Source: Curvularia clavata
Taxonomy: Eukaryota
Direction of reading: 5' to 3'
DNA length: 64,000 nucleotides
Assembly: GCA_023920165.1 (NCBI GenBank)
Contig: CP089274.1
Coordinates: forward strand, 2,542,001 to 2,606,000
Shown: positions 1 through 64,000 of the stretch, piece by piece
Position numbering within the stretch: the first letter of the stretch is position 1
Layout: every line of letters starts with the position of its first letter
Translations under genes and position numbers: made by a program
Notes under the pieces: generated by a model
Told to the model about the DNA's origin: nothing
The model's input: only the letters and a program-made list of their open reading frames with translations
Databases searched by the model: none

Positions 1-75
1 GCGTTAGCGGTGACGACAGACAACTACTCAACCATAGATCAGGGCAACGCCAGCAGCCTCAGTGGTGAGAGATAA
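1..75 (+). CDS. Possible 3' end of a gene entering from outside the window (…ALAVTTDNYSTIDQGNASSLSGER*)
   Basis: Frame 1 is open from base 1 to TAA at 73-75; too short to identify. Confidence 0.2.
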   Translation, partial: ALAVTTDNYSTIDQGNASSLSGER

Positions 76-1106
76 AAAACGCCCGATTAATCAGCACTGG
101 CCAACACAAACGAAAGGGGAAAAAATGTGTGCGGCTGCCAAACGCCTTGATGCGTCTCCCTGTTCATCAGATTGTGTAAGAGTGAATCCGGAGAAGCAAA
201 CGAAACCCGGGCCGCGAGCGGTGATTGGGAAAGCCAATTGCATCCATATTGCACAAAGTAGTTATCCGCCGTCTGTCTACACAATACAAAAGGCACTTGT
301 AAGTACGCGAAACAAGATGGACTCGAGACTGGTAGAAAGGCAGCGATTTCGCGTATCCTGGATGTAAAAAAGATGCCATTGTGCAGCGTTGCACGAATGA
401 ACACAAAGAGGGAGAAGATTGGTATTCAAGGGCGTAAAGTGTTGTATGTATGACCCATTGAGACGGCCCTTTCTTGGTGAGTTTGTATTGCACAGTCAGG
501 TAAATATGTAAGCCATTTTGGGTTAGCCAGGTCGAACCGTACTCCCAATCACTGCTACAAGCAGCCTTATCGTGGTGTTTGGGGCTTGCTAGCTTTGATA
601 GGCTAGGTGATCTGCGTCAATGCCGACCCATCGTTGTGGGACCTGTAGCACATCAATCTCGGCACTGTATCACGGCAGTAGTACCAGGAGGGATGAAACA
701 GGCGAATGGGTGCCAGAGTCGTAACACGACTGCCAGCACACTCCTGATGCGGTGCTCTATTGATGTTCCAGGCTGTGACCGGGTCACCGCCGCAGTGGTG
801 GAGACCCACTCTGGAGAGTGGCTGCTCACAAGTTGCTGCATGGGAAACGTCAGGGAACATCGCCAAGTCGGGGAGGGCCTGCTTGACAAAGACCGAGGGG
901 GCGGATGGCGGGATGATACGGAGAGCCAAAATTTCAAGTATGACGATTTTTCTTCATTGAACTTGCTGATAAAAAAACATACAGAACAAAACATCGTGCT
1001 TTCGGTTTGTATTGAGCGCAAGCTAGTTGGTTTCATCACTTTAAACACTAGGAGTCAGTCATTTATCGAAACAGGGAGAGGCAGGGTGATTTACCTCCGA
1101 ATTCCT

Positions 1107-1415
1107 TCAGCAATAATTTGGTGTCGCAGATCTTTTAGCAACCGTGAGTTCTTCGATTTCTGGGGCTGCCTCTTCTCTGGACAGGTGGTGTATAAGCTCT
1201 TTGAGATCTTCGAAATCTTGCCAAGATACATCTCCAATATCACCAAGTGATGGTTTACCGCCCTCCCAATGAACTCTGTCGTCGATAGGTGCCGGGTTTC
1301 TGGCTACTTCGTTAATATCGGGCACAGCTCGAGATACCGGTTGCGTAGACACAGGGGCGGCAGAGATGTTCAGTACGAAGCCAAGTAGCGGAAGTAGTGT
1401 GGTGAGGGCGTGCAT
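1107..1415 (-). CDS. Small secreted precursor peptide (102 aa) with a Kex2 site; candidate RiPP precursor
   Basis: Good Kozak context (tcaccATG). Hydrophobic signal peptide MHALTTLLPLLGFVLNISA|AP, acidic pro-segments, and KR followed by C-terminal SATPNYC. Same strand as, and 637 bp downstream of, a DUF3328 gene. Confidence 0.75.
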   Translation of the reverse strand: MHALTTLLPLLGFVLNISAAPVSTQPVSRAVPDINEVARNPAPIDDRVHWEGGKPSLGDIGDVSWQDFEDLKELIHHLSREEAAPEIEELTVAKRSATPNYC

Positions 1416-2052
1416 GGTGATAGTATGGTGTGCGTTGTTTTATTCGAATTTTTGCATTCTGCAAAATATTAGCATAGCCCGGATTTACGGAATATTCGTT
1501 ATTCGTACGGTGGAAGCCTGTAAAGAGAGATCGCAGTGTATGGAAGAGAAAATTCTGGCGCTGATGTGTCAGGATTTATGGCTTGAATGCTGCGCACCTC
1601 AGCTCAGCATGCCCGACCATTTGATTCTCGTATATCATCGTGTTCTCCCCAACATGCCAAACGTGCATAGTGGTCAGCCGCTCTTGAGGATAGCGGTCCT
1701 CGGAATCATAGTTGCACCGCGCTCGCTACCATTTCATTTGTATATCGATCATAATCTGAGGACGACCTCGGGCCGATATTGAATGGTGATGGGCGTGTCT
1801 GCCTCGTCCTTTTCGTGGTCAAGATGACTTGAGTGGCCATACCTTTCAGATCCATGGCATGAGGATATTAGTGGCTAATGACACACATGTTGTGTAACCA
1901 TACCGATATCGCATCGCATGCTCCTCGGAATATGGAGAGAGCTGAGAGCTCAATGTACTAGTACGTAGCATGAGAAAAAAAAATTAAAGCTCGAGTATGA
2001 TTGAATCAACAGAAAAGCCACACATTTTGCCCTCCCGTGTGTAACTCGCAAA

Positions 2053-3019
2053 TCAAAACACAATTACGTCGTCTGCATTTTCATTCTGCTCGTATGGATC
2101 TTTGTGTCCGTGGCGTTCAAAATAAGCCCGCTGGAAATCCAGATATGGTGATGAAGGCGGACAGAATGCAAAATTCTCAAGCGTATTAGTAGCCTCACGA
2201 TAATCGTCAAATTTGTAGCAGGCATGCTGATCAGGGCGCTTCGCCCAGGCTATCAGTTTGTCCCAGTCGCGGCATTCTCGAACCTGGAAACCACCAGTTT
2301 GATGGGAAAGTGGTGCCGGCATTGGAGTATCGTCTGCCGCACACATGACATCTTGTCGTAATCCATCCAGACAGTGGTAGATGTGCCGGAGATTGAACGC
2401 CTGGTCGCTGCCCTTGTGCTTCGAGACAATAGCTTTGCGAATAAGTTTCTTGAAAAGTTAGTTTCCGGATATTTGACACCAAACACCAGGCCTACCAGGC
2501 AATGTAAGTCATGTATGCCCTTCACATAGTACACACTGCGTTCCGTATCCCACGGAAATGGAGTGGAAGGAGGCAGACCAAGACTTCCTGCAAGTCTATC
2601 GTCAAGTGCAATTGCCATGGCATTAGTGTCGATATCATCCCATGCGGCCTCCATGTCACTGTCGCTTGCATTTGGATGCCAATACTTTGTCATGGCATAG
2701 TATGGCATGTTGGTATCGAAAGCTAGTCCGCCTTCAACAGCGTGAGCACATATTGACTATTTCATACTCGATACCTACTAAACTGGCTCTTGGTCGAGTG
2801 ATGCGAAATGCGGAGTCTCGCATTATCCATGACCAGCAAGATGTTTACTGAAAGTGAGAGGAGCAAAATCGACAAGCATGCAACAAAGCTGCGCGTGTTG
2901 GACGGGATAATTTCGGTGGTGTTGGAGTCCCATGATGTACCGTCCTTCTCTTCTGGTCCAGCCAAGATATTTTCTTCTTCTTCGCTACACACTGGCTGGT
3001 ATGCTGGAGATCCTGCCAT
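2053..3019 (-). CDS. UstYa-like / DUF3328 oxidase (3 exons; introns ~2778-2732 and ~2495-2449)
   Basis: Spliced product has an N-terminal TM helix (FVACLSILLLSLSVNILLV), then GLPPSTPFPWD, HDLHCL, HIYHCLDGLRQDVMCAADDTP and RECRDWDKL. Twin HxxHC motifs plus the CxxDxT and CRDW hallmarks of DUF3328. Confidence 0.92.
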
Positions 3020-3575
3020 CTTGGGATGGTTCAGAGAATGGATTTGAGCGCCAAATCAATGCAGCTTCACCGGACAGAGGTCCTGCAGGCTGTACAGTAA
3101 ATGTCCAAGTGACCAGTCGTACAGGCGTACGTCACGACTACTGCCGGGCGAGAATAACGCTTCAGCTGTCTCTCTCCGAAGGTCGGGTCGTGGATGAATT
3201 GCAACGCCATCTGTCTTTGTGGACGGTTACATCGCCGAGCAGGCGTTCTCCCGGGCGCTGTACCATCGAGGAAGGTCGTAAGCATCTCTAGACAATGATA
3301 GTGATACCAAAGCTCCCGGGCGGGTGGAATGCGAGGGGTTATCAGGGAATAGAGGGTGTGACTTGCTCGGCCTAGCCAAGACGCTAAAAGTGTCAACGGT
3401 ACCTTCCTTGTTGGGAGCCTTCACCCTAACACGGCAATCTACGATGTCCAATACTTGGAATATGCTATATCTCCGGTTCCGCTGTCCATGCGCCATGGCG
3501 GCAAGGTAGCGTCGTCGTCGTCTACTTTACCTGTCCGATGTCGCCCCAGCCTCATGTAGTCACCGACGTGCAACC

Positions 3576-4429
3576 ATGGGGCAGAGATACTTTGTCCGCG
3601 AGGCCAAAACAAAGCAAGAGTTGGACAGCATCTTGGAAGTAATCTGGGCAGCAAACTACACACCCTACGAACCTTTTATGCAGCTTGTGTTTCCTGTTCT
3701 CGGCTACACAGCTGCCCATCGCGAGGCTGCCATTAACGAATCCAAACAACGCTTCTGGGAAGAACACCAAACAGACCGATCCATTCACTGGTTCTACGCA
3801 TTCGACACAGTCACAAACAGAGCGGTTGGTTGCGCACAGTGGGTGATTTCGACCAAAAACCCATTCGCTGCAGGTACACCAGAGTTGACGGCACCATGGT
3901 GGCCCGAAGGCGAACGTCGGAGCTTTTGCGAATCGATACTGAATCAGGTGTACAAGCCCCGCGCAAGCTGGATGACACGGCCCCATTGTAGTAAGTGGAG
4001 CATTTATTTCTTGCTTCAAATGCGCTATTTCAGGAAACGACGGCAGTGAAGACGATCGGAATAATCCTGTATCAGCCACTGACATCAAAGACAGCACTCA
4101 ACTGGATGGCGGTAGATCCTGCTCACCGACTTCGTGGTATTGGCTGCTTGCTTATGGATGTGGGAATTGTGCGCGCCGACGATCTCGACCTGGAATGCTG
4201 GTTGGAAGCGTCGGCCATGGGAAAACCGCTGTATGAAAAGTTTGGTTTTCAACCGTTGTTGAAAATTGCCTTTGACACGGAGAAGCCCAATGCAAGCGAC
4301 GAGTGGAGAAGAAGTGCCCACGAGCTGACGCCTGCACCAATTTTTGCCATGTGGAGACCGACAAAGTCTTCTCGACAGGGAAGTCGGAGCGAGCTGCAGA
4401 TGCCGTGGACGCTAGGTACGCGAGCTTGA
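3576..4429 (+). CDS. GNAT-family N-acetyltransferase (intron 3991-4094)
   Basis: GTAAGT...CACTGAC...ACAG intron. Motif A MAVDPAHRLRGIGCLL and motif B WLEASAMGKPLYEKFGF; 249 aa when spliced. Confidence 0.9.
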
Positions 4430-4874
4430 AGAGCGCATGTGACACACCCGACTTGCGGTGGTCAGGTGCATGACAGACAAATGATGTATGGGAAATATCA
4501 GGTAATCGCCGCGACTGATGTGAAAACCAGGGCGGAAGCATGAATGGAAAGTACGGATCAGGTCATACATGAAGTGTGTATGGGCTGATATGGAAGAATC
4601 ATCTGGAGATGAGTACAGTTAGTTGGCTGCTTACCAACAGAAGGGAAATGGGAATCAACACTGAAAAGTAAGGTTTACAGTGACAGCACATGCAAACATG
4701 CATTTGAGGACGATGAGGCAATTGTCTAGCAATACCCAGCATTCGTGGCTCAGTTAGTTGCTAAACCTACATTCTCATCAGTCGGGTACATTTGAAATTT
4801 AAAGAAACTTTTTCCATTCGGACCCCATTGGTGATTATCTCACATGCTCTCTGTCGCCATCCAGGAAGTTTGCC

Positions 4875-5153
4875 CTAACCAGCGAGATTACAGCACTCGA
4901 CTGAGTAGGTGTGACTGCACCCAATACATACGTAACCCATCTCTTTTGTCTGCCATCGCCTTCGACACCCGCAGCACTCCCATATGCAGTCGGGGATTGG
5001 TTCCGCATCAGGACGGGGCGTGTGGCGTGATAGGGGAACCGGTGAGGTGAGCCTTTGCATACTGAAGGAGTGAAGATGGCCGTGCAGTGGTGTGCTGTGG
5101 AGACGGACTCGCAGTGAGTGATTGTGAGCATATGCGGTAGGCTTTGTCGACAT
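4875..5153 (-). CDS. Small Cys/His-rich protein, putative zinc-binding (WxCCxC...CxxCxH...CC)
   Basis: aaacacaATG Kozak context and a pyrimidine/A-rich 5' leader; C-terminus CIWECCGCRRRWQTKEMGYVCIGCSHTYSVECC. Confidence 0.5.
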   Translation of the reverse strand: MSTKPTAYAHNHSLRVRLHSTPLHGHLHSFSMQRLTSPVPLSRHTPRPDAEPIPDCIWECCGCRRRWQTKEMGYVCIGCSHTYSVECCNLAG

Positions 5154-5573
5154 TGTGTTTATGCAGCGGAGTGAACTAATTGAGTTTTGCTTGGATGTGG
5201 TTGGTAGAGGTTGAAAGTATCTGTGAGGTCGGGTACTGCAAGCGTGTCAACATGCCAACCGAAGTAGGCAGTAGCAAACGGGAAGTGCAAACGCGTCATG
5301 TCTGATTCCCTTCTCGATACCAGGGTACTTGAGATTACATGTGGCGAGCCGATGGGTGTTTGATTGTTCGTGTGCTTTGAAGATTTTCGTCTATTGCTCT
5401 CATTGTGCTAATTGCAGGCTCGGCCCTGCCACGGTAGTTTGTGTAACGCAGAAAACAACCAACCCTAAAGTCAAATCCCGAACTTAAAATCAGGGGCCAA
5501 GACGGGGAGAGTGGAAAGCGGCAACATGGGAAGGCGAACCTAGCGGGGTTCATGCACGAGGCTGCATTTGCAT

Positions 5574-6272
5574 TCAAAGCCATCCAGCCTTGAGTTTCTC
5601 AATTGCCTCATGCTCGGAAACCACGTCAGCCATCTTGGCGCCCATGTCGGTGATATTCACGTCGTGAACAGTGCGTGATCGATCACCACACGCCTCGCCA
5701 ACAACCTGGAGCCATGGTCAGCAACGTCCATAAAGAGCCGGATCAAGGCACACCATTGGCCGGAATCCTAGGCACATTGCATCCAGAGTGGTCGCGCGCA
5801 CACAGCCACTGGTACTGACACCGCAGATCACCAGAGTATCGATCTTGGAGAGGTGGAGCCTCGTGGCAAGGTCGGTCGCGAAGAAGGCAGAGGGATAGCG
5901 CTTGGAGATGACGGCTTCGCCAGCAGCAGGCTCCAGGCCGGGGAGCCAACTCTCGAGGCCAGTCTCTTTGCCCTGCTGAAAGACGTCGAGCAGTGGCACT
6001 TTGCAGAAAAACAATCCTGCATCCGCCATGTCCGGCTCCTTGTACTCTACCCGAGTCCAGATCAAGGGCACCTTTCCTTGGCGTGCGGCGTCGACGAGTC
6101 TCGCAATGGCTGCGGGCGCAGCCGCAGACGCAGGGTTTGCCCTCGTGTCAAGTGGGCTGTTTTCACTCCAGTAAGCTTTGCAGACGTCGACGAGTAGGAG
6201 GGCTGGTCTGCCACCCCATCCTATCTTTGCTGCAAAGCCGCTCCCGTGGACGCTCTGGGCTTGATCCGCCAT
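5574..6272 (-). CDS. Isochorismatase-family cysteine hydrolase (N-carbamoylsarcosine amidase/maleamate amidohydrolase-like; intron 5753-5706)
   Basis: ALLLVD, KRYPSAFF and GVSTSGCVRAT give the Asp-Lys-Cys triad; exon 2 reads VVGEACGDRS...AGWL*. Confidence 0.9.
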
Positions 6273-6801
6273 GCTGTCTCGTCGCCAGTCAGTCAGTTGG
6301 TCGTTGTGGGGTTGGTAGTAGGTCAGTCATGATCAAAGCGGCACGCGAGCACGGGCAAGTCTATAGCGTCGAGTCTACTACGGGTCGAGCCGTCTGCTAT
6401 CCAGCAACAGCCCGCCAGCGTCATAACCCGTCTCTCTCTGTGCCAGACGGCGGGCGTGTTATATCAGAACGACGCAATGCCGACCCAGCCAGGTTGGTCG
6501 GATCCTCGGACCAGTACGGAGGCGCCTTGGGTAGCTTCCGCCGCGTCGGCAGCATGCAGCCGCGCATAGTGCGGGCCATTGATGCGCCGACGCCCATACT
6601 ACCCGAGGTATCTTGTTGATTTCGCGCTGCCACATGGACAAACCCGCGGCTGCATGCCTTTGAGACTCTTGTGCTTTGATGCAATGGCCTACCGTGTCGC
6701 CATCCGGCCTGTCCGCGTAGTGTTGATTCCTGGAGCCATCCAATAACCGTCCCTGGGGCCCTTCATCTCTCTCACAGGAACCTCGACCCCGGCCTTGGCA
6801 T

Positions 6802-8877
6802 ATGATCGGACTTCCCCACACGAGCGCGACCTCCGCGAGGGCGCAACCGGAGACCGATGGCTCTCCTTCTCCTAAGTCTGCCAGCCTTGCTCCCACAATG
6901 GAGGCAAGAGAAGGGAGGATAGGCAACGCCTTTGCCTGCGAAAGATGTCGAAAACACAAGGTCCGCTGCGTGCCTTCGGATACTCCCAGCATCTGCCAAA
7001 GGTATGTTTGCCCGACTCCGCCGTTGTTCCTTACTCCACATTCACTGACACGTGCCTCCAGGTGCCAGAAGGCCAGAGTCGAATGTGTAGAACATGTCGC
7101 CCGCAGACGGCCAGCAAAGGCGCGCGCTGAGGGCCAGACTCCCAGCAAACTGCGCGACTTTGACAAGAAGCTCGACAAATTGTCTGCCATTGTTGCGACC
7201 ATGGCGCCCTCACCGGCGCAAACCACTTTACCCTCGGTAGTCACTATTCCCTCCCAACTTGCAGCCCTGGAAACGGCTCAGCAAGCCCCAACCCCAAAAC
7301 AAACGCTCACTCAAACCGTGCCTCTGCCGGTAACGCCTAGCTCTGCACATCTTCCTGGCCCCGGATCCCAATCGGAAAATTCTCTGCCAATCTGGGAATC
7401 TTTCAACGACACTCTTGCATGTCTCGGCCGACTGGACCCTGTCATCCGATCCATCAGCATGGTGCACATGCAGATGCTGCTCGACGCATATCGTGGCATG
7501 GTCGACTTCTTCCCGTTTGTCATCCTTCCCCGGGACTGCCGCTGCCAGGACCTGTTCCACACCCGCCCAATGTTGATGTTTGCTGTGTTGACGGTCGCTT
7601 CGTATGACTCGCCGCAGCTTCGACATACATTGAGCCAGGAATTTCGAAAAGTGGTCATGGTCAAGATCATGAAAGGCGAAAAGACCCTTGACCTGCTCCA
7701 GGGACTGCTGATCTTTATAGCGTGGCACCACCATTACATGGACGCTCAGGCCGTCTCAATCACCTTGCTTCTTCAGTTGTGCCTGGGCATCGCACATGAC
7801 CTCGGCCTCGACAACATATCCAGGGCCGCAAGGAGTCCTCTGCACAAGGACGATCCTCGGGACAAAGAAGCAAAACGCGCTTACCTGGGATGTTACTACC
7901 TGTCCTCCAACATTGGCTTAATGCAGCCGTTGAAGGCACGTTCCATGTCACACACGACTACACTTCGAAACTACGCCTCTGAACTAGCCTCTTCCTGGGA
8001 CAACAAGACAGATACAGTGCTTCCGATATTGATGGACGTCTGCCAATACATGGAGGACGTGGAGGAGACGTTCCGCAGCCAATCAGAACAGGCAATTGTT
8101 GTGCGCACGCAAGTCAATCGTCTAAGTGAAAAGTGGGAAAACATTCGCCTCGTATCTAAGCTACAGGCAAATGATTTCGGTAAGCATGCCCTGCTGCGGC
8201 TTGACACATGCAATACTGACAGTATATCAGCAACGCTACAATGGTTACAACTCGCCGCTCGCATACATCTCTATCGAATTGCCGCCTCCGTCGACCTTGT
8301 AGATCGCGATTCCACGCCCTGGGCTTCAGGTTTCCAACTGTCACTGCGGGTAACATATGTGCGATCAATCGAACAATTCCTCGAGAACAGCACCAAACTA
8401 TCCACCTCCCAGTTCGATTACGTCTCATTAATTGACTGGCTCAACCTCGTCAACACCATTACTAGCCTAAGCAAGCTGGCCCTCCACGCCTCGCACATTC
8501 CCGGCTGGGATCCCAGCGAGCTGCAGCTTACACGAACATTCGACTACTATCGAGACCAGATTTCCTCGCAGCTGCCGCGGCCACGGGATACGCAGAGCAA
8601 CCGTGAAGATGCGTTTGAGCGATTCCGTCGCATCACGTCCACTATGCGGATGGCGCTGCACGACGCACCCGGCAGGGGAAGCCCGAACGGTACTACTTTT
8701 GAGCTTTCGACCGGATCAGGAAGAACAGTATCGTTACTGCATAATCTTGCGCTGCCGAAGATCAACGGCGGCACTGCGAATGGATCAGAGAAGTTACCTA
8801 GTCTGCGAGATGTGAATCCTTCTTTCGACGTTACTAGCAATGACTTTCACTGGAAATTCTTGCTCGGTACCGTGTGA
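6802..8877 (+). CDS. Zn(II)2Cys6 fungal transcription factor (introns 7002-7061, 8180-8230; start may be 6898)
   Basis: After splicing, ACERCRKHKVRC-x7-CQRCQKARVEC binuclear cluster, followed by a fungal TF middle homology region (FFPFVI, LLQGLLIFIAW). Confidence 0.9.
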   Translation: MIGLPHTSATSARAQPETDGSPSPKSASLAPTMEAREGRIGNAFACERCRKHKVRCVPSDTPSICQRYVCPTPPLFLTPHSLTRASRCQKARVECVEHVARRRPAKARAEGQTPSKLRDFDKKLDKLSAIVATMAPSPAQTTLPSVVTIPSQLAALETAQQAPTPKQTLTQTVPLPVTPSSAHLPGPGSQSENSLPIWESFNDTLACLGRLDPVIRSISMVHMQMLLDAYRGMVDFFPFVILPRDCRCQDLFHTRPMLMFAVLTVASYDSPQLRHTLSQEFRKVVMVKIMKGEKTLDLLQGLLIFIAWHHHYMDAQAVSITLLLQLCLGIAHDLGLDNISRAARSPLHKDDPRDKEAKRAYLGCYYLSSNIGLMQPLKARSMSHTTTLRNYASELASSWDNKTDTVLPILMDVCQYMEDVEETFRSQSEQAIVVRTQVNRLSEKWENIRLVSKLQANDFGKHALLRLDTCNTDSISATLQWLQLAARIHLYRIAASVDLVDRDSTPWASGFQLSLRVTYVRSIEQFLENSTKLSTSQFDYVSLIDWLNLVNTITSLSKLALHASHIPGWDPSELQLTRTFDYYRDQISSQLPRPRDTQSNREDAFERFRRITSTMRMALHDAPGRGSPNGTTFELSTGSGRTVSLLHNLALPKINGGTANGSEKLPSLRDVNPSFDVTSNDFHWKFLLGTV

Positions 8878-9479
8878 AAGGATTCGACAAAGCAGACGCC
8901 CGTGTGTTCTCTGATCTCCATTCATGTTTTCCATGTTTACCCTTCAAAAAACATCTCCTTTGCTTTTTTTGAACCCCCGCCAAAAGCTTGTTTGGTATTC
9001 GTCGTTCCAGCATATGGGAGGGATAACGGGTTGGTGGGCTGCGTGCTGCTGACCCACCGGTTTCTAGACGATTTCATATAGCTTCCTGATTTTAGCCTTT
9101 CTCGACTCGCTCTCTCTCATACCCTTATATACCCAGCATTAGTTGTGTTTGAATCATACAGAAGTACTCAGCTCGCATTTCATTGATGTTTGCTTTGGAG
9201 ATGGGACTCAATGGGTCTGTCTGCCCTAATAAAAGTGTGAATTTGATGGCTTGGACTCTGTTTTCTCTCAGAGTATTTCTTTTTTTTTTTCTTGATAAGA
9301 ACTACAACAACAATAAGTTCGTGAAATTGACTCGGCGCCAATACCAAGACACGAAAGCTACGTAAATGCTAAATACAACAAGCTTCTACTCACTCATGTG
9401 TCACTTGGGTAACCCGTTTTCTAGACATCGCAAACAAAGGGGAAGAACTCACATCTCAACTTCGCATTGACATCCCACC

Positions 9480-10300
9480 AGCCACTTTCTCTTCTTCTAT
9501 CACACATACACGAAACACCACACCTTGTATAAAAACCTCGATGTATCCTCCTCGCGAAGAGCACTGCAGCCTTGATCGTGTCTTGTGGGGTAATACATAT
9601 ATATAGTTTGTATACCTTTCGTCGTTAGTATAAAGTATTGAAGAAGAGGGATATTATGATTTCCCCCACTACTACTAAAAGAAACGCCACAACAGAGGAG
9701 TACAGAAACCAAGCAAGTCTCTCTAGAGTCGAACTATATAATCCACTAGCTTTTTTAGTTTGTTCTTTTGCTATTATATTCTCCCCGCTTTGTTGATACT
9801 ACCAGCACATTAGTACCTGCACAAGACCCAGCTGATGCTAATAGGAGAAACTTGCTTGATGATAGAATTCTTGATCTTATAATATGTATAGTGCATAAGG
9901 AGAGAGAAGAGGTAATCGCGAGAAGGGCTGAATATCAGTAGTGTGTTGGTACAGCTAGTATGTGCCTCTCTATCCCAAGGTAATCTAACTAAAGGAAAAA
10001 CTCCTGTATACAGTCCGACTAGCCGGTTTACTTGAACTCTGTTGGCTATAAAGTGAGGGATTATGGATAGCTAGAATCATGTACACACACGATTGAAAAG
10101 AAGACGAAGATGTTGATCTTTCTGAATGTTCTAGTCCTAGCATCAGCCATAGAGGAAAAGAGGCGTAAGATGTGGTTCTGCCGTCTTCTCGTTACACATA
10201 TACCAAATTGGCAGAATACAAGAAAAAAAATACTGCCTTATCTGTATAGGTGAACAAGACGGACAAACTCTCTCAGGTGGCGACTCAAAACGAAGAAAAG
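9480..10300. other. AT/TpA-rich non-coding segment, possible RIP-degraded repeat relic
   Basis: Visibly rich in TA/TAG/CTA compared with the flanks; no credible ORF and no termini recognised. Confidence 0.25.
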
Positions 10301-10847
10301 CAAAAGAACACAAGCTTAAACACCACGTGGAAATAACCCTCTACATGTCACAAGAAGACTCATATCATGGCAATCCAACAAGTCGAGAATCTTCCAAAAT
10401 CCAATAACTGTAATTACTCGTTCAACATTCATAAGTTCGTTAAGAGTTATCTTTAATCATACAAAACCATCCTTCGTTTGCTTGTCCCTTGGGACATCAG
10501 ACAAGCGATCCGTCGTGAGCTTTGCCTTTATTATATGCGCCTTAAAACCCACCCAACAGTCAGAGACCAAAAAGAAGGAAAGAGGAGAAGAACAGAAAAG
10601 AGACATATTATATACAAAGGAGATGGTAAGAAGAATCCAACATCATCCAGTCGTTGACAGGTAAAGACCATAAACCCGTCATTCCAAATTCATCGAAATT
10701 GGCCCAAACACTCTCCAAATCCTTGCGTAGTCGGAGAAGATTATTGGACTAAGACAGGGCGCCCATAGCCAAGGCGACAATCTTTGGGTTGGGACGATCC
10801 TTGCGGACGACAACTACAACCAGGGAAAAATCAACGAAGTGGTTCTT

Positions 10848-12359
10848 TTAATGGGCCGAGCGAACAAGGGCTAACCTACCCTTTCGGTCTCTGTCAACGC
10901 GCATGACTTCTCTGCGGGGAGCGCGTTCAATAAACTCGTACTCGCGGTCGCCTTCGCGCTCGTACTTGAGGAGACGGCGTTCTTCCTCCAGGGAGCGGAT
11001 TTCCTCGCGGATGTCCCGCTCGGTTCGGCGCTCGTCACGGCGGACCAGTTGGCGGCCCTCGGGGAGGAAGGCAGTGGCTGGGCCGTGGATAGCGGCAGAG
11101 CGGTCAATCTCGACGAAGCGCTCGTGTTCATGAATGGATGGGGATGGAGGACGCTCTGAAGGTGCGTAGACGGTTGGCGCATGGTGAGATGGAGGCGGTT
11201 GGGCGTAAATCACTTGTGGAGGCTGGGCATACACCACTTGTGGTGGAGGTGGAGGCGGTGCGTGTACAGACGCTGGTGGAGGTGGAGGAGGCACCTCTAC
11301 AACTGGAGGTGGTGGGGGCGGCGCAACAGATGCTGGTGGTGCGACCGATGGTGCAACTGACGCTGGTGGTGGCGGAGCTTCTTCCCGGGTCTCCTCGTAG
11401 ACGTATGTGATTTTCTCTGCGAATTATCAGACAAGGCCTTTGGCCGGAATTAATGACTTACCCTCTTTGTATGACTCGCTGGTCTTGATGATTTCGTCAA
11501 TGTGCTCTTTCTCGAGCGCTCTGGTGACAATGATGAAGTCGTCCTATCACAGTCAGCGGCAGTCTCAATATGTAAGCGAACAACATACCTCTTCTTCATA
11601 TGGGTAGCCGAGATCAATAACGGCTTGCTTCTTCACAAGACGCTTCGGAAGTCTAGTCTTGCCCCTCTTGCCCCAAGTAGCCCGGGAAGGCTGGATTTCC
11701 TCGAAACTGGAAATGGAAGAGCTGCGTGTGGATCTTGCGGCTCGGCTCTTGCTTCGTCGCACCCTGCTCTTCTCGCGGTGAACCTCGACTTCGCGGTAGT
11801 CCTCGCGTTCCCGGCCCCTTCCGCTGCGCTCATCAAATCTGATCTCTTCGAAATCGTCGTCATCGTAGAGGCGGCGAGGCGACCGGCGGCGCTCGCGGAT
11901 AGGGAGGGGAATGGGGACATTGGCTGGTGGACGATACTCGTGGGTTTCGTATCTCTCAATTCTCTCCACGTCTCCATACCGGGGCATGGGTCGGCGATCG
12001 AAAGTGTCCAGCGAGGATTGGCGACGAATATATTGTGGGCGGGTTGGCTTAGGGGGACGGGCAACTTGGCGCCGCTCGTTGATATCAATGTCGATGTCGA
12101 TGTCTCTATCAATCACAGATCTGCGGCGGTAGGGAGCGAGCGCCTGGTTGGCGATCTCGGATGGTGTTGGCTCATGGAACAAGTCGCGACGCTGGGGGCG
12201 GCTGTAGCGCTCGTCTTCGTGGAAGCGCTCTTTCTCCATGACAACTGGACCCCGACGGGCGCGGTCTTCGTGGAAATCAACATCGCGATGGCCTCCAGGG
12301 AAGCGGTCGTGCTCTTGGAAGCGATAGTGTTCGTAATCATCAGGGCGGCCACGGACACT

Positions 12360-12393
<34 letters not shown>

Positions 12394-12497
12394 GCGCGTC
12401 GCATGCGCTCAAATCTGTCACGATCCCATCTTTCGCCGCCACGAGGGGGTTCCTCGAAGCGATCCAGATTGCCGGTCGAGGAGCGGTAGACGGACAT
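10848..12497 (-). CDS. Conserved fungal Arg/Glu/Pro-rich hypothetical protein (exons 12497-11589, 11543-11462, 11416-10848)
   Basis: Canonical GT-AG introns join one frame. Core GKTRLPKRLVKKQAVIDLGYPYEEE|DDFIIVTRALEKEHIDEII, then a proline-rich region and a DRKGRLALVRS C-terminus. Confidence 0.8.
12360..12392. repeat. (GCC/GGC)n microsatellite encoding poly-Gly
   Basis: Run of ccgccgccg... within the minus-strand CDS. Confidence 0.9.
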
Positions 12498-13579
12498 GGT
12501 TGGGGGGGGGAAAAGGGGTGGTTTGATGCTTCGCAGCCGATGACGTCGTCTGGGGGGTTTGGTGTAGTGCGGGGCTGCGGGCTTCTATGTCTGTCCGGAT
12601 GAAAGGACGGCTACAAGCAACAAGAGTGTATACTCGACAGCCAAGGGCAGTGACGCGGAGGAGTGAGGGAGGGGCACAGGAAGTGGGCTAGCAGGAATAT
12701 AAGGGCGTCAGGTCCCAGGCGGTCCGGAGAATGGGATGCGGTGCGTGGGCGCAACCAGATTTAGGTGCAGGATTCGCGACAGGCTTCGTCATCGGCGCCC
12801 GCCCGCGATGCCCTCTTGGTGCGTTCTGGCCTGGGCGCTGAACTGGGCCTTGACTCGGGGAGAACGGCCCCCCTGAAGCGCTTCAATTTCTTACTTGTCA
12901 CTGGCTCGTCTTGGGAGCAGTTTCATGTGAGCTGGAGACAATTCGGGCGCTATCGTTGGGCACGCCGGCGGTGTCGCGGGCATGGATGCATCTGGCTGCC
13001 GCATCATGAGGTCAAGCAGAGACGGGCAGCTTGTCTTGTCACCCAAAGGGCATGGATTGTGCCCAGGCTATCCTTACGGACGCCGTCTCGACAGGCTCAG
13101 CATTGGATGGGAGGCATGTCGGCCGGTTGTGCTTGTCGGCTGTCAGTGACGTCACGCTGACCAACTTGGAACGCTTGCCGGCATGCACCTGCACGTGGGC
13201 CCGCGGCGCAGTCATCCGCCTAGCTCGTCCTCAGCCACAGCTCAACACCACTCGAATATCGCCGGCCCACGCGGTTGGGCTGTCAGGGCCGCCTGGTACC
13301 GATGCTTGTCACAACTGCCCGTCACAATTGCTACTTATCCAGGGCACATATGCTGATATGTCCACTGCCGACACTCAACCAGCATGGGCACCAACCATAT
13401 GCAACAATCGGACCATAGCCGTTGTCAAAGCCGTGTCCTCAACATGTCGAAACACAGCCTCGTCGTCCCTTGATCGGTCTCATCATCAAAAGCCGTGTCC
13501 GTAGTCTATGTCATCCTGTCTACTGTACAGTACTCGTACAAGTCGTCTAGCCGTGCTACTCGTAATTCCATCCCCCAAA

Positions 13580-14128
13580 TCATTTCGTTCCCACAGCCTC
13601 CTGTATCTTCTTGGTCACATACTCTACATCAAATGGCCGGCCCTTGATCCCTCCCACAACCTTGCCCATGACACTGCCAAAGCTCCTCTTGCCCTCCTCT
13701 AGCCCCTCAACGACGCTCTTGACCAGCGAGTCGACTTCGCTCTCGCTAACAGTGGGTATCTCGTCAGCGTAGGCCTTGAGCACGTCCAGGTGCTGCTGTT
13801 CCTTTTCGACCAAATCTTCTCTCTTTGCGTTCCGGAACTCCTCAATCGACGCTGAACAAGCCTTGATCTGCTTCTGGATCAGCGAGTACAGGGCTCCGTC
13901 AGTGGTGATGGGCTTGGTCGTCTTGGAGGCATTGATAATCTCGGCTTGCAGTCCGCGAATCGTGTTCAAAGCAGGCTTGTTCTTGGACCGCATGGCGGTT
14001 TTGAGGTCAGACTGCAGGCGAGGGAGCACAATGTTCTCCGACGTCGAGGTGGACGCATAGCGAACGCATCCCAAGCGAGCAGGGGCAAGAAGCTGCCTTT
14101 GCAGTAATGTGGCACGGAAGAGTGACAT
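13580..14128 (-). CDS. AIM41: Mitochondrial GatB/YqeY-domain protein (Aim41)
   Basis: Presequence-like MSLFRATLLQRQLL; YqeY signature LQSDLKTAMRSKNK...IEEFRNAKREDLVEKE...FGSVMGKV. Confidence 0.85.
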   Translation of the reverse strand: MSLFRATLLQRQLLAPARLGCVRYASTSTSENIVLPRLQSDLKTAMRSKNKPALNTIRGLQAEIINASKTTKPITTDGALYSLIQKQIKACSASIEEFRNAKREDLVEKEQQHLDVLKAYADEIPTVSESEVDSLVKSVVEGLEEGKRSFGSVMGKVVGGIKGRPFDVEYVTKKIQEAVGTK

Positions 14129-14524
14129 GGCTGGCGAGTGAGAGCTTTCAACAAAGCCAGTATCCGGATCAAGGGTGGTGGGTTGAACAATGGGATGGGA
14201 CACTTGGGCCGAAAAAAGTTTGGGGTGAACAAAAACGCGCTCAGACGCGCGCTACCCAAAGATCCCGGTCTTCTGCCAAGCCCAACCTTTTGTTGTCCTT
14301 CGTCACTTTTGCAGCTTGTGCCTGAGCCCAGCGTCGCGAACCGCTCCAATCCTCTATCTTGGTATTCACATTTGCGCGTCTCGCTGCCATTTCAGCTTCC
14401 GACTAGTAGCGCGCAGCTAATGTGCACGTCGTATCGCTGGCGCGTCCCCCCAACCTCCATTTGAAGCTCCGACCCGCGACCAGCGCAGCGCAGCCTCTCA
14501 ACCTCACACCTCCACAAGCCCATC

Positions 14525-17500
14525 ATGGCATTTCAAATGGCGCCTGCGACGCCCCAGCGGCCTACTCCCGGCGCCTTCGTCAATACGCCTGCGCCGAATC
14601 GACCCAGCTTTGCACGAACAGGCTCCATGTCGCAACCACAGTCGCAGCAGCAACAGCAACAGCAAACGCTCCCTGCGCCGCCTGCAGAGAGCCCTATAGA
14701 TCGCGCCTCGCGAACTATAAACAGCATGCTGGATAGAGACAACAGGTTTCCAGCTCTAGAGGCATATATTGGCCGTAAGTACTAGGAGCAACAGAGTAGG
14801 ATACTCAAGATACTGACGACATGGTGCAGAGGGCATCTCTGGTGAATACGAGATACCCAGTGGTCCAGCATGGGCACCATTCCAGAAACTGCGGTCGTAC
14901 AAGCTCCCAGAGGCCGTTTTCGAGCAAGTGGATCACACGCAAATGTCGACGAGCATGGGCCTGTTCGCCGAGATCAACCACGCCTGGGTTGTAGTCGACA
15001 ACCAGGTTTACCTTTGGGATTACACGCACCCAAACCCCGAACTCGTCGGCTTCGAGGAGCAACCCAGCAACATTACCTGTGTGAAGCTGGTCAAGCCGCG
15101 TGCCGGTGTCTTTGTGGCTTCTATCGAATACCTCCTCGTCGTCGCAACTGTGTCCGACATCTTCCTGATCGCTGTAGAATGTCAACGAGGACCCGAGGGT
15201 GTTCACGGCATCACAATGTACCGAACTGGATTATCCACATCAGTCCGAAAGATCAACGTGACTGCTATTGCTGGCTCGGACGCGACAGGGCGCATTTTCT
15301 TTGGCGATGGACAGACAGAAGATGTGTATGAGCTGAACTACCAACAAGAGGACAAATGGTTTTCCAGTAAATGCAGCAAAACGAACCATGTCACGACTTC
15401 TATCGGCCTACCCGCATTGCCATTCTATGGAGCCACACGACAGGCTGGTATTCAGCAGATGGCCATTGACGATACCCGGAACGTTTTATACACGCTCTCT
15501 ACCAACGGAACCATCAAGGTCTACTATATGCGTGCACCAAACGTCTTGGAAAGCGCATTGACCCGAACACGTGCACAGATCGAAACCATGTGTGGGCACA
15601 TTGTGCGGCCGACAGGCGTGCTGGACAAGATGCAGATCGTTAGTCTCAGTCCTATTTCTAGTACCGAGGCGGACAACCTGTCTCTCATGGCAATCACATC
15701 GTCAGGTTGCAGGTTGTATCTGAGCACAACATCCGGAGCACAGTGGAACGCAAACAACACAAGCGCGCCAACTAGCATGCAACTACGACACATCCGATTC
15801 CCGCCAAATGACGGTCAGCCCTCGACGCAGAGCAATTCAACCCAAGTACAGCCATACCAGGGTGGCACAGCGGTTGGTTTCGAATCAAGATGGCTCAGAG
15901 AAACTAAACTTGGAATCAGGTACCCACCGGGTGCTTTCTTCTCCTTCGTCCTGAGGTCGCAAAATGACCCTAATCACCACATGTTTGTTTCCGCTCCCCA
16001 CTCCGGACTACTTGGACAGCGGGAAAGCTCAGAGCCCCCACGATACACTGAAACCGGCCTGTTCACGGAACTCGTAGGAAGAGTACAGGACATCGGCTTG
16101 GTATCTGAACCATTCTCAGCCCGAAATGAACCCCTTGGATTTGGTAATGAGCTCGCTACCCAATTTGACAAGCCGCTCTGCGAATACGCCATTATCACAT
16201 CCAACGGTATCGAAACGGTACGACGTAGAAGACTAGTGGACATATTCGCTGCTATTGTGAAGAGTGGAGGTCCCGAAGGCGCTGAAGCCGATATCCGGAA
16301 ACTTGCAAAGCAGTATGGTCTTGCTGAGACCTCAGCTACAGCGCTGGCTGTTGCATGTGGTCAAGGCTCGGATGTTGGACCAGACTCAAGGATCGCCAAA
16401 GTCACGGATCCCGAAGTACTTGACTTTGCCCGCAGGGTGTTCATTGAGTTTGGTGGAAAGGCGCATCTGACTGAGAGCGCGACTGTAGAAGGTCTGAGCG
16501 TAGAGAATGTCCGCGCATCGCCACGCCACGATGGTATCGCCATGTACGTCGCACGCATTGTCCGGTCGATTTGGAATACCCCCATCATCTCGGAAACAGT
16601 CACTCCAACTGGGCCCGTTCTCACTTCGACACACAAGATTACCAAGCTACAGGAGGTACAGCGCTGTTTGGCTCAGCTTCAGGAATTCTTGGAAGCAAAC
16701 AAAATGTTTATTGAAGGATTGGCTGGCCCAGAGGCTTTGGGACGTGCAGCATCACGGCAAGAGGAGGTTGAGCTCCAGGGTGAGAACAGAGCACTCACTA
16801 GCCTGCTGCAAATGGTGAACAATATTGTCGAGGGTATCTCCTTTGTTCTTGTTCTCTTTGAGGAGCGTTTGGAAGACATTCTGGTCCTGCTACCAGACCC
16901 ACAGCTCCAAGCAAGAGTTCGTCAACTCACCTTCCAGGGCCTTTTCTCCGTCAAAGAGGGCAGAGAAATTGCTAGAGAGTTAGTCAAGGCCATTGTCAAC
17001 CGCAACATCACCAAGGGCTCAAACGTTGAGTCAGTTGCCGAGGCCCTTCGGAGGAAGTGTGGCAGCTTCTGCAGTTCGGACGACGTTGTCATCTTCAAGG
17101 CTCAGGAGAGCTTGAAGAAAGCTGCTGACCTGGGTGCAAATGCTGAGCGCGGGCGTTTGCTGCTCAATGACAGTCTGAGATTGTTCGAGGAAGTGGCGAA
17201 GAGCCTAACCTACGAGAACCTGGCTGCAACTGTCGAACAATATATCCAGCTCGAGTTTTATGCCGGTAAGTTGACACGGCTTATGATTTCTGTCTATTTT
17301 TTTCTCTAATACGCTTTTAGGTGCTATTCGACTTGCTCTCAAGGTCGCCGAGGAATGGGATCGAGGCAACAAGGCCCTTGCCTGGTTGCGAGACGCTCGT
17401 GACCAAATCGGCGATGCAAGCGACCCGCGACGCCGCTTTTATGAGCAGCGTGCTTCTTGTTACACTCTGGTGTGCAACGTGATCGAGGCTGTTGACCATG

Positions 17501-18778
17501 CTTACAACACTCAAGGGCCAGTGCCTGACGGTGTTATCTCTCAGGTCACTCGTCGCAAACACGAGGCATATGAGCAGATCAACAATTCCCACGATGAAGT
17601 CTTCCAAACCTACCTGTACGATTGGTACATGCAAAATGGATGGGCTGAGCGATTGCTGGAAATTCGCTCTACATTTGTAGAAGAATACCTGCGACAGAGC
17701 TCCGATACGAACCTGGCTCATGCGGACCTTCTATGGCGCTACTATGCTCATCACCATGATTATCTGAATGCAGCAGAGACACAATTCCAACTTGCGAAGA
17801 GCACTCTTCCCCTGACGCTGGAAAAGAGGATTGAGTATCTGTCACGGGCCAAGGCAAATGCTTCAGCGCGAATGACGGGCTTCTCAGAAACAGGAGCACG
17901 CAACCGACAGTCTAAGCAAGAGTTGCTGCGAAACATTACCGACCATCTCGACATTGCCAACATCCAGGACGATGTCTTGCAGCGAATCAAGGGCGACGAG
18001 CGACTTGTTGGAAAACGGAGAGAAGACGTCATTGAACATCTCAATGGCCAAATTCATCCTCTTGATGAGGTAAGTTTCCCCTAGTACGTGTTTGTTTACC
18101 TCCACTAACATGACCTAGCTCTATCATGACTATGCCGACCAAGCAGGATACTATGATATTTGCCTTCTCATATACCATGCTGCCGATTACCGGAGCGTAC
18201 CCGACATCCGCGCAACATGGACCAACCTTATTGATCAGACCCACCGCAACGCCGTCGCCGATCGCCAGGCTGCACCATGGGAAATTGTTGCATTGAAGGT
18301 CCAGGACCTCGGTCATCGAACCAATCTCAACGAAAATGTCTTCCCTGTCAACGTTGTTCTGCAATTGGTTCTACAGTATGACTTGGAGTTTTACGTCCAT
18401 GACGCCAACGTGCCCAACACTCAGAACTTGGCACTGAACACTAACCTCACATGGCCAATTGATGTCTTCATCAAGTTGAACGCGCCATTTGAGAGCCTGG
18501 TCGCTACTCTCGAAGCACTCTGGTACGCACAAGAGCCACCGTTTGCGGGCCGCAACCGCAAGTTGCTCGTCAAGTGGATCGTCTACCTCGTCGAGCAGTG
18601 GGCTGCCGTTAGCAGGCGAACAGGCGCGTTGTTCGGCGGACCTGAGAACGCCATCGGGCTAGCCGAGGTCATGCGCATCATCCTAGGCAGCGATGTCCTT
18701 GGGCGCGATATGGACGATCAATCGTGGATCCAAAGGGCACGCGACGTCAGCGCTGTAGTTGAGGAAGCTGCTCGCTGA
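14525..18778 (+). CDS. NUP170: Nucleoporin Nup170/Nup157 (Nup155 family); introns 14775-14829, 17266-17320, 18070-18118
   Basis: MGLFAEINHAWVVVDNQVYLWDY, GFGNELATQF and LRRKCGSFCSSDDV motifs; canonical introns join four ORF blocks. Confidence 0.95.
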
Positions 18779-19303
18779 ACGCTCACGTGACATGCGGCAT
18801 GCGCGTGGTGGAGGAGGTGCATTTAGTAGAGCGTTGGAAAGATATATGGGAACGACGATTGTATATTCGGGTTTTTGTCCGCTACCATTCTTGCAGCGTG
18901 AGGCGTTGAACGGGTGTATCATCAGTATAGGAGGGACTGGCGTCAAAAGCATGAATGCGTCGCAAACCAGATTTTGAAGGACGTAAAGAGAAGCCAGCAG
19001 ACTACTCCTAAAGCTAGCTCATTTTTTGAATTAAGATATAGTAATCGGAGACAAATGAACTTGATCAGTCGTGCCATGAACAAGATGGAAGTCGGACATA
19101 AGCAGCTCGTCCCACTCTAATCCCCGCCGAAGCTACTGTGCTTCCTCTCAAACATCATCACCAGCATCGTTCACCACCCTCGCTCGTGTACCACATACCA
19201 CCCCACGGCCGTCTCGCCCCTCCCCTCCGCCTCCGCCTCTACACACACCATGTGAACCTCCCACCAACCCTGCCACATCACCGCGACTCATTCTCATCCC
19301 ACA

Positions 19304-20282
19304 ATGCCCATTTGCATCTCGTGCCGTACCCCCGTCCGCACCCTCTACACCACATACTCGAAAGCCGACGACCGCGCCCTCGGCAAAGGCGTGCGCCTAA
19401 CCCAATGTCCTCACTGCAAGAAATTTGCCGACAAATACGTCGAGCATGATTTCGTAGTCTTATTCATCGATCTCGTCTTGATCAAAGCGGAGGTGTATCG
19501 GCATTTGCTGTTTAATCGGCTGGAGAGGGAGGATGACAAGTTCGACGTACGTCCTTTCTCTTAGCTGATGATTGTTGTCAAGGCTGTATGTGTGTGGATA
19601 GCTGATTGTAGCCTAGCGATCTATTCTCCGCCTGGGTATTCTTCTCCTCCTCTTCGACGTATACCTGACGTGGGCGCGAATCGAGAAACTGCCGCTTCCT
19701 GATTCCTCGTCGCTGGCGCATAACGCATCGTCTGCGAGTCTGGCTGTGCCGCCGCACAGTAGTGGTGTCACGAATGCGGTGGTGCTCCAGGCGTATCCGT
19801 TGGGTGCACAATACCTCTTCTTTCTGTGCTTGGTTACGCTGTCCACGCTGGCGTTTCACCTCCCCATTCGCCTGCTGTGCGCGTATAATCCTAGTGGGCT
19901 TCCGGGCGCAGCGAGGAGGCTATGGCAGAAATTGATAGCGTATTTTCCGAATCCGACGCCGTTGTCGACGGCGCTGCTGGTTTCGTCGTGTACGAAGCTT
20001 TTTCCGATTTTACTGATTATTTGGGATTATGATTTGCCGAGTTCGGCCACGGCGGTTAGTTGGGCTGTCATTGTGAATAATATTGCGGCGCTGGAGATAT
20101 TGATGGATTGTGGGTATATAAGAGCTGGCATATTGGTTGGTGTCGGGGCAGGCATGAGGATGCTTGTGATGTGGACTATACTACGGGCGGCTGGACTGGG
20201 TACAGGTTGGGAAGGTTACCTGAGTGAGTGGACAGTCGCCAGCACACTCTGGGGCTGGGCAGGGAACATGACTAGTACTTGA
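19304..20282 (+). CDS. ARV1: Arv1 sterol homeostasis protein (intron 19547-19616)
   Basis: MPICISC...CPHCKKFADKYVEHDFVVLFIDLVLIK zinc-binding Arv1 homology domain, followed by TM segments. Confidence 0.92.
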
Positions 20283-20586
20283 TGAAGGACTGGTTTGTCT
20301 GTGGATTCCAAGCAATAATATGATACCCGTTTGATATTCGTACACGCCAAAGAGTAAAGAAATGAGCTCCATAATGCGCCTAACCAAATGTGCAAATGCG
20401 TGAGTGTTCGACATTGACTGTCCATGCCCAGCTCCTCTGGGCATCGTCCCTCAGCACAGATTTCCTCTCTGTATAACGCGCCCCCCTCGATATGCCCTAA
20501 TACCCCTCATCGCATGTTTCCGCCCATCTTGGAACGCGTATGACTGCACATATACTGTGCATCTTTTGAGGTACAACGCAACACTA

Positions 20587-21219
20587 CTAGCGTCCCTGGT
20601 TAAGCTCTGGTCGCAAGTCGTTTCGTACAGGCGAAATAATGGGGTGGAGTTGCGCAAGAAAAGTAATGGCCCACATGATATACATGGCAGCCGCAGAAAG
20701 CACGAGAGTAGATCGCCAGACCCTGTTCGCAATTAAGTCAGCCTGAAAGTTCCTTTCCCATTTCCCCCCGCTGTCATTATCGCTGATGCTGATGCTGATG
20801 CTGCCTGTCTCTCAAGTCGTCTTCTCGGCAGCGACACACGGGGCATCGCAGGGCTCAGCGTCCCGAGCACGGTTGCGTGTATCCTGTGCAAAGTGTACGC
20901 GCTTGCTGCCGCCGTTGCCGCCACCGCCACCGCCGACCGTAGTAGCAGCGCTGTATAGCTTCTTCTCAGACGCATCGAGGTTCTCAGACGACGACTTGGC
21001 TCGTAGACAGGGTTTGGTGGGCGTGCCGTTCGCCTTGGACGGAGGAATGGTGCGGTAAACGTACGTCTGGTTTTCACCCTTTGGCGCTAGAACCCAGGCT
21101 GCGACACAGAAGATGACGACGACGATGAGGCCGATGATGGGAGCCCAGCTGGTTTGTATTAGTTTTGCTTGGTCTCCTGACAGTAGATGGTGTTCGGTGG
21201 GTATATACCCGTTCGCCAT
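20587..21219 (-). CDS. VMA9: V-ATPase V0 subunit e (exons 21219-21209, 21148-21065, 20722-20587; 76 aa)
   Basis: Spliced product MANGWAPIIGLIVVVIFCVAAWVLAPKGENQT|VWRSTLVLSAAAMYIMWAITFLAQLHPIISPVR carries the WAITFLAQLHP signature. Confidence 0.93.
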
Positions 21220-21929
21220 TGTTGTATTCTTGCGTGTTTGGTAATGCGCGCGGTGTTTCGGTGTAAGAGAGATAACGCGACTGGTTATCTGCGCGAAATA
21301 TTATCCGTTGGTTCCTTCGAGGATTTCGTAGGACGACGAGTTGGCGACGGGACGATGGCTTCGCTGTGTGGAGTCGGACGTGAGCTTGGGAAGCTACGAT
21401 GACGCCGACGGCCAGGGCTCGGGAGTGCTTGGCACACTAACCTGCTTGGTACGCGTATTGCAGTTCTCGAAGTTGTATTCATTCTCATTGCTCAATGTTC
21501 ATTTGTATGTTTGTTTATATTATCTATGAGAGCCTCAGTTTTTAATCTCTCTCCCACAAGAAGGTATTCTGCTCGGTCATTTCTATATCATCGAGTCCTA
21601 GGTATACATGGAAGTCTTCTAGCTGGTCCATATGCCAGCTGCCTCATTCAAATCAACCACTTTAAGATACTATCCTTTTGAGAATATCTTTTTTTGAATA
21701 AATCTATATTGGATGCGGTTTAATAACCACGTGACTATATATATTGGGATTCTATCTCGGCTTAGATAGGTAGCCTCACTCATTTCACTAGTAGGACTAC
21801 TCCTCAGACTATCCGATTGCGGCTCGCTCCTTGATCGTTTGTGCTCGATAATCTATCATGCCACTATCATGGAGATTACTTGCTCTGTATGTTCGCACCT
21901 GTAATTTCCCCATAAATCTTTGATCGTTT

Positions 21930-22921
21930 CTATCTAACCAAGACTTGAGCAGGACCAAGAACCAAAGAATTAATCACTAGTAATCTCTTAGAGTGAACAT
22001 CTAGTATCCTACACCCCCGCTCCTCAAAGACATCACTTATGTCTTGGATACTGATGAGGCTTTGCCTGGTATCGAACCTTGCCTCACTCTCCCTTGTTAT
22101 AGATAAAGCAGCCCTTGCCACGCGTACTCTTGTTAGCCCTCTTCTTTGGTTGCCTTAAAACCAACATTCTGCCAAGCCCTGAGATGATCCAATTGCTCTC
22201 CGGTGGAGACCTCGTTCCGCTTAGCGTTCCCGTGCCTGCGTGGCCACTTGTATCAGGCAGACATGTAACCAAACTTCAGTATCCAGATAGCCCGGTTGTT
22301 TTTTCTCACCGGTCGCAATCATCTTCCATACTTTGTTATTTATGACCTTCCAAGCTTTGCTCACCGCTTTGTCTTCAGAGACCATCCATGAACGCGGGGT
22401 AGCAACTGCAGATGCATGCAGCTGCACAGTTGGCACACGAGACGCATCATGCATACAGTTTCTAGCATTGGCTTCTTGGACATTTTCAAAGGTCAAGGAT
22501 CTAGGCCTTCACGCATGTCATCATAGATTACTAGCGGGCGCAGAAACTGATGAAACTATCCTATCTGACACACCACTTGCAAAGCTTGCAGAAGACCCAA
22601 TGTTCTCTTAGAACAATCCACTGGTGCCTGGAGTTTGGTAATTCTGGTTGGCACTAGTAGAAGTCGATGGTAGCCTTGCTCTGCGGAACGCCCGGCGGTC
22701 ATTGCTTTTCCTGGCACTTGTTTGCATCCAATCAGTCCGCTGCGCCGAATTTCAGCTCCTTCTGCTGTCGAACTGAACTCGTCTTCCTTTCTCAGCCAAT
22801 TCAAAAATCGTGACGGGTTTAGAGCCCGAAGGTGCCGCCATAATGCTGTCAGGATATCACCAAGAAACGTAATATATACTACCACAACCCTTTCGATCAG
22901 ATTTTGCAGGCATTTATGCAC
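21930..22921 (-). pseudogene. Probable decayed gene of unknown function
   Basis: Adjacent coding-like minus-strand ORF fragments are broken by frameshifts and by three TGA stops (CTA TGA TGA CAT GCG TGA AGG) that would read LRRHARR if reverted to CGA. Confidence 0.3.
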
Positions 22922-23660
22922 TCTTCATTATACAAGCCTCATTTGGACCATTTTTTGGTTCTTCGAGTAGGGATATAGCTTGAATTCAAGAAGGATGCCT
23001 CACCTTGCGTCACATGGATGTTGTGGTCTGGTTATCAGATCCCTGGACTGATAACACTCTGCAATCCCAGTGATACTACACATGCTACCAGAGGATATTA
23101 GCTTTATGAAATGAGGCGAACCTGCAACTTTCATTGGACTTGAATCGTTTTTGTATAACCATAAGTGGCATCATGGTTACCTCCGTATGGCCATGTGATC
23201 CAACAGCCCTCCACATACCGATCTACCCACAGCATCACTGGCCCGATCCAGCGCTGATGGTCATAGATAGGAAAACGCCACAAGTAGTGTTACTGGATAC
23301 GGCTGCATAGAAAAGAAGAATGCGCATACGCTTACTGACGTCGCTCGTCAGAAGACTTTGTATCTAACCAATAACCAACTAATCGGTTCCTCCCCTCATT
23401 GCATAGCGGGCATCATACTACGCAATTGGTTGGCTAATGTGTTGGGAATTGAATTCTTTTGTTGAGTGGAAGATAGTCTGCGCCTGATCAGGCAGCAACC
23501 TGATGTTCAATATTTAATCGGTGAATCGCAAGTAACACCTCTGCAGCGTCAAACTCCCCATCTCGGTTTTCACTTATAATACACCAACCCTGGGCAATCT
23601 ATACTTTTCTTTCTACTCACATTATCCAAATTCATACCTATTGAATTCAATCCTGTATTC

Positions 23661-25048
23661 ATGGATGAAGATCTGGTCCTTGTCGACAACTGCCATACGG
23701 AAATTGCGGATCCATCATCCATGTCCAACTCACCAATTCGCATGAAGCGTATCGAAATCAGTATACCCACGGGACCTCGTGAACCCTTGGGACGTGGTGT
23801 ACCAACAGACGATCCTAGGACCCACAGTTTTGATTACACAATCGGTGAGAAGGAAGATGAGCCTTCTAGTTCTAAGGACTTTGACTGTACTCAAGAAAAC
23901 AAGGCGAGTGATCAATATACATGCGGCTGCGTGAAGAAGACAAAGAAAAGCTCTCTTGGTACCAATTCCAGACCAGGACTTGCTCACCGGAGGAAACCCA
24001 TTCAAACTGAGAGAAGAGATGATGAGCGTCCAGGAATTGAGGAGACACATTGCAAGTCTGCGGGTAGTATGAGCCCAACTCTGGACTCTCCTCCTCCCCC
24101 GTCTTCACCTCCATTCTCGCCCCCGCCCGTAAGTTGAGCATCTACAAGAGGGTTTGAAGAAATCTAGCTAAATACTGCACAGCCTCCACCACCTCTCAGT
24201 TACCAACCCTTCATGGATTTTCATTGCAACTACGTTCCGGCTCCTCCTCCACCTGTATGTACCTACATTGTTTTTGCTCACTGCGTTCTAATCACTACAA
24301 GCCACTACTACCGCTGCCACCGCCACCACCGCCGCCTCCACCCTCGTATGCGTGGCCTCAATGCCCCCCTGGCTTTGAGGTCCGTACAGCGGAGCAACTT
24401 ATACCTGTGCGTTCTGAAGCAATGTTTGCCTACAGTACCACAAGCCCCATTGTCGGGATTGTTCCTTTTCATCGCAAGGTACTCCTCGTGCGACACCAAG
24501 CCCATGCAGCCGACTACCAAGAGCACGAGTGGCTCTTGCGGTTTGCAGACACAGGAGTTTGGTATGAGAAGCCAAATAGGACCTTGGTGAGCATTGGGCA
24601 TCATGAGCGGACCCCAAACAAATTGATGCCAATGACACAACCAAAACCTGTGTGTCTGGAACTTCCCAAAGTATGGGCATCTGCGGCTCTGACTACATCT
24701 TTGGACAACGCCACTAGTGTTGTAGATCAACGCCGGTCAAAAGCATTGAAAAGCAGACCCCTTGTCTATTGCTTGGTTCTAAGTACCTACGAAACCATCG
24801 TCAATATGGGACAAGAGAAAATCTATGGATCGCAGATGTACAAACTAGTCAGATGCGGCAGCCGCGAGGCTGCTGCGACGGAAGCTTTCTATGCTGCTGG
24901 TGTACATGGCTATAATGTTGCGTTTGCCTGCGTGATGAGGCTTGACGAAGACTTTGCAGGATCATTTGGGAGGGCAAAGAAGGTCGAGCAGCTCTCCGAT
25001 TTGGCACTGGAAAATCATTCCAGAGAGGATGTCCGCGTTTTCTACTAA
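23661..25048 (+). CDS. Hypothetical proline-rich protein (introns 24129-24182, 24255-24301)
   Basis: GTAAGT and GTATGT donors with branch sites and acceptors join three ORF pieces in frame; poly-Pro middle and a globular C-terminus. Confidence 0.65.
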
Positions 25049-25603
25049 CACTCCAAGAAAACCACCAAAAAAAAGGGAACAGGAGTTGGTTGTTTTCCTT
25101 TCTTGGGTTGCACCGGGGCTTTGAAGAAACGATTCTCTCTCGCCGTCATGAATTCGAGACACCTACGGCAACACTCTTCTACGGTGTGCATTTCGCCAAG
25201 CCAACTCATAGACTCGAGAGGATCCAGTGCTGCCAAGGCGGATTTCCGAGGCCTTTTGCGACACCCTACAGGTGTTAGGGAATTTGGCATCGTCACCTTG
25301 CCCTTCACACGGACAAGCTACTGGTTTACATGGACGCATACAACATGCGTAGCCCTGATGCCTCAACCAAATCGTATTCTTCACTGTTAGGGTTGGTCTT
25401 CTGATCCTAGTCTTCTCGAATGGAGCAAGAATCCTGCTGTGCTCATTGCGCACACGACTGTCAGCAAGGGCGTTGTGATCGCCCTCCAACATCCGCGGAA
25501 CAAGACACTGATGTATAACATACACAATCACCCCCATTTCCATTGTTGCTTTTGAAAGCCTCTTTCGTCTCTTCACCCAAATTCCCAACAAAGCTGTTAC
25601 CAT
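25045..25603 (-). pseudogene. Possible frameshifted or spliced hypothetical gene
   Basis: Two overlapping minus-strand ORFs (25163-25603, 25045-25308) with Cys pairs; no family recognised. Confidence 0.2.
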
Positions 25604-26071
25604 TCCCGCTAGTATCTCTTCGTGGCTTACATGGCGTTCTTCTTGTTGTGAGGCGTTCGGGATGGGGTATACGTATGGGCTTGTTTGAGATCCTGGCGCC
25701 CAGGCATACGCTCTAAAGCTATGACGATGGTATGAGGATTATGGATAGGGGTTGAACATTGTAGGTTGAACGTGCGGAAAGCATATGCAAAGGGTCACAT
25801 GCATCGTAACGTTACTTGATAGGAAAATTGTTGGTTGTATTCGCTGAATACCTTTGTGTTGTCTATTGTCGTTTTGTAGACTTCCTGGTGACAGCCTTAA
25901 ACCGCATACGGTAACCTCTTGAAAATATCTCTCAGCAGGTTACTACTACTCAGAAGAAACAGTGGGGGGCTTAGTGGTATGCAAATGGTCTCCAAACACA
26001 TTTTTGTCGTCTCCGCTATACGCACATGGATACTTTGTTCTAGATCTTGCATATTGAACCGCTAGGAGAGC

Positions 26072-26960
26072 TCATAGCTTCTTCTTCGTCACTGGCTCCA
26101 AGCCCCTGTGTTGCTTGGCAATCATCTGATCTAGTCTTGCATAGCAATCAAGTGACATGAAGATACCTGTGTTGCATCAGCTCCACCATGCTTCTTCCCC
26201 TAATACTCATGTCGCCAAACTCAGACTTACCGAGAGCCAAGTACCCACCGTACATGCCACCAAGTCCCTCTAGGCCCCTCTGTGCGGGACTGAGTTCTTC
26301 CCAACTCAGCATTTCACACAAAGACACCAGAGTCGTAAGGCTCGTTTCAAGCCCGAAGACAAGCAGTGCGAGAGGCACACGGGGGTCATCGCGCAACAAG
26401 GCGGGAATAGCCCAGAGCGTTACAGGGACGTGATAAACCAGTTCGAGAAAGAGGAGGACAGGAAACCAGGCTGGAGCATTGTAGAAGAATCTGTCGCCAT
26501 ATGTAGCAACGTACCAATCGCGAACAGAAGACATCCACAGGGGTTTGATTTGGATCGGGTAATAGGCTGTCAGGTCGAAAGCTGGATTAGGTTAGCAAAT
26601 CGATCGAGCCTTTGATTTGGAACATTCGCATCATCGTTCATCTCCGAGATGCTATTCCTTTCACGAAACAGCTTTGTCCGATAACCGTGATGTATACCGC
26701 GGAGCTTGTGGTGGCGCATTGACAGAAGTGGCGTAGAGAAGAGGCAACCAGCGTGTCATCCGCGGAGGCCTGATCTCAACAGCAATCAAATCCACGTGGA
26801 CAATTTTCTCCGCTAACACAGTAGGGCGGTTCTGGCTGAAAACTTCATGGCCTTGTGTGCATCCAGAACGGCGAGTCTTACCTAGCATGACCGGCAGGTG
26901 TACAATGAAGAAAACCAGGTACACAAAGTCCCTCTTCCGGCTAAAGATAGAAACCGCCAT
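26072..26960 (-). CDS. EXPERA-domain ER membrane protein (TMEM97/sigma-2 receptor/Ema19-like); introns 26881-26582 and ~26230-26167
   Basis: RDFVYLVFFIVHLPVML|AFDL...WYVATYGDRFF...PAWF...LELVYHVP; basic ...TKKKL C-terminus consistent with KKxx ER retrieval. Confidence 0.85.
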
Positions 26961-27475
26961 TATTCCCGAGAATCCGCCACTTCAGGTAAGGACTAGATGT
27001 TGGATGTTGTTGGTGCTGGAATCGAGAGGATGTCGTGTACAAGTTTTGTCAGCAGAAGCCACGCCGTGTCGAGGAAACGAGTGGGGCGCCTGTGGGTCTT
27101 GTCTTTCTTTCCCCGTGGGCCTCCGTTTCTCCACCCGACCACGTCGCATCAACAACTCCATTGAATGATTTCTGAACCACCCCTGGTTATTCTAGTCGCA
27201 ATTTCTCCAAGGCTATACATCTGACTCAGTGGACCTGGCATAATTCTCGAGGTGCTTGCCTTACCTACCGTACATAGACAGACCGCTCGTGTTGCACCCT
27301 GGCGTTCACGATCGGCAAAGGCTAGAAGCCTCTCTGCTCGGTTCACCTCCATGAGGCTTTATGCTTGCGCGTCATGACTACAAGTTGCAACACATTGTTG
27401 ACTTCTACTCTGGTCTGGTTCACATGTCCCGTTCTCGGCATGAGCGGGCCTGCCACTGACTCTAATGAGCTGCTC

Positions 27476-27871
27476 TTTAGCCATCGTTGGCCACTCTCCG
27501 TCCCGCATTTGACAAAACACGACGGTGAGACGCCCTCGTGATTGGGGCTTCATGGCGCGCGCCTGTCAGCATGCGGCCCGTCCATTGGATCCGCAACGAG
27601 AGCCGTTGCCCGTCGTCCTCAAAGCTTAAATTTGCTCGGCTGAGTAGTGTCGGAGTGTGAGGTATTTAGCCTAAAGAGCCATTGAAATAGGCGGGCCTTG
27701 ATCCGAGCGCAAGACATTGACACAGGTGGACGGACATTGCGGGGACCGCGGAGGCTTACATTGTCATCTGTGTCCAATTGTTGCTCTCGCAGGGCTCGTC
27801 TGACTGCACTTAGGGTGCGCCCAACATGCAGCCGAAGGAGCGTTTAGCCTTGGTATGCTTAAAGGGCTAAA
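27476..27871. promoter_or_regulatory. Cluster of four XlnR/Xyr1-type GGCTAAA sites plus CreA-type SYGGRG sites upstream of the sugar porter
   Basis: TTTAGCC at 27476, 27665 and 27843; GGCTAAA at 27865; GCGGGG at 27739, GCGGAG at 27748, and CTGGGG at 28048 just outside this span. Confidence 0.6.
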
Positions 27872-28124
27872 CAGCATCTACCGGTCATGGCGGGCGACGA
27901 TCTGGGAAGATGTGTGGCACCAATGTTCTCCACGTTGCCATGACCCTATCACCGGGGTGCTGGATGATATGCAATGGGGTAACCCAGTTCTCCACATTGT
28001 ACATAAAGAAGGCGCCTTCGCCGCATGTGCGTAAGATTTCCGACAACCTGGGGTAATTCTCAGACATCCTCATTTGAGCCTTCTCGCAAAAACACCCGAC
28101 GTATTTTGAATCATCACTATCGTC

Positions 28125-30141
28125 ATGGCTGGTGGAGGTACTGCTGCAGTCGGCTTCGATGTCGCACTCCAGAGGCGTCAGGCCCTGATGGGCAAGAGTG
28201 GTCCAGGAGCTCTCATCAAGAATGGCAAGGTCTTCCTCATTGCCATGTTCGCCTGTCTTGGTGGTGTGCTTTACGGATACAACCAGGGCATGTTCAGTGG
28301 TATCTTGCAAATGCCATCGTTTGGAAAGCGTACGTAACCAAAAGCTTAACTGCTTGCTTATGCTGACACAGAGAAGAAACCGACGGATATACTGAAAACA
28401 CAACAAAGAAGGGATGGCTGACTGCCATTTTGGAACTCGGAGCTTGGTTCGGAGCCATCATGTCTGGTTTCGTCGCTGAGGCTGCTTCGCGAAAGTACGG
28501 CATCTTGATCTCCACCAGTGTCTTCATCGTTGGTGTTGTCATTCAAATCACTGCCATCGCTGGTGGCCATGAAGAAATTCTCGCTGGTCGTTTTATCACG
28601 TTAGTCTGCAATAAACCTATACATTCAAATCACCACACTAACATGTCACAGCGGTATTGGTGTCGGTGCTCTTTCAGTCATTGTACCCATGTACAACAGT
28701 GAATGCGCGCCTCCGTAAGTTTTTGCCGGCGGGATCGTAAAGACAACATACTTACTTGGTACAGTGAGGTCCGTGGAGCTCTAGTCGCGCTCCAGCAACT
28801 CGCCATTACATTTGGTATCATGATCAGTTTCTGGATCAACTACGGAACAAACTACATTGGTGGCACCACCCTCGAAACCCAGTCAAACGCAGCATGGCTT
28901 GTACCCATTTGCCTCCAACTCGTCCCTGCATTTGTCCTTCTTATCGGAATGATCTGGATGCCCTTCTCCCCACGTTGGTTGATGCATCATGACCGGGAAG
29001 AGGAGGCCCGCAACAACCTCGCATCTCTTCGCAACCTGCCCATTGACCACGAGCTTATCGAACTCGAATTCCTCGAAATTAAGGCGCAATCACTGTTCGA
29101 AAAGCGAACTGTTGCCGAAATGTTCCCTCACCTCCGGGAGCAGACTACCTTGAACATTTTTAAGCTGCAGTTTGTGGCTATCGGTTCCCTATTCAAGACA
29201 AAGGCTATGTTCAAGCGGGTTGTTGTTGCCACCGTAACTATGTTCTTCCAACAGTGGACTGGTATCAACGCGGTACGTTTCAAGCTTGTCATTACGACTC
29301 GCAGACCTAGGCTGATTTACTAATTTATTGTTAGATTCTCTACTATGCACCTGTCATCTTCGAGCAGATCGGATTGGTCGGCAACACTACGTCTCTCCTT
29401 GCTACTGGTGTGGTCGGAATTGTCATGTTCATTGCCAGTGAGTTCTTCCGTTTCGATAGAGCAACGAATCACAAAACTAACACAGTTTCCAGCAATCCCA
29501 GCAGTCCTGTACATTGACCGCGTTGGCCGTAAGCCCGTTCTGACAGTCGGTGCCCTTGGTATGGCCTTCTCTCACTTCGTCATCGCTGTTATTCTGGCCA
29601 AGAATATCAACAACTTCGAAAACCACAAGGCCGCTGGATGGGCTGCAGTCGTCATGGTGTGGCTGTTCGTTATTCACTTCGGATACTCCTGGGGACCTTG
29701 TGCCTGGATTCTGATTGCCGGTAAGCATCTTTAGATCCTAACTTGCCCACACATGATTACTAATTCGTCATCACAGAAATTTGGCCCCTTTCCACTCGTC
29801 CGTACGGTACCGCGTTGGGTGGCTCCTCCAACTGGATGAACAACTTCATCATCGGCCAAATCACACCCGATCTCCTTTCCGACATTACCTACGGAACCTA
29901 TATTCTGTTCGGAATGGTCACCACCCTCGGAGCCGCCTTCATCTGGTTCCTCGTCCCTGAGACCAAGCGACTTACCCTCGAGGAGATGGACACCATTTTC
30001 GGCAGCGAGGGCACTGCTCTCAAGGACCAGGAGAGGATGGCAGATATCAACCGGGAGCTCGGACTCGCCAACTTGGCAGATGGCTCGTCTGGCGTCGAGC
30101 ACGAGACAAAGGTTGTCAGCACCGAGAAGGAGGCTGTGTAA
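28125..30141 (+). CDS. MFS sugar porter (monosaccharide transporter), about 6 introns
   Basis: GGVLYGYNQG, PMYNSECAPPEVRG, QQLAITFGI, PFSPRWL, FFQQWTGINA, DRVGRK, GYSWGP and PETKR sugar-porter motifs. Confidence 0.95.
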
Positions 30142-30935
30142 AGTTGCCCATATTTTAGGGCATATGTTTGTCGCGTTGAGTACACCATCTCACTCAACGA
30201 GTGTATTCTTCGACGGCGAATAAATGACGAGGTGGTGGGGACCAGAATGAGCGCTTTGTTGATTTTACGAGAACAATACATTTTGTCTCTATCAATCATT
30301 TTAATGCACATGCTTCTCTCTCTCTGGGGAACAAAAACCACAAGAAGAGAACTATAGTAATTTGAAAACATATTTCAAGCTCACTCGGAATCATTTGCGT
30401 GTGAGCGTTGACTTTTCGACCTGTTCCGAGAGTAACTAATTACCTGATCCCAGCACATCCTAGCACTTCTTCCGCCCCATCGGCCCTACACGTACATACC
30501 CTGTCTCCAAGCCCCTTCATTTAGGCAGAGGGGAGGGCAATCAAATGTCGAGATATAAATCTTCTGCATGCGGACGTACGTACATGATGGTTGTATTGGT
30601 TTTTCCCCCAATGACGGGCATGCAAGTCGGGCCGACGCGATGGGGCGTATCTCCGGCACGCGCGTGTTTCCGATGTCCGTGGAGATGGGTTTTGGCAAGG
30701 GAGACGTTGATAACAGCATGGATGCTTGTATATAATAGGTAAGCATGAGATATGGAGGACAGGGTATATTTTCGTGGGCTATGGGTGTGTATAGGGAGTG
30801 AGATTTTGCTTGGCGGTTGGGTATGTGTGGTACAGAAGAACAAGAAGAAGGCTTACGTCAGATATTCAATTGATGTAGAAGACTCTTATTACATGTAGAC
30901 TATACAGCCATGTCTTTTTGGTGGCCGGCTATTCT

Positions 30936-32187
30936 TTACAGACCCAAAGTGGCCATCAAGCTCTTGCTGAAGCCCTCTTGATCTACACCCCTACCAATAA
31001 GGACTAGCTTGCCCTCTGCACTTCCTTCCGCAGCCTCGTTATCCAACTCATTGGTGTCGTAGATGCTGCGCACGCCCTGAGTCAAAAGGATCTTTCCGTC
31101 TTCTACCGGTGCACGGCCCTTTAAGCGATGAATCTCAAAAGGTTTATGGGGCGTGTCGTTTGGCAACGTCTCTTCCCATAGCACGGTGCGAAGGAACAAG
31201 TCGTACTTGTCGACTTGGTCGCGGGATAAGGCAGGGAAAGAGATGGTGGAAGTAGTGATTGTGGGATCGAGGTGGCTGTGTCCTTTGCTGGCAAACTTGA
31301 GGTCAGCATCTGATACTTTGTCGTATGCGTTCAAGTCTAGAACAAGGCCTTCGAGCTGTGGGACTTGGCTTTTGGTTGTTGTTCTGATGCGGGCTAGACC
31401 GTTGATGGCGCGAACGCGGTCGGTGACTAGATCCAACTCTTCTTGAGTGACGAGGTCTGTTTTGTTGATGATGACAACGTCCGCATGGCTGATTTGCAGG
31501 TGGGCGGTCGTGAGCAGCGGACCATGTTCATCGTGGTCGGTTTTCTTCCGCTGTTGGATATTTTCCTCGTCGCCCAGGCCTTCGTCTAGGCTCTTGAGTA
31601 CGTTCTTTGCATCAACGAGTGTGACGATGCCATCGAGGAAGATGCTGCTGCCGAGTCCGTCATCGAGCCAGAACATAGGTGCAATGTTTCCAGGATCTGC
31701 GAGACCCGTCGTCTCGAGGAGAATGTAGTCGAACAGACCTGATTGCTCCATTAGGTTTTCGATGGCGGCGACGCCAACATCTTTCACTGAGCAGCATATA
31801 CATCCGTTTGCCAGTGGAACGAAAGGTGCTGGCTGGGCGGATGTGGAATTTGCATCAGACACAGTGAGCTGCTTCTCGATGTCGATTGCTATGTCCGTAT
31901 TAGGCCAAAGTCCAGTAATGAGACAGAGGGTACACACAGTCACCAAACTCGTTGAGAATCACGGCAATTCTTTTTCCGTGTTGCTCGGTCAGGATATAGT
32001 TGAGCAAAGTCGTCTTGCCAGCGCCGAGATATCCAGTGACGATGGTGATGGGCACTTTCTTTGGCGGTGCTTCATCTGTGCTAGCTACAAGATTGGGAAC
32101 ATCATCTTCTTTGTCGTTCAGAACTTTGGTGTTGGTGTCTGGCTGGATGAGAGTGGGCACCTCATCGTCTGATGCGTCGGCGCTCAT
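30936..32187 (-). CDS. CobW/COG0523 G3E GTPase zinc metallochaperone (ZNG1-like; intron 31937-31889)
   Basis: Walker [19 protein letters not shown] metal motif, [12 protein letters not shown], and a CobW_C region (HRLKG, QGVR). Confidence 0.93.
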
Positions 32188-32742
32188 GGCGAAAAAGGTT
32201 GAGCTAAGAAAATGTAAAGAGTCTATGCAAGATCCAGAGCTTTTGTATCTGGAGACACGTTAGAACTATCTTTCCAGCTTTGAATTGCTTCGTTTAGACA
32301 CGTCGAAATCAAAAAGCACCAAAGTTCAGACGCATTGACGAAAAGTTATACACATGTCATGTGAGCCACACAGTAGTCTATCCGCTGAAGAAACACTACT
32401 GTATGACAAGGGCAGCACTTACAAAAATGCGGCTTACAAAGAGATAGAATTCTGGACATCCACGAAAGACGAACCGGTGAAAGGATGTACCCCAGAGTTG
32501 CGTGCAAACCAATAGGCATGAATGACGTCGTGCGGAGGGGAGCAAAAAGGTGGCCCGCAACCAACTAGCGCAGTCGCGTACCGCGGCGGGATCCCTGCAC
32601 CTGCCCTGCGCCGGCAGTGCCAGGTCCAGTTGTCCGAAAGTCAACAACGAACCTAACACCCCGCCTCAGGAGTTGACATAGGACAATTGCGAAGCCAGCT
32701 CGAACTCTCACATCCCAATCGCTTCCAGAATTAATTGTTAGC

Positions 32743-34300
32743 ATGACTTCACCCGCCTCCCCTCGTCTCCCCAGCCCACCGCCCATTCCAGAAGACCAGC
32801 TGTCGCCCATCTCGACTTCAGCAGATCAGCAGAAGCTCTTCAGCAACCTTGACCATGCCGCCGAGAGGAGGATACGACCAGGAACTAAGGCGGCAGACAT
32901 GGCAGAAGGGCCTCCCCTTGTAGAGCTCTCGGAGGTGTGCATGATGGTCAACAAGCTGCAGAGGCGCATTGCTAACGTTGGGCCAGATTGATTCAGCGTT
33001 CCAGCTCACCGAGCACCTCAAGGCCCTACACAACTTTCTCACGCACCCGGTAGGCTCCAACGGGACCGTCCCAATAGACCGAGAAATGGCACTCAAGATT
33101 GCACACGCGCCTGAGAATGTGGACCGGACACTGTGGCTCTACGAACTGTGCCGCTTCCTCATACAAAAGGTCAACTCCATCATAACGGCCCTGTTCGCAG
33201 ACAGCCCGCCCTGCTCGTCCTTGACTTGCCCAGAAATGCGTGCGTCAGAATGGCAGTATCTATGCGCAGTTCACGACCCACCGAAATCATGTTGCGCCAT
33301 CGACTACTGCTGCCACACGCTCGACTGGGCCGCCAACACACTCACATCGCCCAAGCACTTTCCGTCACGACTTGCACTAGGCACCGACCAGACGACGCAG
33401 CACTCGCAGACACGTCAGCTCACCAACATCTTTAGACGTGTGTACAGGATATTTGCACATGCATGGTACTCGCACCGGGATGTGTTCTGGCATGTCGAGG
33501 GACGGACTGGGCTGTACATCTTCTACAAGACAGTTTGCGATGTATATGGCCTGGTGCCAGAAGACAACTACACTATACCTCCAGAGGCTGAGGGTATTGA
33601 TCCCAGCTCCGAACCAAAGATAGTAGCTCCACCCCAGATTATGAAGCGCGAGCCTTTGGACTCGGGACCACAAGGGTCAGACAGCACACTGGCCGGGGCC
33701 ATGTCGGAGCATTCACTTTCAACTGCGGGCACAACGAAGCGACATAGACATTCGCCATCGGTAGGTGCGACAGTTGTGCACACGGTGGTAGAGGAGAACG
33801 AAGAGGAAGAGGAGCAGCCCGACTTAAACGCCCGGCCCGTAACGCAAATCTTTGAGCCAGTAGCAGAGGGGGAAAGTGGGGAAGGGGATGACGACGAGGA
33901 TGACGAAGATGATGAGGATGGCGACGAAGACAGTGACGGAGATGTCACTGCAATCGAAGATGGTGACGAAGAAGAGAACGAGACTGCCGAGGTGGCTGAG
34001 ACAGCGGCGTCAGAGAGCAAGGAAGCTGATAACGAGGAAAAGCAAAGCACTGGAGATGTGAAGGCCGGGGATCCTGGACCCAAAGCCCAAGACAAGGCTG
34101 CTGATGAAAGCGCCACAGAATCTGCCAAGAAAGATGAGCCCGAGGGTTCAAACGAGACTGCTGCGGGGGAGACGTCTCAGAAGGATTCTGAAGCTACTGA
34201 GGAGACGGAGGCAGCAAAGTCTGAACAGACAGGAGAGTCCGAGGGTGGTGCAAAGGCGGCTGACAAGGCGGACGAGGCCAAGACAAAAGCGACAGAGTAG
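32743..34300 (+). CDS. MOB4: MOB4/phocein (STRIPAK subunit, Mob3 in filamentous fungi) with acidic C-terminal tail; intron 32935-32986
   Basis: LWLYELCRF, CPEMRASEWQYLCAVH, CCAIDYCCHTLD, FPSR and IFRRVYRIFAHAW phocein motifs. Confidence 0.92.
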
Positions 34301-36352
34301 GTTTTTGTCACTGGTGAAGGGAGCGAGTGAGGCTATTACCATGCACATTGTATTATTTTTTATTTCTTTTTTTCTTGCTAGCGACAGTGCAGGGAGGCAC
34401 CATGGCTTGGCAAGATGTATGGATTAGAAAAGGGATCCTGTCCTTTGTCGACGTATGATGTATAATATTTTCCACGGAGAAATGTCACGCGTGGCATGGA
34501 CGAAGAGCTTTGACGTCAGGCACTTATCCCATTGAATGTGAGGGAGCATATGATCGGTGCTGGGATGATAGACGTGAGGGTGTGGATGTGGCATACGGGG
34601 CTGCACTTTCCCCCTGTGCTCTGGCAACTCGAACCGATGTGTGTCTGTTAGTGTCTGGAGATGGCGTGGTGCTATTGTACATGTTTGGTTTCCGCGGATA
34701 TGCCCCACCGGTATCTCAGCCATTGGAAACAGAACCAAGAATCTGAGGAAGCAATAATGCGAACCGGATACATCGGTCGATGGGCGCGATATGGCAAACG
34801 TGTGGCTTGAGCCCATCTAGCCTGTTGAGGGATAAGTTTCCCGTTTCTTCTTTGGTGAATGGGCAGTTCTGGATGAGGTCACTTCGGGGGGGCGATGCAA
34901 ATGCATGGGTGATAGATCTTGCTGTAGCAGAGATTGAGGGACGGACAAGAGCATGCAGCAGAAAGAGTCTGGTTTGAGTGCATTGCTAGCTGCTATACGA
35001 ATACTAAGACGTGGTAGTTGAAGCCAAGTGAGTACCGAATGTGGACACGGATGCGGAATGGGGCGGTCGCCGAGGATCCGAGCAGGCAGTGACGACCGGG
35101 CCGCGCCTTATTGGCAGGCAGGCAGGCGCGTGCACCGCCGTCTAGCGCGGGACCAGGGCGGGCTGGGTAAAATGCTGGCCAATTAGCGGGCGGCAAAGCA
35201 ATGGCGCATTGGTGATGAGATGTGGAAATTAGTCGCCTTTGGGGTTGGGATGGTGTGTTAGTGGGTGTGTTGAGAGAGTGTGTGAGAGTATGTGTGTGCG
35301 AAGGAATGGGGCGGGTTTAAGGTAGATGGGGCGGGACGGGGTTTTGATTGCAGGGAGACGGAGGATTGATTCTGGTACGTATGCGTGTGAAGGGCTCAGC
35401 ACACGAGCAGGATGCTATGTTTTTGTAGGGCGCCGTGGGAGAAAGAAAGTAAGCATTCAAGTGTGTTGGGGCGCCCCCACGGCCAGTCCCACGCCCGCCT
35501 AGGTTCCCTTCTCCACACGGTGCTAGGGAGCTGCAGGGAGCTGTGGATGGCACGGTATAGTAGTCCGTAGTCGAGCCTCGCGTTCGAGTCTTGCCGGCGG
35601 CATGCTGGCTGGCTGGCTTCCCTTTTCCTGGCCTTTCCGGCGGGTGATAGAGTGCTTGCTTGCTTGCTTGTTTGTTGGCGGGCGCGGTGCATGCAAAGGG
35701 CGGCCTGCAGCAGCTACCCCTCACCTCTTCAGCCAGGCGTGCCAGGGCAGCCCAATTCGAGATATTATCCACTGCCACGGCATGTCGTCGTTCTTATCGC
35801 GGCTACTGCGGACTCGGCCTCGTTGCGTCTCTCGGCTCGCCGCCGCAACGGAGCTTGCCTTACCTTGCCTTACATACTGCGCCCGTCATTCCCATCCCAT
35901 CTCCCACTCTGCCTGTGCCCGCCCCCGTCCACCTCCCACGACTTGCTGTTCTCTTCCCCACGCGCTCAGGGTTCGCAACTGAAACCCCCCCGCACCCTGC
36001 AAGTCATCCGCCAGGGTTCGCCCATTGACTCCCACCAAGCCACACGACGGCTGCTTTGGTAGTCGACACAGGCATACACTCTCGTTGCCGCAACTACGCC
36101 CTCGTCTGCTTTTCCTTCTCCCACACCTGCCTCCCTCTCCACTGGCCTTCTCGTGCATCCATCCGCACAGCGTCACTTCCCAAAGCAGCATGCACGCCCA
36201 CCACCGACCCTCTCTTGACTAGCTCAACCACCACTGTTTGCCCGCCCGACACGCGACTTGTGCTCCACCGGGGCCAACAACCACCACGCGCACCCTAGCT
36301 GCGACACCTGCGACACCCGACGTCCCCCCAGCTTCCCCACCCCCCACTGGCT

Positions 36353-39300
36353 ATGACGGCGCAAATCCTCTCCATGCATGCTGCGCACGCGTCAGACTTG
36401 AGAAAGATCCAGACGCAGTTTGGAGACAAGATGGACACCGCTGCTGGGGCTGCCAGCGAGCCCCCGACCCCCGCCTCGCCCGACAGTGGCGAGAACCGCG
36501 GCCGCCGACGCGACAGGGACGATGAGGGCGACACGGGCGACGGCGAAGGCGACGGCCACGGCTCCTCGAGAAAGAGACGGAGAAGCAGAAAGGGTCTGGA
36601 CAAGAAGTTTGAGTGCCCACACGAAGGCTGTGGCAAGAGCTACTCCCGCGCAGAACACCTGTACCGGCACCAGTTGAACCGTGAGTTTGCGCCGCTTGTG
36701 CCCATACACCACCCAAGGCTGCTAACACTGTTTGCGCAGACAACCCAAAGCAAATATACCATTGCGATTTCCCAGACTGCCACCGCTCCTTCGTCCGACA
36801 AGACCTCTGCGCTCGCCACAAAGAAAGACACACGGCGCGCGGCTCCCAATTGCTGCGCAAAGACACTTTTAACATGCACAATTTAAATCCCATAGTCACG
36901 GCCGCCCTGGGAGGAAAAAGCGCACCACCCGCCAAGGCGCCTGGTATCAAGACCCAAGTACCCCATGGGGTACAGTCTCCAGCCTCCGCAGCCTCCAATG
37001 GAGCGTCTGGTGGGCAAATGTCTCCGCCAAATTTCCACGCTTCCGCCCCGACCCCAACGCACACCAGGCAGGACTCATTGCAACGAAGAGGAAGCGACGA
37101 CACGTACCGCAGCAGCTCCGAGACTAAGCCTTACGATATGCAGGCCCAAAACTCTGGGAGCTTTGCACCCCCACCCCGTCCGGCCACTATGAGCAACTAC
37201 GGCGGAGGTCGGACGCCTCTCCACAACTCCCCACATGTGGGTAATGGCAACTTCACACGGCCCGAGCTGCGCACGCAGACATCCAGCACCAGCTCATACA
37301 ACTCGACGTCGCCCTACAACTCGGCCGTCACCCCGTCGCCATACACGCCTTCCGCCTCGTCGACTAGCTACCAAAATAGCGCAAGTGCGTATCAATCACA
37401 GCAAAATTTCCCTCCTTTCTCCTCCTTACCTCCTCCAGAGTATCCACAGTCAGCAGGCACCGTTGCATCCCGTGACCAGGAAAACCAGTACTACAATGGC
37501 TCATCCAGACAGACTCCAATCAATGGCACCGACTCTTCAGCCCAGATGGACAACAGAATGCAGAGCGTATCCGATGCCATCATGGACCAGAACCCTGCCT
37601 ATGCCATACCCATGTTTGGCGGCGGTGGATACAGCCGGTCGCCCTTTGCCATGGCCGACGACTTTGCTGCCTGGTTGTTCAACGACAGCCAATTCAACCC
37701 AAGAGGCACGTCCCCCATGGACTATCCCGGCGGTGCCAACTCTGCAGCTGGTGCGTCGTCTCAGATTGGTCTCCAAGCACCGTATTTTAACTATGACCCA
37801 TCAGTCGCTGGCTACCTGGATAACCCCGCCCCGCCTGCCCATCCCATGGCCGTTCACAGCATCTTGGACACGACCCTCCCAGAAGCTGCGCTTTCGGAAG
37901 AGAAGCGCAAAGATCTGCTTGACTTGATCCATCTCCGCTTCAACGAAACCGATCACACACCCGTCAAGAAGCAAAAAGAGGATATAATGGATGGTGACAA
38001 GGACGATGCTCGCCATGTCTTGAGTCTGCATATGATGCAGACATACATCAGCTCATACTGGGTCCACTTCCACCCTCAGCTGCCGATCCTGCACAAGCCA
38101 ACATTCAACCCAAGCACTTGCCCCGATCTCCTGCTGCTTGCTATCATGTGTCTCGGGGCGTCTTGTCTGGAGAAGAACTATGGTCAAGAAACTACACAAG
38201 CCTGCGCTGAGCTGGCCAACTTCCTGGCCTGGCACTTGCGCTGGGAGTTATTCATGGATGCCGACTTCCGCCCGCCTGCCAAACTTTGGATCTTCCAGGG
38301 GCTTCTCTTGTTGGAGAGCTTTGAAAAGATGTACTCGACCCGCCCATTACATGAGAGAGCGCATATCCACCACGCAACAACACTCACACTGATGAGGCGA
38401 GGAAGCTCACTGATTGGCCGGTCAGCCATGGATTCGCCTCCCAGCGTCAAAGACGGAAAGACCAACGGGCCAGGGGGAGTGAACACGCCTGACGAATGGT
38501 GGAACCACTGGATCACAAACGAGGCCACCAGGAGAGCTGCATTCGCAGCCTTTGTCATGGACAGCATCCACGCTACTATGTTCGGCCATAGTGCCGTCAT
38601 GGTCGCCCACGAAATGCGTCTGCCTCTGCCTTGTGACGAAGCTCTATGGTCTGCAACTAGCAGTTCTGAGGTCGGCCGTGTCGAGCAAACCTTGACTTCA
38701 AACGGAATCAAGCCCATGTCGTTCCTCGATGGTCTCAAGAAGACGCTGAATGGACAAAGCGTTCGTACAAATTCCTTCGGGCGCACCATCCTCATGGCTG
38801 GCCTGTTGAGTGTATCTTGGCACATGAATCAACGAGACTTGCAGGTCAGCTCCCTTGGTGTGACTACGGCGCTAGGTGGACGCGACAAATGGCGGGGCTC
38901 TCTCACTCGAGCCTTTGATTTCTGGAAGCAGGATTTCGACACCTCGCTCAGTCGACCGGACGAGTCTTCTTCTTCCCACACACACAGTTACTCCCAAGGA
39001 ATCGACGACGATATCGTCTTCGAATCACGGACGGTTCTCCACCACTTAGCTCATATGGCTATGCACGTTGATATTGTCGATTGTCAAATCTACGCTGGAG
39101 CACCCAGGTTGCTTGGTAGATCAATCACACCACAGGACTACAACGGCGCCCAACGCCGGATGAGGGACGTATGGGCCCCCACCGCCCGAGCCCGAGACGC
39201 CACTTTCTACGCCCTACGCTTCCTGTCCAGCGTCATGGTTAACGGGGAGCACAGCCTAAACCCCAACACCCCATCTACAGCTGGCTTTTCTTACTCTGCA

Positions 39301-39636
39301 CGCGACGATTACCTCCTCAACCGACCGTGGGTGTTGTATTTTGCCACATTGATTGTCTGGTCGTACGGATTCGCACTCGACGGTCCGGTTAAGGAACCCT
39401 ATCAACTCCCAACCTACGACGACAAGGTCAGAGACATGGTTCTTTATCTCAACCGTGTTGGTGGGGTAAGGTCGCCCGAGGATTTGAGCAAGACTACAAA
39501 TCGCAATGCCTGCTTGGGCTTGTTGATCATCATGAGAGATATGTTCAGAAAGACGAGATGGGAGTTGCTGCACGAGGCAAGCAACTTGTTGACCAAGTGC
39601 ATTGACATGCTTGTTCCGGGGTCGACTATGCTGTAA
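36353..39636 (+). CDS. C2H2 zinc-finger plus fungal-specific TF domain transcription factor (intron 36681-36739)
   Basis: FECPHEGCGKSYSRAEHLYRHQLNH and YHCDFPDCHRSFVRQDLCARHKERH fingers; YWVHFHPQLPILHKPTF and LPLPCDEALW Fungal_trans motifs. Confidence 0.92.
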
Positions 39637-40350
39637 ACATATTTTGTATGGGTGAAGAGTTATCTTCTTTTGCGTCTCGGCGCTACAATATTTGTCTGGC
39701 CTGCAATATCTGGGGTTAGACATGATGTTTTGTTATGAGGTTATGGCATGCTATGGGTATCTTTTGTTCTTGGTCTGTCCTTTCTGATATGATTGCATTA
39801 TAGCGAGGCTTTTTTTTACATGGTTCCATAATTTTGTTGAAATTTACAAGCGGCTAGGTGGTGGAGGGATGCGGGAGGAACACTGCTGAGCTGCTTGCTT
39901 TATACCCCGGGGTGGTGTATGTCTATGCGGCATGAGAATGGCTGGTGCTTTTCGATTTACATTTAGATGTTGAAATTGGCGGAACACGAAATTGAAGTGT
40001 CGTGTTGAAGAAAGAGGACAAATACTGCTTTGCATTGTGGTGACATTTTCTGTGGTTTGATATGGTTTTGTTGTTTGGGTGGTCGGTATTTGGTTAAAGC
40101 CTATGCACGTGAGAGCGCGGCAACGCGTTGCGCAAGCTTTCGCGACATGGAATCATATCGCCACAGCAGCGTGCGGAGTGGAGGCAGGGGTTCCAACACG
40201 TTCGCATCGTCTATGTAAGAAGCCCCAGGCTAGACCAATATAAAATCCTGCGCGCATTGCAATGAAACCTTTTTGACGCCATTGCGTCATCGATTCTGGA
40301 CGTAGTTCATCAGCGCTGTTCGCCAACGAGAACACGGCAATGCTCCAATT

Positions 40351-43300
40351 ATGCCTCGACTCAAGGCCGCTACCGTCTCTGACCAAACAGTACGAAAGCG
40401 AAAGCGAAAATCCTGCAATGACGACGAGAACCAAGCAGGGCCAGCTCCTGGAGGACTGAACGAAGACAGCCCCGATCAACCTGTTTCTGTCCAGGTCACC
40501 ACCACGACGAGCGTACCGACGAAGACGCACGACGGGGGAAAGAAACCACGGCGAACATCGAAGAAAACCGCCGCTAATAAGCCATCCCTCACGCGCCATG
40601 GATCGTCCACATTCGTCGAAACGTCCATACCATGGCCAGAGCACTTCACAAAGCTGGCTCAAGTGCATCGCGCGGTAAACCTAGTGTATACTTTTCTGTG
40701 CACGCGCAAGCATCTAGCAACGACACTGGGCAATCTCAAGAGCACAGTAGAAGGCAACATACAACGCGAGTTATTGGTCGAGGATGTGGCGCAAATCACC
40801 GCATTGATCCCAAAGGCAATCAACTTCACGTATGTGGACGAAGCGATGTTGCAGATTAATCTGATGGGCTCAGAAGACAACATGCAAGGGAGAAGCACAA
40901 CGGACTTTGCAATACTGGGGCCTGAGCCAGAAAAAGGGGAGCACAAGGAAGTTCTGCTCTTTGAGTTCATTGATGGCGATCTGAAGCGCCAGGTCCAGCA
41001 TAAGAAGACTGGGGAGCCTACAAACCCCTCGACCAAATTGCGCCATGAGGACCTCAAGATGCCGGTGTTTAGCCAGAAGCAGATGATGAATTTGATTGAG
41101 AAGAGGAATCTCAAGTTTACTTCGGCGGTCAATGCCTTTTTGAATCAGTGTGCCGAGGAAGGTGTTGATGCAGTGCAAAAGATCAAGGAGGCATCCGAGG
41201 CTTTCATTCCGATGCCAGCTGAGAGTAGAGCATCGACTCCAGGCCCAGAGAGGTCACTGCTCCCGTCAGCGATACCGGCACAGCGCAAGTCTGTTCCGGA
41301 AATTCTGAACGAAATCAAGACGCTCGAGTGGTATACTGGCCAGATTGTGCCAGACGGTCATCGTGTCTTCGATCCCCAGGAACCAGTGTATGGCGACCTC
41401 AACTTTGCCATGTCGCAGAATCTCGTCAATGCCCTGTATAATACGAAGAATATCACGCAGCTGTATGCTCACCAAGCCGAGGCTATAAACAATCTGTACG
41501 ATGGCCATCATGTTATTGTATCTACCTCCACAAGCTCTGGTAAATCCCTCATCTACCAGATACCTGTGCTGCATCAGCTGGAGCAAGAGCCAAATACGCG
41601 AGCCATGTACATCTTCCCTACCAAGGCGCTAGCCCAGGACCAGAGGAAGAGCATGAAGGAACTCTTGCGCTTCATGCCTGGCTTCGAAGATGTCCTAGTC
41701 GAGACTTACGACGGGGATACCCCGATGAGCGATCGTAACTATATCCGCGACGAGGCACGAATCATCTTCACGAATCCCGACATGCTGCATATTACCATTC
41801 TACCGCAGGAGGATTCCTGGCGCACGTTTCTGCAGAACCTCCGGTTCGTAGTCGTGGATGAGTTGCATGTGTACAATGGACTCTTTGGAGCACACATGGC
41901 GTTCATCATGCGGCGCCTACGAAGGATATGTGCGGCAGTGGGCAACCGCCATGTCAAGTTCGTCTCGTGCTCAGCCACCGTTGCGAATCCCGAAGAACAC
42001 ATGAAGACTATCTTTGGAGTCGATGAAGTCAGACTGACGGACTTTGACGGATCGCCTTCTGGTCGCAAAGAGTTTCTCTGCTGGAACACGCCTTTCAAAG
42101 ATCCTGGAGACCCTACGTCTGGACGCGGCGATTGCATGGCTGAGACTGCAAAGCTTTTCTGTCAACTCATGCTGCGAGGCGTGAGAACCATTGCGTTCTG
42201 TCGCATACGCAAACAGTGTGAAGCGCTGATGGTGGCTGTCAAGACGGAGCTGACGAATCTGGAACGACCAGAAGTCATTCCTCGCGTTACGTCGTATCGA
42301 GGTGGATACACGCCTCAAGACAGGCGAGAGATTGAGCGAGAAATGTTCGATGGCAAACTCTGTGGCATTGTCGCTACGAGTGCGCTTGAACTAGGTGTGG
42401 ATATCGGATCTTTGGATGCAGTCATTACAGTGGGTTTTCCCTACACGATTGCCAATCTCCGTCAGCAGAGTGGACGTGCTGGTCGGAGAAACAAGGACTC
42501 TCTGTCCGTTTTGGTCGGTGACAGCTTCCCTACGGATCAGTACTACATGTCGAACCCAGACGAAATCTTCACCAAACCAAATTGCGCGCTTCAGGTTGAT
42601 CTGGAGAATATGCTTGTTGTTGAAGGCCATATTCAGTGCGCTGCTCACGAGATGCCAATCAATGTAGAGGCTGATACGGTGTACTTTGGGCCTCTGCTTC
42701 CTAAGATTGCCCGCGAGCGTATGCGCCGTGACAAAGAAGGCTTCTACCACGTCAACGAGCGGTTTCTTCCGCAGCCATCTCGCACTGTGGCTATCCGTGA
42801 TACGGAAGAAGACCACTTTGCTATCATTGATGTCACAAATGGGAAGAATACAGTCCTCGAAGAGCTCGAAGCCAGCCGCGCCTTCTTTACGCTCTACGAC
42901 GGTGGTATATTCCTACACCAAGGCAACACCTACCTAGTCAAGGAGTTCTCCCCAGAGCGGATGCTTGCAAAAGTTGAGTACGTAAAAGTAGACTGGACAA
43001 CCCAGCAGCGCGACTACACAGACATCGACCCCGTCGAGACCGAGGCCATACGCCGCATCCCCGGCTCGCGATCCAAAGCCTTCTATGGCCCCATCAAAAT
43101 CAAACAAGTCGTCTACGGCTTCTTCAAACTCGACAAAAGGCGGCGGATCCTTGATGCCGTCCAAGTCGACAACCCACCCATTATCCTCTTCAGCAAAGGC
43201 ATGTGGCTCGACGTGCCCAAGTGCGCCATGGACATACTCAAGTCGCGGCGTCTCAACATCGCCGCCGGGATCCACGCCGCCGAACACGCCGTCCTGTCCC

Positions 43301-43908
43301 TCATGCCCAACTTTGTCATTTCAATGCCCGGCGACGTACGCACCGAATGCAAAGTCCCCGAGAAAGAGTTTCTGCAGAAGGAGTCCTCACGAAAGCGGCC
43401 TGCACGACTTACCTTTTACGATGCCAAGGGTGGTGCAAGTGGTTCTGGGATTAGTACCAAGGCATTTGAGTTCATCGATACGCTACTGCACCAGGCGTGC
43501 CAAAGATTGACGAGTTGCCATTGTCTGCAAGGGTGTAATGAGTGCTGTAATGACGATGCGTGTAAGCAAGCCAATCAGGTCATGTCCAAAGCCGGTGCCA
43601 TGGTTATTATCATGTGTCTGCTAGGCAAAGAGCGGCAGATTGATATTGAGAGTTTGCCCTGGGGCGAGGAGGATGTCGAGCAGGGTTTCGATACAGTCGT
43701 CGAGGCTGTGGGGGTAAGGATGGCGGAGGGGAAGGTGAGGGATGGGGGGACGTTGCCCGGAGAAGGGGACGATGGTGAGAGGATGGTGAGGGCGAGGTTG
43801 GTGGATGGTGTTTGGGTTAAGGAAGAAGAGGACGATGAGGAGGATCATTTCAAGAAGAGTATCAGGATGTACGGGGGAGAGAGGACGTTTATTGGGGTGC
43901 ACAGATAG
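40351..43908 (+). CDS. HRQ1: Hrq1/RecQ4-like (MrfA-type) helicase with C-terminal DUF1998 Zn domain
   Basis: TSTSSGKS, PTKALAQDQ, DELH, SAT, ATSALELGVDIG, QQSGRAGR, IHAAEHA and C-x-C-x3-C-x2-C motifs; intronless 1185 aa. Confidence 0.93.
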   Translation: MPRLKAATVSDQTVRKRKRKSCNDDENQAGPAPGGLNEDSPDQPVSVQVTTTTSVPTKTHDGGKKPRRTSKKTAANKPSLTRHGSSTFVETSIPWPEHFTKLAQVHRAVNLVYTFLCTRKHLATTLGNLKSTVEGNIQRELLVEDVAQITALIPKAINFTYVDEAMLQINLMGSEDNMQGRSTTDFAILGPEPEKGEHKEVLLFEFIDGDLKRQVQHKKTGEPTNPSTKLRHEDLKMPVFSQKQMMNLIEKRNLKFTSAVNAFLNQCAEEGVDAVQKIKEASEAFIPMPAESRASTPGPERSLLPSAIPAQRKSVPEILNEIKTLEWYTGQIVPDGHRVFDPQEPVYGDLNFAMSQNLVNALYNTKNITQLYAHQAEAINNLYDGHHVIVSTSTSSGKSLIYQIPVLHQLEQEPNTRAMYIFPTKALAQDQRKSMKELLRFMPGFEDVLVETYDGDTPMSDRNYIRDEARIIFTNPDMLHITILPQEDSWRTFLQNLRFVVVDELHVYNGLFGAHMAFIMRRLRRICAAVGNRHVKFVSCSATVANPEEHMKTIFGVDEVRLTDFDGSPSGRKEFLCWNTPFKDPGDPTSGRGDCMAETAKLFCQLMLRGVRTIAFCRIRKQCEALMVAVKTELTNLERPEVIPRVTSYRGGYTPQDRREIEREMFDGKLCGIVATSALELGVDIGSLDAVITVGFPYTIANLRQQSGRAGRRNKDSLSVLVGDSFPTDQYYMSNPDEIFTKPNCALQVDLENMLVVEGHIQCAAHEMPINVEADTVYFGPLLPKIARERMRRDKEGFYHVNERFLPQPSRTVAIRDTEEDHFAIIDVTNGKNTVLEELEASRAFFTLYDGGIFLHQGNTYLVKEFSPERMLAKVEYVKVDWTTQQRDYTDIDPVETEAIRRIPGSRSKAFYGPIKIKQVVYGFFKLDKRRRILDAVQVDNPPIILFSKGMWLDVPKCAMDILKSRRLNIAAGIHAAEHAVLSLMPNFVISMPGDVRTECKVPEKEFLQKESSRKRPARLTFYDAKGGASGSGISTKAFEFIDTLLHQACQRLTSCHCLQGCNECCNDDACKQANQVMSKAGAMVIIMCLLGKERQIDIESLPWGEEDVEQGFDTVVEAVGVRMAEGKVRDGGTLPGEGDDGERMVRARLVDGVWVKEEEDDEEDHFKKSIRMYGGERTFIGVHR

Positions 43909-44464
43909 AGAGTTGGTGCAATTATCTTTGCGCTTTACGTCGATGATCGCACCTCGCTTTTTGTTCTTATCCTATATTTGAGAGTCGCTTATTCTACTAA
44001 GAAAGGAATTCCAAGATTTTTCTATAAAGAGTGTTTCATTGTAGTGGAGTTGTAGGTATGCAAAGTAAGAACCCTGTATACAGCATACGTACCTAGTGAT
44101 GTTGGTGAATGCACCAATTCAAAAACGAAAACAACATCAAGTAAACATCAACATCAACACAGTTTAGAGTCTAACAAGACCACGTCGTCAGCGGCACAGC
44201 GCTTGTTGTCCGTAGTCGCAGGTATGATAGGGTACACGTCCTACACCGCTGGTTGCTAAGACGACGGGGCCTAGCTCGCCATTATTTTGACGCTCGACGC
44301 ACCACGCGGCCCACGCTCAGGCCTTACATCAAACAGCCCGTGTCCTCCTTCAACACCAAACTTCGAAAGCCCGCACACCGCCCTATACTACATTGCCCTG
44401 ATTTTCGAGCCTCTTTCGAACGAATTCCCAGCACCTTTTTGCTTACTCGACGCACACAGACACA

Positions 44465-45631
44465 ATGGTATGTGGAAAAGCATTTCGTATGTTTTTTTGT
44501 TGGACTGGACTAGGGAAAAGGAGACGGTGGCGGCTCGCTGGCTTGTTGTTACTTGCCCCGCACACACTTCGCACCGCACCGTATTGCACTGCACCACCGC
44601 AACGCCGCCGCCGCTGTTCGATCGCTCGCTCCCAGCCTGTTGTTCCGCCATGAGGGCATGCCAAAATGTTTGGATAGAGAAATCATGGTTGAGCTGGATG
44701 CTAAGCAGCGCTGAGACAGCGATAGCGATCGAATGGCAGCCGTGGAAACGGGGTACAGCAAGTGCGGCTCGGTGAGGAGCTGAATAGTGCGGCTCAAGAA
44801 CAAGGCACCAAAGACGGGAGATTACTCATTCTCCCTGCCCTTTTGGCTACACTGCGTAGTACACCCGTCTGCCCGCCAAAACAACGCTCACCACCGCACA
44901 CTCTCCATCAGCCTTTGGACCAGCAGCGGCGGCAGCGACTTTTCCCAAACCCAGAGATTTTCGCATACAGAGAAGGAAAGGGACAACATGGATAACAAGA
45001 ACCAGGCCTCTACCAACTACCGCGAAGCCTTCCAGCTCTTCGACAAGCGCGGCAACGGCCGTGTTGACCGCGCCGCTCTCGGCGACTTGCTGCGCGCGTG
45101 CGGACAGAACCCGACACTCGCTGAGATTGCGGATTTGGAGCGTGGCGTTGGTGCTGATTGTACGTTTTCTCCGTTCCCTTCACTTTCTCGCTATTCCCAA
45201 TCATTCTCCCTCGTCCCACCATCATTCCCCGCCCACTTATCCCCGCAACATTTCCCTTGCCCTAACTAACGCCCAAACAGTCGACTTCGACACCTTCTCC
45301 AAGATCCTCAACCGCCCCGGCGGCTTCCGCGAGCCCTTCGACATTGAAGAATACATCCGCGGCTTCCAAGTCTTCGACAAGGATCGGAGCGGCTTCGTCG
45401 GGAAAGGTCAAATCAAGTACATTCTGACCAATCTGGGTGAGAAGATGAGCGAGGAGGAGGTCGATGAGCTGTTCAAGAGCACCATTGACGCAAGTAATAA
45501 CGAGGTCGACTACAGGGGTGAGTTTAATTTTTCCCCCATTTCGTCGGCCCTTCCCAAATGGGGCATTTTCAAGTGGGGGTAATGGCTAATGTGAATGAAC
45601 AGAGTTCGTCAAGACGATTGCCGAGAACTAA
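44465..45631 (+). CDS. cdc4: Myosin essential light chain (Cdc4/Mlc1 EF-hand); ATG-only first exon at 44465 or start at 44988; introns 45160-45280, 45518-45602
   Basis: ASTNYREAFQLFDKRG...LGDLLRACGQNPTLAEI; EEYIRGFQVFDKD...ILTNLGEKMSEEEVDEL; terminal exon EFVKTIAEN*. Confidence 0.9.
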
Positions 45632-47142
45632 GATGTATCCTTTCTTCTCTTCTTCCTCCGATATCTTTCGGGGGGGCATTCGGACATAACTTCACCTTCA
45701 CCACCACGTCATCATCATCAACGGATGTGGGTTTAACGCGAGCATGTCTGGAAATGCGTCATGGTCCTATTTTTTTGCATGCTGGGTTCTTTTTCTGCTT
45801 TTTTTTTTCGCGGAGGCGTTGAATAACATACTACTTTGTCACGATGAGAAACTGCTTACTTACTATATCCTGCTTCCTTTTTTTGATATCTGGGCATGAT
45901 AGGATAGGGTAGGGTGGGTAGGAAAGGGATGCAAATTATACGATGCCGACTGTCTTTGTTGTGTTTATGGCTTCTTCTTTTGAGTGATGTGGGGGTGTGA
46001 GATGTTGCTAGTGTAGGAGACAGGACTTTTCCTTCTCCCTTTCCGTATGCCCTTGTGTATCTATGACACCATTGTACCCAACCTATAGGATACCATCTTC
46101 AGTTGCACGAGCATGTCAAACACCAAAGAAAGGCCAAGAAAGAATATTGCGGATATCTATTCATTCGCTCAAATAACCAACAACTCTATCGTGTGCTAGT
46201 CTGTGCTGGGAGACGGGTATCGTTCGTTGTTTGGCTATTCTCCATTGTTCTCCAAAAAAGCAAAAAGGTAGAACTCATCATGACGCCCTTCCTACTACCA
46301 CTACTACTCTACTCATGAAACAGCGAAAAGAAAAAAAAAAGGAACAAAGCCGTATCTTGAGTGATGAGTTAGTATTGGTAACTGTGGAAACGACAAGAGA
46401 AAAAAAGGAATCATGGGAGAAAGTAGGCTAGAGACACCGGCTCGCTACGCTGGCGTTTCCGGAGTAATCCGGAAGAGGGCAATGACGAAGTAAACAGAAA
46501 AAAAAACGTCGAGGTATAGATCGATGATGAAGATGTGATGATGACTGAGAGGAGAAGAAGAAAAAAGAAAAGAAAAGAAGAGAAGAGAAGTAGATCGACT
46601 TAGGAGAACTTAGGAGGAAGAGAGTAGAGAGAGAGAAAAAGAAAATATATGAATTCCCCGTTATTCCGAACGCCTGATTGCCCCCTCAGTCCCACGCTCT
46701 GACGCTGATGCTCCCAAAAATAGAAAAGTATGGTGTCTGTCTACATGAGGTAGATGGAGAGAGAAGAACAGATAGTAATTGTTATCTGAAAGAGAAACAA
46801 AAAGTTATGGCGATTTTTTTTGGGTTCCTTTTTTGCCTTGTGGAAAAGGGAGAAAGAAAAAAAAAGGCCGAGAAGAGTAAATCCATAATCATGATGACTG
46901 CCGGTGGTGGTGGAAGTGATAGGCGAAGGGGAGGGAGAGCATCCCGTTGCCGATCCAGATCCCCCGTGTATGTTCGCTACGCAAGGTCTCTCTCCCCTTT
47001 TGCTTCGGCACCGCATATAGAAAATGCCGGCGCGGCATCTCGCTTGGAGAAGCGAGAGAGGGTTAGGAGGCGCAGCCGGGATGACAAGAAAGGTGCTTGG
47101 GATGATAGGACTTTGTTTTGTGTCTTGCACTGCCCTCTTGGT

Positions 47143-47703
47143 TCACACTTTTACTTCGGTCACGCTGACTGTGCCGCCCATGGCGCCGGAAGAGGCAGCC
47201 GAGGCCGCGGCCATCTTGTTGGCAATCATGTCGCTGGTCTTGACGAAGCCACCCGGAAGCAAGAAGACATAATCTTCTCTTCGGCCGGTGCGGTCGACGG
47301 AGAACTGCTGCCAGTCAAGCTGGTAGCCGACAACAAGGTTGCAGCGACCACAACGTTGGAGGTAGCGCTTCTCAAAGCCAGAGTCGCTAGTGACAATTTC
47401 GGCTTGGCGGTCTTGTCGGGTGGAGAGGAGAAGTCCGTAGTGGTCATTGGTGCTGGTGGTCGAGTCGGCCGAGTTCTTACGTGAGGCAGGCGAGGGTGGC
47501 GGGGGCAGGGGCATGATGTGAGCGGCATCCCGAGTGTGGCGCCGTGTGGGCAGCGAGGGCAGAGGTGTGGTGGTTGCGAGGAGGAGATGGCTGCAGAGGC
47601 AGTGGTAGGTGTAGACGGTGTTTGAGGCCTGGAGGGAGATCTTCTCATCCGGGCTGGGCGAGGGCATGGCGAAATAGGCACGAGAGGTAGTGGCGATATC
47701 CAT
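47143..47703 (-). CDS. STEEP1/CXorf56 (UPF0428)-like protein
   Basis: TYHCLCSHLLL...LPTRR..D...GFEKRYLQRCGRCNLVVGYQ...YVFLLPGG pattern (CxC plus CxxC) typical of the family. Confidence 0.7.
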   Translation of the reverse strand: MDIATTSRAYFAMPSPSPDEKISLQASNTVYTYHCLCSHLLLATTTPLPSLPTRRHTRDAAHIMPLPPPPSPASRKNSADSTTSTNDHYGLLLSTRQDRQAEIVTSDSGFEKRYLQRCGRCNLVVGYQLDWQQFSVDRTGRREDYVFLLPGGFVKTSDMIANKMAAASAASSGAMGGTVSVTEVKV

Positions 47704-48935
47704 GGCGGTTGTGGTAGTTGTGGTGGTGAGTAGTCGTGTGTTTCGAAAATACGTATGGTATATATAATCCCACGTCAACGCAAAATGAAGCTGGACGGGT
47801 ACCGGTCAACGGGATCCGCGGTTGGCAAGTGTAGATGGAAACGTGGTACCACAAGTCGCGTGAAGACGACTCGAATACTGTGCAATGGGGTGATGATATC
47901 CTGAGTGGCGTGTGGGTGTAGAATCGGAGGTCCGACCACGCTTCTTATACTCTGGTATTAGTCGATATGGTGAAGCGGACCCTGATCCTGGTCGTTCCTT
48001 GCGCTTACGAGACAAGTACAGTTAGGGCGGTGGAACTGTGGGGATCCTTCTCTGTGCTATGCCCGCACGGGCCTGTATGAATGATCGACGGGGCGGACGA
48101 GCAATCTGAGGGTGCCAAGTCAATCAAGAACGGAGTGGGATTGTCCGTGCTCGCAAGGCGGGCGGACGAGGTCGAGTGGGATGTGTGATGTGGTGTGTGA
48201 TGATTTGTTTTAAAGGCCGTCCTGGGCGTGGAGGGCCAGAGCGCAGCGCCTCAGCCAAGCACGCTGATGAGACCCTCTTGGGCGCGTCGGCGGGTGGAGC
48301 TCGACAGGTCGCGTCTTGCAAACTAGAGGCTGGGAGGAGTCACAGACGGGTGCTAGTAGCAAAAAAACGTCGGAGTGAAGCCGGGCTCCACACAAACAAC
48401 GGCTATTGATAAGACGGAAGACACAAAACTGGTATGGGGAGATTGAAAACGGCCTGCAAACAGGACAGGGTGGATTTATAGTGAGCGCAACGCGCGGAGG
48501 GGCGGCGGCGACGGCGGCAGCGTCATGACAAGCCATCTGAGTGAGCACCGGAAAAAAAATAAAGGAACCCCACGATTCGACCCCACGGCGTTGGTAGGCG
48601 TGGAATGGATTGTGCGAATGGATTTGCAGCAGGCCGGCACGCGCTGGCAGTGTCTGGCTCTGGTACCATGTGATGCGACGAGGGGGGGCGCAAGCCAGAG
48701 AGGCAGGGCAGAAAGATGGGCCGAGAATCCACCCCCCTCTGCTCGCCTCGCAAATGGCAGCGACATAGGCCAAGACCAAGGGAAACTTCCGTCCGTTTCA
48801 CGAGTCTGACACAGGCGCGCCGTCGGCTGTGTTCCGGGGCTGTGATACTATCGGGGTCTTGGAAGCATACATGCTTGCGACGCTTTCGTCTGACACGCAC
48901 AGAAACAGACGGACAGCGTGCCAGAGACAGACAGC

Positions 48936-49540
48936 ATGCCGCTTACCAATCGCGTTATCAACTTCGGCTCCTTTGTCGTCACCAGCCAGGTCCGTCTTCT
49001 TCTGTTGAGCTGCAGCCAGGCAACGCAATTGACTGGTACACCCAGGTCTTCCATCAAACACGCCTGTCTTTCGCCATAGTCAATCTCAAGCCCCTCCTGC
49101 CGGGCCATGTCTTGGTGTCACCGTGTCGTGTTGTGCCCCGCTTCAACGACCTGTCCACTGCTGAAGTCCAGGACCTCTTCTTGACTGTCCAGCGAGTCTC
49201 ACGTATGGTGGAGCGCGTCTTCAGCGCCTCATCGATGAACATTGCCATCCAGGATGGCGTAGACGCAGGTCAGAGCGTGCCCCACGTTCATGTCCACATC
49301 ATTCCTCGCAAGAAGGCCGACCTCGACGACAGGGGCGGCACAGATGCCATATACGGCATGATGGAGAGCGAGGATGCCGACCTGAGCAAGCAGCTGTCGC
49401 AGAAGAGAGATCGCTTCCCGGCCGTCGACAACGATAGCCGCAAGCCCAGGACAGATGAGGAGATGCATAAGGAGGCCGAGTGGCTGGCGCAGGAGATGGC
49501 CGCGGATGGGCATGGACAGGATGAGCCCACGACTAGCTAA
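48936..49540 (+). CDS. HNT2: Bis(5'-adenosyl)-triphosphatase (FHIT/Hnt2, HIT family; intron 48990-49045)
   Basis: INFGSFVVTSQ|VF...VNLKPLLPGHVLV; QDGVDAGQSVPHVHVHIIPR histidine triad; RKPRTDEEM. Confidence 0.93.
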
Positions 49541-49837
49541 CGTGTGTCTCACGTGACATAGACTATTCCATCTTGCCACTTTCTCCTTCACGCTGTTTAC
49601 CACAGCCACATTAACCTACTTGTACTCAGTATTCCTAGATACACTCGAATACCATGTTGGGCGAAAGCACTGCCTTTGCTGTGGTGCTGCGGTACGGCGG
49701 GGCTCGTTGCTGCCTAGAGCCTTATCCCGTTTGCCATTCATTCACCTAGAATTTGTCAACTATATCACCTCGCCCAACCGTTCTATGTTTTCATACAAGC
49801 TGTCCCATGGGTATCTTCGACACAACCCAACTTGAAA

Positions 49838-51011
49838 ATGCCGCAGAGTAGCCTGACCTCGTGTTCGACACGCGTGGGTAGTTCCAGCCCAGCCGCTTCA
49901 TCAGATGAGATAGAATTTCTTTACGAGACATACAGGGGTGCAGATCGTGTTGTGCTCGATGACGATGATTCGAACCAGGACAAGGCGCTCAATCAAACAT
50001 CAGCGGTTACGAGCTTCCGCCTCCTCGATCTACCAACAGAACTGCGCTATCACGTCTACTCCTTCGTGCTGCCAACCGATAGGAACATCACATTCGACCG
50101 GGTTAGCCTAGGGAATGGCAAGTTTGACTTTTTCGCCTATTGTCTGCAACCATGTGGGCGAGCGTCAGTTCCTATTGGCAGAAAACCGTACCATTCCTAT
50201 GCAGGTTCACGCCGAGAGGATTACATCGCGGTTGCAACGCAACTCTTTCGAGTAAGCAAGTTTGTGTCCAACGAAGCACAATGTAAATCTTGGCCAGCTT
50301 TGTACCTTGCCTAGCTAAACAGCCACAGCGGTCCTATATGGGATGAACACGTACACATTTGTTGTCCACGGGCGGCGACTATGGCCAAATTCTCTGAGAA
50401 ATCCATACATCTTCGGGGCTTTTGGTTATCCTAACCGGCTCTCGTTACTGCGCAATTTGCGTCGTATTCATATAGCTGTGACTCATGATGTCGACAGTCA
50501 CTGGGCCGTCAAACGCCAACGGGCCCGTCTAGAGTACCTCGTCGAAATCCTCAAGGAGCATGCCGATGATGACAATCAAAAGTCACTTTTGCAAGACTTG
50601 ACTGTCGACTTTAGGCCTACTTCTGTTGGCATTGGGAAAAACTCAGGGTTTAGCCTTGACCCAAGGTTCCATGGGCCACGTCGTGTGCCTGAAGATGCAG
50701 AAAAATTCATGTTTGGGCTAGAGAGCCTGGTAGCGCTTCATGGCATCAAAGACGTGCGTGTCACCGGACTACCCGAGTGGTACGCAAGGTGTCTGCAGCT
50801 GTGTATTCAAGGCAAAGGGGGCCAAGTGGAAGAGACGGACTGGCCCCTGGTACAAGTGAAGCGCCGTGTGAACGGAGTCCGTCGCGGCAAGAAGACGTAT
50901 TGGACTACGTTGCGCAGGTGGTATCAGCCCATGTTGAACTGGATCGAGTTTGCCGAGCGGAATGAGATTCCCGTTCCAGATGATGTTAGCAAGTTCTGGG
51001 AAGTTGAATAG
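49838..51011 (+). CDS. Hypothetical protein with F-box-like FRLLDLPTELRYHVY motif (intron 50283-50328)
   Basis: LLDLPxELR..VY motif and LFRVSKFVSNEA..VLYG.NTYTF, typical of expanded fungal F-box-like families. Confidence 0.7.
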
Positions 51012-51410
51012 TAGATGGCTGCAGGCACCCCGCACCCTGACCCTGGAATTCCATCTGACGAAGCCGGGGTGAGAGACCCAGGGCATAATAGCATCATGGC
51101 TTCCGTCCGCCTCAGAAGAATCGCACCCTACTGATCTTACACGTGCACCGTGACCATGACTAGGCCGATACAGTCTCCTTGACGAGCGGCGCGCCCCACG
51201 TTCGCCAATTGATTGGCTCTGGGGCATGACGCGAACATCCATGACGGACCGGACTCGTTATCGCACCGCGGCACTTATCGCCATCTGTCCCCCAGACTCA
51301 CTCTCGCACAGTTGGTATTACCACGGAAAGAGGCTTGATTGCTGCCTCTGTTGTTCGGTCGTCTTCAATCCTCGCGTTTCCTCGTCGATCTCACCTCCAA
51401 CGCCACAATA

Positions 51411-52596
51411 ATGGCTATTGGCGATGTCCCCCCAAGCCCCCAGCAGGCCGCCACCGCGCCGCCTCAGCCCATCGATATCGATGCCTGGACCGAGCAAGCG
51501 ACTGTTGCGCTGGAAGCTGTTGCGATCTCTGCTCCTGGAGGTGCACTGCAGCCCGCCTCAGTTACGCTCGCCATTCCACTCGATGAGCACGACGCGCCTC
51601 CGGCTGCTGCACACCCTGTAGGTGCTTCAGCAGCTGCAAAGGAGGGTGGATACTATCGTCGTAAGGAGCCGCTTCGCCGCGACAGCATGAAGCGGCGCGA
51701 GGCCCTACTCAAGGGCAAAGAGGGCTCTAGACGTAGACAGAGGTGGGAGAATGGTACGTTGGGGTCCTCCCCCCTTCCCCTCCCTTCTCTCCAGGACGCT
51801 TCTCCACCATCCGCAATAGCCCTTCCGAACCCCTGAACCACCAGCATAGAGTTTCCGCAAGCCAAGTTTTGATCATCCAAAGCCAAGCATGTAAGATTGA
51901 TACGTGAACCTAGATCGCCTCCTGAACAACCCCCATGCCGAGCCTCCGCTCCCCAAGGACTGGGAAGTCCACCCTACCTACGCCTCCAAACACGTTCCTT
52001 ACTACCTCGCTCCCCTCTGGGATGCAGGTCTTAAGCGCCAATCCAACGAGCGTCGCACCGCCGCGGTAGCACAAAAGTCTGCCACCAAGACCGTTGCCAG
52101 CAAACCCACTGCCCCAGGCATCGTGCCCAAAGAGCTGCGTGACAAGCTCAAGCGCTCGCGCGGCGCAAAGGGCCTCCTCATGGACCTCGAGTGCGAAGTC
52201 CGCAAGTTCGTTGCCGACTGGGAGGAGAAAGAGCGCCAGGCAGAACTCGACGGGCTACCTGCTGATCCGGACAGCGAAGACGACGAGATCGTCTTCGTTG
52301 GTCGAAACGGCCAGATGAATGACCTGCGCGAGTCGAGCAGTACTTCTCCTGGTGCTACTGTGACTGCCAAGAAGGAGCTTATGCTATTCGAGACACCTGA
52401 AGAGGATGTTGGTGGCAGCTTTGGGCGCTGGCTTGTGCATCATATTGGCGTGTATTATGGTCTGAATACGTGGAGTGTTACGGTGGGAAATCCCGCAAGG
52501 CGTGAAGCGTATATTGGGGTTAAGAGTCCCAAGGTCAGAGCTGGGAATGGGGTGGTTTGTAGCCCGTTGCCTAGACCGCTGTATGGGTTGGTGTAA
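51411..52596 (+). CDS. R3H-associated N-terminal domain protein (intron 51754-51913)
   Basis: RRDSMKRREALLKGKEGSRRRQRWEN|DRLL; C-terminal FGRWLVHHIGVYYGLNTWS R3H-like motif. Confidence 0.85.
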
Positions 52597-52874
52597 GGTC
52601 TCTAGATTCGGGGCATAGAGCAGATGCGTAGATATAGATGCAATCTTCGCTCAATGTTAGAAGGGGAGACGCTACTTCGACTGGTCTGCATGCATGGGTT
52701 CCGTAGTCTGTCTGCACGTGTGAGATATGTAAGATAAACTTTATCGAGACCCTGGGGCGTGAGCTCAAGAAACACAAAACCATGCTCATTTCATTCATCG
52801 TATCAACCTAAGTGCCCAACGCCTTGTCACAAACTCGACCTGTAGATCAAACTATATCAAATTCCCCCTTACCC

Positions 52875-54111
52875 TTACTCAAACTTAGCAAACGCCAGCT
52901 CGTACGCCAACGCAAGCGTCATCCTGGCATGCTGCAGCATATGGTCAAAGCTCAAGTACTCAATCTTGTCCTCAGTCGTGTGGATCTTATTGTCGCTGTA
53001 CTTGAAGTCCGACTCGATGACAAACGCAGACGGATATCCGGCCTTTGACGCGCTGGCGTGGTCCGAGCAAGCATATCCGCACTTTGTCAGCACATATGGG
53101 ATGCCGCAGTACGTAGTGATGATCTTCTTGATAAACTCGGTCAGGCCGGCGTCGACAAAATCGGTAATAACGCCGACGGATTCAGGCTCGCCGGCGTCGA
53201 GTGTCTTCTGCACGTAACCCGTCATGTCTTGCTGCAGCATGGCCTTGATGTCGCGGCCTTCCTTCTCGTAAGATTGGAAGATAGCCTGTGAGCCGAGGAG
53301 GCCTCCCTCTTCGGCAGAGTACCAGTGGAACTCGATTGTGTTGTCTGCTTCGCCTTCGAGGATCTCCTTCGACTTGAGCAGCACGCGAAGCGCTTCCAGG
53401 ATTGTTACTGTGCCGCTGCCATCGTCATCGGCGCCGGGGGCAGCGAGGAAAGCAGGGAAGTATAGGTTGATGCTGTCTTGGTGCGCACCGATTACAATCG
53501 TCTTGTCGCTCTTGCCAGGGATGGTGGCAATGATGGAAGATTGGCCCCAGGGGTGAGGGAACGGCTTGACAGTTGCGTTAACAGCGCCTGCGTCCTTGAG
53601 TGTCTTGTCCACTTGGCTAAGTAGCCATGCAGAGCTCTCAGCACCGTAGTGCGACTTGTAGTAGCGCGTGTGGAACGAGGTAAACTTCTCAAGATGAGCA
53701 CGCATATTGTCCTTCTCCAGCTTCTTGAGCAGCGGATCGATGCTCTCCTTGTGTGCAGGGTTTTCTGGAAACTTGACGCTCTGTGTCGATAACTTGCGGT
53801 TCAACGTACCCAACTCCTTGTTGTTCGTAATGTCGAAGAAGTTGATGTTTTGCTAAATAAACATTGTCAACACTTTGTTCCTAGGGCACAGCCATTTCAA
53901 GAGACTATCCTACTTTTCGCAGCTCCCACTTCTCGTCCTCGGTGACCCATCTCGTCTCGCCTGGAGAGAGCTCGATCAAATACTGTTCAGCCTCGGCGTT
54001 GATAGGCTGCTGCTCCTGGAACACAACCTGAGCATGCTCAGGTGCGGGAGCGGCAGCGGCAGCGGCGAGGGCTGCAGTGTATAAGGGTAACAATAGCGTT
54101 GCTGACTTCAT
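52875..54111 (-). CDS. LAP1: Secreted leucine aminopeptidase 1 (peptidase M28; intron 53913-53853)
   Basis: Signal peptide; [37 protein letters not shown] and IHT metal-ligand motifs. Confidence 0.95.
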
Positions 54112-54408
54112 GGTTGCTGGATAGATAACTGGAATGGTTGGTGGTGGTTGTGTTGCAAGACAAGCGGTTGACGCGGTGACACGGAGATAAGGGCCAAGCT
54201 ATCCGATGACGCGCTATCAGCTGTTTGGAGCTAGTACGGTTCTGGCATGAGGAGGTCGCTGATGGTTTCCAGCTACATGTGCGTCAAGAAGATGTTTTGT
54301 GTAAAAGATATCATCATTTACAGAAATCTTTGTTAGTATAAGTTATAATACATTCTTTGTGTTGTGCCTCCCATGATGCACTCGTGGTTGGGAGACGTTG
54401 TGGTTTTG

Positions 54409-54469
54409 CTCAAGTTACTCAAGTTACTCAAGTTACTCAAGTTACTCAAGTTACTCAAGTTACTCAAGT
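54409..54469. repeat. 9-bp tandem repeat (CTCAAGTTA) x6 plus a partial copy
   Basis: Directly visible perfect array, followed by degenerate copies. Confidence 0.95.
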
Positions 54470-54928
54470 CAAGTTGCTTAAGCTCTTCGTTTCTTCATAA
54501 TTCACATAATGTTATCCACGAGACTTTTGGTCTGAACAAGCATGAGTTTTCTTGGTTCTCGTCTCCCTACTGGTACCATCTCCTCTTCCCTTGCGTTGTC
54601 GGCGCGGGGTAACATTACGCCCGGTTCTGCCGATGCCGATGCCGTCATTACCTTTACTACCGGTAAGACCATCGATACCTCAGCCTGATGCTGACAGGCG
54701 TCCAGCTACTCTGGTCACATTGTTAGCCTCTCTAGTGACATTGCATAGTCCTCGGAAGTAGACAAAGGTTGAATCCAGCAGCTGCCTTGCTCACATGCTG
54801 TATTTAAACGCATACTTTTCTCAGCACAAGAGGACAGTTTTCGACACTACAAGCAAATAACTTTTACCCATATATTCTTTGCTCAATCGACAAGTATCGT
54901 TGCAAGATTCCAGGAAACTAGTGTCACA

Positions 54929-55857
54929 ATGGCGGAGTCTTCTATTATTCTTGTCAGTTCTAACACAGGACATGATAAAGTACGATGTGCTGATTGCTGA
55001 CGTCGCTCAAGATTACCGGCGGAAATACAGGCATCGGCTATGAAACCATAAAAGCCCTGTACGCCTCGTCGCAGCTGTATACAATTCTCATGGGCAGTCG
55101 GTCACTCGAAAAAGCCAAAGACGCAATCTCGAAGCTCCAGAACGAGATTTCGGGATCAAAGTCTCAAGTCGAGGCAATCCAGATTGACATTGAAGACGAC
55201 GCATCCATAGAGAAAGCGTTCGAAGAAGTCAAGAGTAAATATAGCCGTCTTGATACCCTTGTAAACAATGCAGGTATGTTGTGCCATGATTTCGTGTGGT
55301 TGAAATAAAGTTTATTAATGTAAAAAGGCGGGTCCTTTGACAGAATCCTACGCGATGATTATAGCCCCAAAGGCATCCGCGCAGCCTGGGACAATACCTA
55401 CTCACTCAACGTTACTTCGACACAAGTTGTGACACACACCTTTGCGCCCCTCTTGATTGCCTCTTCCAGCCCCAGACTGATCTTTGTGACCTCTGCTCTG
55501 TCTTCCTTGGATACTTGCGCTGGTGGCTTTGACTCCAAGCTTGTCAATACAGCTCCACCTAAAGGCTGGCCTAAGCCTCTCAGCCCTACCCCGACAGCCT
55601 ATCGGTCCAGCAAGACTGCACTAAATATGCTAATGTTGTATTGGGCAAGGACACTGTATGCGGATGGCGTGAAGGTATTTTGCGTCAGCCCAGGTTTCTT
55701 GGCTACTGGCCTTGGAGGAATGGGACCAGACTTTTTGAAGAGGATGGGTGCAGGGGATGCTAGCATTGGCGGCGAGTTTATCAGGGATGTCGTAGAGGGG
55801 AAGAGAGACGAGGATGCGGGTAAGGTAATTGACAAAGATGGTGTGCAGCATTGGTAA
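54929..55857 (+). CDS. Short-chain dehydrogenase/reductase (introns 54953-55011, 55274-55327)
   Basis: ITGGNTGIG, LVNNAG, YRSSK (YxxxK) and SPGFLAT motifs. Confidence 0.92.
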
Positions 55858-56207
55858 GCGTATCACATCAGGCCGGGGCTGTGAATAAGATGGCGCGTTC
55901 TCTGCCTGGGGAAGAATTTCAGCTGGTAGAATACTCAGGCTTGCAATGGACAATGTTGGGCTGATTTTCGTTCTCATGCATGGCGGTGGCGAACTGATGG
56001 TTGACTGCTCTTGTTACGCAACACGGCTGATTTGCTTGAACAATCAGGCTTAGCCTGTTTCGATGATACTCTGCATACCTCAAAAGCTGGTACAGCCTTG
56101 TGACCTGCTAAGCCACTGACTCTGTTATCTCACTTGGATATTTTTGCTTCTTCCCATCTGTTTGGACCAAAAGCTGTTGTGCGCCCATCAAACGCTTAGT
56201 CCACAAG

Positions 56208-56930
56208 ATGCAGCTGGTCCAGATACTTCAAGTCTTCGCTCTTTTGTGCTACCTAGGAGCAGGCGCAATTCTATTAACGCCTTCAAGCGCTGCCTGTTTC
56301 GAGCCGACAACGTCTACTTATGCTCCTTTGACAACGACGCAGAAAGAGTTACTGGCGAAACGCGCGGAAAACGATGGACTTATTGGGTCACGCACATCGG
56401 ATGGCAAACCTGTGACGTCCAGCTGTCGAGAGGGCTCTACTTTTGTGATTTCAAGCACCTTTGCGGGTTGTATCGCTCCAGGAGAAGAAGTTGCTACGAC
56501 TTGTGCGTCAAACCACCAAGACACAGACTCTGCTATTGTTGATGGATCACTGTGGTGCACAGGATGGTGCTTCACCCAAAACCGCATCTACACGGCACCA
56601 TCGGCCGACCCATTCATCATGATGAACTGCTTCGGGGACTACAAGCTTTCACGATATGTAGAAGCTACGCTAACCCCTATCAACTCCGCAACCACTTCAA
56701 CTAAAATAGCGACGGACCGTACCACACCACCTGCAGCAACTCGATCCAAAACCACTCCCTCGGAATCTCCCACAGATTTTCAAGATGCTGTGCAAAACAA
56801 AGGACTTTCGAGAAATGATATCATTGCAATAGGTACTAGTGTTCCTGTAGGTGTTCTCACACTCATAGGGACTATTGCTACGGTCTGGATGTGTTGGGCG
56901 AAAAGAAGCAAAGGAAGAAATCGTACATAA
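56208..56930 (+). CDS. Type I membrane protein: signal peptide, Cys-rich ectodomain, Ser/Thr stalk, C-terminal TM
   Basis: Hydrophobic N-terminus, about 7 Cys, Thr-rich segment, GLSRNDIIAIGTSVPVGVLTLIGTIATVW TM and a basic stop-transfer tail. Confidence 0.75.
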   Translation: MQLVQILQVFALLCYLGAGAILLTPSSAACFEPTTSTYAPLTTTQKELLAKRAENDGLIGSRTSDGKPVTSSCREGSTFVISSTFAGCIAPGEEVATTCASNHQDTDSAIVDGSLWCTGWCFTQNRIYTAPSADPFIMMNCFGDYKLSRYVEATLTPINSATTSTKIATDRTTPPAATRSKTTPSESPTDFQDAVQNKGLSRNDIIAIGTSVPVGVLTLIGTIATVWMCWAKRSKGRNRT

Positions 56931-57997
56931 ACCGTCTAAAACATGCAAGAAATTTCCAAATAGAAAGCAATGTTCACTTAATGCTGCAGAGTCTTGCTTT
57001 CGGGTGTTGGCACTTGACGCGATATCCCGACACTCGACACTCCATAGACAGACTAACGCTGCGTCGGACCTGACTCGTGAACCATGCGTGCAGGAGCGTT
57101 CGTTATTGCATTAAATCTAGGAAACGTTTTCGAGAGTGGCGCCATATGGCCCGTGTTGATCTATTCATATTCACGACTCCATGACAATAAGACTGCGATT
57201 GCGATTGTGATTGAACTATTTGCTAACTACTACTGCTATTTTGCTTCATGCATGGGATACTCGTGGCAAAACTGCGGGATACAGAATTATACTAGTAGAC
57301 ATGTGTGAGAAGATATTGAGGTGTTTCGAAGCCGATGATCTGGAACCAGACTTGAAAACAAGCGCCGCAATTGAGCGAAATCAGTGACCAAACAGGAGGA
57401 GCGATAGAGAGTCCGGGCAGACTCAGCGCAGCATTGAAAGTTGATGGCTCAAAATAGACTCACTCCGTCGTAACGATCAAAGCACAGGAGACCGGCTTCC
57501 TCTTAAGGGATAGTGTAGAACGGGCTGAACATAACCTTGCAGTCTTTGCATGTTTGACTAGTGCAAGTCCCGAACGCAAAATTCAAGGTCTGGCAGCATA
57601 TTCCATTTTGGCCCCCACCCCGACTATGTAGTACCTACTGCATCTGGCCCCCAAACCACGGCGAATAAGGTCACTAATCCCAGTAGCGATGCATCAGTTC
57701 AGCTTTAATTCCCTGTCTGCCAAGCACCTCTCGACCTTTACAAGGAGCTGTACTGCAAGCAGTCATATTTGCAGCACATGATAAGACTGAACAATGCGCC
57801 AATCGGCAAATTATGAAGATGTAATATCGGGAAAGGACTTGTCCAAACGCTTTACAACGCCGTAGTATATACACCCCTGCTACTTCCGGCGGCTACGAGT
57901 ATAACCGTTGGTACAGTACCCTGGACTGGTGGCCAATATATCAACTGCGACTTGCGAAGCATAGGTCCATCCACCGACACAGTGGCTTTTTTTCAAC

Positions 57998-60124
57998 ATG
58001 TCCTCAGGAGACAAATCCGTCTATCTAGGATTTTGGACCAACTGGTCTCAAGGCGCCACAGCCGGGCTGACCTATACAACCACACTGGATAACGGTGCCT
58101 TTTTCATCGCTTTTCTTGCTTTGTTTGTTACTTTTACTGGTACCTGTTTCTGGAGCATTGTCTCTTTCGTTATCCATCAGACACTTAGTCGGCAAGCTCC
58201 TCAGAATGCGATCTACCACCAACAACAAGCGATACTTCGCACTTCAGACACCAGTTCTGCCGCATTGTGGAGGTTAATAACATTGGGTTGGGCCTGGCGC
58301 AAGGTAGCGTGTACTACCTCCTTGAAGTCGACTTTCATACCTCTAGTCGCAAGCCTGGCTACCTTTTCCGCGTTCACCATAGCTGGTATCTTCTCCTCAC
58401 GTGTTGCGTCGTCGAGGGATGGCGAGGTTCTTATTGATGGCGTCAACTGCGCTACAGTCAACCTCACGCTCATGGCATCTGCAACTGATAATACGGCCGA
58501 GTACTACGGTGCTGGCCGGCTCAGGTCAAGCTTCAATTACAAATCAGCTTGCTATGCAAAACTTGGATCGATGGATAGCTGTCGCACATTCGCCCGAAGT
58601 ACCCTTCCTTACACAGTCACACACGGCACTCCTTGTCCTTTTCCAGGAGAAGATCGGATCTGTCTCTCAAAAAGTGGCTCTATCCGCTTGGACTCTGGGT
58701 TTTTGAACAGTCATTACGATCTTGGCATAAATGCGCCGCCTTCATCCCGGTACCTCTACCGCACTGTCGCCGAATGTAGTCCTCTACGCGATGAAGAATA
58801 CATGCGGTACAACGAAACGAACTCACCGAGAACACTCCAATTCTTGTATGGAAATAGCCCAGTAGAGTGTGGACACCGAGACGGATGTACCGTGGAGGTA
58901 AGCGACAACAAGAGGTCAGGCAATTTGTTGGGACTCACCCAATACACAGTCTCGTATGTGCTTCTCTCCTATAAAACTGGTTTCAAAACTAAAACCTACT
59001 CCAGGGCCATTTCAAGATGGCAATTGGGCCAAAACTCCGACGTCCTCAACCTTAACGCATGGAATCCAATTCCCGAGCTGTCAGTGCAGGACGCAGACGT
59101 GAACTCCATTTGCAAGTACAGTGTGCCACGCAAATACCGGTATTTGACTAACGATAGACCAGACTTAGAGTCGAATGATGTCACATACGCGACACCGGTT
59201 CGTGATCCTTGGTTTAATGCAACCAAAGGGCCCGTCCTAATTGATACGTTTGCGGGCAACATGACCCAATACCAGACCAACCAGCCAGCAAAAGCCCTGG
59301 GATGTACTCAACGATATCAGTTTTGCAACCCGGCCTTACCTAAAAACATAAGCTGTACACCGCCCCTAGGGATATTTGAAGCTTCTCAAACTGCGCTAGC
59401 GACTCTCTTCCCAGACCCACAGAGCAGAGACTCTTTCGAGTGGTCTTCGCGTGCGATTCAGAACATGGCAAATGGATTCCACGAAGTTGTTACCATTCTT
59501 GGAGGTGGAAGTCTCCTTGCAACCGACACACTATCTGCAGTTGGCCAGGCTGGCTTGCCCGACAACCAGTGGGAGCTTGAGTTAGAAAACTGGTTCCAAT
59601 TTACCTTGGCAGACCTCCAGCGAGCGGTACTTGACCAAGCAACTGGCCCAGTCGATCGAAAAGCGGCCTCATTTCACTCAGCACCCAAAACTGCGGGAGG
59701 ACGTGCCGTTTGCAACAATCAAAAGATTCGGTCCGATTCCTACACTTCGTTCAATGTATTAGGCCTCATAATCATTTTTGCTGTCGGCGGTCTCATCATG
59801 CTGATATCAGTCTATCTTCCACTGGTGACTGCACGAATTCAGCGAAACCGGAACCCATATGCTAGTCTAGAATGGATCTCGAACGATACACTGCAGCTCC
59901 AGCGATTAGCTCATGAGGCAGTTGGTGCAGGTGAATGGACGAACGCATGCGACGACTACCCAATGGCGCGAAAGCACGATCTCTTAGCTGTGCTTGACAT
60001 TACCAAACAAAAGCACCCCGTTCTTAGGGCAGAATCAGAGACAGTGGAAAGAATAAGAATAGAGGCAACTGACAAAAAGCAGCGCAGCATGACAGTTGAA
60101 ACGTCTGCCTCGACATTGGTATAG
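57998..60124 (+). CDS. Conserved fungal multi-pass membrane protein of unknown function (predicted introns 58954-59004 and GC-AG 59112-59162)
   Basis: VYLGFWTNWSQG, YHQQQAILR, DSGFLNSHYDLGINAP, LGCTQRYQFCNP, LPDNQWELE and LQLQRLAHE motifs of a recurrent fungal family. Confidence 0.8.
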   Translation: MSSGDKSVYLGFWTNWSQGATAGLTYTTTLDNGAFFIAFLALFVTFTGTCFWSIVSFVIHQTLSRQAPQNAIYHQQQAILRTSDTSSAALWRLITLGWAWRKVACTTSLKSTFIPLVASLATFSAFTIAGIFSSRVASSRDGEVLIDGVNCATVNLTLMASATDNTAEYYGAGRLRSSFNYKSACYAKLGSMDSCRTFARSTLPYTVTHGTPCPFPGEDRICLSKSGSIRLDSGFLNSHYDLGINAPPSSRYLYRTVAECSPLRDEEYMRYNETNSPRTLQFLYGNSPVECGHRDGCTVEVSDNKRSGNLLGLTQYTVSYVLLSYKTGFKTKTYSRAISRWQLGQNSDVLNLNAWNPIPELSVQDADVNSICKYSVPRKYRYLTNDRPDLESNDVTYATPVRDPWFNATKGPVLIDTFAGNMTQYQTNQPAKALGCTQRYQFCNPALPKNISCTPPLGIFEASQTALATLFPDPQSRDSFEWSSRAIQNMANGFHEVVTILGGGSLLATDTLSAVGQAGLPDNQWELELENWFQFTLADLQRAVLDQATGPVDRKAASFHSAPKTAGGRAVCNNQKIRSDSYTSFNVLGLIIIFAVGGLIMLISVYLPLVTARIQRNRNPYASLEWISNDTLQLQRLAHEAVGAGEWTNACDDYPMARKHDLLAVLDITKQKHPVLRAESETVERIRIEATDKKQRSMTVETSASTLV

Positions 60125-60487
60125 CACTTGTCATTTTCCAGGACGAGATGCTGATGTATGCCAATGGTTGATAACATGAATCAGTCTAGATAGCTCTATG
60201 TATGAATAAATCAATATGATGTGAATGTAAATTGAAACTATAAAGACCTCGGAAACCAACAGACATGTGTAATAACCCCATACCTAGTGCGGCCACGTTC
60301 CTGGCAAATGACGTGACACGGACCTCGGCTGATGCAAGCCTCATCTTGATTGATAAGACAACACTATTCCGCACCCCAACTCAGCCAAACTTAGCATTAT
60401 TACCCTGGTTCATCGATTCCCTCAATCAAAGTGTCAAACACAGCTTCTCACATGCCAACAACACGAGGCCAGCAGCGCAACGCAGAA

Positions 60488-61046
60488 ATGGAAGCCGCGC
60501 TGAAACTCTTCTTCTCGTCGCCACGCTTCGCTGTAGCTGGCGCATCCTCGGATCCTGCCAAATATGGACACAAGAGTACGCTAGACCCTTTATTTTATGA
60601 GGTCTTCAATTTTACTGGATTACTTTGTAGCGTTTTGGTATGCAGATACACTAACAAAAAATTCAGTATTCGCATGGTACCTTCAGCACTCTCTCCCTGC
60701 TACACCACTCAACCCACGCTGCTCAAGCGTCACCATTCTAAACCGGCAGCACACTACTGTCCCTTCACCTACTGCTCTTCAAGATCCTCCAGCCTCTCAG
60801 TACTCATTGTCGGTCATTACGCCACCGGCTGTGACAAAGACGCTGCTGAAGGAGGCGAAGGAAGCAGGGATTCCTGCTGTATGGCTGCAACCGGGGAGTT
60901 TCGATGCAGAGATTCTCGAGTATGCAAAGGCAAACTTTCAAGCCGCGATCGGTGGAGACGGGGGAAGAGGAAGCGAGGGCTGGTGTGTGCTTGTTGACGG
61001 GGAAGAGGGCATGAGACTTGCGGGGCGGGAAGGGTCGAGACTTTGA
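60488..61046 (+). CDS. CoA-binding domain protein (YccU-like) with C-terminal PTS1 (SRL); intron ~60577-60667
   Basis: FAVAGASSDPAKYGHK, SVITPPAVT and VWLQPGS motifs; ends -SRL*. Confidence 0.88.
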
Positions 61047-61176
61047 AGAGGTGATGTACTCGGTAGGAAAAAGGAAGTGTTTTCTTTCATATTTTCAGCG
61101 ATTTGAGGTGAAAATTTCAGAAACAAATAACCCATATAAGAATCTTGGAGGAAAAGAAAGCAGTCCATGACACATT

Positions 61177-62137
61177 TCAGGCCTTCTTCCATGCGCTTTC
61201 CGTCTCAAGCCACTCTTCAAATCGCTTCATACCCGGATGAACCTTCACGCACTCGTCAATGTCGGCCCCAAATCCCACGTCCCGGAACCAATCAAACATG
61301 TACCCCAGCTCCTTACTAAGTCCGCATAGTATCCTCGCCGCAATGCCGTACGTCATCGGTAGCTTCTCTCCAGTCTTCTTCTCAAAGATTGTTCTAAACT
61401 CCGTGAAAGAAAGCGCCTCGCTCGCCAACGACATACTCGCATTCTTATAAATCGGGTCTTCGCTCTTCATCAACGCTTGCGCACCAAAGAATCCAACATC
61501 CTTCGTACTAATCAACTGTAGTTTCCGATCCATTCCCAACTTGACCGCCCAGCTTGTTGTAAACACCTTGCCAAAGAAGTCTTGAGAAAGATTCTCGTAA
61601 AATGCTACAGGCCGCAGAATCGTGTAGGTCAGCTTGCTAGCCTGCGCTTTCGAAATGAGGTGCTGTTCGATATTGTATTTTGTGCGAAAGTGAGGCACGT
61701 TGGTTGGATCGTCATCGGAATTAGAGCCGCCTCGGTCGGTTGCCGAGTACACAAAGTGCGAGACGTTGTTTTTCAACGCAGCGTCCACGAGTGCTTTTCC
61801 TTGGGCCTCTTCGGCTTTCCCAACAGCCTGTTCGTGTTGTTAGCCTCCAGCGGACCATGAACCGCTCGAATCAACGTACCTGCACGCTGAAGACACCCCA
61901 AACAGGTGCCTTGGTGGCTTCTTTGATCTTTTTGAAAATTTCATCTGCTACGTCGAGATTTCCCGATATGAGTTTGATGTTTGAGGACTTCTGAGCAAGT
62001 CTCGTTGAGGAAGCTGATTGTGCATCTCGTGTAAGCGCAAAGATCTCAAAGGGTGCGTTCGCTTTGAGCAGGGCGTCAATGACAGCGCCACCCTGTTTAC
62101 CAGTCGCCCCGGCGATTAGAACTGCTTTTGAGGCCAT
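61177..62137 (-). CDS. NmrA-like NAD(P)-binding protein (intron 61879-61828)
   Basis: VLIAGATGKQGGAV, HFVYSA, VPHFRTKYNIE and ILRPVAFYEN motifs. Confidence 0.92.
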
Positions 62138-62782
62138 TGTAGGAGTGGCTGTTGTGTAGCAAAAGCGCTACGGTGAGATAAAGTAGGGGAGAATGAGGTA
62201 GCAAATTCGATGTGAGTGTAAAAAAGTGATTCCTGCAATTGATACATTTCTTGAAAGTGCTATGAACTTGTTCTTATAAAAGTTCTATTGCGATTCGTAC
62301 GGTATGAGTGCATCATTCATCTCTGGACGTTACTCGTAGCGAAGACGCGAGCCGGCAAGTTGTTCACCCGATTGGGTGCACTACGTAGGTTCTCGGCCTC
62401 TCGGGCTTTCGGCCACTCTCACCGAAACAATTCCTATCTACTTTAGAACTACTAGAGGACACAGGTAAGTTCTAAGCAATAAATAGACAACATATTGCGA
62501 TTATTCTTATGATTCACAAAATAAATCGTTGGGAGTCTGCTCTTTGGTGTATTTTTTCTAAGAGATAGCGAGAGCCCAGTTGACCGAAAACCCAATACAC
62601 TGGCTTGATCAATCAATCATCCAGCCCAAACAACCGCATCCTGTTGTATCATCCTATGGCAAAGGCCATTTGCGACTAATCGTTTATCATAAAACACACA
62701 CGCTTATTTCGAATACCAAACAAATGAGACACCAGTTAAACTATACTCAAACTGGACAAGGTCTTCCCAAATGACACCGTAA

Positions 62783-64000
62783 CTACAAGTCCTTTGCGAC
62801 CGCCTCCAAAGACTCCTTGAAAATGTTGCAAGCCTGAGTTAATTCCTCCTCGCTGATGGTAAGCGGTGGAATGAACCTCAACACGTCGAATACAGAGGTA
62901 CTGAGAAGGAGCATGTTACGGCTCACACACTCCTGGACGACCTTTGGTGCTATTTGAGGCTGGCTTCCGGATTGCCTTGAGGCAGTATTTGAAGATTCAC
63001 TCTGAAGGGCTGGGCTCGCAAATTGCACACCAACCATGAGGCCAGATCCGCGGATGTCCTCGATCAGATTTCCTGCCTTGCTGCCAGACGCTTTGAGATC
63101 ATGAAGGAAGGAGAACATTTGCTTCGAGCGCGCAGCGACGTTGTCGAGGATCTTCTCTTCCTTAAATGCTTTGATAGTTGCTGTTGCAGCGGCGCATGCA
63201 ACAGCATTACCGGCATATGTTCCACCCATCGATCCAGGCTTCTGAAGGTCCATGACTTTCTTGCTGCTTGCGATACCGGACAATGGGAAGCCGTTTGCAA
63301 TGCCCTTGGCGAAAATGAGAATGTCTGGTCGTACTCCAGAGTCCTGCACAAACCACATGTGCCCTGTGCGTCCCATTCCAGACTGAACTTCGTCGGCGAT
63401 GAGAAGAATACCGTGTTCGTCACAAATCTGTCGAAGACCGTGCAAGAACTCTGGGGGAGCGGGAACGTAACCGCCCTCTCCCAGGACAGGCTCTAGGATG
63501 ATGGCAGCAGTGTCTGAAGGTGAAGTTTGCTGCTGCAGTGTGAGCCTCATTTGTAGCAGTGCCTGCTTAACCAGTTCTTCTTTGGGTGTATCTGCAGGAA
63601 GGCCAAATTGGCTGTAGTATGGGAAGGCCGAAGCAAACACGCCGCCCATCAATGGGCCGTGTCCTTCACCATAGATGGTCTTAGAACGTGTCATCGAGGC
63701 GGTGGCGTTTGTGCGGCCATGGTAAGACCCTTGCATAACGATGATGTTAGGCTTTTTGGTTGCAGCTCGCGCCAGCTTGACGGCTGCTTCGACTGCCTCA
63801 GCTCCAGAGTTCCAGAGAAAGACAGTGTCGAGCGACTCATGCGGAAGAATCGGAACTAGCTCTCTGAGAAGAGCAATTTGTGGCGCACTGAACCCAATGT
63901 TGACTTGTGCGTGGGTGATTTTGCTGCATTGTGCGGCTGCGGCGGCACTGACTTTGGGATGGCAATGACCAAGGTTTACAACGCCAATACCGGCGGTCAT
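62783..64000 (-). CDS. Class III PLP aminotransferase (GabT/PuuE-like 4-aminobutyrate/acetylornithine family); 5' end outside window
   Basis: GIGVVNLGHCHP, NSGAEAVE, SYHGRT, EPVLGEGG, DEVQSGMGRTG, FAKG (PLP Lys) and GGTYAGN motifs. Confidence 0.93.
   Translation of the reverse strand: MTAGIGVVNLGHCHPKVSAAAAAQCSKITHAQVNIGFSAPQIALLRELVPILPHESLDTVFLWNSGAEAVEAAVKLARAATKKPNIIVMQGSYHGRTNATASMTRSKTIYGEGHGPLMGGVFASAFPYYSQFGLPADTPKEELVKQALLQMRLTLQQQTSPSDTAAIILEPVLGEGGYVPAPPEFLHGLRQICDEHGILLIADEVQSGMGRTGHMWFVQDSGVRPDILIFAKGIANGFPLSGIASSKKVMDLQKPGSMGGTYAGNAVACAAATATIKAFKEEKILDNVAARSKQMFSFLHDLKASGSKAGNLIEDIRGSGLMVGVQFASPALQSESSNTASRQSGSQPQIAPKVVQECVSRNMLLLSTSVFDVLRFIPPLTISEEELTQACNIFKESLEAVAKDL

Follow-up and report, generated by a model that had tools for sequence, protein, structure and literature searches.

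A UstYa/DUF3328 gene paired with a small secreted-peptide gene without conserved tyrosine in Curvularia clavata and other Pleosporales

Genes and transcripts at the locus

The window, a 64,000-nucleotide stretch of Curvularia clavata DNA, contains a UstYa/DUF3328 gene and, downstream on the same strand, a small open reading frame (ORF). The first-pass annotation had described a 102-aa signal-peptide ORF lying 637 bp downstream of, and co-oriented with, an intact DUF3328 gene with two HxxHC motifs, and every element of this description was recovered. The two genes and their features are:

1039..1094, minus strand: intron in the 3' UTR of the small gene, starting 12 nt past its stop codon (RNA joint 1038->1095 with CT..AC ends in the X1 contig; reads GTAAAT...CTGAC...AAG)
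1107..1415, minus strand: coding sequence of the small ORF, a 102-aa secreted pre-pro-peptide (P0001); stop codon 1107-1109, protein end ...EELTVAKRSATPNYC*
1110..1136, minus strand: C-terminal KR-SATPNYC, residues 94-102; by alignments and codon differences a truncated relic of repeat unit 2 and not a conserved core
1278..1331, minus strand: unit 1, residues 29-46, RAVPDINEVARNPAPIDD; the constrained 18-residue element of the family (conservation, codon-pair differences, HMM)
1359..1415, minus strand: predicted signal peptide, residues 1-19, MHALTTLLPLLGFVLNISA; a hydrophobic h-region, then a small-residue c-region
1416..2052, minus strand: transcribed spacer of 637 nt from UstYa to the small ORF, which contains a uORF of 5 codons (1457-1440) as well as conserved non-coding blocks (RNA contigs, alignment)
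1459..1508, minus strand: leader intron between the UstYa stop and the small-ORF ATG (RNA joint 1458->1509 in X1 and X9, two studies)
2053..3019, minus strand: UstYa/DUF3328 gene, 290 aa with a predicted N-terminal membrane anchor; exons 3019-2779, 2731-2496 and 2448-2053, introns 2778-2732 and 2495-2449
2371..2385, minus strand: HxxHC motif 2 (HIYHC); H181, H184 and C185 invariant in 37 orthologues
2499..2513, minus strand: HxxHC motif 1 (HDLHC); H154, H157 and C158 invariant in 37 orthologues

Both UstYa introns are 47 nt long and were confirmed as joints in an RNA contig. Single exons match PF11807 at 20 and 18.2 bits, below the cut-off of 25, and the assignment is supported by the full-length orthologue P0036 (84% identical), which scores 89.6 bits. 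In total 48 orthologues were found, all of them with PF11807, and exon 3 is 49-84% identical across 48 Pleosporales matches. This unusual conservation makes the UstYa orthologue look more like a core gene than like a gene of specialised metabolism. A hydrophobic stretch at residues 45-64 of the spliced model marks the putative anchor, and the AF2 model of an orthologue places a helix at 42-72 (mean pLDDT 53.7).

The small ORF is a real gene, as evident from homologues under protein-level purifying selection, recurrent adjacency across Pleosporales families and RNA cover. Homologues of its product numbered 18 among 21 candidates at E <= 0.1, and a profile search against 1.84 billion representatives gave 27 matches at E <= 0.001, most of which cover only profile positions 1-49, i.e., the signal peptide and unit 1. 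All named relatives at both levels (18 close, 27 profile-level) belong to Pleosporales, and about 40 of the members that were compared had been called as genes of their own, with 65-148 aa. The signal peptide is kept across the family, judged by sequence pattern and alignment, and the AF2 model of the small protein forms a helix at residues 3-18 that resembles a signal segment; the pTM of this model is 0.28. Profile searches against PDB (profiles A3 and A2) returned no match at E <= 0.1, and the best score in an ESM Atlas feature search was 0.83, under the 0.9 level, such matches serving as leads only.

Transcription of the small ORF, named beforehand as a test of the locus together with its linkage to DUF3328 orthologues, was observed as spliced RNA contigs in all four runs, which come from four studies. 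In X1 and X9, from two of the studies, a single spliced contig links UstYa exon 3 with the small ORF (extents 841-4067 and 1144-2150, respectively), so that both contigs bridge the spacer; such contigs show presence only, and neither do gaps in cover count as evidence nor can a single transcript be proven from them. The X9 and X11 contigs lack the 5' exons of UstYa. The donor, branch site and CAG acceptor of the leader intron keep their positions in four loci (L002, L003, L006 and L008). Expression of the pair was found in culture as well as in a root metatranscriptome.

Conserved adjacency of the pair

A UstYa orthologue adjoins the small ORF in every lineage that could be checked. Consecutive accessions or locus tags are found in seven species (Clathrospora elynae, Phaeosphaeriaceae sp. 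PMI808, Alternaria ventricosa, Plenodomus biglobosus, Bipolaris oryzae, B. maydis and Decorospora gaudefroyi), and metagenome loci display same-strand adjacency in seven of nine instances, the remaining two having less than 500 bases of flanking sequence upstream. Four public gene models that fuse the two genes, from three Alternaria species and Neocucurbitaria cava, are further instances of the adjacency. The two genes stay adjacent and co-oriented from Pleosporaceae through to Leptosphaeriaceae, Phaeosphaeriaceae and Cucurbitariaceae, over which distance the small protein falls to about 31-44% identity. The linkage to DUF3328 orthologues likewise recurs across Pleosporales, and UstYa and the small secreted ORF are a conserved, co-oriented and expressed pair. 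We interpret conserved adjacency combined with expression as an indication that UstYa and the small peptide probably work together. However, we also have to consider that all relatives come from one order, and part of the adjacency may therefore be inherited synteny.

Repeat units and the pattern of constraint

The constrained part of the small peptide is an Arg-delimited unit of 18 residues with the consensus R-(A/S)-V-P-x-(I/L)-x-x-V-(I/A)-R-N-P-x-P-(I/V)-D. Unit 1, of the form RxxP…RNPxP(I/V)D, is found in all 45 members, and R1, P4, R11, P13 and P15 are invariant. Among its 357 codon pairs, 145 differ synonymously and only 12 with a change of amino acid. Codons 81-102, by contrast, show 19 synonymous and 127 amino-acid-changing differences in 174 pairs and are the fastest-evolving part of the protein; the tail they encode is absent or different in Bipolaris and Alternaria.

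Further RxxP units occur in 22 of the 45 members, 30 units altogether; P0088 carries four tandem 18-aa units, and distant members have two to five tandem 18-residue units each. The Cucurbitaria berberidis precursor is one with four tandem units. An HMM built from the 30 later units gave every one of the 45 unit-1 segments a score of 10.0-23.5 bits (17.2 bits for residues 29-46 of P0001), whereas 900 shuffles reached 9.8 at most; this result is somewhat inflated since the expressions used to pick the units fix R and P. The first reading of the locus had stressed a precursor without perfect repeats; this describes the copy in the window correctly but does not extend to the family. Judged from the alignments, the small peptides are a repeat family and the non-repetitive copy in the window is a derived state, which keeps one intact unit and, in its KR-SATPNYC tail, the decayed stump of a second. 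At this position the relatives have DR or ER followed by S-x-P-D-(F/L)-H-H-x-A-K-N-P-V-E-I-R-P.

These patterns bear directly on the proposed products. SATPNYC had been put forward as a core released by Kex2 after KR. Yet dibasic sites are nowhere conserved (KR in 3 and RR in 7 of the 45 members), the units being delimited by a single Arg with A, G, T, D, S, P or E at P2, and the tail evolves as described above, so that this core had to be abandoned. The second proposal, a substrate in the segment following NP-AP, fared better in that it touches the truly conserved motif, which is unit 1 itself. Neither Tyr nor Cys is a conserved residue of the family: only 2 of 45 unit-1 segments and none of the 30 later units contain Tyr, and the mature part after residue 20 is Tyr-free in 34 of 45 members. 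A cross-link at Tyr of the dikaritin type consequently has no basis.

Neighbouring genes

Three further genes lie upstream of the pair in the window:

3576..4429, plus strand: GNAT acetyltransferase gene without signal peptide; exons 3576-3990 and 4095-4429, the intron placed by homology only
5703..6272, minus strand: isochorismatase-family gene, a syntenic neighbour, with an intron at about 5704-5751 (PF00857, E = 7.6e-25; joint in X11, X1 and X9)
6802..8877, plus strand: Zn2Cys6-type regulator gene, a syntenic neighbour, with introns at about 7000-7059 and 8179-8229 (Cys pattern in the translation; GT..AG RNA joints; syntenic in L003 and L004)

The GNAT gene shares a divergent promoter with UstYa, as had been noted with a length of about 555 bp; the spacer between the two ATGs (3019 and 3576) measures 556 bp. 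Its exon 2 scores 31.6 bits with PF13508 (cut-off 27) and 21.2 bits with PF00583 (cut-off 20.7). No joint for the GNAT intron appears among the RNA contigs, which show presence only. The gene is syntenic in each of the three loci (L003, L004 and L009) whose upstream flank reaches 5 kb or more, all of them Alternaria-like. A role as an N-acylating tailoring enzyme, suggested earlier, is unsupported because the protein lacks a signal peptide and its synteny was seen only in close relatives, whose neighbouring genes are syntenic as a block. A larger block, from the regulator through a rhodopsin-domain gene, is kept together in Pleosporaceae, and in all six loci whose downstream flank reaches 3 kb or more the co-oriented rhodopsin-domain gene follows the small ORF.

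We treat the GNAT, isochorismatase and Zn2Cys6 genes as neighbours and not as parts of the system. A Pfam scan of 38 long ORFs in the window returned families of housekeeping genes but neither NRPS nor PKS, tyrosinase or methyltransferase, and the idea of a wider biosynthetic cluster in the window was rejected on these grounds. The locus has only one UstYa gene, with no tyrosinase, methyltransferase or protease nearby.

Comparison with known peptide systems

The closest parallels are the dikaritins (ustiloxin with UstA/UstYa/UstYb, phomopsin with PhomA/PhomYa-e, asperipin-2a, and victorin), in which a precursor gene with a signal peptide likewise lies beside the gene of a UstYa enzyme that has two HxxHC motifs and, as predicted for the present protein, an anchor at its N-terminus. 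Tandem repeat units are common to the dikaritin precursors and to the wider precursor family described here. The differences are nevertheless considerable. The units described here are bounded by a single Arg instead of KR or RR Kex2 sites, have no conserved Tyr and comprise 18 residues, against 4-6 residues in dikaritin cores, and the window genome keeps a single intact unit. The locus has one UstYa without tyrosinase, methyltransferase or transporter, and it lies among housekeeping genes with an order-wide rather than patchy distribution. All characterised dikaritin cyclisations use Tyr (PMC7329392). DUF3328 enzymes as a group have cyclisation, chlorination, hydroxylation and transacylation on record, and PhomYc, PhomYd and PhomYe lead to dehydro-Ile, dehydro-Asp and dehydro-Pro (PMC10880069). 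The P-I-D of unit 1 is reminiscent of the C-terminal half of YVIPID, the phomopsin core (PMC7099791), whose Pro, Ile and Asp are dehydrogenated by these UstYa homologues; this likeness extends over only three residues and may be due to chance.

The epichloecyclin gig cluster (gigA precursor, gigB DUF3328, gigC SET methyltransferase, kexB) resembles the present locus in being minimal, with one DUF3328 gene and a small secreted repeat precursor without Pfam domain, and a signalling role has been discussed for it too. It differs in its dedicated kexin and SET genes and in cores that hold Tyr and Lys (e.g., INFKIPYT), and it has no sequence similarity to unit 1. Single-repeat genes of the gigA type are described from a relative (PMC10540207).

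The Kex2-processed repeat proteins (KEPs) of Umemura 2020 (PMC7329392) are secreted repeat pro-proteins as well, and in 22% of them a DUF3328 gene lies within 15 genes, with a peak at the next position. The repeated Kex2 motif that defines KEPs is absent from the family described here. The expectation that mining based on repeats or Kex2 sites would miss this family was borne out in B. oryzae, whose homologue EUC44348 is not among the entries of the KEP tables in PMC7329392 although the strain was surveyed and 12 KEPs were found. Three families of RiPP clusters have been described from Pleosporaceae (PMC12278603), and the main text of that work names neither DUF3328 nor UstYa and offers no link to this locus. 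Elsewhere in the literature we found nothing on DUF3328 genes as bicistronic units, on six orthologue locus tags or on the unit-1 motif strings.

Precursors of alpha-factor-type pheromones (MF_alpha; Ccg-4/PpgA) share the signal peptide, the pro-region and repeats rich in X-Pro and X-Ala, and an ESM Atlas match to an MF_alpha cluster (0.81) provides a lead only. They differ from the small peptides in their KR sites, and the W/C-containing pheromone motif is apparently missing from the family as well; the pheromone reading was set aside for these two reasons. As a rule, no DUF3328 gene accompanies a mating-factor gene (PMC7329392).

Possible function and alternative explanations

We favour, at a probability of roughly 45%, the reading that a UstYa enzyme and a precursor both Tyr-less and independent of Kex2 form a pair across Pleosporales, with the small peptide as the likely substrate. 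The two genes would form a module of a membrane-anchored, presumably lumen-facing UstYa/DUF3328 oxidase and a secreted pre-pro-peptide encoded downstream on the same strand. The signal peptide would take the precursor into the ER, where UstYa may act oxidatively on residues within the N-P-(x-P)-I-D motif or adjacent to it. Such chemistry would be independent of Tyr, for example a dehydrogenation or hydroxylation like that of the UstYa homologues acting on the P-I-D end of the phomopsin core. The peptide would then be freed by an Arg-specific protease, and classical Kex2 cutting at KR is not implied.

It is also possible, though we think it rather unlikely, that the two genes are coupled without being enzyme and substrate. 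The product of the small ORF would then be a small secreted protein or pro-peptide that serves, for example, as a signal, as an effector or as the partner of another protein, the adjacency of the two genes would result from shared transcription or regulation through overlapping or read-through transcripts and conserved spacer elements, and UstYa would act elsewhere. The continuous RNA contig over both genes and the conserved non-coding blocks of the spacer are consistent with such coupling, and so is the lack of a conserved Tyr or KR in the peptide. Action of DUF3328 enzymes on non-ribosomal peptidyl products is also on record (PMC10880069), and the constant presence of the rhodopsin-domain gene downstream indicates that the whole neighbourhood is syntenic. 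What argues against this explanation is the persistence of adjacency and orientation over four families despite the low identity of the small protein, the predicted entry of both products into the secretory pathway (by the signal peptide of the precursor and the N-terminal anchor of UstYa), and an architecture of repeat units that, together with the low pTM, suggests a processed precursor and not a folded protein.

The enzyme-substrate relation that we infer differs from the original model of a single-core, Kex2-released dikaritin-like SATPNYC, cyclised at Tyr and Cys by UstYa and N-acylated by GNAT, which we now regard as very unlikely. The copy in the window does possess KR94-95, Tyr101 and Cys102, and the GNAT gene is divergently adjacent and syntenic wherever the upstream flank is long enough. 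Conservation largely refutes this model nevertheless, given the rarity of KR in the family, the rapid evolution of a tail that can be aligned to the beginning of a decayed repeat unit, and a GNAT without signal peptide next to a precursor and a UstYa that are probably both secretory. Hardly credible, finally, is the view that the small ORF is not a separate gene but an exon fused to UstYa or to the downstream rhodopsin-domain gene, as in the public models P0025, P0026, P0032 and P0083 (four fusions with UstYa, in three Alternaria species and Neocucurbitaria cava) and P0112 and P0113 (fusions with the rhodopsin-domain gene in Curvularia clavata and Decorospora). An in-frame TAA at 1442-1440 precedes the ATG of the small ORF, the sole RNA joints at the small ORF are 1459-1508 and 1039-1094, the latter past the stop codon, and the many stand-alone gene calls in the family point in the same direction. 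Moreover, the fused models come at the cost of the C-terminal third of UstYa, which is conserved, or of the initial helices of the rhodopsin-domain protein.

Significance of the pair

UstYa/DUF3328 genes are abundant in fungal genomes, and substrates are known for only a few. To our knowledge, all known UstYa substrates are Tyr-containing repeat precursors flanked by Kex2 sites, and mining tools are built around that pattern. If the favoured reading of an enzyme with its Tyr-less precursor holds, the pair would widen these rules to single-Arg delimiters, 18-residue units and the absence of Tyr, and it would provide an unusually clean test case with one enzyme and one precursor throughout an order to which many major crop pathogens and endophytes belong. 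The conservation of the pair across this order, in a region of housekeeping genes, is a hint of a peptide with a physiological or signalling role and not of a strain-specific toxin.

More speculatively, and in our view improbable as a whole, the pair might represent a new class of UstYa-dependent peptide with an order-wide, Tyr-less N-P-(x-P)-I-D core, release at single Arg residues, and dehydro or hydroxy residues instead of a Tyr ether ring. Such a peptide could serve Pleosporales as a conserved extracellular signal, and its sensor may be the PTH11-like membrane protein with a rhodopsin domain whose gene follows directly downstream on the same strand. The locus also exposes a recurrent mis-annotation, in that public models fuse the small gene to either of its neighbours.

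Gene structure and transcription of the locus

The region is fungal DNA with introns, and its gene content is as the first-pass annotation had described it: a 102-aa, signal-peptide-like ORF ending in KRSATPNYC, an intact and co-oriented UstYa (DUF3328) gene 637 bp upstream of it (stop codon to ATG), and a plus-strand GNAT gene, matching PF13508, across a divergent spacer for which about 555 bp had been claimed and 556 bp are found (ATG to ATG).

Features of the small ORF and the UstYa gene
1039-1094, minus strand: 3' UTR intron, beginning 12 nt past the small-ORF stop codon (RNA joint)
1107-1415, minus strand: small ORF, 102 aa, hydrophobic N-terminus, tail VAKRSATPNYC and stop (ORF translation)
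3019-2779, 2731-2496, 2448-2053, minus strand: UstYa exons, modelled from sequence; upstream of the small ORF, same strand

The spliced UstYa product has 290 aa and carries HDLHC and HIYHC, the two HxxHC motifs expected, and both of its introns (47 nt each) are exact joints in an RNA contig. The separate exons score 20 and 18.2 bits against PF11807, below the cut-off of 25; for orthologue P0036, 84% identical, the score is 89.6 bits. The C-terminal 60 residues (about 230-290) fall outside the Pfam match yet are highly conserved in the orthologue alignment, with C236, D241, Y242, C255, P256, G273 and H274 invariant; they may represent an orthogroup-specific extension, and are the portion missing from fused gene models.

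RNA from four runs of four studies was placed on positions 1-9000. Run X11 is registered as a root metatranscriptome; the label of X1, X9 and X10 is 'RNA?', and we take these as cDNA because their contigs skip canonical introns. The small ORF is covered in all four runs. A 3027-nt contig of X1 spans minus-strand positions 841-4067, with joints at 1039-1094, 1459-1508 and both UstYa introns, and a 957-nt contig of X9 joins 1144-1458 to 1509-2150. UstYa exon 3 and the small ORF therefore share one spliced contig in two studies, a pattern that read-through mRNA and overlapping transcripts would produce alike in contigs. The leader intron (1459-1508) keeps its position in four Alternaria-like loci, and conserved blocks occur in the spacer between the two genes. 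Just past the acceptor of this intron, the spliced leader holds a five-codon uORF (ATG...TAA, 1440-1457, minus strand) in frame with the small ORF.

The main X1 contig continues unbroken from UstYa to 4067, crossing the divergent spacer (from 3020) and GNAT exon 1, a pattern pointing to an extended UstYa leader or to antisense transcription across GNAT. A low-depth X1 contig has a minus-strand GTGAGC...CAG intron (4067-4126) antisense to GNAT; the predicted plus-strand GNAT intron (3991-4094) has no joint among the contigs of the four runs, which show presence only. In X1, X9 and X10 alike, one additional G follows position 5279, in untranslated sequence separating GNAT from the isochorismatase gene; this reflects either strain variation or a single-base error in the assembly.

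The public Curvularia clavata model, which shares 99% identity with the window protein across 90% of its length, fuses the small ORF with the rhodopsin-domain gene downstream, as does that of Decorospora. Since an in-frame TAA precedes the ATG and the 3' UTR intron follows the stop codon, the small ORF as an exon of a UstYa or rhodopsin-domain fusion is unsupported in the window. Six public models (P0025, P0026, P0032, P0083, P0112, P0113) merge the small gene with either neighbour and cut conserved parts of these neighbours; the locus is systematically mis-annotated in this way across Pleosporales genomes.

Conservation and repeat structure of the small protein

A word-indexed search retained 18 of 21 candidates as homologues, among them proteins annotated as hypothetical in Bipolaris maydis, B. 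oryzae and Alternaria ventricosa. Across the 19 aligned sequences R29, V31, P32, A38-D45, W50, G53 and P55 are invariant, and the C-terminus fails to align. Against 1.84 billion representatives, a profile search returned 27 matches (E <= 0.001), most covering only profile positions 1-49, with members from Clathrospora, Neocucurbitaria, Plenodomus, Cucurbitaria and a Phaeosphaeriaceae species; all named family members are Pleosporales. Codons were compared between the window and six metagenome loci, omitting L004, L007 and L009, whose proteins are identical to those of L003, L006 and L008, respectively.

Codon changes in the small ORF
Codons 29-45: 145 synonymous-only, 12 amino-acid-changing, 357 codon pairs
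Codons 81-102: 19 synonymous-only, 127 amino-acid-changing, 174 codon pairs

From these counts we infer selection on the protein, namely on its N-terminal part. AF2 predicts no compact fold (pTM 0.28), with a signal helix, a short helix, a hairpin and one amphipathic helix. Several Alternaria-like copies among L005-L009 end early (HLLG(G/S)SHSA and stop, 86 aa), right past the amphipathic helix and without a second unit; either the region past the helix is dispensable there or an unrecognised intron is present.

Forty-five members were compared: the window protein, the 18 homologues, 25 new proteins from the profile search and the small-ORF part of P0083, with the near-identical P0020-P0035 and P0109-P0111 excluded. 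All 45 contain an 18-residue unit in which R1, P4, R11, P13 and P15 are invariant and N12 (43/45), V9 (43/45), I16 (40/45) and D17 (42/45) nearly so. RxxP units recur further downstream in 22 members, 30 units in total, and the Cucurbitaria berberidis protein has four tandem units, each with a G-R end. An HMM of the 30 later units scores all 45 first units at 10.0-23.5 bits (window unit 17.2; maximum of 900 shuffles 9.8), a comparison in which the unit-picking regexes fix the R and P positions.

The small protein belongs to a repeat family, in which the heptapeptide SATPNYC, previously proposed as one of two possible substrates and released after KR, is a relic. In the wider alignment the window's REEAAPEIEELTVAKR-SATPNYC aligns with a second unit minus its N-P-V-D part, and its tail matches the start of the Alternaria unit R-S-x-P-D-(F/L)-H-H. 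The precursor had been called non-repetitive, which holds for the window insofar as its second unit is decayed, and not for the family. The proposed core itself does not stand: it lies in the part with mostly amino-acid-changing codons, and KR occurs in 3 of 45 members.

Linkage to UstYa and possible function

Among nine small-ORF loci in metagenome contigs, seven have the three UstYa exons 650-690 bases upstream on the same strand; in one of the seven, L007, the contig ends within the gene and shows just its final 41 residues. The upstream flanks of L001 and L005 are short, 327 and 499 bases. Because L003/L004, L006/L007 and L008/L009 are near-duplicates, the loci sample about four or five independent lineages. 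UstYa orthologues were accepted for 48 of 82 candidates (E <= 1e-10), with exon 3 identities from 84% (Bipolaris victoriae) down to 49% (Lophiotrema). The two genes are fused in public models of three Alternaria species and Neocucurbitaria cava, and are consecutive by accession or locus tag, an annotation-order neighbourhood and not a distance, in seven species (Clathrospora elynae, Phaeosphaeriaceae sp. PMI808, A. ventricosa, Plenodomus biglobosus, B. oryzae, B. maydis, Decorospora gaudefroyi).

The small protein resembles a secretory precursor with Arg-delimited units, UstYa is predicted to face the lumen with intact motifs, their adjacency is conserved and they are expressed jointly. We consider it possible, at roughly 45%, that they are enzyme and substrate: UstYa would modify the unit around N-P-(x-P)-I-D, and an Arg-directed protease would release the peptide. 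This proposal draws on published systems. DUF3328 enzymes catalyse cyclisation, chlorination, hydroxylation and transacylation, and PhomYc, PhomYd and PhomYe form the dehydro-Ile, dehydro-Asp and dehydro-Pro of phomopsin (PMC10880069), whose core is YVIPID (PMC7099791); DUF3328 enrichment is highest directly beside precursor genes (PMC7329392). The lack of Tyr and KR, the single enzyme, the housekeeping context and the lack of a known product count against it. A coupling of the two genes without modification is a somewhat less likely alternative. Kex2 release of SATPNYC, Tyr/Cys cyclisation by UstYa and N-acylation by GNAT is very improbable, given the scarcity of KR, a mature part that is Tyr-free in 34 of 45 members, the relic nature of the tail and a GNAT protein without signal peptide.

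Dikaritins and the epichloecyclin gig cluster, for which single-repeat gigA-like genes are already on record (PMC10540207), are among the closest known systems. Unlike dikaritin/KEP precursors, the family has neither Kex2-flanked repeats nor a Tyr core; with these two defining features failing, it should not be filed among them, although it may work like them. The KEP survey took in B. oryzae ATCC 44560 and found 12 KEPs; the homologue from this species, EUC44348, is absent among the entries listed in its tables (PMC7329392), in line with the expectation that repeat-based mining misses the precursor. Literature searches with unit motif strings, six orthologue locus tags and 'DUF3328' plus 'bicistronic' found no paper, within a scope that leaves out about 1.7 million PMC articles and the subscription literature.

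Neighbouring genes

In loci with enough upstream flank the order of GNAT (3/3), isochorismatase (3/3) and Zn2Cys6 regulator (2/2) is kept, and downstream of the small ORF all six loci with 3 kb or more of flank on that side have a co-oriented Fung_rhodopsin gene. As all these loci are Pleosporaceae-level relatives, the shared order is ordinary synteny. Genes elsewhere in the 64 kb code for Nup133, Arv1, an HRQ1-type helicase, Mob1, HIT, an M28 peptidase and the like; NRPS, PKS and tailoring enzymes are absent from that part. Three flanking genes, two unnamed conserved ORFs and one with a YqeY domain, are found past the regulator in the window (10851-14251) but past the transporter in L004 (17373-20299). 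Relative to them, the whole block, reaching from the regulator through the peptide gene to the rhodopsin-domain gene and transporter, has therefore been inverted as a unit between the two lineages.

The regulator ORF (6802-8877, plus strand) reads through two in-frame, RNA-spliced introns at about 7000-7059 (60 nt) and 8179-8229 (51 nt). The first falls inside the Cys-rich DNA-binding motif, a possible reason for the lack of a Pfam family match. X10, labelled as another organism, contains a 791-nt spliced contig over the regulator 5' part (6773-7452; depth about 883), which differs at 25 letters and whose end at 6773 is loose; the regulator orthologue of a close relative appears to be very highly represented in this run.

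Follow-up and report, generated by a model that had tools for sequence, protein, structure and literature searches.

A conserved intron-encoded tail suggests that VMA9 of Curvularia and its relatives makes a second membrane protein

Subunit e is the least understood subunit of the V-ATPase, and the settings in which RVxF motifs, the short elements that dock protein phosphatase 1 (PP1), typically work are disordered ones, with basic residues before the motif and acidic residues or serine after it. KNL1/Spc105 is reportedly a regulator with SILK and RVxF motifs in tandem, and one study is said to have linked loss of the V-ATPase to glucose-sensitive phosphatases. Rif1 is likewise described as a tandem SILK and RVxF regulator in the available part of a source that gives the two consensus sequences as (S/G)IL(K/R) and (K/R)x(V/I)x(F/W), respectively (PMC3937515), and a second source, also available in part, writes the RVxF consensus as [RK]x0-1[VI]{P}[FW] and puts the chance occurrence of this short form at about 25% of proteins (PMC4794898). 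In yeast, an N-terminal extension of eIF2-gamma with the RVxF-like sequence KKVAF recruits PP1 in cis, according to the portion of the report available (PMC6506691). Finally, retention of an intron in PTC7 of S. cerevisiae leads to two proteins of different localisation, and the same report, as far as its available text goes, describes yeast VMA9 as having two introns, both short (<100 bp; PMC4227748).

VMA9 in the window analysed here (the whole stretch of 64,000 nucleotides from Curvularia clavata) is a three-exon gene on the minus strand, the canonical subunit e product of which has 76 aa after splicing. Retention of intron 2 would instead give a read-through protein of 115 aa that includes 83 intron codons, with exon 3 as 3' UTR. 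Because intron 2 encodes a conserved, disordered tail with a docking-type motif, the gene probably makes two membrane proteins; we see somewhat better than an even chance that VMA9 in the Curvularia/Bipolaris/Alternaria/Pyrenophora group gives rise, in addition to subunit e, to a retention isoform with a predicted RVxF tail. The features of the gene, in window coordinates, are as follows.

21209..21219, minus strand: VMA9 exon 1, ATG plus 8 nt, encoding M-A-N-G
21149..21208, minus strand: VMA9 intron 1, 60 nt, GT..AG
21065..21148, minus strand: VMA9 exon 2, first TM helix and start of the loop (…APKGENQ-T), common to both products
20723..21064, minus strand: VMA9 intron 2, 342 nt, GTACGT...CAG, mostly coding as well when retained
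20815..21063, minus strand: tail ORF, 83 codons continuing the exon 2 frame, predicted to be disordered and under purifying selection
21001..21015, minus strand: KPCLR island, SILK-like, outside the consensus; P-x-K-P-C-L-R in relatives
20890..20904, minus strand: KRVHF island, RVxF-type motif by consensus
20812..20814, minus strand: TGA stop of the read-through product
20723..20811, minus strand: remaining non-coding part of intron 2, with microsatellite, branch motif and CAG 3' splice site
20782-20803: (GCATCA)n microsatellite, after the tail stop and within intron 2
20741-20737, minus strand: CTGAC branch motif of intron 2
20587..20722, minus strand: VMA9 exon 3, second helix and C-terminus of subunit e, TAG at 20589-20587
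20294..20586, minus strand: VMA9 3' UTR, transcript end near 20294; contigs reach 20290-20294

The layout bears out what a first-pass annotation had read from the letters of the window, i.e., an intron 2 of 342 nt that is open for 83 codons past exon 2 up to a stop at 20814-20812, is GC-rich (0.588, vs. 0.433 for intron 1 and 0.550 for the CDS), has KPCLR at 21015-21001 and KRVHF at 20904-20890 on the minus strand, and would yield a single-pass product of about 115 aa. In the spliced product of 76 aa, the subunit e profile PF05493 is represented by both of its halves; the exon 3 peptide scores 54.4 bits (cut-off 25) over profile positions 28-61, and a spliced, cDNA-like relative (L006) scores 87.1 bits. 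The read-through isoform (P0001) aligns to profile positions 3-31 only and stays, at 22.3 bits, below the cut-off.

Structure prediction for the read-through product (AF2, alignment of 13 sequences) gives one confident helix at residues 6-24 and no second helix, so that the two-helix hairpin of subunit e is predicted to be absent from this isoform. From residue 41 onwards the mean pLDDT is 41-52 per 10-residue block, with a 3-residue turn as the only secondary structure, and the tail is below 50 over residues 50-85 and 95-115; the ESM Atlas model (pLDDT 0.54) agrees, and both predictions place the RVxF-type island in an accessible, disordered setting. The ESM Atlas gave no usable feature match, and its structure matches were discarded as meaningless, the model being of low confidence. 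With respect to topology, the glycan at Asn70 of subunit e2, a residue close to the C-terminus (bioRxiv 10.1101/2024.04.01.587493, available part of the text), places the termini of subunit e in the lumen and its loop in the cytosol. Since the tail begins in this cytosolic loop of the hairpin, it would face the cytosol as well.

Several other characteristics of the locus are worth recording. The length of intron 1 (60 nt) is divisible by three, and none of its 20 in-frame codons is a stop; in several relatives, gene callers of the prokaryotic style run through it, giving proteins that start M-A-N-G-Y… (P0002, P0007, P0021-P0023 and P0025). A GGN run at 20918-20939 encodes a Gly-rich stretch that, among the tails, is confined to the Curvularia type (P0001 and P0002). 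Convergent with VMA9 is a gene of the Arv1 family (PF04161, E=1.6e-24) at 19617-20282 on the plus strand; about 12 nt separate the end of its open frame from the place near 20294 where the VMA9 transcript apparently ends. Elsewhere in the window, Pfam identified a fragment of a UstYa-family, mycotoxin-biosynthesis-type protein (2056-2457, minus strand), a Nup133-like nucleoporin as three ORFs separated by introns (14817-18775, plus strand), an HRQ1-type helicase (40306-43905, plus strand), and a sugar transporter, CobW, Mob1, HIT, M28 peptidase, NmrA and class-III aminotransferase. No PPP-family phosphatase was found by Pfam in the 97 window ORFs of at least 130 aa.

In the window sequence alone, the open frame of intron 2 is no more than chance would provide: of 5000 shuffles of the intron interior that preserved its dinucleotides, 374 were open for 83 codons or more, and two other frames of the intron are as open, one sense (109 codons) and one antisense (103). 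Per-lineage shuffles gave P=0.17-0.33 of remaining open through the position of the RVxF-type motif. A relative (L015) with the motifs in none of its frames has a 305-nt intron 2 (L015:2596-2900, 57% GC) that is open for 101 codons; since this motif-free intron is equally open, openness alone is uninformative, and a signal emerges from comparison only. The lineage of L015, which also includes L013 and L016, serves as a natural negative control for the tail motifs, and the L015 intron may mean that the long intron predates the coding tail or that it arose independently.

For this comparison, metagenomes were scanned with peptide patterns of exon 2, which matched 56 stretches that resolved into 22 loci; because the search key was exon 2, these loci are free of selection on the tail. 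Both motifs are present in the read-through frame of 11 loci (L001-L005, L007-L012) and absent from eight (L013-L016, L019-L022), in which intron 2, where measurable, has 73, 129 or 305 nt; the sequence of two more (L017, L018) ends 7 codons into the intron, and the last is the spliced, cDNA-like contig mentioned above. The motif-bearing introns measure 254, 276, 278, 301 and 361 nt (342 in the window), vs. 73 and 129 nt for intron 2 outside the clade, and are not constrained to multiples of three; the portion up to the stop is always in frame, and the stop itself falls 44-89 nt before the 3' splice site in the relatives. Judging from these sequences, the tail is probably restricted to a Pleosporaceae-type clade of Curvularia, Bipolaris, Alternaria, Pyrenophora and close relatives. 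In the comparison of orthologous introns that had been proposed as a check, the open frame and both islands recur in one clade; they are not general to Pezizomycotina, being absent from the eight loci and from Plenodomus.

Of 32 candidate proteins found with the read-through product as query, 17 reached E<=0.01, and 13 of these 17 are read-throughs of the same intron with both motifs. They are mostly annotated as hypothetical proteins, i.e., they are the output of gene callers and no proof of expression, and comprise a Curvularia clavata record of 115 aa that is 100% identical to the window's product, sequences from Bipolaris sorokiniana, B. maydis, Pyrenophora tritici-repentis, P. teres, Alternaria arborescens, A. 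panax, A. novae-zelandiae and Alternaria sp., three metagenomic proteins, and one from an assembled public sequencing run. The other four are a model from A. burnsii, two motif-free read-throughs (one of them from Plenodomus lindquistii) and a canonical 76-aa subunit e. The A. burnsii entry (P0008) is a 116-aa PF05493 model annotated as 'hydrogen ion transmembrane transporter', with a donor site inside intron 2; it reads as a subunit e with both helices and 40 extra residues in the loop, which include KPSLR but no RVxF-type motif. With a profile of the tail only, a search of 1.84 billion proteins recovered six representatives at E<=0.001, each one a VMA9 read-through; that is, no representative outside the VMA9 read-throughs shares the tail at this threshold. 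A second, word-indexed search yielded 18 proteins from 1609 candidates, six of them new, and a PDB profile search with the tail gave no matches at E<=10.

Eight proteins from the tail-only profile work joined the 17, making 25 in all, and 21 of these carry both K-x-C-L-[R/H] and [K/R]-[R/S]-V-[H/R]-F; the other four are the alternative gene model, two read-throughs from outside the clade, and one canonical subunit e. In an alignment of 13 proteins, K, C and L of the first island and V and F of the second are invariant, P, P, R and R are nearly so, and both the sequence and the length between the islands vary. Exceptions to the motifs are KPSLR in Alternaria burnsii and one changed basic residue in each of L002 and L005. 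Global pairwise nucleotide alignments of the tail between genera were too gapped for a dependable count of indels of 3n and non-3n length, and the lengths of protein linkers were used instead: 13-34 codons separate exon 2 from the first motif and 18-32 residues the first motif from the second, always in frame, so the frame is kept through length changes. The read-through proteins range from 93 to 147 aa across the clade, and their tails share no conserved internal Met.

The substitutions themselves show purifying selection on the intron-encoded peptide, and in the claimed frame only. In a codon alignment of nine sequences (L004, the tail of which equals that of L003, was left out, as were L007 and L008, which are truncated), the first island uses AAA/AAG for K, TGT/TGC for C, CTA/CTG/TTG for L and CGA/CGC for R, and the second GTA/GTT/GTC for V and TTT/TTC for F; all codon differences within the islands are synonymous. 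Over ungapped blocks, pN/pS was lowest in the claimed frame for 11 of 12 pairs (the exception being L001/L005), with values of 0.30-0.84, compared with roughly 1 or higher when the frame was shifted. The close pair L010/L012, the alignment of which is free of guesswork, shows 11.8 synonymous differences on 54 sites and 11.2 nonsynonymous ones on 170 (p=0.0035). A codon model (IQ-TREE, GY+F3X4) fitted to six lineages (the window, L001, L003, L005, L010 and L012, the other motif-bearing loci being near-duplicate or truncated and hence omitted) gave an omega of 0.28 in the claimed frame vs. 1.05 and 1.50 for the +1 and +2 translations taken through the same protein-guided alignment pipeline, and a likelihood ratio test against omega=1 gave 2dlnL=52.4 (p=5e-13). 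The canonical VMA9 exons have an omega of 0.062. No other frame is stop-free across all six lineages, and third codon positions of the tail are GC- and C-rich, as in the long exons of the window. The far C-terminal end of the tail is not conserved and is frame-shifted in L012; therefore, the selected part extends from exon 2 to just past the second motif. The first-pass proposal of a coding tail, checked in orthologous introns, thus gains support within the clade.

With respect to RNA structure, RNAalifold on six introns predicted a weak fold of -7.7 kcal/mol, with a covariation term of +2 and one of 20 pairs compensatory. An Rfam search of 20400-21400 at E<=10 found nothing at the gathering score, and its two snoRNA-like sub-threshold matches (15 and 12.3 bits vs. 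gathering scores of 35 and 50) led us to reject an intronic snoRNA. One of them, the snoZ6-like match at 20787-20833 on the plus strand (15 bits, E=3.2), is antisense to the intron microsatellite and is taken as chance.

The RNA evidence consists of contigs from four runs (X1, X9, X10 and X14), three of them classed as RNA by guess, and these contigs carry no strand, cytoplasmic-location or translation information. Both splice joints (20721/21064 and 21148/21209) are present in the contigs of all four runs, with depths of 577.6, 11, 133.5 and 7.61 at the intron 2 joint, and the spliced form is dominant in each. Beside it, X1 has a 401-nt contig (20693-21093) with the whole of intron 2 plus 29-30 nt of both exons, at a depth of 78.8 vs. 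577.6 for the junction, or about 12% of the isoform-specific depth; X9 has an intron contig (20773-21034) at a depth of 4.9 vs. 11, or about 31% at low depth. The contigs of these two runs thus agree with the proposed retained-intron RNA. An intron piece in X10 is of low depth and derives from a relative about 92% alike, and X14 has no intron-bearing contig; missing contig cover carries no weight, be it of intron 2 in X14, of intron 1 in X1, X9 and X14, or of 21403-21800 in all four runs. Nuclear pre-mRNA or carried-over DNA could account for the intron-bearing contigs, and a retained transcript, with a 3' UTR of about 520 nt, could be a target of NMD. As regards other details of the contigs, X10 has a loose contig end with a T-run before 20294, at the VMA9 transcript end, one 1510-nt contig of X1 spans the Arv1-family gene together with VMA9, and the microsatellite after the tail stop varies between strains (minus 6 nt in X9, plus 3 nt at 20798 in X10).

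How well the two islands agree with described docking motifs differs between them. The first is K-[P/A]-C-L-[R/H], and none of the 25 proteins matches the SILK consensus, so KPCLR cannot keep the SILK-type label it had been given. The label of KRVHF as an RVxF-type motif holds: the short consensus is matched by 21 of the 25, as is a five-residue core that we take to be [HKR][ACHKMNQRSTV]V[CHKNQRST][FW], and an acidic and Ser/Thr-rich stretch follows. The strict six-residue form, [KR][KR][ACHKMNQRSTV]V[CHKNQRST][FW] in the available part of PMC4794898, is matched by none of the 25, the reason being a G, S or A three positions ahead of V. The tail motif also resembles RRVSFA, a peptide that, according to the same source, has been crystallised with PP1 (PMC4794898).

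It is important to weigh these data against the view that intron 2 is an ordinary intron, with open reading frames that are artefacts of gene callers in stop-poor, GC-rich sequence, islands that serve RNA or DNA functions (e.g., splicing enhancers or structure) and intron-bearing RNA that is unprocessed or decaying pre-mRNA. The absence of significant openness in any single sequence, the other open frames in the window, the equally open L015 intron, the microsatellites within the intron that vary between strains, and the strong splice signals together with the dominance of the spliced form in four of four runs are all compatible with such an intron. However, it would be hard to reconcile with island variation confined to synonymous sites, an omega of 0.28 in the claimed frame against values at or above 1 in the shifted ones, or a frame relative to exon 2 that survives many length changes, and the weak fold and the Rfam result lend nothing to an RNA function; we therefore regard an ordinary intron as very improbable. 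Slightly more improbable still, in our judgment, is an alternative 5' splice site inside intron 2, by which a subunit e with both helices would gain a piece of the tail within its cytosolic loop. This is how the A. burnsii model is built, retaining the first island as KPSLR and joining it to exon 3; on the other hand, that model is a single annotation, the basis of which is not given, it loses the RVxF island, although the two islands are equally conserved, and the contigs of all four runs contain the two canonical joints only and no junctions from inside intron 2.

A less easily dismissed alternative is that intron retention does yield a real protein under selection, the motifs of which serve something other than PP1 docking. 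For instance, the invariant Cys might be S-acylated, the basic-hydrophobic island and the acidic stretch might be a signal for sorting or retrieval, or the first helix on its own might compete with full-length subunit e and thereby tune V0 assembly while the tail binds another partner. The evidence for selection and conservation fits this alternative equally well, the first island fits no PP1 consensus, the strict RVxF form is unmatched and the short form is common by chance according to the part of PMC4794898 available, and the tail is shared by no representative beyond the VMA9 read-throughs at E<=0.001 and matched nothing in the PDB at E<=10. What speaks for docking is the invariance of V and F, their position in a predicted disordered region with basic residues before and acidic residues or Ser after, and the likeness to the peptide crystallised with PP1 (PMC4794898, as far as available). 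We consider a function other than PP1 docking unlikely, though a serious contender, and favor, by a modest degree of confidence, the retention isoform with a predicted RVxF tail.

Under this favored reading, one start codon would serve two proteins. Splicing of intron 2 would give the 76-aa, two-helix subunit e, and its retention a protein of 93-147 aa (115 aa here) that has the first helix of subunit e as its single anchor, followed by a disordered tail that would face the cytosol by the hairpin topology of subunit e. The tail evolves fast and yet keeps P-x-K-P-C-L-R and, 18-32 residues further on, [K/R]-[R/S]-V-[H/R]-F, an RVxF-type motif that would most likely dock a phosphatase of the PP1 type (Glc7, possibly Ppz) at whichever membrane holds the helix, i.e., ER, vacuole or V0. 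Our confidence differs among the elements of this scheme: it is very likely that the tail is translated, retention of the intron is a likely route to the tail protein, and whether the tail docks a member of the PP1 family is an evenly balanced call. The interpretation offered by the first-pass annotation survives in the conserved, selected tail and the intron-bearing RNA, and has to be corrected on the SILK label and on the taxonomic range, which is that of a Pleosporaceae-type clade.

A more elaborate scenario, which we put forward tentatively and regard as rather unlikely in its entirety, is that the intron was exonised in the ancestor of one plant-associated fungal family, that the resulting single-pass microprotein with its RVxF tail tethers PP1 or Ppz at the V0, vacuolar or ER membrane, and that the splicing efficiency of intron 2 sets the ratio of pump subunit to phosphatase anchor. 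If true, that phosphatase anchor would regulate pump assembly, ion homeostasis or vacuole fusion.

Should the isoform be made, it would represent a natural example of a new protein born from an intron, in which intron retention turns a two-helix subunit of a complex into a single-pass adaptor and a proton-pump gene gains a phosphatase-docking motif in cis. The fungal family concerned includes major pathogens of cereals and vegetables (Bipolaris, Pyrenophora, Alternaria and Curvularia), and the locus is annotated inconsistently among them, as 'hypothetical protein', as 'subunit e' with a wrong C-terminus, or as a loop-insertion model. In the literature searched, which did not extend to subscription journals, neither a second product of VMA9 nor any of these locus tags is described.

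Finally, how does VMA9 compare with the systems described previously? With canonical subunit e (Vma9/ATP6V0E, PF05493), the read-through isoform shares the gene, the start codon and the first helix, but it is predicted to lack the second helix and falls short of the family cut-off (22.3 vs. 25 bits). The likeness to Rif1 and KNL1/Spc105 consists of two short islands in a disordered region, the RVxF-type one downstream and spaced by a few tens of residues; the upstream island of VMA9 is P-C-L-R rather than (S/G)IL(K/R), and there is no sequence homology (comparison limited to the available part of PMC3937515). PTC7, as presented in the available text of PMC4227748, is the closest precedent for two proteins by intron retention, being likewise a fungal gene with spliced and unspliced mRNAs, products that differ in membrane character, and an intron in the frame of the upstream exon. 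VMA9 has co-existing spliced and intron-bearing forms, and its intron-encoded peptide is under purifying selection; however, the PTC7 intron is stop-free and inserts a segment, whereas the VMA9 intron stops inside and its disordered tail would replace the second helix, and both PTC7 mRNAs are used, whereas the retained form of VMA9 is known here from sequence and contigs. The closest parallel for the motif is eIF2-gamma of yeast, where one subunit of a conserved core complex has similarly gained a lineage-restricted RVxF-type motif (PMC6506691, available part). That extension is constitutive and its binding of PP1 has been demonstrated, whereas the motif of VMA9 is a candidate identified by sequence and would be confined to an alternative isoform; in either setting, such a motif could bring PP1 to a complex without a dedicated regulatory subunit.
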